A stretch of DNA of 64,000 nucleotides from Flectonema sp. DT1601 (lineage: Eukaryota): assembly GCA_964019425.1 (NCBI GenBank), contig OZ025799.1, positions 186,001 to 250,000 on the forward strand. Reading direction: 5' to 3'. Position numbers and translations under genes: made by a program. The notes under the pieces were generated by a model. It saw only the letters and a list, made by a program, of their open reading frames with translations. It did no database searches and had not been told where the DNA came from. Positions 1-64,000 of the stretch are shown here, one piece after another; the first letter of the stretch is position 1, and every line of letters begins with the position of its first letter.

Positions 1-3000
1 CAATTGGGAATGGACCACACGAAGAAGTGAATGCTCCTGCTGGTGCAGCTGTTGGCACAAGAGTAGGGACAGCTGTTGGGACTGCAGTTACTACACAAGC
101 ATCGAGAGTAATATCAGCCTGTCCTCTCTGTCCAGGTGTGTGGTTTACCCATCCACCGTCAACGGCTCCAGTACCGAATGCCCACACGAAGTTGAGTGCT
201 CCTCCCTTAGTCAGAGTCATATCACCCGCAGCATCACCAGTGTTCAGTGAACGATAGAATACAGCCTGTTGTTTTATTTAAATTTATAGAGGCTACACGT
301 TCTTAATTAGACAACAAAAGATTAGATAAAATCATTATGATTCACTCCGTGACTTGAGTTAGAAAATAAAGTTCATATTCCATACCGTAATCACTCCTCC
401 AGCATTCGTCAGAGACACCTGAGTGACGTCTTGGCTTCCGTCAGCTCCAGGTGCTGCAAAACCAGTAGAAATAATTCTGTCAGAAATCTTCGTCGCATCA
501 AATGCGATTGGATCGATCCCAGTCATACCTCCTGAAGTAGTAGCAGCTCTGAATCCTATCGCTCCATATCCGGCAGTAGTGGCTGCGACATTGAACTGGA
601 TAACATCAACTCCGCTAGCCATCCCGATCTCGTAGTTGATAACAATATTAGCATTACCTGTAACAATTGGGAATGGACCACACGAAGAAGTGAATGTTCC
701 TGCTGGTGCAGCTGTTGGCACAAGAGTAGGGACAGCTGTTGGGACTGCAGTTACCACACAAGCATCGAGAGTAATATCAGCCTGTCCTCTCTGTCCAGGT
801 GTGTGGTTTACCCATCCACCGTCAACGGCTCCAGTACCGAATGCCCACACGAAGTTGAGTGCTCCTCCCTTAGTCAGAGTCATATCTCCCGCAGCATCAC
901 CAGTGTTCAGTGAACGATAGAATACAGCCTGTTGTTTTATTTAAATTTATAGAGGCTACACGTTCTTAATTAGACAACAAAAGATTAGATAAAATCATTA
1001 TGATTCACTCCGTGACTTGAGTTAGAAAATAAAGTTCATATTCCATACCGTAATCACTCCTCCAGCATTCGTCAGAGACACCTGAGTGACGTCTTGGCTT
1101 CCGTCAGCTCCAGGTGCTGCAAAACCAGTAGAAATAATTCTGTCAGAAATCTTCGTCGCATCAAATGCGATTGGATCGATCCCAGTCATACCTCCTGAAG
1201 TAGTAGCAGCTCTGAATCCAATCGCTCCATATCCGGCAGTAGTGGCTGCGACATTGAACTGGATAACATCAACTCCGTTAGCCATCCCGATCTCGTAGTT
1301 GATAACAACATTAGCATTACCTGTAACAATTGGGAATGGACCACACGAAGAAGTGAATGTTGCTGCTGGTGCAGCTGTTGGCACAAGAGTAGGGACAGCT
1401 GTTGGGACTGCAGTTGCCACACAAGCATCGAGAGTAATATCAGCCTGTCCTCTCTGTCCAGGTGTGTGGTTTACCCATCCACCGTCAACGGCTCCAGTAC
1501 CGAATGCCCACACGAAGTTGAGTGCTCCTCCCTTAGTCAGAGTCATATCACCCGCAGCATCACCAGTGTTCAGTGAACGATAGAATACAGCCTGTTGTTT
1601 TATTTAAATTTATAGAGGCTACACGTTCTTAATTAGACAACAAAAGATTAGATAAAATCATTATAATTCACTCCGTGACTTGAGTTAGAAAATAAAGTTC
1701 ATATTCCATACCGTAATCACTCCTCCAGCATTCGTCAAAGACACCTGAGTGACGTCTTGGCTTCCGTCAGCTCCAGGTGCTGCAAAACCAGTAGAAATAA
1801 TTCTGTCAGAAATCTTCGTCGCATCAAATGCGATTGGATCGATCCCAGTCATACCTCCTGAAGTAGTAGCAGCTCTGAATCCAATCGCTCCATATCCGGC
1901 AGTAGTGGCTGCGACATTGAACTGGATAACATCAACTCCGTTAGCCATCCCGATCTCGTAGTTGATAACAATATTAGCATTACCTGTAACAATTGGGAAT
2001 GGACCACACGATGAAGTGAATGTTGCTGCTGGTGCAGCTGTTGGCACAAGAGTAGGGACAGCTGTTGGGACTGCAGTTACTACACAAGCATCGAGAGTAA
2101 TATCAGCCTGTCCTCTCTGTCCAGGTGAGTGGTTTGCCCATCCACCGTCAACGGCACCAGTACCGAATGCCCACACGAAGTTGAGTGCTCCTCCCTTAGT
2201 CAGAGTCATATCTCCCGCAGCATCACCAGTGTTCAGTGAACGATAGAATACAGCCTGTTGTTTTATTTAAATTTATAGAGGCTACACGTTCTTAATTAGA
2301 CAACAAAAGATTAGATAAAATCATTATAATTCACTCCGTGACTTGAGTTAGAAAATAAAGTTCATATTCCATACCGTAATCACTCCTCCAGCATTCGTCA
2401 GAGACACCTGAGTGACGTCTTGGCTTCCGTCAGCTCCAGGTGCTGCAAAACCAGTAGAAATAATTCTGTCAGAAATCTTCGTCGCATCAAATGCGATTGG
2501 ATCGATCCCAGTCATACCTCCTGAAGTAGTAGCAGCTCTGAATCCAATCGCTCCATACCCGGCAGTAGTGGCTGCGACATTGAATTGGATAACATCAACT
2601 CCGTTAGCCATCCCGATCTCGTAGTTGATAACAACATTAGCATTACCTGTAACAATTGGGAATGGACCACACGAAGAAGTGAATGTTGCTGCTGGTGCAG
2701 CTGTTGGCACAAGAGTAGGGACAGCTGTTGGGACTGCAGTTACTACACAAGCATCGAGAGTAATATCAGCCTGTCCTCTCTGTCCAGGTGAGTGGTTTGC
2801 CCATCCACGGTCAACGGCTCCAGTACCGAATGCCCACACGAAGTTGAGTGCTCCCCCCTTAGTCAGAGTCATATCTCCCGCGGCATCACCAGTGTTCAGT
2901 GAACGATAGAATACAGCCTGTTGTTTTATTTAAATTTATAGAGGCTACACGTTCTTAATTAGACAACAAAAGATTAGATAAAATCACCGCGATTCACTCC

Positions 3001-3335
3001 GTGACTTGAGTTAGAAAATAAAGTTCATATTCCATACCGTAATCACTCCTCCAGCATTCGTCAGAGACACCTGAGTGACGTCTTGGCTTCCGTCAGCTCC
3101 AGGTGCTGCAAAACCAGTAGAAATAATTCTGTCAGAAATCTTCGTCGCATCAAATGCGATTGGATCGATCCCAGTCATACCTCCTGAAGTAGTAGCAGCT
3201 CTGAATCCAATCGCTCCATACCCGGCAGTAGTGGCTGCGACATTGAACTGGATAACGTCAACCCCAGCAGCTTTTCCGATCTCGTAGTTGATAACAATAT
3301 TAGCATTACCTGTAACAATTGGGAATGGACCACAC
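1..3335. repeat. Tandem 663-bp repeat (543-bp exon + 120-bp intron), ~5 copies in the window
   Basis: Near-identical sequence recurs at exact 663-bp offsets (intron donors at 385, 1048, 1711, 2374, 3037). Confidence 0.97.
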
Positions 3336-3397
3336 TCAGAAACAAACTGTCCCGATGCTAACTGCAGCAGAAGTAATGCTACAAGTAGCTGCTTCAT
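1..3397 (-). CDS. Secreted tandem DOMON-domain repeat protein (multi-exon; runs off the left window edge)
   Basis: ATG at 3397 with a signal peptide (MKQLLVALLLLQLASG). Exons 3038-3397, 2375-2917, 1712-2254, 1049-1591, 386-928 and <1-265, separated by phase-0 120-bp GTATGG...AACAG introns. The spliced 181-aa unit reads GYGAIGF...GGMTGID...DR...QDVT...GVITAVFYRSLNTGD...VWAFG...NH.PGQRG, a typical DOMON signature, followed by a VPTAVPT linker. Confidence 0.85.
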
Positions 3398-3716
3398 TTT
3401 TTGCTCTGTTTTCTATATAAATATGGAGTGAGTAAATCTATGATACATGCTCACAGAAAGTTACTTATTATTAATAGAAATCGGCCAATCAAAAAAAAAA
3501 AAAAAAAAAAATCACATGCTAAAATTTCGTAGGACAACCAACGGTTGGATTTGTACTAAAATAAGGAAATCTAACAGCTAGCTGGTTAGTTAGCAAAAGC
3601 TGCTACAATTTCTGAGAATGTGGCAGCAGACCAAAGAAAGTCACGTTGTTACAATATATAAGAAGCAATTCGCCAACGTATGGTAAAAGATTGCTTACGA
3701 CAAACTGTATGAAGGA

Positions 3717-5081
3717 CTAACATCCGCAGCACCTCGGAGTTATAAAGTGTTGGAGCTCTTGCCAAGCTTTTTCAAAAACAGGTTTATTTTGAAGTGTCTT
3801 TGCAGTAGTATTAGGACCGTGGGGATGCATTGGCCAGAAATGAACAATTGAGTTATTCCATCCAAGGTTTAGAAGGGAACGACCATGAATCACATCAATT
3901 CGAGAAGGTGACTTCCACTGGCAGTCTAACCCTTCGCTTGGGATCGAAGAACCAAAACACTCACCACCCTTAGGTGTACTAAAACTATTACCAAACGGAA
4001 TTACGTTTGTGTAACTGTCTAATGCCTGTTGATAATAAAAGTAAGGAAGGAATGCAGCTCCACGACCAATTACTTTGTCGCTATTTTTCGGTAAAACCCA
4101 TTTTGAACGTCTAGCACCACAGCGACACGTTGGGTTACTATGTGTATTGTTACTATAAAATATCGGTTGATCGCAAGTTGCATTCATCTCGGTTGCGTTT
4201 TGCAGAGAGATCAATCTATCTGCATAACACTCACATATACAAATTGGGTCACTTGGGATATTCCTTGGTGCTCCCTCTGGTCCATTGCAACTTACGTAAT
4301 CTGCAAATGGAGTACTGCTGTGCTCGACACAGTACCTGGAGATAGGGACTTCATTGAATTTATTGAAAAAATCATTATTGTTATTAGTCGTTAAGAATGC
4401 AACTTGACCTTCCAAATCAGCGCTATTATGATTTGGTAAGAAGTCAACTTCATAAATATACTCAGACACGCGATACATTTCTGTATAAGTGACCCCGTCA
4501 GGTGTTGTTTTAAATTTAATTTCCTCACTACCGTCAACTGACACAAAGTATGTATCACCACTGTTTAGAGACACTAATGTAGTAGAGCTTTCAGTTGAAT
4601 ATTGATGAAGTGATTTTTTTGTATTCTTACTTCTATAAGTAATATTAAATTTATCGAACACACGACTACCTGATACATTCCACTGCAATGAGATTTCTGA
4701 TAGAGATGCATGTCCTACTCTGATTATGTTATAAGGATAATTCTTATCTGAAACAGATGTTGAGCAGGACACCATCGGCATACTGATTGACTCATTTCTC
4801 CATCCCCAGACAACTGAAGGATATGACGAGTCGTGTGAACGTAATTGAAATAAATATTTCGTTCCTTCTTTCAAGTAATCTATCGTTGCGTTCATACAAC
4901 CTTCCTCTGCAACCTGTAATGTCACCGTCTCATTAAAATCATTTAAAATACTTACATAATAACCATCTGTATTTGGTATCTCATCCCACACCAGTGACAC
5001 AGTAGTTGGAGTGGTGGATAAGCATTCCAAAGCTGATGTCCACTTCAAAACAGCTATAAGGAGCAGCGATAATAGTTTCAT
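3717..5081 (-). CDS. Secreted protein with two fibronectin type III-like domains and an uncharacterised Cys-rich C-terminal domain
   Basis: Likely ATG at 5081 (MKLLSLLLIAVL signal peptide), 18 nt after a CAG acceptor at 5100-5102. FN3-like motifs (TVSLVWD...GYYV...LKEGTKYLFQL; ISLQWN...FNITY...LNSGDTYFVSV). Cys-rich C-terminal half. Confidence 0.7.
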   Translation of the reverse strand: MKLLSLLLIAVLKWTSALECLSTTPTTVSLVWDEIPNTDGYYVSILNDFNETVTLQVAEEGCMNATIDYLKEGTKYLFQLRSHDSSYPSVVWGWRNESISMPMVSCSTSVSDKNYPYNIIRVGHASLSEISLQWNVSGSRVFDKFNITYRSKNTKKSLHQYSTESSTTLVSLNSGDTYFVSVDGSEEIKFKTTPDGVTYTEMYRVSEYIYEVDFLPNHNSADLEGQVAFLTTNNNNDFFNKFNEVPISRYCVEHSSTPFADYVSCNGPEGAPRNIPSDPICICECYADRLISLQNATEMNATCDQPIFYSNNTHSNPTCRCGARRSKWVLPKNSDKVIGRGAAFLPYFYYQQALDSYTNVIPFGNSFSTPKGGECFGSSIPSEGLDCQWKSPSRIDVIHGRSLLNLGWNNSIVHFWPMHPHGPNTTAKTLQNKPVFEKAWQELQHFITPRCCGC

Positions 5082-5098
5082 TATTGCAGTTAGTTCCA

Positions 5099-5115
5099 CC
5101 TGTGAAAAAAAGATA
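5099..5115 (-). promoter_or_regulatory. Putative trans-splice (spliced-leader) acceptor, example site
   Basis: T-rich tract + CACAG|G 18 nt before the ATG. Equivalent sites lie upstream of other ATGs (~6521, 15578, 30932, 33485, 35580, 42392, 57250, 62737). Confidence 0.55.
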
Positions 5116-5404
5116 AAAACTGATTGAGGTTATAACATAGAACTCCATCCTTAACTTAACGAGGGCCTAGGGATAGTAAATGTTAAGTTATTTTTGCGAC
5201 CATCGTCTGTCAAGCTTCTTAGGAGAGGCAGTAGTTTCGGACTATGTGAAGTATCAGAGCAATTCTCCTCTTTGAATTAAGAGAAAATAGGAGAATCGCA
5301 ATGATTATATAAAACAAATAAAAAACAAGAAAGGAAAAAGAACTGTCCTCCTTTCTTGTTAACTCAAGTACCGATGAAACCGGTGCCGAGTCATTTTTAT
5401 CGAA

Positions 5405-6490
5405 CTACAAGATTATCTTTTTTTGAAAATTTAACGGCTTCTCCATAGGAGGTTCTGGTGCCATCCGTCTAAGGATTGCCATTTTATTTTGTTGGATGAC
5501 TTCTGCGGATTCGTTCGGATGACCGAGCCACCACAATTTCCCTTTCATAGAAGTGTCGTATTGATTTTTATTAAGTTTTGATGCCCGCTGATCAGCAATT
5601 AATAAATACGATCCTTCCTGTGGAACCTGTCCAACAGCGTCCCACTGCATGTTCACGGAGATTTTCCAGCGGTCTGAACCTTTTGTTTCAGACCAGACTG
5701 CTGCTGAAGTTCGAATAGGATCAGAATCAGTGACTGAAAACAAACTGTCGCTGTAAGTCCACTTGTGTTTATATCCAGGTTTACATCCACGTCTTGATAG
5801 TCCGTAACTATTCTCTTTATTATAAGTAACAGATTGAACCATGCTGTTCTTTCTTCTCAACATAACATTCTCTGAAGTAGTATGAAGATCTGGAGTTCTT
5901 TCCCAACCTGCTTGGAACTTGTCTCCGTCAATCTGAGCTATTGTACGCATTCCCACATTTCTTTGATTTGATTGTTTTTGTTCAACTTTCATGTCTGCGA
6001 GGATGTACCAATCCCAAGTCGATCCATCAGCAGGACCCTGAAAACTAGAATTAGTAAACTTGCTCTTAATGGAATTATATTCAAAAGCCTGAGGTGGCTT
6101 ACTATGATTATCATTCCTAATCGTTGTGAATTCTGGATTGGTGTTTCTTAATGAAGATGGGTAGGGGTTCATCCTTGATTCAAATTGTTTTATCGGTTGT
6201 GTGAGGGGACCTTCTTGTGATGAGTCGATGTATTTTGCTGCTTTTACTTCTTGTGTTTCAACAGCATCATTTTCCATGTTTGATCTCTTCATATTCCTCA
6301 CAGTACCGTAATTATAATTATCAAACAGTAGTGGAGTATGTTCTTGTTGAACCATTCCTCCATCGAAGAATACTCCCAAAGCTTTCCTCAACCCCCCACA
6401 AGAGTATAGCTGCTGTCTGGCAGTTCCTTCATCACAACAAGTCACTTCCATAAACTTCCTTAGATCTGAGTGTTGGGAAAGAGCCATCAT
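5405..6490 (-). CDS. Hypothetical protein with N-terminal UBA-like domain
   Basis: 361-aa ORF. The N-terminus (LRKFMEVTCCDEGTARQQLYSCGGLRKALGVFF) resembles the UBA-like domains of UBX/DCN1/TDP2 proteins. The rest is unrecognised. Confidence 0.6.
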   Translation of the reverse strand: MMALSQHSDLRKFMEVTCCDEGTARQQLYSCGGLRKALGVFFDGGMVQQEHTPLLFDNYNYGTVRNMKRSNMENDAVETQEVKAAKYIDSSQEGPLTQPIKQFESRMNPYPSSLRNTNPEFTTIRNDNHSKPPQAFEYNSIKSKFTNSSFQGPADGSTWDWYILADMKVEQKQSNQRNVGMRTIAQIDGDKFQAGWERTPDLHTTSENVMLRRKNSMVQSVTYNKENSYGLSRRGCKPGYKHKWTYSDSLFSVTDSDPIRTSAAVWSETKGSDRWKISVNMQWDAVGQVPQEGSYLLIADQRASKLNKNQYDTSMKGKLWWLGHPNESAEVIQQNKMAILRRMAPEPPMEKPLNFQKKIIL

Positions 6491-6866
6491 ATTTGTTCTA
6501 AAACACGGTAACTAGATACCTGTATGATTAGAATTGAGATATTACACATGATTACACAACAATTTATAAATGAAAACCTAAAAGTCATAACCTCATTCAA
6601 CATCTTTCCTATGTAATGATCTAATTTTATCAGTCGTTATGTTCTTCTGTTATAAATAAAGTTTCTTAAGTAAAAACACACAAAAACAAAGCTACTATTC
6701 TGCCAATCGTTAGGTGACCAGTTTCCTTGGCTGGTTACTTCCGTACGAATTTACGTCTTTCAAAAAAATAAAAAAATCAGAAAAAAAATGTTGCGCACTG
6801 TTTGTTTTGTGTGCCATTACATAATAAATAATTTCCCTAAAATTGTTGAAAACACAAAAAAAACAA

Positions 6867-9023
6867 TCACTCAGTTCGGAAGGCACCAAATAACGTGCAG
6901 CTGAATTCATCTCCTGGATTTGCAGTTGGTTTTTGTGAGGTTCCCTTCGGAAGGTGTAGCAAAGCATTAGCGTCTCTCATACTTAGTAGTCGTGATGATA
7001 TCTGTCTTCCTGTTGAGGAAGCAATAAAAGAAGAAGTCTTACTGTCAAATACAACAGTAACTCGATGGTATTCAGGTCTTTCTGTATCGAGTTTGATTGG
7101 AGACGACATGAGTTTTGCAGTTACTACCGAATTACGACTTTCATTAAGAGAATAACCAAGCATTAATTTAATTGAGGGGACACAAAATAACTGAAAACAC
7201 ACAAGACAACTAACAGGATTTCCAGGAAGACCGAACACAGCTGTTCCATTACTCGTAACAAACGTGGTAGGCTTACCAGGCTTCATGCTGATACGTTGGA
7301 AATGAGTCTGAGAGTTAGGTAATGAACTTATTACTGTTTTGATGAAATCCTTTTCACCCATACTAACACCACCACTTGTGATAATAATATCAGGTTTTAA
7401 ACTCATTGCTTTATCGAATGCTTGTCGGACATGTTGTAAATCATCCGACACGATTCCTAAGTCTGTGAGAGTGTAACAATTATGAAACTGTTGCTCGAGA
7501 ACAGCCGTAATAATTGACCGATTACTATCAAATATCGACACAGAGTCTCTCAATCCCTCACTATTCGGTGATACAATCTCATTACCAGTAGACATGATAA
7601 CAACATGAACAGATTTCTTAACAGATAATGACGTAATTCCCATTGAAGCCATAATTCCTACGTCACCTGGTTGAATTATACTATTAGCTGGTATCAGTAA
7701 AGCTTCTTTTTGGATATCTGACCCTTCCTTTCGAATGTCTTGCCATCTTGTTATTGAATACCCCGGCGGTATTATTTGAATTAGGTCTTCGCTTCCTCCC
7801 TCACCTTCTTTAACCAACGCAGTATTCTCAACCTGAATAACTGTGTTACAGTGTGGGGGTATTGCTGCTCCAGTTGAAACCCTGTACGCGATTGGGTAGT
7901 TCGATTTATTTTCATTACTTTTTTTTGCTTTTAAAATATCAGAAGCTCCAGCAGTTCCGATAGTGTTACTGACTGAGAATATTAATTGTTCTGAAGTAAA
8001 GTCATCATCACAAATTGCATATCCATCTTTAATAGAAGCATTGAAAGGAGGATGTGAATATGGAGCGTGAATTGATTGAACCAAAACCTTACCAACAGAA
8101 CTTGTTATGTTGACATTCTCAATGTTGGAATTCTTAGGTGTGTGTTGCTCGACTAATTGATGAGCAAGTTTCATATCAATCATTTCATGTGGTGATCGTC
8201 TTGGTCTGTTACTAACACTTTGTGGTTGTAACCTTTCTGATTGTGAGCTATCCGTAAGCATATCATTCAATACTTCAGTTAATAACATTACATCAACACC
8301 AACAGGGATGTTACTAACAATACAATTACCTATCAATGATGATGCTGATCTGTTAATCTTGTTGTCGTACAACTGGTTTGTCATTCCTTCTAACTGTCTT
8401 CCTGATTTTAAGATAACATCAGCTGCGGTATCTCTGCTGGAGAAACTGTCTCCACCAATGACTAAGATACAATCATATAATAAAGACTTTGTTGTTAATA
8501 AACTTGTTAAGTCTGAGTCTGAGAGAACCTTCTCAACATGAGTATCAAACGTCTGAGATAGTCTTGTTGAGATATTGATTGATTCGTTCTGGTTGTTGAA
8601 GTCTACAACGAGGATGGTCTTTCTGAATGACATCGCTGATGATAAGTCAGAAATTATCAGTTTCAAAATCCCCGCCTTCTCAAGTGAAATGACCTCAGGA
8701 ATCGTTATCACTAACGTACCATTACAGATACCAGCAACACCTGTGTGGAATGGATCTTGGTATATTTGATTTGCAATTCCCTGAAGCATTCTTCCGTTAC
8801 AGATGTCTGTTACTTTACGTGCAGTGTCGTCGCATTCTCTCATCCCAGTACCTCCAGAAATTAGAATTGTCTTCTCGGTTGCGGTTTCAATGCAATTTCT
8901 TAATTCGTTGTCGTTATTGTTTTCAATTACAGTTCGGGTTACTTCAACACCAAGTTCCTTTCGAAGTATATTCAAAGAGGGGGTAGCAGTACCTCCAACG
9001 TCCAGCAGTAAGATGCCGCTCAT
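6867..9023 (-). CDS. Gephyrin/CNX1-like molybdenum cofactor biosynthesis protein (two MogA-like G domains + MoeA E domain)
   Basis: MoeA motifs PPFNASIKDGYA, VSTGAAIP, STGNEI, IFDSNRS, TSGGVSMGEKDF, MKPGKP, GLPGNPVS, RPEYHR, STGRQISSRLLSM. N-terminal MogA-like segments ISGGTGMRECDDT and VIGGDSFSSRDTA. Confidence 0.9.
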   Translation of the reverse strand: MSGILLLDVGGTATPSLNILRKELGVEVTRTVIENNNDNELRNCIETATEKTILISGGTGMRECDDTARKVTDICNGRMLQGIANQIYQDPFHTGVAGICNGTLVITIPEVISLEKAGILKLIISDLSSAMSFRKTILVVDFNNQNESINISTRLSQTFDTHVEKVLSDSDLTSLLTTKSLLYDCILVIGGDSFSSRDTAADVILKSGRQLEGMTNQLYDNKINRSASSLIGNCIVSNIPVGVDVMLLTEVLNDMLTDSSQSERLQPQSVSNRPRRSPHEMIDMKLAHQLVEQHTPKNSNIENVNITSSVGKVLVQSIHAPYSHPPFNASIKDGYAICDDDFTSEQLIFSVSNTIGTAGASDILKAKKSNENKSNYPIAYRVSTGAAIPPHCNTVIQVENTALVKEGEGGSEDLIQIIPPGYSITRWQDIRKEGSDIQKEALLIPANSIIQPGDVGIMASMGITSLSVKKSVHVVIMSTGNEIVSPNSEGLRDSVSIFDSNRSIITAVLEQQFHNCYTLTDLGIVSDDLQHVRQAFDKAMSLKPDIIITSGGVSMGEKDFIKTVISSLPNSQTHFQRISMKPGKPTTFVTSNGTAVFGLPGNPVSCLVCFQLFCVPSIKLMLGYSLNESRNSVVTAKLMSSPIKLDTERPEYHRVTVVFDSKTSSFIASSTGRQISSRLLSMRDANALLHLPKGTSQKPTANPGDEFSCTLFGAFRTE

Positions 9024-9522
9024 TGTTATTTATTTTTTGAAACTGCTGTAGTGAAAAAAGTTTATTAGAAATTCCAATGTTTCACAGTTTATTTATTGAA
9101 TCTACCGTATTGAAAAATGCCTCAACACTCTTCCATACTTGTGTGTGTGTGTGATCCTATTTTTTTTTTTTTTTTGGCTCGAAAATAATTGTTACTAATA
9201 AAAAAAACAAAAGAAAGTTACAAAAATATAAAAAACCAATATTCTTTTTTTTTTCTTTTTTACGGGCAGGTAAGATGCATCCCGTTGGTTCTTCTACGTA
9301 ATTTGTTTGATAAGCAGAAATAAAAAAAAAAAAAATAATTTAAATAATTATTTTGTAAAAAAAAAAAAAAAAAAAAAAAAAGTTCACAGATTGTTTATTT
9401 CTGCTTTGTAATTTAACATCAAGAACCTAAAAAGCATTAAGAATAGACGATGCGTTTTTTTAACCCTGTGATCCACCAGAGTGAATTGCTATGTGTGTCA
9501 GTCAATGGGACTTGAAAAAGTT

Positions 9523-11736
9523 TCAAGTTACCCCGTCAAAAGTAGAGTGTGGTGATAGATAAGAATAGTTACGTTTATTAGAATGCGTAGATCCTTTGTG
9601 GGTGTGACCTCTCGTAGTTTTATTTTGCTTTCGTTCTGCCTGAACATGTTGTCTATATGATAATCGTAAGATTCTGTCATCAGTATCGATGTCTTCAAGA
9701 CACTGATCTAAAGAATCAGAGTAGTCATCACCACTTTCAGAAATATGAATCCCAGCTAGTGATTCAAAGTCAGAATCAGAAACAGAACAGCTGCTCGGTA
9801 ATCTAAGACGTGGAGAGTCTGATTGACTGCTACCTCCCTTTGTTGGAGTGTTTTCAATTTCAGTTAAGACATCTTTTCTCTTTCTAAGAGATTTTAAAAG
9901 TCTTCCCAAAACATGAATATGGTCCCCAGTTACAGTTACAAGTTCCTCAGTTTGGGTTTGTTGTACCTCAGCAACAGAATGCATTACTACGTGATGACAT
10001 CTTTTTAAGAAAGGTGATGATCTTCTGTGTAACGATCGTAATGATGATGGGCTTCTAAGAACAGGTGTCGGATACGTTGGAATTTCCAACTTAGACACAG
10101 CAACGTTCATACCCTGACGAAGTGCTTCAATGAAACGAAGGCTCTGAGAACACCATTTTGAGTATTCTTGCGGAAAATTAAAAGGAAATCGATCACATCC
10201 CCTACCTGGAGGCATTCGAATTCCCAAAGATTTCAAAGTTTTTCCAATACGCTTTGCTTCATAAAAAGGATAAGTTAAATAATTGACGAATTCTAAAAAC
10301 TTATCGAGACTGTATTCTTGTCGGTCGTGTCCACCAGTTTTACAGCTACACTTTTCAGGTAGTGATGGATGCTTTGATAATTGATCAGCGGTAGGTCTTT
10401 TATTAGAATCGACAATCAAGCAATCCTTTATGAACGTTAATATTTCCGTTGATAACGTTGCAGGAACTCGAAAGTCAGAAATACAACTCGGATGAAACAA
10501 GCAGTCCCTCTGAACGCCAATAAATTCATCCGGCCAGGGTCCACTTTTATGAGGTGTCGCCAACACTAATAACGTCAGTCCCAAAGACCAAACATCAGCA
10601 GCGCTAGTAACACGACTACCACCTTCAGTTGATGTCGTGCTGCTGTCGTCAAGAAGCCCTTGTCTTGTATCCAACATCGATCTACCAATTCCAGCAAGCT
10701 CAGGTGCTTTATAAATCCTTGTACACATTATATAAGGAGACATCGCGTGTGTTATACCTTCATTTTTAGTACCTCTTTTGCTTGTTCCGAAATCTGCTAA
10801 TTTCACTTTCCCAAACCGATTAACTAAAATATTTGAAGGCTTCACATCTTTATGAATTATCGAACACTGATTCATACGCTGCAATCCGCATGTTATTTGC
10901 TTAAATATATTGAGAAGGACTGATTCTGGGAGAGTACCAGCAGAAGAAGAGTCCAACAAAATTGTTTCATCGCAGTCATGACGAGTGTGTTCGTCACAAT
11001 TGCAAGCACAGTTTTCAAAATATGGTTTATAATGAAATAATCCATTACGAGATCCTACGATTGTGAGAATCGCGATAGCAGCTGAAATGTAAGGAGTTAG
11101 AGAAACTTGTATTCCTTCACCAGGAAATGATGGAGGAAAGCGAGTCGATATACGATTTAGGATTCGTTGGTCAATTAAAGAAACGTGAGACTGAAGATCA
11201 CTCAATGCAAGCTCCATGTATTCTAAAACAAATTCAACAGTTTTTTGTTCAGTTCCCGAAAGTCTGATTCCAAATAAACGTACAAAGTGAGGAGAGCTGC
11301 GAAATAATCTATTCACCTCACCTTCAACTGATGCAGCTACACCATGTCTTGCTGTCTCATCGATAACCATCTCAGCTACTGGTTCTAAATTAGATGACTT
11401 CCCAGGTGTTATTGTTATTTCCTTACGAACAAAGTATTCTCTTTTCTTTTGGTAGCCCGGTGCTCTGAATCGGTATATCGATCCTTGTGCTCCTCGTCCT
11501 ATCTTTTCTTCGCTTCCCTTCCGCTTCGCTATATCTAAATAATAAAATAGACACTGTGCGCACCCCGCCTCGTTGCATTTTTTTGAATGCAATATATTAG
11601 CACCTTGGGCCCCATCCGTCGCTGTTTTCACGATGCTGCCCTTCTCTGTGATGACAACACTACAATTAGCTTCTTGAACTGTGACTCGGTTGTCGGTAAT
11701 TTGGACGGAATCCTGGTACCAAGACTCATCCGTCAT
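9523..11736 (-). CDS. Ser/Thr protein kinase, STE/MAP2K-like
   Basis: IGRGAQGSIY Gly loop, VRK lysine, HKDVKPSNILVN, DFG, YKAPE, DVWSLG and KRPTA motifs, then a long low-complexity C-terminal tail. Confidence 0.85.
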   Translation of the reverse strand: MTDESWYQDSVQITDNRVTVQEANCSVVITEKGSIVKTATDGAQGANILHSKKCNEAGCAQCLFYYLDIAKRKGSEEKIGRGAQGSIYRFRAPGYQKKREYFVRKEITITPGKSSNLEPVAEMVIDETARHGVAASVEGEVNRLFRSSPHFVRLFGIRLSGTEQKTVEFVLEYMELALSDLQSHVSLIDQRILNRISTRFPPSFPGEGIQVSLTPYISAAIAILTIVGSRNGLFHYKPYFENCACNCDEHTRHDCDETILLDSSSAGTLPESVLLNIFKQITCGLQRMNQCSIIHKDVKPSNILVNRFGKVKLADFGTSKRGTKNEGITHAMSPYIMCTRIYKAPELAGIGRSMLDTRQGLLDDSSTTSTEGGSRVTSAADVWSLGLTLLVLATPHKSGPWPDEFIGVQRDCLFHPSCISDFRVPATLSTEILTFIKDCLIVDSNKRPTADQLSKHPSLPEKCSCKTGGHDRQEYSLDKFLEFVNYLTYPFYEAKRIGKTLKSLGIRMPPGRGCDRFPFNFPQEYSKWCSQSLRFIEALRQGMNVAVSKLEIPTYPTPVLRSPSSLRSLHRRSSPFLKRCHHVVMHSVAEVQQTQTEELVTVTGDHIHVLGRLLKSLRKRKDVLTEIENTPTKGGSSQSDSPRLRLPSSCSVSDSDFESLAGIHISESGDDYSDSLDQCLEDIDTDDRILRLSYRQHVQAERKQNKTTRGHTHKGSTHSNKRNYSYLSPHSTFDGVT

Positions 11737-11915
11737 TTGTTGTTCGTCAACGCCTGTTGTGGGAACATGCTCTCATTCTTTATATCAACTTATATAAAAT
11801 TGTCAGTAGTACTTCCCTTTACGATAAAGGGTAGCTAGCAACACTACAAAGACCAGAAAGGTTAAGCGCAGTGATTGAAGACAGAATTTGACTACCAGAG
11901 GCAGCATACTAAAGT

Positions 11916-13202
11916 CTAATGATTTTTTCTCATTTGAAATGATGAATCAAATGCGAATCCTTTCTTTCTCAACTGTTTTGCACTTTCTGATGTTGGAAGA
12001 TCACGATCAGGCATGTATGGATTCATTCCTAACTCTTGAACAGCTCGTCTCTCTGTTTTATAAGTAGTTATAGACCCCTCGACTAATAACAATGTAAGAA
12101 TACTCTTAGCTGATGCATAATCAGTTGTGTCTATAAGGAAATCAATGTATGCTTCCCAAAATAAAGGAGATGTACGCATGTGAGAAATACAACGTGACTG
12201 AATGTCCTCAACAATTTCTTTGCAGAGTACGCGCAGTGATTCAACTTCTTTATCGATTGATTCTCCGTCACTAGGACGGCTCTCTTTATCTTTTAATAAG
12301 TTCATCGAAACTCCTCTGAGAATTAATATAATGTAAACTCCTTCAGCTACTGTTGGAGGGTGATGGTATTTCAGTTTTTTTTTGTATATTCCAAGTCCAA
12401 TTTCGTACAACTTATACTTACATAATACCCTCAAAGGTTCATAACCAAGTGCCCTGGCCATCCCAACGTGGTGTTTGTTCATTAGCCTTTCCAGCATTGA
12501 AAACTTTTCTTGAAAATCTTTAGCATCGGCACTGAGTCGGTTAAATAACTTCAACATCGCCAACCAGTGAAAGGGAAGAACAGTAACGTCATTGCTTAAG
12601 CACCATTCTAGTAAGTTGGTGGCGCTATTCTCGTCCTCTGAGACTTGTAGAAGGGATATGTAGTGTTGGCCTCCAGGTTTGTGCCTTTTGTCAATCATTT
12701 CTTTAAATATTAACAGGCATTTTGTCTTTGCCTCAGGCTGCGTTAATATTCCAGCTTCCATATCCTTGACTGCCAGTCCCATGACTGCACCATAGCAGTG
12801 TGAGTCTGGATAGATCCTCTCTTTCTTCATGAGTTTCCATATTCTCATCATATCAAGAGCAGTGTTAGGGAAGTTGTCGTATCTTGTTAGGTATGTTCTG
12901 AGAACGTATGAATAGGTTTCGGTACTTCCTTTTATTTTATCTGTTTGCATCCATTCTAATAGAGTGTTACAATGATGAACAGATCCTAATCTTCTGTACA
13001 AGCTTAGTGCCATATTGTAGTGAACTAATCCGACACAACTCGCTTTCCGTCGTTCACTTTCTATCAGAGATAACACTTCACTGCTGATAGACGATGCGTG
13101 AGATAAAACTCGACTTCCACTCTCTCGTCTTGACACCTTTACATTAGCAATAGACTTCGCTAGGTAGGCTACGAGATTCTTATTCTGGTGTAAAGCAGCC
13201 AT
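11916..13202 (-). CDS. Pentatricopeptide-repeat (PPR)-like protein, probably mitochondrial
   Basis: PPR-like helical repeats (HYNMALSLY...LLEWMQTDKI; TYSYVLRTY...IWKLMKKERIYPDSHCYGAVM; IFKEMIDKRHKP...HYISLL) and a basic, Ser-rich N-terminus. Confidence 0.65.
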   Translation of the reverse strand: MAALHQNKNLVAYLAKSIANVKVSRRESGSRVLSHASSISSEVLSLIESERRKASCVGLVHYNMALSLYRRLGSVHHCNTLLEWMQTDKIKGSTETYSYVLRTYLTRYDNFPNTALDMMRIWKLMKKERIYPDSHCYGAVMGLAVKDMEAGILTQPEAKTKCLLIFKEMIDKRHKPGGQHYISLLQVSEDENSATNLLEWCLSNDVTVLPFHWLAMLKLFNRLSADAKDFQEKFSMLERLMNKHHVGMARALGYEPLRVLCKYKLYEIGLGIYKKKLKYHHPPTVAEGVYIILILRGVSMNLLKDKESRPSDGESIDKEVESLRVLCKEIVEDIQSRCISHMRTSPLFWEAYIDFLIDTTDYASAKSILTLLLVEGSITTYKTERRAVQELGMNPYMPDRDLPTSESAKQLRKKGFAFDSSFQMRKNH

Positions 13203-13462
13203 TTTACATATTGTTGTACCGCCTGCGCGTAACGAACGGTTTCATTATTAATATCTACAAACATTTCACCATTAGTTAGATCTCTCTGTACGCGACATTT
13301 AATGTACTGCTTCCCCTTAATATAAAAATAAATGAAGTACATTATGCTCATAAGACACAAATAATTATGTTGTGAAAATCTAACAATAAACAAAGTACGA
13401 TGTACCACCTGTGGTACATCGTTTAATGTTTTATCTATTTAGGCAGCTAGTAAATTAGTACC

Positions 13463-14047
13463 CTACTCAGGGACACACTCATCGTGGTACGACTGTCCTC
13501 CTAAAGTTGTGTATTTGTTGCATAATATTTGACTGCCGCATTCCCCACAGATAGGAAAATGAATTTGTTTGAAATTATTAACGCAATGAGGATGGAGTAA
13601 TGCTTGTCCGAATGTTAATGGATCTGAGAGAGTGACACCTTCACTGTTGACTGGTTTGTTGCAAAGACTGCAGTTCAGATTTAATTCAATTTCACAGCGA
13701 GCGTGGACGACTAATTTCTTTCCGTCAACTTCGACTGTTACTTTTTCTTTATTAATTGGATACTTACAAAGATCACAACTTACGATACTTCTATCAGTTG
13801 TGAATGACCCAACGCACTCTGGATGAACCTTTCCTTGTAATCTATCTGACTTGCATCTGCTGTAGCCATCTCTCATCTGTTTGCCGCAGTAGTCGCATTC
13901 AAGAGCTCTGTCATCGATATATCCTAATTTACATTGTCTGTGTAGTTTAGCAGTTTCACCATCAAGTTCATATAACAGATATTTTCCAATTAAATCACCT
14001 CCGCAGTGATCGCAACTCGGAATCGATTGTTCAACAGCTCTTCTCAT
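13463..14047 (-). CDS. Protein of five tandem CxxC...HxxC (half-LIM-like) zinc fingers
   Basis: CDHC..HRQC, CDYC..HPEC, CDLC..HARC, CSLC..HPHC, CGEC..HDEC. Confidence 0.75.
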   Translation of the reverse strand: MRRAVEQSIPSCDHCGGDLIGKYLLYELDGETAKLHRQCKLGYIDDRALECDYCGKQMRDGYSRCKSDRLQGKVHPECVGSFTTDRSIVSCDLCKYPINKEKVTVEVDGKKLVVHARCEIELNLNCSLCNKPVNSEGVTLSDPLTFGQALLHPHCVNNFKQIHFPICGECGSQILCNKYTTLGGQSYHDECVPE

Positions 14048-14163
14048 TAAATTATAAACATTATCATACGCATGCTGAGAATAGAAATGAGAGTATTAAA
14101 AAAAAACGGACCTTTTTAATAATATAAATTAACTAAACGATAAGTGTAAGTGATTAGAAATAT

Positions 14164-15528
14164 CTATTTCGCAAAAAAAGACAACGCAGCTTCTTCATAA
14201 GGGATGATTGTTGGAGTGTTTGCGATGGATTCTTCTGTTGATTGAAATGACTGATGAAGATCATCTCCGATGAGAATCATTTTATTGGTTTTGACAACTG
14301 GAGTCTCACACAGTCTTCGAAGGAATGAAATCGTCGCAGACTTTGGTTTTGAACTACTCAACGCTATCGGTCCCACCATAAGACCGGACTTGGCAGATGC
14401 AAAGTCACAAAACAGTTTTTCCTCAGATGCCGGTCCGATTCCCGTATACGTCCCAACAGCCGGAATGGGTAGTTTTGTCGATACTTCCGTCTTCTTTTTC
14501 CCTTTTGTTCTTTTTACCGTATATCGATGATCCAACGATGATATTATTTTACGATTTAATTGCTGTGCAAAAAGTAAAATTCCACGCATCGCTTTTTGTT
14601 CGCTTTCCGTGAATGGGGTGCACGTCGGGGAAGAAACCCCGTTTTCCAGAAACACATCACTATTACCTTCACAATTTGCATGTAGCAATGACAATCTACC
14701 TCCAAAGTGGACAGAACTTGCGATACATACGCACTGGATGATTGCTTCAAATAATATTGCGCTAATCGATGATGAAAAACAAGAGAAGTACGCAACAAAT
14801 GGCTGAGGAGGATCATGGTTAAGTGATAGGAGAGCATTTCTAAAACTACCATGTTGAAAACCAAAGCAATGCCTTTCACATGTTTTAAGTAGAGTTGTAG
14901 TTGTTGCATACGGCAAGTGATGCGTTTCGAATGACTCGTTGATGAAAACATCACATTTAGAACTGAGCATCATTGCGAAATCTTTATTGCAATTTAGTTC
15001 TTCGTTTAGAAGTAATAAATTATCAACTACTTCAACACCAGCAGGTTGCATCATCGACATCGCTGAGGATAGCTCACTGGGATGATCTACAACTATGATG
15101 TCAGAATCAACGAGTGTTTGTAGATACTGTTCTGCCACTCCTCTTACACCTGGTCTCGGGCTATTTGGTTGGTTTACATTAACTAAATGAACTAACAGAC
15201 AAAGTGAAGACTGCGCAATCACTGTATTTAACGTTCGTATTACTTGTCCTGATAAAGGGATCACTCTCTGTTTAGAATCGTCAAGTTCAATCCCGAGTGA
15301 AATCTGTAAAATAACTCTTTTTCTTGCAATTAAAGTACTATCAATCATTGCTGTCATTTCTCTTGATTGTTTTAAAACGTGAAGCATTCCACCCACCACA
15401 TTTCTTGGCATTTCTTTTACAAGATAGCCAACAGCTTTGTCCATGAGATCCACAAAGTCCTCTTCTGCTTGTGTTGGATGGGTCGACTCTTTAATTGGAC
15501 TATTGTCTTCACTATGTAGTTCCTCCAT
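14164..15528 (-). CDS. Divergent, probably inactive phosphoglycerate-kinase-fold protein with N-terminal RIIa/Dpy-30-like docking domain
   Basis: ATG at 15528. PGK-like segments occur in PGK order: KRVILQISLGI, VVDNLL..NEE...KDFAMMLSSKCDVFINESF, PPQPFVAY, GIGPASE..F...ASAKSGLMVGP, ILIGDD. The N-terminal LMDKAVGYLVKEMPRNVVGGML helix pair is D/D-like. Confidence 0.65.
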   Translation of the reverse strand: MEELHSEDNSPIKESTHPTQAEEDFVDLMDKAVGYLVKEMPRNVVGGMLHVLKQSREMTAMIDSTLIARKRVILQISLGIELDDSKQRVIPLSGQVIRTLNTVIAQSSLCLLVHLVNVNQPNSPRPGVRGVAEQYLQTLVDSDIIVVDHPSELSSAMSMMQPAGVEVVDNLLLLNEELNCNKDFAMMLSSKCDVFINESFETHHLPYATTTTLLKTCERHCFGFQHGSFRNALLSLNHDPPQPFVAYFSCFSSSISAILFEAIIQCVCIASSVHFGGRLSLLHANCEGNSDVFLENGVSSPTCTPFTESEQKAMRGILLFAQQLNRKIISSLDHRYTVKRTKGKKKTEVSTKLPIPAVGTYTGIGPASEEKLFCDFASAKSGLMVGPIALSSSKPKSATISFLRRLCETPVVKTNKMILIGDDLHQSFQSTEESIANTPTIIPYEEAALSFFAK

Positions 15529-15831
15529 AGTCAATCAACAGGTCTATTCATGCACGTATTTAGTTGACAAACATAACCTGTGTAGAAAGTTATAATATTA
15601 AATCAGTTTTTTTTTCTGAATGAATGCGACAAAACAAAAATAAATAAAACGACTGACGCCGCGATGTTAATTACTTTTTGTATTACGGGGATGGCCTAAT
15701 GGGAATGTGGGCAGTATTTTTTATTATTATTTTTTTTTTATAATTCCGTTTTGTACTTTCGACAAAAAAAAGCAACCAGAGTGGGGATCTATTTGTTTGT
15801 GTGAGACAACCCAAAAAAAAAAATCGCGGGA

Positions 15832-17361
15832 CTATATTGCAGTAAAATGTTGCCTTAACTGTTTCCTGAGTTCTAGTGACTCAGTGTGGTCGGGGTACTG
15901 TTCTAGTGCTTTCATTGTCAGTGTGTAAGCTTCTTGAAAATCACCTAATTTAAAAGCGAGTAGCCCACCATTAAATAAAGGTTCATGAACATGCGGATTC
16001 AATCGCGTGGCAGTCTGAAAACAAGAACGAGCCTGATCAACGTGTGTTTTTCTAAGTTCTAAGATACCCAAATTATTAAAAGATTCACTGTGACTGCTAT
16101 CAACTGAAATAGCAACCTTAAAGGCTTGGTATGCAAGTCCTAAATCTCCGATTCCAATGGCTACTTGACCAATATTGTACCAAATGTCTGCCATGTTATC
16201 GTCAGAACTTAAAGCCAACGCTCGCTCAAAGCAACTGAGAGTCATGTCGTATTGAGATGCGTAGAAGCAACAGAGTCCTAAATTATTCCAAAGTTCTGTA
16301 TTTGTTACGCCCATCTGAAGTAGTCTTCGATAAAGTCTGAGTGCTATCTCTGGCTGGTCTTCGTAAAAGTGATTAGCAGCAAGACAAGCAATCGCCTCAG
16401 AGTTGGAGCTGTCGAGAGCAAGAACTTGTTTATAATACTTCACGGAGCTGGTCGTGTTATTTAATTGCTCATGAATTCTAGCTTGAGCTAATATCAAATG
16501 AGTATCATGCGGATGCTTCTCAACTCCTTTATCAAACAATTCTAACGCTGTGAGAGGCTGGTCTAGTCTGTGAAATACCTTCCCTAACTCTAAGCACGTC
16601 ACGATCATTTCTTGGTTCTTTAAACTGCTTTTAAATTGTTTTTCTGCATCTCTGTAGAGTCCAAGTTGATATAAACACTTCCCCAGTCTAGCTTTCCACC
16701 ACCAGTCGTTGTATTCAGCTGCTTTTGTGGCTTCTGCTCCTAACTCGAGAGCTTTCATGGGGTTATGGTCGTGGTATAGAATGAAATCGCAAAGAACTTT
16801 TGCAAGGGGAGGTCGTTGAGCGTACTTCTTCATGTCGAGTCGATCAACGTTGATGAATGGACCTCCAGGTTCAGATTTCATACTGGCGGTACCGAGACGA
16901 ACAAATCTTCCGACAGAAGTAACAGGTCTTGCAGAACCTGTTGTTGTTGATCCTTGAAAGGCTGCTTCAACATTACCAGACTTAGATCCTGGTCTTGATT
17001 GAGTTCCTGGACGTAAAAATCCAGTTTGTAACCTTCCCCCTGTAGAAGGTCTCACTGCTTGTGATCCAGTAGAAGCAGCGCTGTTGGGTCTTTCGAATGA
17101 CGTACCTGGTCTCGGCATGTTGCTCATCGCATTCTCATCGAGAAGTAGCTCCGCAACACCTTCGTCTTCCATTTCTGTATCGTCGATCCAATTCTTCTGA
17201 GTCAAAGCCCTGGCTTTGATGTACCAAACTTGTTTATCATAAGGATTATGTTCAAGTATTTCTGTACAGATGTCAATAGCAGCATCGAATTTTCTCCTTC
17301 TGAGTAAACTGAGAGCATACACCGCACGGTCTAAACTATTCTTACTGGGAGGTTCTGTCAT
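15832..17361 (-). CDS. BBS8: Bardet-Biedl syndrome 8 protein (TTC8), BBSome subunit
   Basis: Conserved PRPGTS, TGFLRPGT, RPVTSVGRFVRLGTASM, DWWWKARLGKC, LYRRLLQMG, ELWNNLGLCCFYASQYDMTL and TPR repeats. Confidence 0.96.
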   Translation of the reverse strand: MTEPPSKNSLDRAVYALSLLRRRKFDAAIDICTEILEHNPYDKQVWYIKARALTQKNWIDDTEMEDEGVAELLLDENAMSNMPRPGTSFERPNSAASTGSQAVRPSTGGRLQTGFLRPGTQSRPGSKSGNVEAAFQGSTTTGSARPVTSVGRFVRLGTASMKSEPGGPFINVDRLDMKKYAQRPPLAKVLCDFILYHDHNPMKALELGAEATKAAEYNDWWWKARLGKCLYQLGLYRDAEKQFKSSLKNQEMIVTCLELGKVFHRLDQPLTALELFDKGVEKHPHDTHLILAQARIHEQLNNTTSSVKYYKQVLALDSSNSEAIACLAANHFYEDQPEIALRLYRRLLQMGVTNTELWNNLGLCCFYASQYDMTLSCFERALALSSDDNMADIWYNIGQVAIGIGDLGLAYQAFKVAISVDSSHSESFNNLGILELRKTHVDQARSCFQTATRLNPHVHEPLFNGGLLAFKLGDFQEAYTLTMKALEQYPDHTESLELRKQLRQHFTAI

Positions 17362-18023
17362 TTTCGTGGTATTGTTTTGACTGCAACTACGAGAAGTAAC
17401 AATTCAGTGATGATTCATAACATAAATAATATTAACTACCTCTTTGTCTTAAATATCATATCTCGTCCTCTGTTATTAATGAGTTATTGAATTAGTACTG
17501 TAGCTCGTTTGATAATAATCCCAGGCAACAGATTATAAATACGAACTGTAAACAAAATGGAAGCAACTCCCAACAACACACGAAAAAGAAATGTAAGAAA
17601 GGTTCTGGAAATATAACAAACTTTGCTATGCATTGCGCGAAACAAGAAATCACTTTTTTTTTTTTAAATTTTTTTTTTTTTTTTTTTGGTTCCTTTTTTT
17701 TTTTTTTCCTTTCCCACTTTTTGTTGTCTATTTTGTGCTAAGATTCGGGAGATCAGCGTTATTTTATACGCAAAAATAAAAAAAATAATAATAATAATAA
17801 TAACTCACACATGGGGCAAAAACTAAATTTCACGGCTTATACCTAACAGCAGCAAGCTGATTTTTATATTAACTTCATCCTTGGAGCCTCTATGCTGTTT
17901 GCTAACAAGCAACACTGTAGTTTCAGTCGTCGCTGTTCTTTTTTTCTACATCGACAAGAACCTGTAGGACAGAAATATATTGCGTAGTATCCCTCTACAT
18001 GGTGATTAAGTTGATTAATTGCT

Positions 18024-18543
18024 CTAGGATATTCCAATGAACTTTTTAATAGTTTTCCTCCCAATGTCTAATGGCATGTATGATAAACCATACCAAATAA
18101 GTGAGGCATACTGAATAATACAAAATAAAATAACAATAGCAACGTTTGCAATCCAGAATGCTGCAATAAGTGTCCACACCATTGTAACCAGCAGGATAAC
18201 TGTTACCTCGAGTCGAGTGTCTAAGAACATTCTCTTTAGTTGTTTCATTGGTCCCATGAAGAAACAACTTCCACTTATGGAAATCACGTTTGCAAGTGAG
18301 CAAAATACCCCAAACTGAACATAGTCACGGGATATGATTGCGAGCCACGACATCAGTGAGAGAACCAAACCCAACCCAACACAAACAAAAAATCCAATTG
18401 CCCTGTTTCATTAATTTTTTTTTTTTTTTTTGATACTACCACTACGATACTTTGATTGATAACAAAAACAAAACATACCGCTGCTTCATCGTCAATTTCG
18501 GGCACATGTTTTCCTCATCATCTCCAGTGATACCGCTTAGCAT
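18024..18543 (-). CDS. SFT2: Vesicle transport protein SFT2-like (two exons)
   Basis: Exon 1 18479-18543 (MLSGITGDDEENMCPKLTMKQR), 76-bp GTATGT..ACAG intron 18403-18478, exon 2 18024-18402 with FMGPMKQLKRMF...R and WYGLSYMP, as in the Got1/Sft2 family. Confidence 0.85.
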
Positions 18544-20482
18544 TTTACTGTTGGATGCTAAACAAGAAATTATTATTATTATTGTTATTTATTTATCGAA
18601 ATCAGGTATCATTCTGCGCGTTGTGTATCGTTTAGTGTTTTGTTTTGTTTTGTTTTCTGGAATACAATGTACATTAATATTGATCATAAGTAATAAACGA
18701 GAGCTTAACTAAAATAGTAAATAACTGTTGGGTTTGTGGGACGGAGGGAAGGGAAGATGCCGAAGAACAGGGAAAAAAAAAAAAAAAAAAAAAATGAAAC
18801 AAAGTGAGAGTTTTTTTTTTTAGCTAAAAGATTATTTCAGTGAATTATTAATTAATTTAATTTTTTTTTTTTTTTCTTCTTTTTTTTTCCCCCACACAGC
18901 AACGTAAAATCGTAAAATCAAAAAAGTTTTGTTCGATCCTCCAAAAAAGCATGTCATGTTATGAGATACCACAACACTTCATAAGCTACCGATGCCATCA
19001 TATGCAAGTTGGGTGATTGTTTCTTTATTGCTACTGCCTACAATCAGAATTCACAACAACAGTCTCTTCACGACAATCTCTTCATGTAAAAGACTCCTGA
19101 TGTGTATCTCAAGGTAATTACGAGCAATAAAGGTTTTTAAAAAAAAAAATGATTTAAATCGCAAAAAAAATAAAATAAAATAAAAAACATAATATTATAA
19201 AGATATATAAAAGAAAAGACAAAAACATATTTGGTTTTTTTTTTTTATACCAAAAATCTTATCATATGCAAAAAATTATTCAGACAAAGCCTTACATTTT
19301 GTTGAGCGGACAGAATTACTGGCGACACAACAGATAAAAAACGGCTCTTAATTTAAATAGTTTCTTCTCCGACTTCGTCGGTGCAAAGGAAAAAAAAAGA
19401 AGAAAAAAATTAGGGGAAAAAAAAAGACGAATTTATATATTATATATAAAAATAGTTCTACCCATCCCAGTAGCGAGTGAACATCCCAAGCGTTCGACAA
19501 GTGTCCTGGAATTGGTGGTATTTTTGATTATTTTTTCCCTCCCCTCTTTTATTGAAGTGTAGTAATGTTGTTAGGTGTAACATCATAGTTAGTAAAAAAA
19601 AAATAAAAATTAAAAAAATTTAAAAAAAAAGTGAGTAATTAAAAATAGAAAAATGTGGGTAACAATTACAATGAAATACCAGGCAGGCTGAATACGTTTG
19701 TTCAGAGTACGTTTCCCAGTAGCTGACAGAAAAAGCAACACCACACTTATCGAATCGAGTGAGAAATTTCGCAAATTTTTTTTTTTTTCTTTCTTGCAAT
19801 GGTTGATGTGGGAGAACAATAAAAAAAACAACACCTTCGTGTTGTTCAATGAGGACAACAAGAAGAATGTCCTCCGAAACACTTTCAGCAATCTATGAAA
19901 ACTCCGGTTATTCGCACTGTAAGAGGTTGGTAGAATATGTGCGCGAAACCGTTTTGAGTTGTCAATGTTCAGCTTTTGATAAAATTGTCAACAGTCGTAT
20001 AACAAAATACTCACAGCACTCATTTGGTAAACGGAAGAGGGGTTGGAAAGGGTTATTAACAATCAGACAGCGTCCGCTCGGCAGAGTCAGGGAAATGAAA
20101 ATTTTCCTGACTGAAAGGGGAGGTGAAAGGATTAACAAAAAAAAGAAAAAAAAATATCGAAAATCTCCTACTTTTAAAAAAACCGACACTAATTAACCCA
20201 AACATAAGTAAGTGAATCATGCTCCTATTATTAAGCACTTGAAAACACAAAAAAAAAAAAAAAAAAAAAAAAAAACAGAATAAAAAAACGCTGAAGGGTC
20301 ATTTATGTTTAAAGGTTAGATAAAATCATCGTAGCAAATAAAATTTAAATTGCTTTGATAATTTTATTCATTAACAATGACGAAGACTACTGTCTTCTTT
20401 AAAGTAGCAATGCCGCCTTGTGACCAAACTCCAGAAGTGGGCAACAATGTGATAACTTGCTGGTATCTATGAAGAAAGTTAA

Positions 20483-21601
20483 CTACAATCCAGATTGCAC
20501 AAGTAGTTTGAGATATTTAGTCGAATGTTTCGATCCGATGGAGAGAAGGAGATCGCAAGAGGGGTGCGGTTTAACTGTTTTCGTCGTCTTTAGCAGGGAC
20601 GCTGAATATGATCCAGATAGTTGTAGTAAAGTGAGTCCATCAGATGATCCCTTCGCACAATTCATTAATATTGAAAGCCCTGTTGTCTGACCTGTCGCAG
20701 AAGCCATGAGAATTCTCAGACCATCTCCGTGTTTTGTTACAGTTTTGAGATAGTTCGCAGAATTGTTTAACATTTCGATACCAATTTGACCCTTTGAAGC
20801 TGTTCGAAGAACTTTCAATCCATCACCTGATTGCTGAAATGATAAGGTCTCAATTAATAAACAAATACCTCCTTGATTCTCACTACCAGCTTTCTGAAGA
20901 ATCTTAAGACCCAGTCCTGTCTTTTCACTAAAAAGTGATTGATCTCCAGCCGCTGCAAGCAGCGCTCTCAATCCAATGCTGTCATCACTACTAGTAGCTT
21001 GTAAGACTTCAAGACCGGCTCCTTTGCGTTGATCAGGGTTGTTATTTGTGATGGAATTTGATTGTTTAGAATTAGTCAGCAATTCAACACCAGGATGTCT
21101 TGTCTCAGAACTGCATACGGTTGATAACATTTGAAGACCATCTCCTTTTACTAATTCAACGTTTGTTGATATAGTTGTTGCAATACCTTCTGTTGATAGT
21201 TCCTTTACTGTTGAGGTAGATTTTATATGTGGAACTGTAGGCATTGCTTGTAGATAAGCCAAGACTCTGAAGACTTCCCTAAACTCTAGTCTGTTTAAAA
21301 TCATAAGTCCATCACCACGTTGATACTCGGAAGCCTTACTCTGAAGTTTTGACTCAGGTTGCTTCTCTACTGCTGGTTGCTGTTTAACTTCCTCAGGTTT
21401 CTTTACTTTTTCGATTGATTTCTTTGTAGTCCTTCCTCCCTTAAGTAACATTTGCATGTCTGCGCCTTGTAAGTATTTCAAAAGGCTACCCACAGCATCT
21501 TCAGGATGTGCTTTCAACAGATGCAGCAACATCTCGTTTAAAATAAAAGCAATGTTCTTCTCCCTAGTGTAACGTATGTTGATTGCATTGCAACCAACCA
21601 T
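20483..21601 (-). CDS. Protein with N-terminal RIIa/Dpy-30-like domain and degenerate G-x-G-L-x-I-L repeats
   Basis: YTREKNIAFILNEMLLHLLKAHPEDAVGSLLKYL (D/D-like), then ~12 motifs such as GDGLMIL, GDGLQML, GAGLEVL, GLGLKIL, GDGLKVL, GDGLRIL. Confidence 0.65.
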   Translation of the reverse strand: MVGCNAINIRYTREKNIAFILNEMLLHLLKAHPEDAVGSLLKYLQGADMQMLLKGGRTTKKSIEKVKKPEEVKQQPAVEKQPESKLQSKASEYQRGDGLMILNRLEFREVFRVLAYLQAMPTVPHIKSTSTVKELSTEGIATTISTNVELVKGDGLQMLSTVCSSETRHPGVELLTNSKQSNSITNNNPDQRKGAGLEVLQATSSDDSIGLRALLAAAGDQSLFSEKTGLGLKILQKAGSENQGGICLLIETLSFQQSGDGLKVLRTASKGQIGIEMLNNSANYLKTVTKHGDGLRILMASATGQTTGLSILMNCAKGSSDGLTLLQLSGSYSASLLKTTKTVKPHPSCDLLLSIGSKHSTKYLKLLVQSGL

Positions 21602-23517
21602 GTTGTCGTAAGAGGGCTGCTTCTGGGAAGGGAAGTAATATTTTTTATTTAAATAATTTAATTATCGAATCATATATTCCTTTTTGTAATTATGAGTCAG
21701 CTACGACTATTTACTGAAACAAACAATCAACACCCACTCCATATGAATTACTCTCAGAATGGAGGTTACTTTTGTTGGTCTGCCTGATGAAGTGCACTCG
21801 TAGTTTGGGGAAGAAAGGAAATCAAAAGGAGAGATCATAACTGCTCAGCTGATCTGATCGATTTGGTCAGGCTGAAGCACCGAAAAACCGGGAAATGGAT
21901 AGCGAGTCTAGTCGCAGATATCACTCACTCTGCTGGCCTCTTAACGGTTTTGCTATCATTCTGAGTACGTAACGTTAGTGTTTATTCGTTATTTTTCTTT
22001 TTCCTATTTTTGTTCCTTTTTTTAATTCGTTTCCGTTCTTTCGTGATGTGCAAAAACTAACTCATCAGTAGCAGAAAGGCCACAAACGATACAAGAACTC
22101 AGTACCAGGTTGATTGTTTCTACTTACAACAACACTTAAGAAATTTGGAATCTCAGTGTTGATATTGAGAATTTTTGTTGAAAACGAGAATGGAAGAAAA
22201 GACGTTTCCCTTAAGGTACGTAGAATAACAGATTTCCTTAAAGGGTGTTAGCAGAATGTTATAAACAAGAAAGCGCCCAAGATTGACAAGCAATGAAAAG
22301 ATTCCTGCTGTTAATATTTCAGATTGAATTTTGTTATTTTTTATTCTGTGAACTAACAAGGAAAACTAGAGAAAAAAGAAGAAAGAAAAAGAAAAACCGA
22401 CAAGATTAGAAGCTGGACACCAACTACCAGTCACAAATTATTTTAGAAGTTATCTTGCGAAGAACGAGGTAAAGCTGCTTAAAACTTCGGAAATGTCTCA
22501 AATGCGGAAGGGAAGACTCAACAAGTTAAAAACTTGAAAAAGGTACATCGGATACACTCACCGAAGCAAGCAGCAATGACATAAAATAATAACTTGAGGG
22601 TTGTCAAGTAGTCGTCAAGGAGAGAACAACAAAGATCAGCCATCCTGCGATCACTGATCTCTTTATTGCTATCAACAGCGATAAGGCACAAATAAGAGGT
22701 TTATAAGAGAACAAGAAGACCATCAGCTACGAACACTAACGTAATACTAAATCACAGCTACAACCATATTCAGTCAGGGCTAACAACGTCAACTTATGAG
22801 TTTAAGAGAGGAAAAGGTTAAGAAAAATCAACATCCAGTACCAACGTATTAGCCACAATAAGCACAAGAGTTTGCATCTCATTGATGTTATTTTTGATTA
22901 AAGGTAAGAACAGCTATCACCTATCTATACAAAAATGAGATTAACATTGTTTTATGACTTTTTTTTCGATACCTCTATGAGGCTGTTAATGGAGATTAAC
23001 ATGCTATGGAGAAGGACAAAGAGAGGAAGCATCGCCAGGTTGGGACAGATAGATACCATCACGCCTCACATCATAATGAGGGGTAATGAATGACTAGACT
23101 CACAACAGTGACCAGAAAAAAAATTATAAAAATTTTAAATGGAGTTTGAGAAAAAACACAAAAGGGTCAAAAAAAGATAATTTTCATTGCCAATCACAAC
23201 TGACAAAGAGAGAGGTAGAGAAAAACTTTTGTACGCGATGACCCTTTTTTTTTTTTTTTTTTTTTTTCTCATTGTTTCACTGACAGGCTGGAATAAGCTC
23301 AACTTACCAACGTGGTCAGTATCAGAGTACTGTAAGGAGTACATAGGTAGAATTATAATAGTAAAGAAGTGAAAGGATCAGACGATAAATTGTGGTAACA
23401 ATCGTCCCATGTTCATTATTTTTTATTCAAAAAAAAGAAGAGAGGAAAAATATTTAAAAAATAAAAAATAAATCAGTGTTGAAACTGAAAAGAAGACAAA
23501 TATTGAAAGCATCACTT

Positions 23518-25062
23518 TTACTTTCCAACAATTCCGTTGTAGTCGGCACACTGATACGGAAGAAGACTTTCAGCAATTATGTTTGGATATTTTCTTTTTG
23601 GGGAAACATGCATATCCCTCAGTAGAATATCATGGTAATGAGTCTGGTGAAGCAACACTTGATTCGCGCGAGACGGGTGATTTGGAATGAAAGATCTCGC
23701 CCAATGTTTAAGTGCTTCTATACCATTGCTAATAACTTGCTCAGATGGTAGGCTACCTGCTGCTATATGTCTTGCTAACCACTCTGCCTGAAGACCAGAT
23801 GTCAGCACGTTGTACAGTGTCCCAATCTCGCTGCCTACAAAAGCTAAATTATTAACATTCTTCGGAAGCATAAAACGATATAAATAAAGACCGTCCTCTT
23901 CGATTCCGAGTGACTTCACAATTTCATCTTCAAAGTAGGAATATCTTTTTCTGTATCCAGTGGCATAAATAATAAGATTCGAATCAAGCTTGTCGCCGTC
24001 CTTCAATACTATACCGTCCTTACATAGACTGCTGACTTCACCTTTTTTACTCGAGATTGTGCCTGCAGCGACATTTTGTTTTAATTCAGTGTTGATTAGG
24101 TAAGCACATTGGTAAAGGTCAGGCACTATTCCACTCTTCGGTCTGAAGTCTCCTTTTAGTCCAAGCTGATAGGCAAATAGTATTTCCAATAATTTGAAAA
24201 TAGGTTTCGTAATAGGTTTTGAAATCTTACAAAAAAGACGAATCGGAAGCGAAGAATCCGGAAGCGGAGCACTCTCCCCTGCCACCAAAGCTCCACCAAA
24301 ACGACTAGAAACAACGTATTGAAATGGTATAACACCTGCGATCATACGAGGTGTAGGCCAGTGAGGTTTTCTCTGCAACATAGTAACACTCTTAGCTGGT
24401 GACTTTGAAGCAGCAATTGCAACATCGACCGCAGTTTTGCCACCTCCGATGACGACAACATTCTTGTCTTTGGCGATGTCTTTATTCGTGAAATCAACAC
24501 CGTGGATGAGTTCCCCTTGATAGGTATCAATTCCTTCAGTAAAAGGAGGTTCCTTTTTAGTACCGTACATTCCAGTGCATACCGTTAGAAAATCGAATTC
24601 ATGAGTCTTTGAATCACCTCCTCCAACAGGAACGGTAGTAACTGTCCATCCTTCTCCACTTCTCTTAACAGATGATACTGTTGTATTCAGTTGTAGATTG
24701 TCACGTAGATTGAAGTGATCAGTGAAGTCTTCAATGTACTGATGGATCTGTTCTCCAGTTGGATAGGATCCCCATCGAACTTTCTTGTGCGGAAAGTCTG
24801 GAAATTCGTAGAGCTGCTTCATCACCTGGAGTCCAAAACCTTCGTAGTTTTCTATCCAAACACCTCCAACTCTGGAAGCACTGTCGAAAGCAGTGACAGG
24901 AATACCACGTTCCGTCAGTGATCTTACTGTCTGTAACCCGGCTACACCACATCCCATTACACAGACTCGAGGACTTGTTTTTCTATTAGAAATACCAGCC
25001 CATTGCCTGAGAAAAGGAAACTTTCGAGTAACAAATCGAAACCTACAACAGGTGTTCATCAT
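23518..25062 (-). CDS. Flavin-containing monooxygenase (FMO-like)
   Basis: FAD motif GCGVAGL, GGVW, FxGxxxHxxxF-like YQGELIHGVDF, NADPH motif VVVIGGGKTAVD, and YATGY. Possible mitochondrial presequence. Confidence 0.92.
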   Translation of the reverse strand: MMNTCCRFRFVTRKFPFLRQWAGISNRKTSPRVCVMGCGVAGLQTVRSLTERGIPVTAFDSASRVGGVWIENYEGFGLQVMKQLYEFPDFPHKKVRWGSYPTGEQIHQYIEDFTDHFNLRDNLQLNTTVSSVKRSGEGWTVTTVPVGGGDSKTHEFDFLTVCTGMYGTKKEPPFTEGIDTYQGELIHGVDFTNKDIAKDKNVVVIGGGKTAVDVAIAASKSPAKSVTMLQRKPHWPTPRMIAGVIPFQYVVSSRFGGALVAGESAPLPDSSLPIRLFCKISKPITKPIFKLLEILFAYQLGLKGDFRPKSGIVPDLYQCAYLINTELKQNVAAGTISSKKGEVSSLCKDGIVLKDGDKLDSNLIIYATGYRKRYSYFEDEIVKSLGIEEDGLYLYRFMLPKNVNNLAFVGSEIGTLYNVLTSGLQAEWLARHIAAGSLPSEQVISNGIEALKHWARSFIPNHPSRANQVLLHQTHYHDILLRDMHVSPKRKYPNIIAESLLPYQCADYNGIVGK

Positions 25063-27107
25063 TTTAGTGATTTAAGAAACTGATAAAATAATAGATTCAC
25101 TTTGCGAAGGTTTTTGTATTTTTCTCCAACAATGTTTTTCTACTATATAAATTGTTAAAGTCTGAAAATGGGGTACCCAGACCCGCTAACTATTTTACAC
25201 ATTCGCCTCAGCCATACTCTATGTTACTGGAAGGGGTGACAAACAACTGATGTGCGGGGAACTCCCAGAATTTTGGTTCAGAGACCTACCATGCGGTAGT
25301 TTTCGTTGATCTATACAAGGCTTGTAAACACCTTTCACCGCTTTTCAGGTTCCAGCAAATTTCAGAGAGGTGATTTAAAATTCTGAGGAGGATGAGATTC
25401 TTAATGAATCCTCTGAGCAGTTACAGAGTTCAACGAGTTTTAGTTTCTTCAGCTTTTTTCCTCCGAGTGTAGTGTTCTCGGATTTAGCCAGAAAGAAAAC
25501 TCGTGGATTTTATCTTCAAGGAGTTACATAACCTTGACTTGATATTGATACGTTGGTCTCATTCTTTTATCAGCTTGCAAGATTATTTATTTATTTACGA
25601 AGCCTAGGAAGCCAAATGCCAGGAAAAGCTCAACAGGGTAACAGTTATAGCGCTACCAGCAACCGTGAGACTCTCACAGACGATAAGAGACGTAGAATAA
25701 CCTGGAACAAATGACTACCTAAACCCACCGTCCACGCGAGCAGACAGTGTTAGAGACGGCTGATAAATAGATAGGTAGCACATCAGCTGCTAAGAAACGA
25801 ACGAGAACAAAAAAAAATAAATAAAAAAAACTTTGGTTTTCTTGCCTGGGCTTCATTCCATCAGGCGAGATATGTAGAGATAGATGGCACATGTGTGATG
25901 ATATTCTCAGCATGAGGGATTTAAAGTTATTCATAATTACCAAAGATAGTTTAATCAGATTATTTAGGTTTATCAAAGAAAATAGAAGACAGAATACTAG
26001 CAGACAAAGAAAAGTAAAAGAACTGGACTAGCATGTGGTTTCTTCCCGGAATTTGAAAAAAAAAAAAAAAAAAAAAAAAAAAACAGAGGAAAGTAAGTAT
26101 TACTTAGTATAACAAAATTCGTTTCTTTTTTTGTATCTTTTTAAACTGATCTTTTTTTTTTTTCTCTCTCTTTTTTAACAATGAGGACAAAAAAAAGAAC
26201 AAGCAGTTTAAATTGGAAGATAAGAAAGGAAGCCAATAATTGAAGCTGTTTCACAACAAGTGATAATTCAATATACTAACTTACACTTAGTTAGTATTAA
26301 TGGTTATCAATCAAAAGAAGGGGAGAGGGCGGGAAAATTCAAATCGAATGCAAAAGTTCGTAGGACTTACACTTAGTTAGTTAGTATTTTACAGACGTCA
26401 TCACTAATCGAGAAGTGTTCACTAAATCGTAAGGACATCAAACAACTAAAGGTTTAGTTTTTTCCCCTCAAATTTCTAAAAGGTGATGTCTTGCTACAGC
26501 AAATTGACACTTATTTGCTTCTCAATAATATTATAGTTAGTAAAACAAAACAATAATAAAAAAAAAGTATAGGTCGACGGAAAAACCACAAAGTGGCCAC
26601 ACGAAACTGTAATCCGGGTTAGAGTAAAACAAGTTAACCTGAGGACAGAATGGACTACAAACTACTGCCGATAATATTTTTTAAAGAAAAATTATACAAA
26701 TTAATAAGAAATTCCTGTCGAAGCCCACAGTAAACTAATGAGCTTCTGAGGTAGGGAAGCATCATTTCGTATTAAATATTTTTTTTATTTTAGAAGCCAA
26801 ATGCAAATTCTAACGTTACTCAGCACGTTATTATTTGCATTTGCTCATTTCGTTCGCTTTTTCGAAAGTAGAGATCTATCTCATTATAAAAAGTTTTCCA
26901 CTTTTTTTTTTTTTTTTTTTGACAGCTGGGTTCCCCCTTCCATCTCGATTAGCTGACAATAGTCGCATCTCACAGAGAGGAGATCTTCTAAAAAACAGAA
27001 AACTTTATCACAAACGACGTTGCAATCATGGAATGAAGAAAAAAAAACGAATAAACAAACAAGTAAACGCGAAACAATCAAATTCGGATAAATAGAAAGG
27101 CTGAAAA

Positions 27108-27139
<32 letters not shown>

Positions 27140-27409
27140 GAGATTTTCGCTATTGGGGGGTCCAATAATTCCATTTTCGCTATTCAGTAAAAGAATTTTT
27201 TTTTTTTTCGCTGTTCACTGAATATGATAATTTTTTTTCGCTATTCACTGAAAGTGATAATTTTTTTTCTCCATTCAGTAACAAAAAAAAAAAAATTTTC
27301 GCTGTTCATGAAAAAAAAAAAAAAAAAATTGGCACTTTTTTTGCCCACCAAAATATCCTTGAACATTTTCATACAAATCTGTGAATAAATGGAAAAAAAT
27401 AAGGAGGCG

Positions 27410-27698
27410 CTAAAGCTCTCCGCCAGGTTGGAACGACTTTTTCATCGCTGTGTCGAGGCCTTTCTGCTGGTCTGACATCAGTGCATACCCGTCGAAAAAA
27501 TCTTCACCAAGCGATTTTCCCCACTACGTGGCTTGTCTTAAACCCCCTTCCCGAAGAACAAGAAGCGAGGGTTACCCTCGCGCGAAGTGCATCAAAGGAT
27601 TGAAAGGTTCCCTCAATACTAGGTCTTGTGTCAGCCAAAGCTGAGGCAGGCTGAGTTTCAGTGGCAGCAGGTTGAGTTTCAACTATGTTTCCGGGCAT
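27410..27698 (-). pseudogene. MULE transposase remnants
   Basis: ORF 27504-27698 contains GTFQSFDALRARVTLASCSSGRGF (MuDR N-terminal-like). A different frame immediately downstream reads LGEDFFDGYALMSDQQKGLDTAMKKSF, matching the MULE catalytic-region motif SDxxKGLxxA. Confidence 0.6.
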
Positions 27699-28478
27699 CT
27701 TAGAGATTGAGAATAAGAGTTCGTAGTAAAAGAGTAAAAGCCTAGAGAGACAGAAAAACGTTTATGATTAGGAACTTGTACGTTTTACCGAACGAAGCAT
27801 CGTAGCCGACCAGTTTCCTTCGAGAATCCGCAGATGGTGCAGGGCTAAACCGAGATGAGGAAGATAACACCCGCACACGGATGTTGAGATAACGTTTGTA
27901 TGATGTTCATCTGGCTTGACGAGATTAGCAAAGACAAGTACTCACGGAAAGGTTGGGTTGTTCGTCAGGTCCTGATAGTGTGCTCAGCCTCTGAAAAATT
28001 TACTGAGTGCATGCAAAGAACGGTATGTGTGCAGGGCTGGGTCACCTTACAGAGAACTGTTGTCCTCTTACACGTCATTCCAACCGAATTTCAAAGTCAA
28101 GACACCTGCGAGTTACAGACAGCCTGGTCGCAAGCGACACTCCTGTTTCTGACCGGGTTATCAGGGTATCTAACTCATGCAAGCATGAGAGCTTTTTTAA
28201 GGCTACTTTGAATTATCAAGAGCGCAGTACTGCCCGAAGGGTTCCCGCGTGTCAAGATGCATTTGCATGTACTGAGCAGAAGTTCCAGAAAGATTACTTT
28301 TATCATTTCCCAAGTCATCACATCTTTGACCGTTTGTGTTATTGGCTTTCAATCAATCCATTATCATAAATTCACAGATGAGTGTGCTGAATAGAAAGTA
28401 AAACGGCACAAAGCTTTTGTCCAAGTGACAAAAAAAATTGTTCAAGGTACCAGCATGTTCCCAGGAAAGAAGAAAAAG

Positions 28479-28528
<50 letters not shown>

Positions 28529-28554
28529 GGAAAAAAAAATTTTTTTTGGCAGTG

Positions 28555-28800
28555 GAAAAAGTTGTAACTTGTAGTGAACAGCGAAAAAAAATTTGCAACT
28601 TGTAGTGAATAGCGAAAAAAAATTTATAACTTGTAGTGAATAGCGAAAAAAAAATTTCAACTTCTAGCGAATAGCGAAAAAAATTTGTAACTTGTAGTGA
28701 ACAGCGAAAAAAAAAAATTTCTTTTACTGAACGGCGAAAAAAAATTATCACTTCTAGTGAACAGCGAAAAAAAAGTTACTGCTTTTAGTGAATAGCGAAA
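28555..28800 (+). repeat. Subterminal tandem ~30-bp repeats (AAAATTTGTAACTTGTAGTGAAYAGCG) of the right TIR
   Basis: About eight imperfect copies. Inverted, more degenerate copies (TTTTCGCTRTTCA) occur at 27144-27310. Confidence 0.85.
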
Positions 28801-29201
28801 ATGACATTATCAGGCACCCCAATAGCGAAAATCTCTTTTTTTTTTTTCAGAGGAAAAGATCTCCTCGCTTCACCCAATTTTTGATTTACTATGCTCCATA
28901 GCAAATTACTGAAAATAATGACACAAATAAGGTTCTTTTCATTCAATGAAAAAAAGATTTTGCACGATATTAATTACACGCGCAAAACACCGCTCGACAA
29001 AAAAGAAATCCTTTAATTATGTTGAAAATGGAATTGCGAACTACAATTATTCCAAAAAGGGGGATAATATTACGTTTTTTGAAGTAAGAAGAATATGAGA
29101 CCAGATTTACTACTTTTTGGGATAGTTAGCAGCAGTGACACGCACATAGAAAGAAGTCGAGAGAAGTTTCTCTCTGAGAAACAAAAATGAGAATAGTTTT
29201 T

Positions 29202-30449
29202 TTAAAAATAGATTCGATAAACTGAAAGCATTACAAGAGACACAGCCCACACAGAGGTTGTCACAACTATTGGCAACCCTGTCGGTACACTCCAGTCAAA
29301 GGCTCCTGCATAACGAAGACCTGAAATTAAGACCAAAAAGAATATAATTAAACGAGAAGTAGATTGTGATATCCTTGGAGCTAATATGTATTTTCCAAGA
29401 AGGAATCCTAACATTCCACATACAAACGCTGTGATGTGTACTGCTCCAGGTACAAAACCATCTGATATCGCGTGAGTAATTAAAGATTCAAGACACATTC
29501 CCCATGCTACAGGACCATACACAACTCTAATATCATCAATTGGAGTACCAGCAATAGCAAAATACGCCATCGCTGGAGGACCAGGTGCAGACACCACTCC
29601 AAACATGAATCCAGCAACCATTAAAGCACCAGCGTATCCTAGTAAGAATTTACCATCAGACTGCATGGTGTGTGGTGGGATTGCTTTTTTTATTCTTGAT
29701 ATGAGACAACAGGAAGATGAGGTGTCGTCGTCTTGAACTACCTCTGCGTCTGTTGAAGGTGAAACTTCTAATTCTTCTTCATTGAGTTCTTCATTGAGTT
29801 CTTCATTGAGTTCTTCATCGTCTTCTAGTTCCTTCATTTCTACACCGTTAGTTGACTCTCCTGCGTCTTCCTCAACGTCTAGAACTTCGTAGTTTGTTTG
29901 TGAAGTTTCTTGATGAATTGTATCATTGTGAGTGGTGGTTTTGTTCTTCTTTTTTGGAAGAAGAATCGAAGTTAGTTTCAGTGCAGCAATAACGACAAAC
30001 ACACACCCCGAAACGTACTTCACAGATTCCCTGTTCAGGAAGTAGATAAATATAACACCAGTCACAACACCAAGTGCTGAAGGAGGAATTGTTAAGAACA
30101 ACAGTGCGATTCGTTTTAATAATAATTTATTCATAACGCAGAGACTAAGTGACTGAATTCCAAATATCGCAACGGTTGAAACGATGATCGCGTCACGTAA
30201 ATCTCCTCCGAGACCTTCTCCACCTCCTTCGTCACATAAACTCATCGTGCCATTCGTTAGTTCCATGTCACTACATCCAGGGAATCCCATAACCCAACCT
30301 ACTTGCCATAGACATATGAATGTCAAGCCTGCTCCAAAAGCCGTAACGCCATTAACGGCTCCGGCAATAAACGCAACTAGTCCAGTAAATACACAAACTC
30401 TGATACATGTTGCACAGAAATAATATCCAGCACCACTGAATAGATTCAT
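29202..30449 (-). CDS. TauE/SafE (TSUP) family membrane transporter
   Basis: Two hydrophobic halves with the motifs GAVNGVTAFGAGL and AGFMFGVVSAPGPP, separated by an acidic loop containing a 12-bp (ELNE) repeat at ~29778-29815. Confidence 0.75.
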   Translation of the reverse strand: MNLFSGAGYYFCATCIRVCVFTGLVAFIAGAVNGVTAFGAGLTFICLWQVGWVMGFPGCSDMELTNGTMSLCDEGGGEGLGGDLRDAIIVSTVAIFGIQSLSLCVMNKLLLKRIALLFLTIPPSALGVVTGVIFIYFLNRESVKYVSGCVFVVIAALKLTSILLPKKKNKTTTHNDTIHQETSQTNYEVLDVEEDAGESTNGVEMKELEDDEELNEELNEELNEEELEVSPSTDAEVVQDDDTSSSCCLISRIKKAIPPHTMQSDGKFLLGYAGALMVAGFMFGVVSAPGPPAMAYFAIAGTPIDDIRVVYGPVAWGMCLESLITHAISDGFVPGAVHITAFVCGMLGFLLGKYILAPRISQSTSRLIIFFLVLISGLRYAGAFDWSVPTGLPIVVTTSVWAVSLVMLSVYRIYF

Positions 30450-30686
30450 AGCTGAAGCATTCTGATTATGAAAATGATGATATTAACTAAAGAAGCGAAC
30501 TGATTGAATTACTTTAAAGAGATGAAAGATGGTTTCCTTTTTTTTTTTGTTTTTTTTGGACTAAAATTATTATAACCACACAAATCTTGTCTGGTTTTTT
30601 TTGTTTTTAGCTGCACACACTGTGCAGTAACTTAATAATATAAAAATGTGAGAAGAAGGTATTTACGTAGAATAGAGTTGAAGATA

Positions 30687-30914
30687 TTACTGCCGACCAG
30701 TTGCCAGTTTCATTACTAATGCTTCTTCGCATCCCTGAAATAGTACTGCGTGGGCTGATGTGATGTCACTACTACCTAATGTGCTCTTCTCGAAGTCATC
30801 GATGCCACAATTAATTTTCTCCACTAAATCACAAGACGCTGTCAATCTCGTGACCAGATTTGTTAATTTATTGTGCACACGATCAGCGATCGTTTCAATG
30901 TTTTCATCCGACAT
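30687..30914 (-). CDS. Small hypothetical helical protein (75 aa, MSDENIETIAD...)
   Basis: ATG at 30914 shortly after a CTGCAG|G acceptor (~30932). Coding-like composition and same strand as all neighbours. Confidence 0.5.
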   Translation of the reverse strand: MSDENIETIADRVHNKLTNLVTRLTASCDLVEKINCGIDDFEKSTLGSSDITSAHAVLFQGCEEALVMKLATGRQ

Positions 30915-31044
30915 GAAGTGATGCAAACAACCTGCAGAAGTGTTTTGATGAAAAGAAATATCAACCAGTTGTATTGATTAACATAAAAGGTCAGGGTAAC
31001 AAACACCAAAAAAAAAGAAGAAGAAAAAATTCCAATACTCCCTT

Positions 31045-32322
31045 CTATATGACTAAGCATTTCCCAGCTAAATTTGCAACCTTCCGTTGCCCTTCAGTGA
31101 TGGTAAATTTATTTGTAGTTTTTTCAGAAGGGTTTAAATTATTGTTTGAAGCAATCCATTTTGAGCACAAATCAACCAGAGGAATGTTACTCATACTATG
31201 TTGAGATAATAAATACATTGGACCAGGCTCTTGTATAGATTCTGTACTGGCTATACAGGGTTGTGAACCAGTATTAAGAAACCCATAACCAAAAAAGACA
31301 CAGTAGTGGGAGTACACTCCGTTGTACAATGCTGGGAGAGAGGTACCAGGATTACGATCGTAAGGAAAAACAATAAGCTTTCCATCATCAATAATACTTT
31401 TAATTACAATTTCAATATCATCAGTTGTGGTTTCCAACACATAGGCATCTTTGAACAACAAGACATCAACAGCCAACCTTTCAAGGTTATTTATATTAAA
31501 AATTTCACCATCAGCGGAATAGCTGCGTTCAACTGCTGTTTCCAGGAGTGTCTTTGCATCTGATGGTAGTTGTTGGTTGTAGTACTCTTTTACCATTCGT
31601 AGTGCGGCAAGGCCACATGATGGTCCGACTTGTCTTTGCCATGGAACATTGACGCAATGATAAGTAAAACATAATTCTGAAACAGTGAGTGACTCACACG
31701 ATGATGATATGAGTGAATGCAACTCTTCATTATCGCGAGATTGGGAAGGAAGCTCTTGAACCAATCGCTTTCTCATCCAGGTAACGTTTTCTCCTTCTCT
31801 CGGATTATCAATATTATCCATCGCAGAAGAATCCATTTTATTCTGTCTCTGAGACAGCATCGATTCCAGAGCTAATATAGCCTGTTGATTAAACTTTCTT
31901 AATACTGGTTTATCAAGATTAATTCTTTGACAGAACATGTATCCACACTTCTCATAGAAACCTTTAGCAGTGGAAGTCCAGAGGTATATGTAGGTGTAAT
32001 TCAATTCTTTAGCAACTTCCTCTAATCCAGACATGAGTTCTTTGCCGTATCCTTTTCCTCTGTGTTTTGTTGAAATTACAACAGATGTGATGGCGCATGC
32101 CATCCCTTCTCCAGTTTCCGCAGCATTTTGAATACGAGCACACCCAACACATTCTGATGAGTTATCGTTTGATTCTAAGAGAAGTCCGAAGGTTCTTCCT
32201 TCTTTTTTATTTTGAATCCTCTCCAGTCTCATCTCCAATGAAATACCTGGCCATTCCTCACATAGACATTCACACGCCTCTCTACAGAGTGAATCGTTGC
32301 TTCCTAACTCAACAACTTTCAT
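31045..32322 (-). CDS. Fusion of an NAA80-like GNAT N-terminal acetyltransferase and an ACTMAP (C19orf54)-like actin maturation protease
   Basis: N-half: EEWP..S...RL, VGCARI, ITSVVI...HRGKGYGKELM..LE, YLWT...GFYEKCGY, TWMRKRL. C-half: QVGPSCGLAALRM, LLETAVERSYSADGEIF, FPYD, GVYSHY, YLLSQ, WIASNNNL, LAGKCLVI. Single uninterrupted ORF. Confidence 0.8.
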   Translation of the reverse strand: MKVVELGSNDSLCREACECLCEEWPGISLEMRLERIQNKKEGRTFGLLLESNDNSSECVGCARIQNAAETGEGMACAITSVVISTKHRGKGYGKELMSGLEEVAKELNYTYIYLWTSTAKGFYEKCGYMFCQRINLDKPVLRKFNQQAILALESMLSQRQNKMDSSAMDNIDNPREGENVTWMRKRLVQELPSQSRDNEELHSLISSSCESLTVSELCFTYHCVNVPWQRQVGPSCGLAALRMVKEYYNQQLPSDAKTLLETAVERSYSADGEIFNINNLERLAVDVLLFKDAYVLETTTDDIEIVIKSIIDDGKLIVFPYDRNPGTSLPALYNGVYSHYCVFFGYGFLNTGSQPCIASTESIQEPGPMYLLSQHSMSNIPLVDLCSKWIASNNNLNPSEKTTNKFTITEGQRKVANLAGKCLVI

Positions 32323-32606
32323 ATTTCCAGAACTGGGATGTAGAAGTAATTGACCAATTGTAAACTATATTCACCTTCGTATCCAACTTGTGTTATAAAT
32401 AGTTCAGTACTTGTAGTGCATCCGGTTCAGTACCTACCAACAAAAAGGACTCAAATCACTATACAAGAATAAGAGGCTAGGGAGGTGCAATCCACGTTGT
32501 AGTCAAAACTCGAAAAACAAAATCCCTTGAAACATCTTGACGGCTTGTCAAAGATATTTAAAAAAAAAAAAAGTAAAAAAAAAAGTAAAAAAAAAAGATT
32601 AAAGCC

Positions 32607-33464
32607 TCAGCTTCCTTTGGATCTGATTTTAATAATCAGCGTGTGTCTTACTCCTTCTGCTAAGGGAGTGACAGAGTGCTCAACGTTTCCGAGATGCATT
32701 AATGCATGACCGGGTTTGTTGTGTGGAAAATCTGTAGTTGTTTCTTCATGAAAGACGCGAAATTTAGCCCCACTAAAACCATTAGATAAACAAATATTTA
32801 ATGTGGCGAGGTCTCCATCAAGGTGTCGAGGCCAGTCATTATTTGTCTTGGTGTCGTATCGCATTACCTTTGGGAGGATTTCATAGCTCTCATTCTTTAA
32901 TGATGGGAACAGTTCTTTCATAAAAGGATCAAATTGCTTCATGAACCCTTCAAATAAACCACTAAGTCCTAAATAAGACATTCTTAAAGCTATTCCACTG
33001 TCATTCGTGACATTTAAAAAGTTCTCAATCTCTCTAGTTAGATTTTTACAGAAATGAGGAGTGAACAACGGAAATGCAAACACGTTGCTTGAATGAGACT
33101 GAACAAAGTTCGGTTTTAACGGTTGCAGCAGCATTTCATTAGAGAAGCGACGCATTTCAGGGAACATAGGCTTATAGTCAATTTCCTGTATTAAAGACTT
33201 CTTTTCTTCACCAGCACCATGCATTCTTAAAACCAAGTGAAATGTTGATTCACGTTGGACGCAGTAGTCAGCCAGCGTCCTGCCATCTTCAAGTTGTTTG
33301 CCAGCAAAGATTAGTCGTTGTTCATTAAGTTCTATGTCTAAGAGTTCTCGTAATTTTCTTTTCACATCACCAACGGTATCCCTTGATGAATAGTCTAGAG
33401 TGTATGTCTCTCCTTGAAGTGTTTTTACAAACAGTTTCGGATCACCTTGAAAATAACCACTCAT
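32607..33464 (-). CDS. Ubiquitin-like domain fused to a 2OG-Fe(II) dioxygenase
   Basis: ATG at 33464 after a CAG acceptor (~33485). [10 protein letters not shown]...[20 protein letters not shown]...ESTFHLVLR, then [37 protein letters not shown] (HxD...H...R). Confidence 0.85.
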
Positions 33465-33784
33465 TGTAGAAGAGAAAACAAACCTGTTGAAATGAAAAGT
33501 ATAAATTATCACAGCAGGTTATTGCCTTTTAGATCGATTCCCTCTCTGACATTTTTTTTTTCCTTCTTGCTGTTAAGCAACCAACTTACACAAATTGTAA
33601 TATGTTGGAATAGTTTCTACTCCTCAAGTGTTCTCAGTTGTTGTCTGAGTTCGAAGTTTGAAAAATGTAATAATAATAAAACAATCGAGAGGATAAATGG
33701 GAGAACTTGTTTCAAAAGAAATGCGCCAAAACAGTACAATCGAAATCCACGTTATTAAATTACGTATAACCCGGATATAGTTTT

Positions 33785-34321
33785 TCATACTTTTATTTTG
33801 ACGAAATGACCCGACGGAAATGATGATTTAATTTCATGTTCTGGATTACTAATTTGAATAAGAGCATTACAAACATGCATGTGAGTGCATACTAGTATAG
33901 GTGAAGGGAGATCAGCGGTGTAGAGGTAGTTAACAAAGTGAGCAAGGCGCTCTTTTAGATGCCGAGTCCTTTCAGGTCTTCTTATTGCTGTTGAAGGAAC
34001 AACTGATTTGTATTCTTTTGAAATAGTGCAGCCGAATGTTTCTGAAGGATATGGAACAGCGTCAGGTAGGTCTGCATGTTGTCTGGAACTTAAAAACTCA
34101 ACTACTCCCCACTCCAGACAAACTTCTATTCCGCTCTTCTTAGCAAATGGTGCTATCGTTTCCAATGTTCTTAAGAATGGTGAGCAAATTATTGTTTTTA
34201 TTCCTGTCTTATCCAACTTCCCTGCCAGTGCTTCAGCATTCTCGCGACCAACATCCTTCAAACGAGATCCGAATGTCTGATCGTGTCCCCGCTTCTCATG
34301 TCTGAGTATGTATATTTCCAT
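33785..34321 (-). CDS. Histidine phosphatase superfamily (phosphoglycerate mutase-like) protein
   Basis: MEIYILRHEKR, CSPFLRTLET, VVE and ILVCTH motifs. Likely ATG at 34321. Confidence 0.85.
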   Translation of the reverse strand: MEIYILRHEKRGHDQTFGSRLKDVGRENAEALAGKLDKTGIKTIICSPFLRTLETIAPFAKKSGIEVCLEWGVVEFLSSRQHADLPDAVPYPSETFGCTISKEYKSVVPSTAIRRPERTRHLKERLAHFVNYLYTADLPSPILVCTHMHVCNALIQISNPEHEIKSSFPSGHFVKIKV

Positions 34322-34400
34322 TCTTATTGTACTGAAGAAACGAATTAAAGAAAATGATAACAAAAACAACATGAGTTATTTCTTAGTAATAATTGTTGTT

Positions 34401-35561
34401 TCATCCGTTGGGAAGTTTTGCAATTAAATTGGATACAATACTAGCCTGCTCTGATCTTTCAATTCTAATCAAAGCTTCATTACAAAGAGAGATATCTTCC
34501 CAGAGAGTGTTGTCAGTTGCTGCTTCGGCTTTTCGGATGCTATCGCATCTGTCTTTTTTTGTTAATTCTTTCAATATTGAAGACTGTTGAGTCACCCACG
34601 ATGATATTGAATCGTGTGGTGATTTATTAAATGATTCATTCATAGTTGATCGACGGAAAATATCCTTCGCAGAGTCGACAACAGATTCTAATTCTAGCGA
34701 TAGTAAATTAATTGACTGTTGAGCAGCATTATACTTTGCAAGCCAATCGGTATTTTCATTTCCAACAAAGACATCTCCAGGAAGTTGATGTTCGCTTGAA
34801 CCCGGAATACTGACAACAAACATAAACGAATCGATGCTGCTTAGTTTTTTTAATAAAATTTCTCGTATAAGAGATGAAACACCCGATACCTTACAATCGA
34901 ATTCATTTTCAAGAAACCGATCTGATTTTACCAACCCGGTTGACTTGTCTATAAGTTTATTGTCTTCACAATACAATAAAAAAACACTTATTATATCATC
35001 CTTCGTCGATCCTATTGTTTTTATAGGTGAGGCAGCACCAAGATTATATAACTGGTGGAGAACACTCCGTAGTTCATTATTTTTTAAGTTTAGTTTATAT
35101 TGTGGTATTTTACCGTGTGCGTCCACACATATATTTACAGATGACGGAGGTGATTTTCCAATTGGAAATTTGTGAGATAAGATAACATAACAACCTCTCG
35201 TTCCTTTTTGATGTTCCCACAAAAGTGTCTTGTTTGGTATCGAAATAGAAATCTTTTTAATTACATCAGTGAACGGAATGGTTTCCTTATCGCTATTGTG
35301 TAGTTGGAAATTAAGTTGAATTGTTTTTGCTGTTTCAGTCGCTCCAGCAATTGGCAGTCCATGTACGATAGAAGAGTAGCATACAAGTGTTAGCTTTATC
35401 GGTTCAGCTTCTCTTACATAGAAATCAGTTGCTGATGAGGCTCGTTGTTTTAAAATTCTTTGTAAAGTCTTTTCTATTTGGATCCCCTCGATCAACATAT
35501 CCCTGTCTTCACACTCACAGAATATACTATTTATTTCAGAACAGAGTTTTATACGTTTCAT
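34401..35561 (-). CDS. Divergent SWIB-domain SMARCD/BAF60-like SWI/SNF subunit
   Basis: FTDVIKKISI...W, SWIB-like TKDDIISVFLLYCEDNKLID...VKSDRFLE.F, and C-terminal FNKSPHDSISSWVTQQS resembling the BAF60 tail. Confidence 0.6.
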   Translation of the reverse strand: MKRIKLCSEINSIFCECEDRDMLIEGIQIEKTLQRILKQRASSATDFYVREAEPIKLTLVCYSSIVHGLPIAGATETAKTIQLNFQLHNSDKETIPFTDVIKKISISIPNKTLLWEHQKGTRGCYVILSHKFPIGKSPPSSVNICVDAHGKIPQYKLNLKNNELRSVLHQLYNLGAASPIKTIGSTKDDIISVFLLYCEDNKLIDKSTGLVKSDRFLENEFDCKVSGVSSLIREILLKKLSSIDSFMFVVSIPGSSEHQLPGDVFVGNENTDWLAKYNAAQQSINLLSLELESVVDSAKDIFRRSTMNESFNKSPHDSISSWVTQQSSILKELTKKDRCDSIRKAEAATDNTLWEDISLCNEALIRIERSEQASIVSNLIAKLPNG

Positions 35562-35729
35562 GCTATCAAATAAGAATCCTGTAAAAAAAGATATAAATAA
35601 TCACAACGGTTCCCGAATCAGTTTTGAGGGGCAGAAGCCCGTGCTGTCGGTGAATAGACAAAACTGAACTATGAAACTAATAATAAATTATAATAATGAA
35701 AAACAAAGTTTTCGTATGTGTAAGTGAAA

Positions 35730-37931
35730 TCATTGCCCAGGGAGACAGGAATTGCGAGGAAAACGAACAGCACCTTTAGGGGAATGTATCTGACCAGGGA
35801 ATATAGGAAGATAGAACTCTGTTAGTGGAGGTGGAAGTGTTAGGTAATCATCAACAGTTGAAAGACGAAGTCGATTTGATGGTCTCAGCTGCTTCCGAGG
35901 AATCGATTGAACTGAAGTATCAGAAGTGGTTTGGTTGCTTAATTCACAATTTGAATTTTGACTTGATTGAGTCTGGTCTTTGTCTTGACTACCACATGAC
36001 TCACCCTCACTCACTACTCTTGTTCTCACAGTCGGTTGATTCACTCCCGCAGTGAGTTGTTTAAGTAAGGATTCCCTAGCAGCGAGTATTCTTAATTCAC
36101 GTGTTCCAGCATGTGTTGTTATTACTGCCCACCAAGCCTTTAAACTATTTATTAATGATCTCGCAGGCAACACACCAACACTACTCTCAAGCATTGGACA
36201 ACGTAACATCAGTTTTGGAAGATGTAGAGAGTGTTTTAAAAGCGTTTCATGATGAAGGCATTCAGTAAGAAACTTTTTTTCTTCGATTGTAAATCGAAGT
36301 GATTGTTGAGTTGGTTGACCTGTTTCATTAAATCTTAACTGAGACATTGCATTGATGAAAGTATCAGAAATATTCATCATGTCAGTAACTCTCTCATTTG
36401 TACAATCCTTCATTCTCACAGATGACTTAGACTTACGAGGTAAACGATGATTTAGATTGCTACTTGTTAGGTATGCTAATTTTGTTTTTCTCGCATGTGA
36501 CTGAATAAGTCCAGATACCAAATCAACAGCTTCTAAAGGTTGAATCTTCTGAAGCGGGCTCTTTGTAATTAAATTATCAGGTGAGAGTAATGAAACATCA
36601 TAATTACTACTTTGAACTCCTAACCAACTGAGTGATCGAAACCAATCAGTCATTTCATGTTCTTTACCACTCAGTTGATCGTATTGATTGGTTATACTGG
36701 ATTGAAGATCTTTAACTTCCTTCTTCCACATGTTTAATTTCCTCATTACTTCAACTGCGGCGGTAGTTCTTCCATTCAAACCTTGTAGTTCTTTTTGTAG
36801 TTTAATTTCTTCTGCTAGTAGTCGATTTTTTATTTCTTTTTTCTTTTTTTCAAGTTCTAGTAATGATGTTTTCTGTTCTGCTAATTGACTTTGATCCCTT
36901 TCGAGATCGTGAGAGGCGTTTCGACGTTTCACCGCATCCTGTTCAATAGAAATTCGATTTCTCTCCAGCTGTGCGACTACTTTTAGGTATTGAGTGTGAA
37001 CTTCTTCAAGATTGTATCGACAACTGTAATATTCGTCGTGGAGGTCTCGAAGTGATTTTCGCTTTACGGTATAGGAATCTTCAGACCATTTTAGCTCTCT
37101 CTTTGTTTTTTCAATTAGTGTGTATTTGTCTTTAAGAAATCTATCTGTGGTAGCCCACTGTTCTTCTAACCCTTCGAGAGAAGTGTTTCTTGATTCTAAA
37201 ACTTTTCTTGCTTGCGAGATGTGTTGTTGTTGTTGTCGTACTTCAACTTCTCGTAATTCTATTGTAGACGCCAACGCAGCAGATGTAGCTGTGGCTGCAG
37301 TTATGTTCTCCTGAACGTCTGCTCTCAAATTTGTTACTTCAATTCGAATTCGTTCTATTTCACTCTCCAGTTGCTGTTTTGATTTTAACCTGACGGATTG
37401 ATTACTTTGTAGTTGATGAAACCTTCTTTCAAACTGAGCGTCACTGGCTGTCATGTTGTCTTCTATGACGTTTATAAGTGTTGAATCTGATGTTATATTT
37501 ATAGCTTCGTCTTCAATGGATGATTGTTGTTTTTCTAATGCTGCGTATGTATGTTCTTGTTGTGACAAGACTGAGTCTTGTGAATTCAGATCTTTTCGTT
37601 TTGCTGCAATTTCTCGAGCTCGTTTTTCACAAGTTTCAACGGCAGCTTCTCGTCTGTCAAGTTCAGCTTTTCTGTTTTCATTTTTACTTTCTGCCTGTCG
37701 AACAGTTCTTCTTCGATCGTCAACTTTCATTTCCGCTTGTCGGATATCTTCGACTCGTATCTTTGCTAAGAATTGAGCAGGTTTCGCAACTTTTGTTTTT
37801 ATTTGATGACCCAATGCAGTCGACAAATTTCTCTTCATCTTCACTGCCGGTACATCTGTTAACGTTGATAATACTGTGGGCAATGATAGAATCGGTCGTT
37901 CTGCATCATTTAAATTACCCGGGCTGGTCAT
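35730..37931 (-). CDS. Long coiled-coil protein (unknown function)
   Basis: 733-aa ORF with extensive E/K/Q/R/L heptad-like helices over roughly residues 55-430. Confidence 0.7.
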   Translation of the reverse strand: MTSPGNLNDAERPILSLPTVLSTLTDVPAVKMKRNLSTALGHQIKTKVAKPAQFLAKIRVEDIRQAEMKVDDRRRTVRQAESKNENRKAELDRREAAVETCEKRAREIAAKRKDLNSQDSVLSQQEHTYAALEKQQSSIEDEAINITSDSTLINVIEDNMTASDAQFERRFHQLQSNQSVRLKSKQQLESEIERIRIEVTNLRADVQENITAATATSAALASTIELREVEVRQQQQHISQARKVLESRNTSLEGLEEQWATTDRFLKDKYTLIEKTKRELKWSEDSYTVKRKSLRDLHDEYYSCRYNLEEVHTQYLKVVAQLERNRISIEQDAVKRRNASHDLERDQSQLAEQKTSLLELEKKKKEIKNRLLAEEIKLQKELQGLNGRTTAAVEVMRKLNMWKKEVKDLQSSITNQYDQLSGKEHEMTDWFRSLSWLGVQSSNYDVSLLSPDNLITKSPLQKIQPLEAVDLVSGLIQSHARKTKLAYLTSSNLNHRLPRKSKSSVRMKDCTNERVTDMMNISDTFINAMSQLRFNETGQPTQQSLRFTIEEKKFLTECLHHETLLKHSLHLPKLMLRCPMLESSVGVLPARSLINSLKAWWAVITTHAGTRELRILAARESLLKQLTAGVNQPTVRTRVVSEGESCGSQDKDQTQSSQNSNCELSNQTTSDTSVQSIPRKQLRPSNRLRLSTVDDYLTLPPPLTEFYLPIFPGQIHSPKGAVRFPRNSCLPGQ

Positions 37932-39978
37932 CCTCGAAGAGTACTGATTTCATGTATTGATGTACTGAAATAGAACTGGATAATTAAAACATAGCAGTGA
38001 ATACAATACTAACCTTCAAATAGAAACGATAACAAACAAACAGATTCGACGATGTTTCTACTTTTTTTAAGGAAAAATTCAAAAAAACGAAATTTCAGAA
38101 TAATCACTAATCTTTCTCAGAGTTAATGAGAAGACTCAGAGGAAATATTTAAAAAAAAAAAAAAAATTCTTTCTTCTGTGCTGTCGCAAGACGGCCAACC
38201 AAGAACCTCTCGCAAGAAAAGTCCACGAGAGAGATTAGTCGCTCGTGGTACCCTTAATTGTAGTTGTAATTTGTACACTTACATTAGATGGCGCTGTAGG
38301 AGCTACCAAACAGGATTTAGATATCTGATAGAAAGTTTTGAACTGAAGCGTAAAAACCCGAAAACCCGTCCGCTGTTTTTCATTGTCTTCAGCATAACCC
38401 GTGCCCAGCTACCAGCAGTTGAGAAACAAATATAAAGACAGAACGAATATAACCTGCCAAAGGATAGGAATGTAGGCTAGTAAACTAGAGCACTCTACTG
38501 GTCAAAAGTAGCTGCTGTTCGTTTTTTGGATGCGAAGTAAAATGTTCGCAACCATCCAACACCCACCTGACAGGAAGACGAAATTACTTCATCAAAAGAA
38601 ACGTAATATTGAAACGGAAAAACAAAAAAAAAAAAGACGGAAAAAAAAAAAAAAAAGAGGTCTGTAAAAAAGAAAAAGCAAAGTCCAGCCTACAGGTTGA
38701 AAGCCTAACTGCGGTTAAAGCCAGCAACACTTCCAATAAATAAAACAGGAAGTCTATGAGCTATTCTCATGCTTAAAATTTTTGTTCGCAAGACTTCACT
38801 CGCCAGAGTAATGAAGATTCTCTCAAGCGTATTCGTTCCCTCATTGCTCATGTGCAATATTTTCTTCTTCGAGGGAAAAACAGACCAAATTTCACAACGT
38901 GTTCACACCATGACTAGGCATGCTGTTAAAAGCATCAAGAATAACAAAGAGAAAAAGAAGGGGGAAAAAAAAAGAATTTCACTCTAACTTAAGTTAAATA
39001 CGGAAATTCTTTGTTATGCTGATGATGTCCTTATGTGCTATGAAGAAGAAAAAAGAAGAAAGAAAAAAAAAACACTGATTGAAAAAAAAGAAAAAAAGAG
39101 GATAATATTGTGCATGAATGACAGTGGTAAAACGTGCTCAACCCACACGTGGTACTTTCTAAGCACATTCAAAAAAAAGAAAAATAATAAGAAATATCGT
39201 AAAGAAAATACCACAAGAGTTGTGTCACCATCCGCGTGTACTGAGAGCTGCACTGACTACCAAAACTAATGCAGTAACTAAACGTTGAATATTTCATTCG
39301 GTTTCTCTGTTTTTTCCTTTGTTTGTTTCTTTTGAATTGCTGTAGTGACATAATAAAAAATGAGTCGACGACGAACATATTCTTTTTTCATAGATTCTTT
39401 TCTTTTTTATGCTTTTATCTCAACCCAAATGGGCAACGACTACTTTTAATACATATAAAACAGGTTGTTAATTAAATTAAATCAAGCATGAACATCGCTT
39501 GTTATGTTTTTTTTTTTTTTTTTTAATTCTAATCGGGTCGCCACAGTTCAAGCTGAGCAGCAGCGTAAAAGCAATCATAGACAAGAAGTGACTTCAATTA
39601 TTTTTATATTTTTAAATAAAAGTATGACGCCAAATTCATAAGAAACAACAAAAGGGTTAATTTGGATGGGGCAACAAAAAAAAAAAAAAAAAAAAGACTT
39701 GCACCGTCTCCCCGAAAACAATTCACCCAACCGGTATGGGTATATCTTACTTTAAATCGAACATGTATGTACGGAGGGAAAAGGGAGGGGGGAGGCTATC
39801 ACCAAAAGTGGAGAATGGTCTCTATGTTCCGTCAGATAGTCCTTGGAGACTGTTCACGTTTATTGCAACCAACGCGTCCAATACATACCGAGAAACATGT
39901 CACAGAGATACTGTCTCACAAGATACATTCGTTTTAACATTTTTTCTTATATCGCTTTCCTTCTTTGTTTCTTTCTTG

Positions 39979-40022
<44 letters not shown>

Positions 40023-41842
40023 ATCAACAAACAATTATATAACCCACACTTTTCTCACTTTTTTTTTTTTTTTTCTTTCCGAAGTTTCCTTCTCACGTCC
40101 AAATGCTTTGCATGACTAGACAATAGTTTCATTCGCACTGAGGCTTGTTATAGACTTTCTTTGTTCATATGTGACAACTCATATTGCAGCTAATCTACAT
40201 TAACATTCCGTTGGGAATAATCATTACCTGTGAAATAAATTACTCGCACTTTTTTTAAATATTTTGCAGATGTTTTTTTTTTTTTTTTTTTTCCCCGACC
40301 CCCATTTAAATTCCCGCTAGTGATGAATTTAGATTGCAGTACACATTGAAAAAAAAAAAAATAAAAAAAACCGAACGTTTTTATGTGCAAGCAAAAAGTC
40401 AACTGCGGGAGAGGAGGCTTATTGATCAACGCTAGATTAAAGGATATTTAACCCTCTTAAAAAAAGAAAATGTCTTGTATTGTTGTCTCAGATGGAGAAT
40501 ATAGACACGACTTAAGGAGCTCTTTTTTTTTTTTTTTTTTCGCAAATCGCAAGTTAATTCATAACCTTTTCGAAAAAGTGTTTCTGGAAGAAAGAAGAAG
40601 CTTCCAATAAACGCGAAGAATCTTGTTCAACAATTAACTACTCGTTTGGTATAGTGATATATTTTGCGAAATTCCAAAAGTGTTGGAAAATCGAAAGGGA
40701 AGAAACCAAAAGTGGTTGCATTGAACAACAGAAAAGGGGAAAACACTATAAAGGGATTTATCGTATAGGAAAAACAAATCGGATCAGTTCTTTTAAGAAA
40801 AGAGATCACCGCATGAAAAACCCTAACTCAGCCGGCAATCGCCACATTGCGGGATGCCTTTGGCAAAAAAGTTATCATAATTTAATAAACAAATAATGGA
40901 AAGAGTTGAACATTGAAAGGAGGGGAAAAAAAAACACTATCACACAACATTAACTTGCAAAAAGAAATCAAGAGTATCGGAGCTTCCAATAGAGCTTCGT
41001 TATTATTTATTATTTACTTTTGACGTGGGATTTTTAATAAAAGAAGTAAATATCAGCAATTTAAGAAGGGGAAAAGAAAAAGAAGAAAAAAAACTCCTTA
41101 CACTTAATTATTTGTTTCACGAATCCATTCGGACTAAGAAACCCTGAAAAGACTACATGTGCTGTCGTCAGGCAATCCAGTTATTATCAAACTGGAACCT
41201 TATTCAGCAGCACTTCTTTGGGTCTGCTTTCACAGTAAACTGAAAGATAGATTAAGGAAGCTAACCTTACAAAAAGAGAGTGTAATGTTGTAAGGGGTCA
41301 GCAAGACTGCATGGCATTGTAGTTTCCTTTGATATTAATTATTACCCACAGAATAAAAACAATGAATATTAACTCATATATAGTTGTCAAAAAAAAAAAA
41401 AAAAAAACAACTTTCCATGCCGCCAACCTTTTTCTTGTTCTTTAAAACAATTGCTTGTTTGGATTCAAAGAAAAAAAAAAAAAAAAAAGAAGGGATTGGG
41501 ATTTTTGTTTTGAAAACATTTTGAAAAATGATTATTGCACTACATAACTAACTTAAATTGCCTTCCAACACTTAACAAAAAAAAACAGAGGGTCCCAAGA
41601 AATCTCCACTCCATGAATAAAAGAGGCATCACTGCCCCGACTGAAAGCCTAACCCAACAGGGAGAGCATCAGACTCGATTAACTTAAATAATGTGTGCAG
41701 AGGACTATATTCTCAATACACACCATTTGATGAGATCGCCATTACAATGCTTGTGTTAGTTAATATCAAATTGGACTTTTTACAACAGCAGTTTGCTTGC
41801 AAGCTCGCAGGTTACACGTCCTTTCCTTCTTGGTAGATAACA

Positions 41843-42364
41843 CTAGTTCTCAACAGCAACAATGTGTTCCTTTGAACAGATATCAGGTAGGAAAGATGTA
41901 GGTTTTGGTTTTAGAGGAATAGTAGTTATGTCTTGTGAACAACTTGGACAAGTTCTAGCCCTGTTAAACCAGCCATCAACACAGGCAGAGTGGAAACAAT
42001 GGTTGCAACTGAGAACTCGAATTTGCTCTCCATCAGAATGGTCTTCCAGACACATTGCACAGTCAGATGATGTTAACTTGTCGGGTAGACAATCACTTCC
42101 AACAGTAACAATATAACTGTGATTGTTAATTTCCGTTTCAGTTAATCCTTTTTTAACTGGATTCTCTTGAGCATCTGGGTAAGCTGTAAATATAAACCCG
42201 AACTCGTTATCAAATAGTAGCCTGGCCATCAGCTCATCTAAAGTTGTACAATAACCGACAACATCTTTAGTACCATCCCCAGGACAATTTTCACTCCAGT
42301 CACCACCATGTGGTTGTGCTGTAGTTGTTTCTATTTCGCTAGTAGCTGAAGCTCCACATCCCAT
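41843..42364 (-). CDS. RING-H2 E3 ubiquitin ligase with N-terminal myristoylation/palmitoylation motif
   Basis: MGCGAS start; CAMC...CNHCFHSACVDGW...CPSC. Confidence 0.88.
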   Translation of the reverse strand: MGCGASATSEIETTTAQPHGGDWSENCPGDGTKDVVGYCTTLDELMARLLFDNEFGFIFTAYPDAQENPVKKGLTETEINNHSYIVTVGSDCLPDKLTSSDCAMCLEDHSDGEQIRVLSCNHCFHSACVDGWFNRARTCPSCSQDITTIPLKPKPTSFLPDICSKEHIVAVEN

Positions 42365-42811
42365 TTTTATGGCTGGGAGAAGGCCTCTACCTGTTAAAGT
42401 AAAATTATTAATCTCAAACTACTAATTTGTAATCAGCTACGATGTGCTCTAGATTATTAGAGTGATATTCTTAATGAGATATTTTCATAACTGTAATACC
42501 TGTTAAGAATAATAATATTCAAACGTGTTTTTCCCATTTTTAAAAAATAAAAAAATAAAAAAAAATAACTTATTGGGTAAATGTTAAAAAATAAACTTAA
42601 TGAGTCTGTCGAAGACTACAATAATAAGAAACAAAATCAGCTGGCTATCGGGAGCTGGAAGTGTAGGTTTTGTATTGCAAGGTTTCTAACAGAAGCTAGT
42701 CATCCACACAAATATTTTTCATAAAAACAGAAAAACATAATATTGCTCGGCAAACATAACAGAAAAATAACTCAAACGAACAATAAGGTTTTTATGTAGA
42801 ATCTACACTAT

Positions 42812-45800
42812 TTAGATAACAAAACAAACAACAAGAATAATCATCACAGATACTAACTGAGAACTAATTCCAATTCCAGATGAAGGAGTGACCGATGCAA
42901 TTACCGGTTGCAGTGTGTTCGGAACAGATGAAGGAACAGCAGTCGGTATACCAGTCGGTAAACCCGTACTGACACCACTCGGAGTTATTGTTGAGAGAGG
43001 TGCTGGTACCGTGGTAGGAGGAACAATAATAGTAGCTGTTTGGTTGTTTATATTATTGTCACTACATTACATTAATTACTTTTATTCCATAATCACATAC
43101 TCGTAAAGCCGGTAGCTACAGCAGTCGAAAACAGTTCATTACTTCTAAGTTGTGAATTAGGATCATTCAATTCTTGTACAACAACATCAGTGATAGCGCT
43201 GATTAGAATTGCTTCACTAAATGGAGTTGGTGTGAACTCGATTTCAAATTCAGCTTTTGCTTGAATCTCATTCCCACTCGCCAACACTTGCAGCCATCTG
43301 TAACTCTGAGTTGAATTATTTCCGCTGCTATTGCTTACGAAATTATAACAATACCCACCATCTGGTGACGTCCCTGACCTGTCTACGGATGTGATACCAA
43401 GCTTTGCACGTCTTGCAGGCAATCCACAGCAGTACAACAACGTCGTATTTTTAACAAACTGCAACGTCTTACGGAGAGTTATCGCTATTTGGTCTTCGAA
43501 TATGGAAGCGTTAACAGATTGTAAGAAAGATCTAAACTGCGCTTGTGCTTCAGTAGATGTAGTACCATTAAATGACCTTAACGTCATCGCTGCGTGGATA
43601 ACCGGTGGTGGTTGTACTTGAGGTTCACTTGAATTAGTTTTTCCAACAGAGAATTGAAGGGAATTAACAACTTTTCCATCACATCCAATACCACTACAAA
43701 TAAATTCTAATACCATTGCTTCGCATTGTCTTGTAAATCGAAGACTACCTATGCTAACAACACCCATCGTAGATACAAATACACGACGTTGAAGGACATC
43801 AATGTCACCTGCCTGTTTTTTATATTTTAATTTCAATGATTTCGTCAAATAAAAAACATCAGAACGTACCACATTTAGTTATTATCATTAATTTTAGAAC
43901 AGAAAAGTGAGAATAAGAAAAGCAGAGTTTAGTAAAACAAAAAAGTATTCATTTCTGCAGTTTCCTAACATCAAAGGGTAATAGCATTGAGTTATTTAGT
44001 TACATACCTGTGTCCATTGTCCTAGATAAGAACCTTCACCAGAATGGCATATCGCGTTTACTTCTATTGTACTGAAATTATCAGCTTTTACAATCTGGTA
44101 TTTGTTTTTTTTTTTTTTTTTGATGATAAAGAGTAAAATCATAATAATAATAATAATAATAATAATAACATCTGCCAGTGTTAAAGTAAATACCTTATCA
44201 AATTCATCGACAATATGAACAACGATTTCGTAAGGCTCTCTCATTATACTGCAGGTTCTGTTTCTGTGTTTGGGGTTCTGTTTATATTTTCAAATAAAAT
44301 AGTTTTATTAAAAATAGATTTATTCAAAAACATACAACATATAGTTTAGATGACTCTCACAAGGGCTAAAGACAAGTATTCTATTTATTGATTGCATGAG
44401 AAAACTTCCTTCAACAGTTCCCTCTTCAGTTCCATAAACAAAAGGACATCCGAACGAGAAGTAAGCTTCTGGAGGACCTCTGTAAGTTGCATTAGAGGTG
44501 ATGTACTCACCGCTAACTAATCGAAATTGCTGAGAAGCTGATGAACTGATCCCATCGAAAAACCAACTAGATCCACCACAGTGACTAAATGAATCTGATT
44601 CGTATTGACAACCCCCACTAGGTATACCACTATAACAACTCTGTCGAACAGACACAGAATCCAAATCGATAGACAGACACGGTATAGCTGCTGGAACCAT
44701 CGTTACCAAAGCATTGCTACCCTCATCACCAGATGATATAATTTGATTCAACGAGTCAACCACAACAATCTTATAAATTACTGGTAATCCGTACAACCAG
44801 TACATTCCAGTGTGAATTGGAATCCATTTGTTTTTTATTTTGATACTAACTTTCAAAGCAGCAGGTGACTTAATAAAATACAAAGGAGTTGGCACAACTA
44901 CTGGAGGCATTTGCAAGACTGTGTTATTTACAAACGGAGTTTCAGCAAAGATTGTGATCATCCACGGAATGTGAGGACATGTTGGACACGTCCAGTCAGA
45001 AGTCGTATTTATATTTCTAATTGCGATCATTGCAATGCCTGCCGTTGATGTGACTTTTGAAATATTCCAAACTTGAACATGACATGAGACACAAGGCTTT
45101 CTCTTAGCCACTGCATTGAAGACTGTTCCCATGTCTCCATCAGCCTTTGTTGAGGTGTTTACATATGTTTGTAATTTTATATAAATAGTTTCACCAACTA
45201 AAAATGATGGTTCTCCCTCAGGTGTCAGCGCGCGTCTTTCAGATATAAAATCATCACCGCACTCGTTGTTTGAATGAACAGCACACACCGATTTTGAAAT
45301 GTTGAAATGCATTATATCAACAGATATGATATACAGTTCTGATAGTGCAGAAGTGTATAAATTAACCATTGATGTTGGTAGCAGTGATGCTGAAGGGATA
45401 TGACATTCACCGAATAAAGGAAAATACCCAGATACCTTAACAAGATCAGTATTTATAACACGAACACCGCAGCTGTTTGGATTTGAATAAGTTGTTGAAC
45501 AAATAAAACAGTTTGGTGGTATCATTGCAGAGCCATCAATTATTATTTGACTTGTCGTCCAATTTAAATTATCACCTCGACCGTTAATTGGTTCACTTTT
45601 AGTATTGACAACAACTAGTTCAATATCAGTCGTTTGATTTGCTATCTTGTGTGTTGGTTGACTGGACCAACTCCATGAAGACTTCTCAAGTATCGAATAC
45701 GACACATGAACTGTCACATTAGACTCATTCCTCTCAGGCGCTATCATATCTGATGGAGATCTAAAAACTAAATCACATTGACATTTCAAATTATGAGGTG

Positions 45801-48800
45801 CAGCTTTAAATATTATGTTGAATTTCGCCTTACCTTTGCGAACAAAAGCTGATCCTGGCACAGACAAATCACATCCTTCATAATTACACTTCAGAGTTGA
45901 AAATGTAACTGGGGATTTCATTGGTTCAGTTGATATAAACCAGTTTTGTTGATTTCTTGATCCGACCAACAGGATTTCTAATGTAAATATTTCACCAACG
46001 AATCCCTCAATAGGATGATCACTAACTGTAATGTGAGAAGCAGGAACCGTTAAATCAATTAGAATAGGATTTCCTTTCCTTCCAAGTAGTGTAACAGGAA
46101 TATTTGGATAGTTTTGTAATCTTACAATGATTGGATAATTACTTCTGATGTCAGAAACAGATATTTTCATTTGACCAGGAATAGTATTGTCATAGGTTGG
46201 ATACGGGATTCCATTTAGAATAAAAGTACCTGCAGTAATAACTGGATAAGAACCTCCCTCAACAAGAACACCTGCAGTAGATTTATTGCTAATTGGATTC
46301 ACAATACTAAGAGGAGGTAATCTTACACTCTGAAGAGTAGCAACAACCGACTTTGATCGATGTATCTGAGATAACGGTTGCATGGATCTGTAACTCGGAC
46401 CTCCAATGCTGTATGCACGATCACCCAGATCATCAGCTGCGTATACATTAAAATAGAAAACACCAAGTTGAGTTGTGCGACTAATATTAGCCATTTGAAG
46501 AGTCTTTCCAACAGGTATCATAATTATCTGTTGGATTGTTGTTAAGACAGTGAGATCTATCTGTTTTCCTGCATACGAAATTGAACATTTAAAACAAGCT
46601 CTGTTGAATGCGATTACTGCTGTTGCGATTCCAAATAATGAAGAAATCTGTTTATGTTGGGATAACACATAAAGTGATCCACCACCTCCGTTACCAAAAC
46701 TCTGAGGTAGAAGTATTGGTAGTTGTGATTGACCACCAGATTCGTATGATGGAAAATTATTTTTATCAGACCTAATAACAGTCAGTGAAAAGGGAACTCT
46801 TCGATAAACAGCTGTCGGAGGAACACCTCCGAGAATCCATCCAATTGGACATGAAACGATTCTAAATTCCATCACATTCGTATCACTAACTTTGTTTCGA
46901 AGTATCGTATACGTTATTCGATCGTTGTGTTCATATCGCAATTGAACAACACACTGAGCACATGGACGAGTAAAATAAAACTTAACTTCCGGCCACTGAA
47001 AAACGTCATTCCGTGAGAACATTAAATCTGATTGAGATACTTCACAGCTGAGCGATGATCCGAATTTTAAAAACCCTCCATTACCATATTTTAGAAGAAG
47101 TCGTTTATCAGATGAAACCGACTTTGCAATTATCGAAAGACGTCCCGGCAATGAGGAAGTCTGAATTTCCATAACTGAACTACGAAGCTGCTGTTTAACA
47201 AATAGTTTTAATGTGAGTGTGAAGGTTGATCCAATCCGGATGATGTTTTTATTTTTTTCGATCATAGCAGGATCGTGAAGGGATTCAACTTCTGAAGACA
47301 CCAACGGAATTGTTTGATTTGATATGAGAACTTTCAAATCCTCAACGTCATCAACGAGTTTGACACGGAAATTACGAGATTGTACTTTTCTTGTCTCCGG
47401 AATTAAATAATCAAATCTGTGAGACCTTATATCGACATCAGTGCAGTCTTGGGCGCCATTTTCAATATCTGCCGTCATGTAGCAAAGAGTTACTACAAGA
47501 AAACAACTTTCGCATGGTTCTGAAAAAACTGCGAAAAACACCACCACACCATCAATCATTTTAACTAAATTCTGTTCTGGTCCGATTGCTGGTGACAGCG
47601 ATGAGAGTTTGCCTTCTATCGTTTCTGCGGTGAAAGTTTTCAAATTGCTAAAAGAAGTCTTTTTCAAAGTATACACTTTAAGTTGTCCACCATTATTACA
47701 TCCAGTGTTGTACTTTGAATTAACCCTTACATACATACCACCAAGACCCCAAAAACGAGGAAAATTAGGGTTTTGGATATCAAAAGAAGCATTAGTAATG
47801 TGAACTTGTACTGGAAAAGGAACTCCAGATATGATTGAGTCAAAGCCTGAATACTGGAACGGGACATCTTCAACCGTATCAAAATTTCTTTTATTCGACA
47901 GGTATCCGTTTTCAGGCCACGGAACAAATCTGAGACCTTTGTTAGGATTTTTAAATTCTAAATTATTAAAACACTCAACATCGTGAATGACGTAGTCTTC
48001 TATTGTTAATTTAAGACTCGAATCAGTCAAATACTGTTCATCATACCCAACATCATTCCAATAAAAAGTACCCAATCCAATCGTAACCTCACTAAGTAAT
48101 CCATCACTAATAATTGGTACTAATTTCATTGATATTGTTGTTGATAATAGTTGATTTGAGTATAGAGGTCCCATTCTTATTAGTGGGAGCCATCTGTTGT
48201 TGAGAGGTTGATCGAGTCCCATTATTATGCTTGAACCAGAAGTAGAAGTGAGAGATATGTTGTATTTCAAATGAGCATCAGCATAATAATAAACATTTAA
48301 ATAATTATAAACAAGATATCCAGTGACAGTGAATATTCCATTTGTTTCTGTTGAGCCACAACCTGTACCAATTCGTACAACTCGTCTTGTAAGTGATTTT
48401 GACTGATCATGAAATTCAATTTTTGGATTCACATCAGGAACGATCGTCAGCGTTACTATCGCACAACGAAGACTGTCGGTGTATATTCCAATTGGCCTTG
48501 TTTTATGTTTTGCACAGATATAAACTATTCCGTTATTCAACGGACCCTGCGTGCTTGGATCGATATCCGCATACGTTAATTTTAATAAACCAGATCCAGC
48601 AACACCGGGACTGACGTCATCAAGGGATGGTAAGTCAGCTTTCAACTTTACCAATCCATAAGAATAAGAACTAGATGATTGATACTTCGAATTGACTTCA
48701 AATACCGGAGCTTCCCAATTCCCAGTTTCAGTCATCTTTTCTAAACAACATTGAGCAGTAGCAGAGCCTGATATGGTTATATTCCTATAAGTAAAATCTA

Positions 48801-51800
48801 TTTTATTATCCACCAATACAGATAGCTTCAGTTCGATTCCCTCTGCCATACCAGAAATGGTTGTTGTAATGTAAGGATTTTGGTGGTTGCTGTCATTAAA
48901 ATCTATGCCGCTTGTAATAGGAGTAACCTGAATGTATCCTTCACTGTTGAATGTACCTCCACCTTCGTAAATACTGAGCTCCACCATAGAATCACAAGAA
49001 TACTTACCATGCTGTGTCATTGCGTGTACGGTTATAGTTTTCAGTTCAAAAATACCCGCTTTTGACATTGGTAAAATTTTTTCATACAAAGCAGAAAATC
49101 TCAAATTAAAACTGTGATTTCCTCCATCTAAACGAGACGTAATAATTGGTGACGACTCAACGACATCCGATTCAACTAAATTAATACCAACTGTCGGTTG
49201 ATTTTGAGTTGTTGGCGTAGTTTTAACTTCTTCAACCTCAATAAATATCCACCACTTAGGCCATGATAACTGACTTGTTATAATTGAAGTATTGCTTTGT
49301 CTTAGTACCGCTTGAACAGTTATTGAAAATGAAGAAGATTTTAATTTATTTGATGCTCTCGACGGATCGAATACGATAGTTTGATGAGATGCTTTGCAAT
49401 CAATTCCAAAGTTTACTAATTTCTTATCGACGAATGACAATTTTAATGAGCCTCTCAAACTATCACCAGTCTGACCTGTAGGACCAATTCCCGCAGTACT
49501 ATGAAAAGTAAACAAACAGTTTGAACATGGTTTATTCACATTTAATATCATACTTGCTGATGTGAATCCATTCTGTGTCGTCACCGGATAGGATTTAACT
49601 TTGCAGTAATCTGACTGAGAATTACTAAAAGCACATCCAACATAACCCTCTGACTGGACTAAGTGAACACCACGAGAATTAGATAACCCACTACTTGTTG
49701 ACAGTGATTCATCTGAATAAATCATAACAAATATATCACCATTATGAAACCTATCCAAAAGTACTTCACCAGTATCCGTTACTGTTGCTGGGTATACCGA
49801 AATCGCAATACCTGTACTGATGTCAGCAGTTTTTTCGATAGTATAGTCTCCTGAATGCTTTCCTACAACAAGAGTGTTTGCAGGGACTCGAACTGAAGTT
49901 TGAATAGTCAGCTCAACGACACCACAATCAAATATCAGTAAACAACCATTTACATAATCACGATTAGCTGATAATCTGAAATCAATTCCCCAAAGATCTC
50001 CTCCTAAAGGAATGGCACGAGCGTTTGATAATTTTAAACTATCATCTTCATTGAGAGGAGGATTTGCATAATTTTCTGGTGACGGTTTTCCATTTGATAA
50101 CCAAATCACAGAAAGGACATCTCCGCGTGGCTCACCATCATTAAGAGTTGCAGTGAATGCCAAAGGAAATCCGTTTGAATTTTGTATCAGTTTTCCTGTT
50201 GATGTCGAAGCCTTGAATATAATTCTGTAGGGGATTAGTACTTCTAAATATGTGTTCTGATCATTTTTAACCCAAGGTTTCACTGGTTGACTAACTCTAT
50301 CTGACAACACATCCAGAGGCTCAATGTGAACAACTTCTAATTCTCTTGGCTGAAGTCTTTTTATTATCAAAATATATTCTGAAGTCGTAGTTATGAATGT
50401 TCCACTATTTTGAACATAAAATTTAAAAGTTGCATTGTTGACTGCAGACGCAAGAATAGGTTTAAATGTGACTGTGTACTTACCACCAATGGGCCAGGTT
50501 TTATTTTGATGCTGATTCAGTTGAATGACTGCGTCTGGGACGCTATTGGAATCGTTTGCTGATCTTATGACTGACAGTGAACCCGCCGGACTAAATTCGG
50601 GTACCCCTCGATAATGAGGAATTATCTGAAAATTACATATCGATCCGTGATAGCAAACCAACTCTTCTGAATCATCATCCATAATAACAGTTATCGACGT
50701 CGGATACTTCGATTTCATATTCACCCAAAACGATTGAGAAGAAAGAGTTAATCGTCTACTTGGTATCGTCACTATTATTTTAATACCACAACCGAATAAA
50801 TTATCAGGACACGATGACTGATATTGTAAAAGTATTGTACGATATTCTAATGAAGATCCCCAGTCTTCTTTCAGACCATTTGTTGGTCTTTTATATTCAC
50901 CTTCTTCATCATAACAAGAAGACTCTAAGCTTTTTACAATAAAATCACCAGGCTCAGTAGCAGTAGAATACTCGTTGCAAGAAAGTCCAGCCCATGATGC
51001 GGTTTTCTGACAGCGGACAACTTCAACTGACATGTCTTCTGGAGGAAGAGAGACACCTGATTCCGACACCAAACTAACAGAGAACATAATTACAGACCCT
51101 GTCTCTACTACAGTTGATCTTGACATAATACCGTCTTCTGTAATATCAGTGTCAGGTATATCGCTGTATTGTAATTCCGTTGTACTGTTATATAGCGAAA
51201 ATCGATTTGCGTTCTTACCAGTCGTTGAGTTGCTATTTTCCTCAAAAGTCCCGCTGATTTTCAACTGTGTTGGAGTTGCAGCTACATAGTCTCTCCAGTA
51301 GCGAGTGTCTCCACCTTCTTTTGTATTTCCTTTGTTGTACAGTTGATGTACTACTCCCCGTTTGGAATACGTGCCAGCGGCAGCCTTAAAAACACAGATT
51401 TTGTAACGACCAGATGCAGAAGTGTATACTGGAGGAAGAATAAAAGGTTTCGCACTGTGAAGCACAGCTGTTGAAGTCGCAGATGGAGTAAGAACATGCC
51501 AGTCGTCGATTCCGGTGAAGTCCGTTGGAGAAGACGATGGAATGGGACAGTTTTGAGTTTCATTTACGACAGTCAATAAATCAAACTGATGACCATCAAT
51601 TAAACAACTAACTCCAGTTGATAAATCAGTCTTACACCAATTAGTAACATGTGAATCAATTATTGTTACGTTTGTTAGTAACTTCGATACATCAAAACTT
51701 AAGAATGAAGGATACGTAAACAAAAGGAAATTATTCGTTAATTTGTTGGGAATTTGCACCCAAGCTGAAGAGCTGTTTTGGCGAAAGCAAACTAAGTATG

Positions 51801-54800
51801 CACCAGGTTCTGGCATATGGATAACAGGAGATAGCGCAACTAATGAAGGACACGTTCCAAAATATGGTTCACATTTAGTATCAGTAGACACCACGCCATG
51901 AGAACGACAGTTGCTGTGGACAGATGTCCAATCGTCAACTGAGTCTGTCCACTTTGAGTCACCTGGAAATGAATTCTCAGGAGGTATTTTATACTGAACA
52001 ATTTTAAACTGATTACTGTCACTAACAAATGAATTATCACCGTAGCCTTCCATTATAAACCCATCTGCTTCAGTTCCCCCAACATACGTTGTTAGCCCAC
52101 CAGCAACTGCTGTTTCAGCCTGAGAAACATTCAGATCAGATTCATTTTTTAAATTTGTTATTTGCTGAAGTATTGAAGACAGCGACCAGTTCTTCACTAA
52201 CGCTTTCTGAGTTCGGAATTGTCCTTTTGGAGCGAGGGAGGTATTTGAGTGAGGAATTTCTAACCAAAGAGCGCTATCCTTAAGATACGTACCAGTTCTG
52301 TAAGTGTTTGAATAAAGACAAACTCGATACTCAACAGAAGCATCTTCAGCTACGTGTGGTAGTTGGATTACGACGGATGCTCTTCCAGCATTTGTCGATG
52401 AAATGCTTAACTCATTCTCTAAAGGTTTATCTGATGAGCACAGTGCTGTCGTTCGGACAACCGCAGCGCGATCATCCTCATGAAACCAACCATTAAGATT
52501 GATTAACTGTAATGAAATAGCTGCTCCGTTAGTTGGGATGCTGTCGTTGTGGTTAACTTGCCATACAATTTGATGACTTTTCACACTTAAATTAGACACT
52601 CGAAACCATGACATGTCTTCAATAGATTTAATACAAATTTGATAAACACCAACCACTTGTGGGATTGGTATTCCGAATTCAAAACCAGAAATATTTGACA
52701 TCGCTCCAAATGGTTCATTCAAATCAACAGGTGGCTGTAAACAGTCACCCGTTGTGGTTATCAACTTCGACATTGTTGTGATGAGAGTATCACCATTCGC
52801 TGATATTAAATAACCACCTAAAGTCATACCAGTGAACACTTGATATCCTTTTAGAGTTTTAAAACGATTATCTACTACGACAGTTACTTCATTTTCAGGA
52901 GTAATTAACATCTGTAAAGAAAGTCTAACCCAGTTAGGAGTTCCACTTTGCTTGTAGCAAATCACAGCTGTTCTGTTGTACTCTGGTAGTGGTATTGTAA
53001 TGGAAGATGCAATAGAAGGTAATCCCGAGATGGTTTCACCTTTTTGCGCTTTAGAGATATCATCATAATAAGAAGGAGTGATTTGTATGTATTTATTTAA
53101 TAGTGTCATCTCTGTTGATGTTTTTTCAGAATTACAAGAAGACCCGGAACATAATTGCATAGCTAATTCACTCTGACTGCATGCAATAGCGTGACTCGAG
53201 CTACTGCTGTCATGGTATAAACCACTTTGCTGAAGTGATCCACTGCCATCAACTTGACAATAACTATTCACAAATACCGGCATTGACACAGCAATAGCTG
53301 TGCGATTATTACACGTAGAAGTACTCCAAACTATATTCAATATATCACCTGGGTATTGACAGTAATATGGATTCTGTTCTAGGCACTCTCCTGGAGACGA
53401 AGACATCAACTCAGAGCTACGATCTTTAATTAGTATTAACGCTTCTGCATTAGGACGATATTCCGACATTAAAAGTGACAAAGTATGATCTTCCCATGCT
53501 GATAGATACCAATTACCTGAAATATATTGACCTCGTTGTTTCATTGTAATCGGATCGTGGTTGTGATAAATGATGTTGGTACCAGTTGGTGATGCTTGTA
53601 GAGTTTTATAATTGAAAGCTCCTTGTCTATAACAGACTCTCCAATCTCCCTTTGGAATTGTAATGTAAAACGAAACAGACGTAACTGAGTCATCATTGAG
53701 AAGATTTCCTCGACATGATATTTTTGTATTCGACGAATCCAATCCGAGGTTGGAATCTTGGCAGTCATAAGTTCCTCCATCAAGGTTTATCGCTCCCAAT
53801 TCTCTTATCTCTAAGTTAGAATTACTATAAGAACAAGGTCTATGTATTGGTACTAGTTTAACTAATGAACCAGAATCATAACTACTCAGTGACTTGTTAA
53901 TGTTGTTTCTATTAATTTGATTCCATGGAGCTGACGATAACAACTTCCACTCTGATGATACGTCAGTCGTATTGGATATTTCAACAACGATAGGACCATA
54001 AGTAGCTACTCTACTGTCATTCATATACCACGTAGCTGGAGATGGGTATTTTATACCTATATCTCTTCCCCAATATTTTGGTTGTAGGATAGTAGGAGTT
54101 AACTCGGATCTGAATTGAATGCCCGGAAGATGTTTATAAAACTGACTCATGGATGACTGATTTACGTCACTGATCCAAGAAAGCATTCTAAAACCACTAT
54201 TTGCAGTGCAATTACTATTAACAGGGGGGTTAGCGCAAGCAATCCGATAACAAACGTACCATGATATTGATTCATCAGAGATGTATATATTTGCATTTGT
54301 ACTTTCAATGTTGGTAGCATTATTCATACCAAGAAATGATTTTAAACTGTGAGATCCTATCGCATAGGGTGATTCATCTTCGTTGAATCCACCGACGGTA
54401 TTATTATTTGAGTAGTCGTATTCGGTTGTCCAGCATCCTTCATTAGGACGAGATCCCTTGTATATTGATTGAATACCGATTGTTTTTATTGTTTTTGATT
54501 CGTCAGATTTCGATTTTCTGATTAATCGAAAATAATCACCTCCTTTAGGAGACCAATAATTTGAAGTATCAGTCGATGGATAGGAACTCAGTCTCAATTT
54601 CTTATCAAAAAAAGCTATTTCTCCGTATGAATCAGGTTGTAAGTCAAAAGCCATCCATTCAACATCTTCTGATATTATTTTAAAGGAAAATGATGATGAT
54701 GATGATGATGATGATACGCAATTGGTTCTGTCACTGCATAATGGTATCTTTTTCCACATCGGTATTTGATCAATCGTTGTGTTGCTCAGCCAATGTCGTC

Positions 54801-56028
54801 TCCATTCCGAACGCTGAAGTTTATTAGAGTAGCAGATGTCATATTTCTGTCCTACGGAATTCTGACCTCCAGGTAGTTTCACATAAACATACGCATCGCG
54901 TTCTATGTTGGGGAGATTATCTCCTGCAGGGGAGTAGGTGCCAGAGCTGTACCATGAATCAGTTAAAGGATTTGAATGTTGAGTACCGAATAGTCCAATA
55001 CCACCTGCTGTCCCACCTAAATAGAATCCTTCGTAACCATCTGGTGTCCAAGTACCGTCTTCTAATGTGTTGTTGGATCCTATGTACTGTGATCCAAGAT
55101 TTTGAAATTCATAAGTACAAGAAGTCCCTTCAGGTACAATTTTCAAATTATCACCTTGAGCACAATAATAGTCATCTGACTTACACTCAGAAGGAGGATA
55201 CGTAAAATTATATTTGTCGTTGCTCAGAATTTGAATAATCGCGTATTGTGAAGATGTCGTTTCAGGAAGATAGTACCACGTTGTTGATTGCTGACCTTTG
55301 AATATGTAATTACCTTCAGACGTGAATAGTAATTGCCACTTTCTACGATTAGAAACTGGTTCGTTATATATTTGAGAATCTAATTTTATTTTATAACAAA
55401 CAATGAAATTAACATTATGACTCGGAACTGAGAATGTAAAGTGAGCAGTAGTCGCAAATTCATTTTTTTCAAAAGTCTCTGAAGTAGCCAATCCAAAGTG
55501 ATTAAAATGCATTAAACGACTGGCATCAGGATATCGACTACAGTCTTGATCTAAATTTGATGAATACGAATAAAGAGCTAACTCTATAACTCCAATGTCG
55601 GAGGTATTCCATAACCTAACTGGAAGTGAATTAATAACTGCCGTGATGGATATTCTTATTTCCTGACCTTCAGTGAATTCAGTAGTAGAGAACTCTGATG
55701 TGATGTTAGTGAAACTGATTTTTGATTCAGATGTTGAAACTGATAGAGATTTCGTTGATGAAATCGACTTCGACTTACTCAAACTAATCGACTGCGACAC
55801 AGTTGGAATACTAAGCGAACTTGTGATCGAATGCAATGATAAGCTTTCTGACGATGTCCTACTAACAGAACGACTATCTGATTTCGAATTTGAATCTGTC
55901 GGTAGCGACCAACTCTTCGTCGAAGTCAAGCTCATCGTCAGACTATCTGAAAAGGTCTCTGTTCTCGTTACCCCATCAGCATTCCTTAATAATAATAACC
56001 ATATTAAAAAAACATGAACCGACTTCAT
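42812..56028 (-). CDS. Giant (~4,300 aa) signal-peptide-bearing, probably GPI-anchored cell-surface protein (5 exons)
   Basis: Exon 1 ~44336-56028 (signal peptide, Ser/Thr-rich N-terminus, repeated [YW]x[IV]C[YF] modules), exon 2 ~44194-44265 (boundaries uncertain), exon 3 44008-44094, exon 4 43101-43812, exon 5 42812-43035 (Pro/Thr-rich, ending SSGIGISSQLVSVMIILVVCFVI*). Splice phases of the last three introns are compatible. Confidence 0.75.
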
Positions 56029-56347
56029 GGAAATGAAGCTCGTCTCCTATAAAATTAACAAAATAACATTAAAAAAAAGATAGTCGGGTCGTCATCACAA
56101 TGCTATTGGATCATAATAATGAATCTGGTTTATAATAAATAGTAATATTCTACTTTTCACGAATGGTTTTTTTTCCATTCGTTGTATCGAGCGATATAAC
56201 AACAATAAAATATATATTGTTTTCTAAAAATATAGTTCTAAAGAAAGAAAAACAGCTGACAAAAAAAAAGAACAAAAAAACATGTTAAAGAATTCAATGA
56301 AATTGAAATATTGTTATAAATTGCTTTTGGAGAGAGCTCCATAAGAG

Positions 56348-57238
56348 TTATTGGTATTCAAGAGTCATTGTAGCAGAGAACATAGAGCCACCACTAGCAG
56401 GTGATATTGTAATAGTAGTTGAAGCAACATTTATTAATGTACCTAATACCCTTCGGAAATCAGTTCTGTCATTTATTGGTTGTGAATTCAGACCAACAAT
56501 AACATCACCAGGACTAACCCCAGCTAGAGATGCCGGTCCGTTCTTTCTAATCGCCAATACCTTCACTCCATTGACTCCGCGAGAAGAAAAGTCAACTAGT
56601 TCGAGTCCGACTGAGGGAAGTTTTATTTGATGAGATGCTTGAACGGGTGCAGGGGAAACAGAATTAATAGTGCCAACAGTTTGTGCTGAAGATGGTAATA
56701 CAGGAGTAAGACAATCATCATATTCTGAAACAGAACTGACTGCTGCTCTAATAAAGTTAAGTACAGTCACTCGCTGAAGAGTAGTAGCGAAGGATGGATC
56801 TACCACGAGTGTTGTGAAAAATCCTGGTGAGAGTCGAAGCATTTCGCTTATTGAGATATAGCTCATCTGGTCAGTACCACGAGTGTCGTAGCAGGCTATA
56901 GACTCCACACCTGATTGTTCAACACAATGAGATGATATAAATATTATTGTTGCTTGTGAACCAGATTTTCCAATTCCTTTTATTTCTCTCTGAATACCAA
57001 TTTTTGTAGCCGCTTCGTTATACAGTTTTGAGACTGTAAATCCCAACTGTGAGAGAACTTCTGCGATCTTATTGCAATCCTGAACTCCTTCATCACGTCT
57101 TCCCATTTGCATGTATGTGTCGCACCCAATTACGATACCTCGACGAGTAGACGGTTGTGAGTCTTCTCTGACTCCGCATGTCATTCTCATTACCACATCA
57201 TCAATAATATGAACATCACTCCCCGGCAGGTGAGGCAT
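56348..57238 (-). CDS. Caspase/metacaspase-like (C14 p20) domain, probably inactive, fused to a PDZ domain
   Basis: GIVIGCDTY, QDCNKIAEVLSQLGFTV..LYNEAATK, IIFISSH, LVVDPS. C-terminal VGLEL...GVKVLAI..NGPASLAGVSPGDVIVGLN PDZ. Confidence 0.7.
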   Translation of the reverse strand: MPHLPGSDVHIIDDVVMRMTCGVREDSQPSTRRGIVIGCDTYMQMGRRDEGVQDCNKIAEVLSQLGFTVSKLYNEAATKIGIQREIKGIGKSGSQATIIFISSHCVEQSGVESIACYDTRGTDQMSYISISEMLRLSPGFFTTLVVDPSFATTLQRVTVLNFIRAAVSSVSEYDDCLTPVLPSSAQTVGTINSVSPAPVQASHQIKLPSVGLELVDFSSRGVNGVKVLAIRKNGPASLAGVSPGDVIVGLNSQPINDRTDFRRVLGTLINVASTTITISPASGGSMFSATMTLEYQ

Positions 57239-57333
57239 TTAAAGATATCCTGTTAGGAGATGATGTACTAGTCAATACAAAATAAATAAATTTATTAACT
57301 ACTTATAAAGTAACTTATTGTTTTAAACAGAAC

Positions 57334-57948
57334 TTATTCTTCTTCTTCTTCTTCTTGGACTTCTCCGTTTTCAATGGCGAGAAACTTTTCTTTTTCTAGT
57401 TCACCAGTTAAGTCGCAGACTTCGTCGATCATGTTTTTAAGTCTACCCATGATAGCTCTCGCTTCTTGTTTACAATTTTGAAGTTCTGAAACTTTTGATG
57501 TTAACATCGTATCAAGTTGAGAACGAGGAACTGTTTGTAATTCCGCTCGAGCACCAGATTTGATTTCTGGATCGATACACTGACGTTCAAAATGTGCTTG
57601 GCATTCCTCGAGTTCTTTTAGTTTTGCTGAAAGGTCATCTGTTGATGTGTTTGTTGTTAATGATTGTTCAGTCATATATAAACACCTCCATTCTTCCATT
57701 TGTTTTTGTAGCTGTTCTTCAGTATCAGTAGCTGTAAGATCTTTGTCTTTATCGTAGCTTTGACCAGTGTAGGTTTTAAATTCTTCCATCTTCTTTTCCA
57801 GCTGTTCTACGAGATCATTTGTATCCATTTCTTTTAGTTTGACTTCTTCTTCGTTGGTTTGTTGTTTTACCGTTTCTATTTCCACTTCTGTTTCTCTTCT
57901 CAATTCCTCAAGTTCTCTTAACTGGTCTTCAAGAGTCACATTAGTCAT
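57334..57948 (-). CDS. Acidic coiled-coil protein (unknown function)
   Basis: 204-aa ATG-initiated, E/K/L-rich ORF. Confidence 0.65.
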   Translation of the reverse strand: MTNVTLEDQLRELEELRRETEVEIETVKQQTNEEEVKLKEMDTNDLVEQLEKKMEEFKTYTGQSYDKDKDLTATDTEEQLQKQMEEWRCLYMTEQSLTTNTSTDDLSAKLKELEECQAHFERQCIDPEIKSGARAELQTVPRSQLDTMLTSKVSELQNCKQEARAIMGRLKNMIDEVCDLTGELEKEKFLAIENGEVQEEEEEE

Positions 57949-58405
57949 GGTGTAAGTGGCTGTCAGAATACGAAATGTATAGATTTGTTGTATTCAACTC
58001 AATACAAAAAAACATATTAAAAGAAATCCTTCTTTTTTTTTTTTTTTTTTTTTTTTTTTTCCTTCATTTTATTTTTGTCTTCCTCTATTCTATATCTCGT
58101 TATGTTAAAGAACTTTTTTTTTTTTTTTTTTCTTCCTCGTCTTTTTTTTTGTGTTTTTTTTTTTTTTTTTTTGAATTTTCTTTAAAACATAATACTGTAA
58201 TGTAACGCTTTATTCAGATACTACGATTTTGAAAATATGAAGACATGGGGGATTGAACTGGAGGTTCCTTATGTTACTTACGCGGATACTGTGTTAATCA
58301 AACATTACTATACTAAAGAAAATCTCAGCACAGCTATCAACAATCAGTGGAGTACCTTCCGCGATGAATCTTTTGTTAATTACCGTCCTCCCAAAAAGGA
58401 AATAC

Positions 58406-59350
58406 CTATGCCGTAATCCAAGGAAATATAGTACCAAAACACAAGTGTTGAACGACAGGCCATTGGGCTAATACTTCCCCGTGATACATTTTTAACATCC
58501 CTTTGTTAATTTTTGTCCAACCCAACGGGAATAACGATGCTAATGTCGGTGAGTTCTCTCCAAAGTTTCCAGTCTTGTTAGTACGAATCCAGTTAATGCC
58601 TTCGAGGTACATGTATTCAGATGCACCGTCGGCACAGGTTTTCAAAACATCAGCAGGGGAGATGACTCTGTGATCAAGTAACTGTGAAGACCCCCAATAG
58701 AAAGTTAAATGATGATAATCATCTAATCCCCAAACTCCTTTACTTCCGGCAGGTTCAAGAGAGTAGTGCGTTTGCAGCCTTCGCATTAATGTGATGTACT
58801 TTCCGAATACTGAAAGAACCATGTACGCTGATTCACTTGGTTGAACAGCTCCAATCTTTGCTAGACAGTACAAGACCATTACGAAGTTTAATTCATGACC
58901 TGTTCCGTAGTCAATACGAGTCTCGTTACCAAATGCATCCTTCCAATAGACAGCTATCTCTGGAGCAAGAGACTTATTGCTGTCAGGGAGTAGTTTCTCG
59001 AAAAGTGGAATTGCGTTCTCACACATTCTAGTGTGCCATGTTCTAAACGCTTTGTTACCGTATCTCTGTTGTGTGAGGTCCTGTAGTGGAATATCATCAA
59101 TCGTTGAGTATAACTCTTCTAAAGCCGCTTCCATACCTTCTAATATGCTGCTTTTAGGTTGAGCCTTTCCCTCTGCTACTGTCATTCCCTTCACTGCATC
59201 GTTCAAGTTTGATAATAAAGCCGTCAGTTGAGTGTAACTCTCGCTCTTTAGCCAACGATCGCAGTCTTCTTTGGTACGAATTCTCTTCCTCGCTGGTTTA
59301 TCGAGCGGGTCTTCAGGAAGAACGGTAGGTTTCGCCCACGGGGCTGCCAT
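58406..59350 (-). CDS. PTPA: Serine/threonine-protein phosphatase 2A activator (PTPA/RRD)
   Basis: RYGNKAFRTWH, FGNETRIDYGTGHEL, YSLEPAGSKGVWGLDDY, GMLKMYHGEVL..WPVVQH. Confidence 0.96.
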   Translation of the reverse strand: MAAPWAKPTVLPEDPLDKPARKRIRTKEDCDRWLKSESYTQLTALLSNLNDAVKGMTVAEGKAQPKSSILEGMEAALEELYSTIDDIPLQDLTQQRYGNKAFRTWHTRMCENAIPLFEKLLPDSNKSLAPEIAVYWKDAFGNETRIDYGTGHELNFVMVLYCLAKIGAVQPSESAYMVLSVFGKYITLMRRLQTHYSLEPAGSKGVWGLDDYHHLTFYWGSSQLLDHRVISPADVLKTCADGASEYMYLEGINWIRTNKTGNFGENSPTLASLFPLGWTKINKGMLKMYHGEVLAQWPVVQHLCFGTIFPWITA

Positions 59351-60326
59351 ATTGTTATACTTTGATAGCTCCTACTGCAAAGGGAATAGCACAGTTAAGT
59401 GTTTCAGTACCAACTTGTTATTGTGATTGACAACAAGGACTCTCGTTCGTGTAAAGCATCTTTGACCAATTCGAGTCCTAATAATTGTGATTGTGAATCC
59501 AAAAGGAACCTCACTCACCATCCCTCGCCAATACCCGTCAAGGCAGGTCTTGCGCTCTGTCTTTTTGGGGATGGGATATAAAGTTGTAGATTGAGATTTG
59601 TTTTCTGTTTTTGTTTTTTTTAAAAAAAAACTTCCTTGCTCAGTCTCCTCTCTTACTTTTTTTTTTTTTTTTTTTTTTGCTGTGTGTTATTTAGCTCTTT
59701 CCCAAGTGTTTTATGTTCACTGAATAGACTGACTAAATACCATGACATTGCAGTGACAAATGTATGTAACATGTGTGTGCACAACATAAAAAATATTGCT
59801 AAATTGGTAGGCTTAGAAGGTTCTTCCTATCTAATTAGCGTTTCTCTATTGTGTTTTTCTTGTATATTGTTATTGTTGATGTTGTTGTTGTTGTTTTTTT
59901 TTGTTTTCTTCTGGTGCAGTTCAGGGTTAGAATCTATGACGAACAAAATGAATAAATGAAAACAAGCGGACAATAAAAAAAAAAAAAAAAAAAAAAAAAG
60001 GATTTCTTTCTTAATTAATATAACAAACAACATCAGTTTTGAATAATTCATAAAAATATAAAAAAACAAGGAAAAAAAAAGAATCAAAGCAACCTTAACA
60101 CAATAATAGTAAAGAGGTAAATTGAAAAATTAATTTCTAACGGAATGTCTGATGATTCCAACGTATCTTGCGAGACAGCTGCTAAAGGCTTCCTTCCGCA
60201 TTCAGCAGAGGATACAAGATAATAAACACACAGGGCTTTAATTACTGAATAAATAGAACAGAGGAATGGCATTCTCTTACAGGACAACTGATAAGGGAAT
60301 GAACAAATGGGGTCAACAGGACCAAA

Positions 60327-60750
60327 CTAAAAACAAATCGATGACTTGCCTCCAGGAGGCGCGTGAATGCGAGTCGTCGGGCGATCAGAAATAACATTAC
60401 CACTATTTTGACAGGCGTTTGAAGCCCAGGCATTTGACGACTGTGAAGTCCTTCGTGCAGATGCTGCCTGCTCGTCTGGAAGAGTCGCAGCAACTGCTGC
60501 AGGCTCACGTTGCTGACATGGTTGTTGTTCTACTACTGGAGCGACTTTCGCTGCTTTTTGTGGTTCCGGCTGTTTTGTTTTGAAATATTTAAGTCAATCA
60601 CTATTTGGAACTTCAGGAATTAATATCACAAGTAATACACACCTCTCCCCAACCCAATGAGAATGTTGAATCACCACCTGGAGCTGCTACTACTCGCGTA
60701 CTTCTCTTTCCCATCATTTGGTTTCTGTTGCATGGATCTCCATTCACCAT
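60327..60750 (-). CDS. SPIRAL1-like (PGG-motif) microtubule-associated protein, two exons, 116 aa; not in the ORF track
   Basis: Exon 1 60643-60750 (MVNGD...KRSTRVVAAPGGDSTFSLGWGE), 73-bp GT-AG intron 60570-60642, exon 2 60327-60569 ending SNAWASNACQNSGNVISDRPTTRIHAPPGGKSSICF*. Confidence 0.82.
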
Positions 60751-61524
60751 TTTGAGGATGTATATTCTGATGTGAAATATTAACGTAATTAAAATTATTA
60801 TTATTATGTGTGTGAATTCAACAGTCTTGTCTTTTAGTACGTCAGAACAAAGCCTTCAGTCCAACGGATGAAAAATCCACGCAAACTAGCACGGGATATT
60901 AGTAAGCTTTCCGACTGCTTTTTATCGCTTTTGTTACTTTTTCATTTCATTTTTTTCTCGATTCCCAACCATTCGTAAAAAAAACAATATTTGACTGCGA
61001 ATAGCAGTATAAACTTCAACTGAAAAATCGAGCTTTTTCAGACAGCATTGGATTGGTTAAGTTTGAGGAAGCAACTTCTCATAGAATGTACTTTCGAATC
61101 AAACAAAACATCCGCCGTCAGAGATCAGTAGCTCTTTAGTAAATGCGCTCCAGAAGTAGGTTCACAAAACTGAAACAAACTTCTATTAAACCTGCTGTTT
61201 GTCAGCTAATAGTTTTAGACATCAGCAAGAAAAGGCTCACGGAAGCAACTTCTCACACAAAAGAATTCTGCTTTCCTTAAAAAAAAAATATAAATAAATA
61301 AAAAGATAAACAGGTTGAGTCAGCATACAATTTCAGACTTCACGCCGACTGAACCAGCGGATGAAACTTTTAAGTAACTGCGTCTGCTAAAAGAAAATCT
61401 TTCGCATAAATAAACTTTCGTCCACTTGCAATTCCCAATGAGGCTGTGTAAACAACTGATCACTAATTTGTTGATTGTGTTGCTCAAGTAATGTCTGTAG
61501 TCAATCCGTTCGGTAGTCTCTCAC

Positions 61525-62721
61525 TTAGCATTTGCCGTCTTTACCCCAGACGCCGTTCTTAGCCAATTGTTTCTTTTTGCGTGCGATTCCTCCAGGAAGA
61601 TGATTCGCGTGGTATGCAATAATATCCTCATGGCTTCTAACCTTATGCTTACCAGCAGGAAACAGTTGTGGATCCAGTACACAATATTCAAATGTGGGTG
61701 ACTGCAACTTAGCATCAGACTGTCGCTGACAAAATCTAGCAGACTTGAAAAATGAAGGCTTCTCTAATTCATAAGTAGGTTTCCACACAGCAGGTAGTTT
61801 CTTTAACTTTGAACCCCAATCACCATAGTAATGCGGATTCAAGTTAAGTTCCTCATTAAATGCACGTTGTATTGCACGTTGATCTCCTGCTCCATCTGTC
61901 GGGCTTAAATTAGGACTATTAGCATGAGCATAACAGCTCTTCATTGCTTTTTTAAAGAGCTGTAGCAGTTCTTGGTTACGACTACTTGCGTAGTAGAATC
62001 CAGAATTAAGTAAGAAACAAGCCGGATCCATTTTGGACAAGTCACTTGGGATCTCCCTACAAGCAGGGTGATTGCTTTGATAAACAAAATCATATTGCAA
62101 TGCGTTCTTAAAGAATGGTAACGGATCTTGCTTAAAAACACAGTCAGCATCGATAATAATAACGTCAGCACCTGCTTCTAGAAATGCTATGAGGGCATCA
62201 ACTTTTTGACATCCCATAATGTTAAATCTGTTGCTGTTAAGCTTTATTTGCTCTGTAGTTTCAATACCAGGAAGTTGTATTGATTTAGCGGGTCCCATAA
62301 ACTGAGTTGCATTGTAGTCGAATGCGAGAACCATGAAATCCAATCCATGTTTTTGAGCATGGCATTTCCAATTATCAAACATTTCTTCATAAGCATTATT
62401 CACCATTGTGACTAATATAATGTTCTTCAATTCTGGATGAAGGGTCTTGTCTTTGTATAGCCCTGCACTGTTTTTCCACTTCTCCCTCACCTCATCTTCG
62501 AAGCTCATTTTCGTTTCTGTTTTCATACGCGGGACAGCAACACTCGTCGTATTTGTATTTTGATATTTTTTCAGCTCTGCTTCATACTTATCGTCCTCTC
62601 TTTTTGCAATAGCGTTTAATAAGTCTCGTCGTTGTTGGTGGCAGTCGTCTTTGTGAATTAAAATCATCACTAAAATGGTGACGACGATGACATACAACAC
62701 CTTTGGAGTAGTGGAGATCAT
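61525..62721 (-). CDS. Type II membrane nucleotide-diphospho-sugar transferase (Nucleotid_trans/GT77-like)
   Basis: N-terminal TM helix and stem, ILVTMVNNAY..MFDNW, DxD motif IIIDADCVFKQDP, LNSGFYY, DQ, LDPQLFP, YHANH...KK. Confidence 0.85.
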   Translation of the reverse strand: MISTTPKVLYVIVVTILVMILIHKDDCHQQRRDLLNAIAKREDDKYEAELKKYQNTNTTSVAVPRMKTETKMSFEDEVREKWKNSAGLYKDKTLHPELKNIILVTMVNNAYEEMFDNWKCHAQKHGLDFMVLAFDYNATQFMGPAKSIQLPGIETTEQIKLNSNRFNIMGCQKVDALIAFLEAGADVIIIDADCVFKQDPLPFFKNALQYDFVYQSNHPACREIPSDLSKMDPACFLLNSGFYYASSRNQELLQLFKKAMKSCYAHANSPNLSPTDGAGDQRAIQRAFNEELNLNPHYYGDWGSKLKKLPAVWKPTYELEKPSFFKSARFCQRQSDAKLQSPTFEYCVLDPQLFPAGKHKVRSHEDIIAYHANHLPGGIARKKKQLAKNGVWGKDGKC

Positions 62722-64000
62722 TTGTACTCCTTCACCTGTTAAGGAAAACTAAATAAGTGTTCTAACGGTAATTGCACACGATGCCTTTCAATACCCTCCT
62801 CCTAGTTGTTACATAACTCCAAGACAAATCCTGTTTAAAAATAAAACAATGACACTTCTAAATAAGGATGACACAAACTGAGAGAAGAGTGTTCTTATTG
62901 GGATATGCTTACCAACGTACATACCCATACCCCAGGGTTGGGGTTGGGTTATTCGTGTTTTTCTAGGTGCTATATTTCTGTTCCTTCTTTTTTTTTTTAA
63001 ATGTTCCTACTTCTGTGGCTTCGAAAAGGCTAAAACCCCACCACATATGAATGTTTGATGTATTCTCGCTGTGCGTCTATGGCGACGTGGTGAGTGTACG
63101 CTTTTGCAAGATTGTGATGGCAGTTTGGGTTTTCTCTACCTAAAAGGGTTAGTTCACATTTGAAAGTTCCATTGCTTTTTATTTTGTTTTCTTTCTTGAA
63201 TGATCACTTTTAATTTATTATAAAGTAGACAATCAAAAAGTGGACAGCAAACATATGTTCTGCTACTCGTTAGCGATTGCTATAAACATCGGTAAACTGT
63301 AGTTTGAACGCTGAACACATGCTATATATTTCTCTCAATTATCAGAGAAAAAAAAGGTTCAGAAGCTAAGCTTGATTTATCCTTTCAAGATATAAGTTTG
63401 CTTGGTCGCTTTTTTTTTTTAATTTGATGAAAAAAAAAAAGAGAAGAAAAAAAATATCTTTCGGAATCAGTTTCGTATCTGACTTGCGTAGTTGTGTTTG
63501 CAAAAAAAAAAAAAAAAAAAAGGGAAAATGGAAGAAAATCGGATTTCATAGAGAGACTTTTTTTTTTTTGTTTTTTTTTGTTTTTTTTTCCCCGAACAGA
63601 TCTTTTTTTGTACTGCAGCTGGAATTAATCAGCGAGAACTTTGTTGGCATCATGGCTGAGAGAGAATGCATCAATCACAGTTTGACATAAATAAGACTGA
63701 GCCAAGTATTCAATAACATACGGTATTCCATCAGTCAAACTGCGAGCATAAATAATAAAAATAGCTGCTAGGAAAGTCTCACAGGGGTTACGAAATGAGG
63801 AATGAAATCGTTTTTAGCGATTGAGATGTTGTTAAAGGAGCACTGCGTGAATTTTTAAGAGAGGGGTTGTACTAATTATTACCGGTTTGAGAAAGTTTCC
63901 ACCGTGTTCCGGCAAGACGTACAGAATAATTTACAATTTATTATAAGAATTCGAGTCGTTGTTTTTAAAAAAAAAAAAAAAAAAAAAAAAGGAACATTCG

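Follow-up and report, generated by a model that had tools for sequence, protein, structure and literature searches.

The fusion gene and its product

The window analysed in this work, a stretch of 64,000 nucleotides of Flectonema sp. DT1601 DNA (positions 186,001 to 250,000 of contig OZ025799.1), carries on its minus strand, at positions 31045-32322, a gene in which an NAA80-type acetyltransferase is followed by an ACTMAP-type cysteine protease, as defined by its open reading frame (ORF), Pfam matches and an AlphaFold2 model. The gene is a single ATG-to-stop ORF of 425 amino acids with zero internal stops, and no intron is required to read it. An ORF of this length had been reported in the initial annotation together with eight motifs and intact Cys236 and His339 residues; we recovered the ORF, assigned it to the minus strand, located all eight motifs (8 of 8) at the places given for them, and found both residues in the sequence. 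The motifs of the N-terminal half are EWP..S...RL (residues 23-33), RGKGYG (88-93) and WMxK (182-185), and those of the C-terminal half are Q.GP.CGL.AL.M (231-243), Y.A.GE.F (268-275), PYD (320-322), Y.LS (370-373) and SN..L (392-396). The short SN..L pattern has two further chance occurrences in the protein.

Pfam assigned residues 13-128 to the GNAT family PF00583 (E 2.3e-14, 54 bits) and residues 229-346 to ACTMAP-like_C, PF21646 (E 1.3e-20, 74.5 bits, with a cut-off of 27). Scores of the Pfam C39 families on the 425-residue protein remained below their cut-offs, DUF3335 (PF11814) gave no match to it even at an E value of 1, and NCBIfam returned generic GNAT matches only for six of six proteins, all of them below the cut-offs. 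An AlphaFold2 model built with 30 homologues contained two well-folded domains (mean pLDDT 85.5, pTM 0.79) and was poorly ordered at about residues 138-175. The two domains are connected by residues 188-216 (positions 31675-31761), an ordered linker that includes the first helix of the protease half (pLDDT blocks 88-96). The spacing between Trp182 and Gln231, which is 49 here, has a median of 54 and ranges from 39 to 126 across 160 fusion proteins.

For 16 other ORFs of the window, GC content extends from 0.355 to 0.435 and GC3 from 0.255 to 0.408; at 0.388 and 0.32, respectively, the fusion gene is within both spreads and therefore looks native. All 27 ORFs of at least 150 amino acids in the window lie on one strand, and genes of the diplonemid Diplonema papillatum are arranged in co-directional, co-transcribed clusters (PMC10161547). 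Taken with the position of the fusion protein in its gene tree, this gene order makes it probable that the host is a diplonemid. Upstream of the fusion gene, a T-rich tract on the minus strand (32560-32596) is a candidate polypyrimidine tract for spliced-leader trans-splicing, a role suggested by the gene organisation of diplonemids (PMC10161547).

Relationship of the two halves to NAA80 and ACTMAP

The acetyltransferase half spans residues 1-187, including the last beta strand at 181-187 (positions 31762-32322). In a pairwise sequence search of the PDB, fly NAA80 ranked first (E 3.6e-12) and human NAA80 second (9.2e-6), the next entry reaching 8.8e-4. When the PDB was searched with a profile of 35 divergent family members, fly and human NAA80 obtained 128.6 and 111.6 bits, respectively, and the next GNAT 48.2 bits; a second profile search again returned the same two proteins as the best sequences. 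Comparisons of folds gave the same ranking, since the top five Foldseek rows were fly or human NAA80, and a wide structural search yielded Z values of 20.9 for the fly enzyme, 20.4 for the human enzyme and 16.4 for the next structure. Model residues 1-187 superposed on residues 13-168 of fly NAA80 with an rmsd of 2.5 (152 aligned residues) and on residues 82-308 of human NAA80 with an rmsd of 3.6 (151 aligned). These rankings, in which closer to NAA80 than to other GNAT or NAT enzymes means a comparison against solved structures, bear out the proposal that this half is an NAA80-type acetyltransferase rather than a generic GNAT. The acetyl-CoA binding motif at residues 88-93 (32044-32061) was recognised by its sequence and by its conservation, Gly93 being kept in all 151 fusions that have a residue there. 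The GNAT core and a long insert before the last strand are common to the fusion protein and to NAA80 (NatH; fly CG8481, PDB 5WJD/5WJE; human 6NAS/6NBE/6NBW); however, the GNAT of the fusion protein is joined to a protease and NAA80 is not.

The C-terminal half (residues 217-425, positions 31048-31674) is a papain-fold cysteine protease of the ACTMAP family, identified by its PF21646 match and its folded model. Modelled alone, residues 196-425 reached a pLDDT of 92.2 and adopted a papain/C39-like fold, with a Z of 14.7 to both 2btw (rmsd 3.4, 172 aligned) and 3erv (rmsd 2.5, 152 aligned). The alternative assignment to a C39 peptidase finds no support in the Pfam scores given above, and PF21646 was detected in 35 of 35 family members whereas DUF3335 was detected in none of the 35 (at E 0.01). 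Searches of the PDB by sequence and by fold returned no structure of the ACTMAP family. With ACTMAP (C19orf54), this half has in common the papain/C39-like fold, PF21646 and the Gln, Cys and His residues; in animals, by contrast, ACTMAP is a stand-alone protein. The PF21646 family of ACTMAP also holds bacterial members. When the Atlas was searched with the protease part of a diatom homologue, the nearest clusters were chordate ACTMAP (features 0.97 and 0.96, structure TM 0.78), with bacterial PF21646 clusters close behind (features 0.96, TM 0.70). By these narrow margins, the C-terminal half may well be a strict orthologue of the animal ACTMAP proteins and not of the bacterial PF21646 ones.

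Conservation was scored in 160 fusions, that is, the 162 two-domain proteins found less two near-copies. Gln231, Gly233 and Cys236 are invariant in all 160; Gln231 is the putative oxyanion residue and Cys236 the putative nucleophile (31615-31632). The nucleophile of human ACTMAP is the cysteine C132 (PMC13367750), to which Cys236 would correspond at the residue level. His339 (31306-31308), the predicted catalytic base, is a histidine in 153 of the 154 fusions with a residue at that position. A strand of the model terminates at His375 (31198-31200), which may complete the catalytic triad; among 153 fusions, 128 have His and 22 have Gln at this position.

Distribution and origin of the fusion

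The fusion had been attributed to this protist. It is real, but it is not peculiar to it, and belongs to a large family whose members occur in diplonemids, stramenopiles and haptophytes. When 1.84 billion cluster representatives were searched with a profile, 208 matched at E <=1e-30, and among the best 150 of these 208, 137 had both domains, each scoring at least 25 bits. Likewise, 35 of 38 closer homologues contained both domains, most of the single-domain remainder being short and fragment-like. The closest homologue is encoded by a complete ORF on an assembled transcript of Flectonema neradi and is 67% identical over the full length, which indicates for this relative that both halves are carried on one mRNA. 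Thirty fusion proteins were looked up, and named carriers were obtained for seven clusters: F. neradi, D. papillatum, Cylindrotheca closterium, C. fusiformis, a Bacillariaceae assembly, Pelagophyceae CCMP2097 and Chrysotila carterae. Three further clusters among those looked up came from marine eukaryote transcriptomes. Of 16 metagenome loci, 13 have a single stop-free frame that holds the GNAT together with the part of the protease bearing the catalytic cysteine; of the other loci, two were broken within the insert and one had protease sequence only.

Scans for the protein pattern detected none among 50 candidates from viral contigs. In prokaryote genomes, where the scan reaches close relatives only, one of 17 candidates matched and was rejected because it had no matching gene-sized ORF. 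A PF21646 scan of that one genome and 14 controls gave no match in any of them, the controls included. A search for stand-alone NAA80 with the N-terminal half alone scored none of 16 candidates, and a homologue search based on alignment returned 13 proteins, all of them fusions or parts of fusions; both searches are word-based and do not imply that stand-alone forms are absent.

The two halves have been inherited jointly. Their separate trees, calculated for 132 full-length rows, are concordant (Mantel r of 0.86, the best of 500 shuffles reaching 0.12) and have 50 of 129 splits in common. This concordance suggests that the fusion arose once, long ago, and has been passed on whole, although common descent by itself also makes trees agree.

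How the diplonemids came to have the gene is a question independent of its function. We give a little less than an even chance to the reading that diplonemids acquired their copy sideways, from some other marine eukaryote. The orthogroup containing the D. papillatum fusion, DIPPA_16051, is filed under "Diplonemid gains" in the supplement of the genome paper, where it has zero members in three euglenids, 12 kinetoplastid columns, Naegleria and two of the four diplonemids (PMC10161547), and diplonemids have been reported as predators of algae (PMC10161547). In the fusion tree, F. neradi is sister to the 425-residue protein (100/99) and both fall in a clade with DIPPA_16051 (100/95). This diplonemid clade nests among four sequences without an organism name (99/96 and 99/90), of which two come from marine transcriptomes, and the pelagophyte is placed with the haptophyte (99/99) instead of the diatoms, so that the gene tree departs from the species tree; both placements favour a sideways gain. 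Against such a gain, the four neighbouring sequences could themselves be discobids, and the tree is unrooted, has no outgroup and has long branches, having been inferred under LG+G4 from 50 of the 132 full-length rows. Moreover, repeated gene loss is common, and NAA80 is missing from plants and fungi (PMC5924898). Divergent genes are missed by orthogroup tables. Vertical inheritance accompanied by numerous losses is about as probable as a transfer from one marine eukaryote to another. Any transfer would be old, because the composition of the gene matches that of its host. If the gene was gained sideways, its presence in the window is no proof that the fusion arose before Discoba separated from the other eukaryotes; nor is this one gene enough to establish the initial claim that the pathway is ancient, given its filing as a diplonemid gain and the mismatch between gene tree and species tree.

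A putative role in actin maturation

In animals, a protease takes off the acetylated first residue of actin and a GNAT then acetylates the acidic residue thereby exposed (PMC11735805). Actin N-terminal maturation is described as exclusive or specific to animals in a 2025 review and a 2026 paper (PMC11735805; PMC13557074). An NAA80 orthologue and processed actin were nevertheless reported for Dictyostelium in 2018 (PMC5924898), and in the cercozoan Paulinella actin acetylated at Glu3 was taken in a 2022 letter as implying NatH (PMC9237673). The presence of the pathway outside animals, which the fusion had been expected to support, was therefore already partly known from evidence on Dictyostelium and Cercozoa; the sources on these organisms, as far as available, describe no fusion (PMC5924898; PMC9237673).

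Because relatives of both animal actin enzymes are joined in it, the Flectonema protein likely does both jobs, and we consider it fairly probable that the fusion is a cut-then-acetylate maturase by which the actin N-terminus is matured in two steps. Co-translational enzymes would leave new actin with an acetylated first residue, either Met or the small residue after Met. The C-terminal protease, through Cys236, His339 and probably His375 together with Gln231, would remove this acetylated residue and expose Asp or Glu. The N-terminal GNAT would then grip the acidic end via Trp24, Arg32, Arg63 and Ser80 and acetylate it from acetyl-CoA. The cut actin would be handed over within one molecule, without a profilin-binding proline loop. 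Actin as the substrate, the order of the steps and the hand-over within the molecule are all deduced by analogy with the animal enzymes.

The pocket of the GNAT domain is in part that of an actin acetyltransferase. Alignment places Trp24 and Arg32 in a substrate-pocket loop-helix (32227-32253) at the positions of fly Trp36 and Arg43, whose roles have been described (PMC5924903). By pairwise alignment, Trp36, Arg43, Ser88 and Thr125 of fly NAA80 correspond to Trp24, Arg32, Ser80 and Thr116, and by profile alignment fly Lys73 corresponds to Arg63, a point at which the pairwise alignment is two residues off; the correspondence uses a +9 numbering offset set by the structural chain range 13-168. 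In fly NAA80, the substitutions W36A and R43A leave no activity on an acidic actin peptide, and K73A and S88A raise the Km (PMC5924903). A tryptophan occupies the Trp24 position in 134 of 136 fusions. Six of the 11 pocket and core positions compared with fly NAA80 differ in the fusion protein, namely Asn33 to Cys, Arg38 to Gly, Ala42 to Met, Ser46 to Arg, Glu87 to Thr and Ser124 to Trp; Glu87 is dispensable in the fly enzyme and Ser124 touches residue 1 of the substrate (PMC5924903).

A reading in which the chemistry is the same and the substrate is another or a wider one (a different N-terminus in this or in some lineages, or actin for one half only) is unlikely in our estimate, and it is the most serious of the competing functional readings. 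It draws on the residue-1 pocket, where Trp stands in place of Ser or Thr in 134 of 160 fusions, and on a diatom-containing clade of 65 members, where Tyr stands at the place of Arg43 in 53 of 54 proteins and either Tyr or Phe at that of Ser88 in 63 of 63. Outside that clade, by contrast, these positions are Arg in 73 of 81 and Ser in 77 of 87 fusions. Since both positions are changed in the diatom-containing clade, specificity may differ among lineages of the family. In vitro, Met-acidic peptides are substrates of the fly enzyme as well (PMC5924903), which favours a wider substrate. Against this reading, the fusion protein studied here has kept the two essential pocket residues and the two that affect the Km, and the union of two actin-dedicated enzymes over great evolutionary distances would most simply reflect one common substrate.

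Residues 132-180 (positions 31783-31929), an insert that precedes the last GNAT strand, bear on the same question. The start of this insert aligns with the insert of human NAA80 in the profile alignment, and the last strand that follows aligns structurally with the end of human NAA80. At this place human NAA80 has a proline-rich, profilin-binding loop that fly NAA80 lacks (PMC7141826). A polyproline profilin site is absent from the fusion protein, and proline-rich runs occur in only 6 of 160 fusions, which speaks for another substrate; since fly NAA80 is likewise without the loop, however, the site does not define the family. Instead of it, the insert of the fusion protein contains two conserved helices (pLDDT blocks 41-58), with Leu152 kept in 140 and Glu153 in 146 of 160 fusions, and may act as a partner-binding element.

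Comparative data count on both sides of actin as the substrate. In the orthogroup table of the D. papillatum genome paper, which covers 30 taxa, DIPPA_16051 was grouped only with proteins of Hemistasia (2), Dictyostelium (1) and Xenopus (8) (PMC10161547). The orthogroup has no members from Arabidopsis, Chlamydomonas, S. pombe or Tetrahymena in that table (PMC10161547), and none from Emiliania huxleyi or Thalassiosira pseudonana, and the table does not indicate which half is responsible for the grouping with animals and Dictyostelium (PMC10161547). Dictyostelium and Xenopus represent lineages known to process actin in this way, and we counted their presence in favour of actin. Actin of the haptophyte E. 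huxleyi begins with Met-Ala followed by three acidic residues (Table S2 of PMC5924898), the type of end which the pathway produces, and this also counts in favour. In the 2018 NAA80 paper, E. huxleyi, trypanosomes, Plasmodium and Tetrahymena were scored as lacking NAA80 (PMC5924898). Actin of Trypanosoma cruzi has an end of the Met-Ser-acidic type even though NAA80 is missing from this organism (Table S2 of PMC5924898), so that an acidic end does not require these enzymes. This case, the pocket changes, the altered pocket of the diatom-containing clade, the bacterial members of PF21646 and the lack of E. huxleyi and T. pseudonana proteins in the orthogroup count against actin as the substrate.

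Much less probable is a relationship to the bacterial fusions of a GNAT with a papain-like domain (GNAT-DUF3335/C39), which would act on a peptide other than actin and resemble NAA80 and ACTMAP by convergence. Such GNAT and DUF3335 fusions have been described (PMC10318531). They have the same order, GNAT and then papain-like domain, and a similar length, and PF21646 itself includes bacterial proteins. An Atlas feature search with the whole diatom homologue returned bacterial clusters of GNAT plus DUF3335 (0.92), but the rows concerned share 132-139 of 256 features, below the bar of 170, and the Atlas structure search with the same homologue put ACTMAP and NAA80 clusters first. The bacterial fusions (PF11814/C39-like) also differ in protease family and in their bacterial carriers, whereas the family described here has an NAA80-like GNAT, lacks DUF3335 in all 35 members and has eukaryotes for all its named carriers. 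Its GNAT half favours NAA80 by 60-80 bits over other solved GNATs, and the scan of prokaryote genomes for close relatives gave the single spurious match mentioned above. That adjacent genes of a co-transcribed cluster, or a misassembly, have been taken for one gene has a negligible probability and is excluded by independent transcripts and gene models: the one-strand arrangement of the window resembles co-transcribed diplonemid clusters (PMC10161547), but the gene is one stop-free frame, the fusion is also complete on the F. neradi transcript and in the D. papillatum gene models, and most metagenome loci preserve it in frame.

If the fusion is indeed a cut-then-acetylate actin maturase, the full two-step pathway would be present in three major groups where it was unexpected (diplonemids, diatoms with a pelagophyte, and a haptophyte), and the two enzymes would be tied together independently of animal genetics. 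A diplonemid or a diatom would then offer a system for testing how the pathway originated. At 425 residues, the compact form is a candidate for the first structure of the ACTMAP family and possibly a one-gene tool for producing correctly matured recombinant actin. The fusion would be surprising for the field of actin acetylation, and its activity can be tested directly. A more far-reaching view, which we regard as possible and rather doubtful, is that the single-chain maturase is the normal, ancestral form across Discoba, stramenopiles and haptophytes, and that actin maturation goes back to the last eukaryotic common ancestor. The separate animal genes would then be the other state of a deep fusion/fission marker, with direct hand-over and the helical insert replacing the profilin loop.

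In the literature covered on ACTMAP, NAA80 and protist actin, the fusion is not described; it may be mentioned in Haahr 2022 (Science) or in Arnesen and Aksnes 2023 (TIBS), or in their supplements, which lie outside this coverage. The words "fusion" and "fused" are absent from the available text of the 2025 review (PMC11735805) and of a zebrafish paper. What we describe joins two enzyme types that are already known, in a fusion that is real and conserved, with known chemistry and an architecture that we did not find in print. DIPPA_16051 is annotated as "hypothetical protein", and the UniRef entry for the C. closterium fusion carries the automatic name "Actin maturation protease".

Residues of the NAA80 peptide pocket

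Among the fusions of a NAA80-type GNAT with an ACTMAP-type cysteine protease, a 65-member clade that includes named diatoms (e.g., P0005, P0007 and P0009) carries Tyr at the position equivalent to Arg43 of fly NAA80 in 53 of 54 proteins, and Tyr or Phe at the position of Ser88 in all 63 of 63. Judged from sequence, the peptide pocket of this clade is changed at both positions in a coupled fashion, and the diatom enzymes may have a different N-terminus as their target. A divergent group composed of P0106, P0107, P0117, P0120, P0122, P0148 and their neighbours retains the animal-like Ser at the position of Ser124, which lies in the pocket for substrate residue 1, and has His-Trp in the protease half. 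This group may best approximate the ancestral state.

Fusions with additional domains

Several homologues carry further domains. In P0119, the fusion is accompanied by a run of ten prolines and a second domain of the ACTMAP/C39-like type. The protease of P0019 and P0033 contains an inserted PDZ domain, and P0089 has an endonuclease/exonuclease/phosphatase domain at the N-terminus.

Gene content and orientation of the window

All 27 ORFs of at least 150 aa in the window (1-64000) are located on the minus strand, a one-strand layout that resembles the co-directional clusters of euglenozoans. An ORF scan revealed four near-identical 174-aa ORFs spaced by 663 bases (359-2872, minus strand), whose DOMON match was weak and below the cut-off; they are possibly repeated exons or modules within one larger gene. 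A single ORF of 3902 aa (44320-56028, minus strand) has a hydrophobic start and produced no match to Pfam at E 0.001. Domain matches on the same strand identified a gephyrin-like molybdenum-cofactor protein with two MoCF_biosynth stretches, MoeA_N and MoeA_C (6867-9023), and a combination of a caspase-like domain (Peptidase_C14) with a PDZ domain (56348-57238). The upstream neighbour of the fusion gene (32607-33464, minus strand) is itself a fusion, of a ubiquitin domain with an oxygenase domain resembling OGFOD2.
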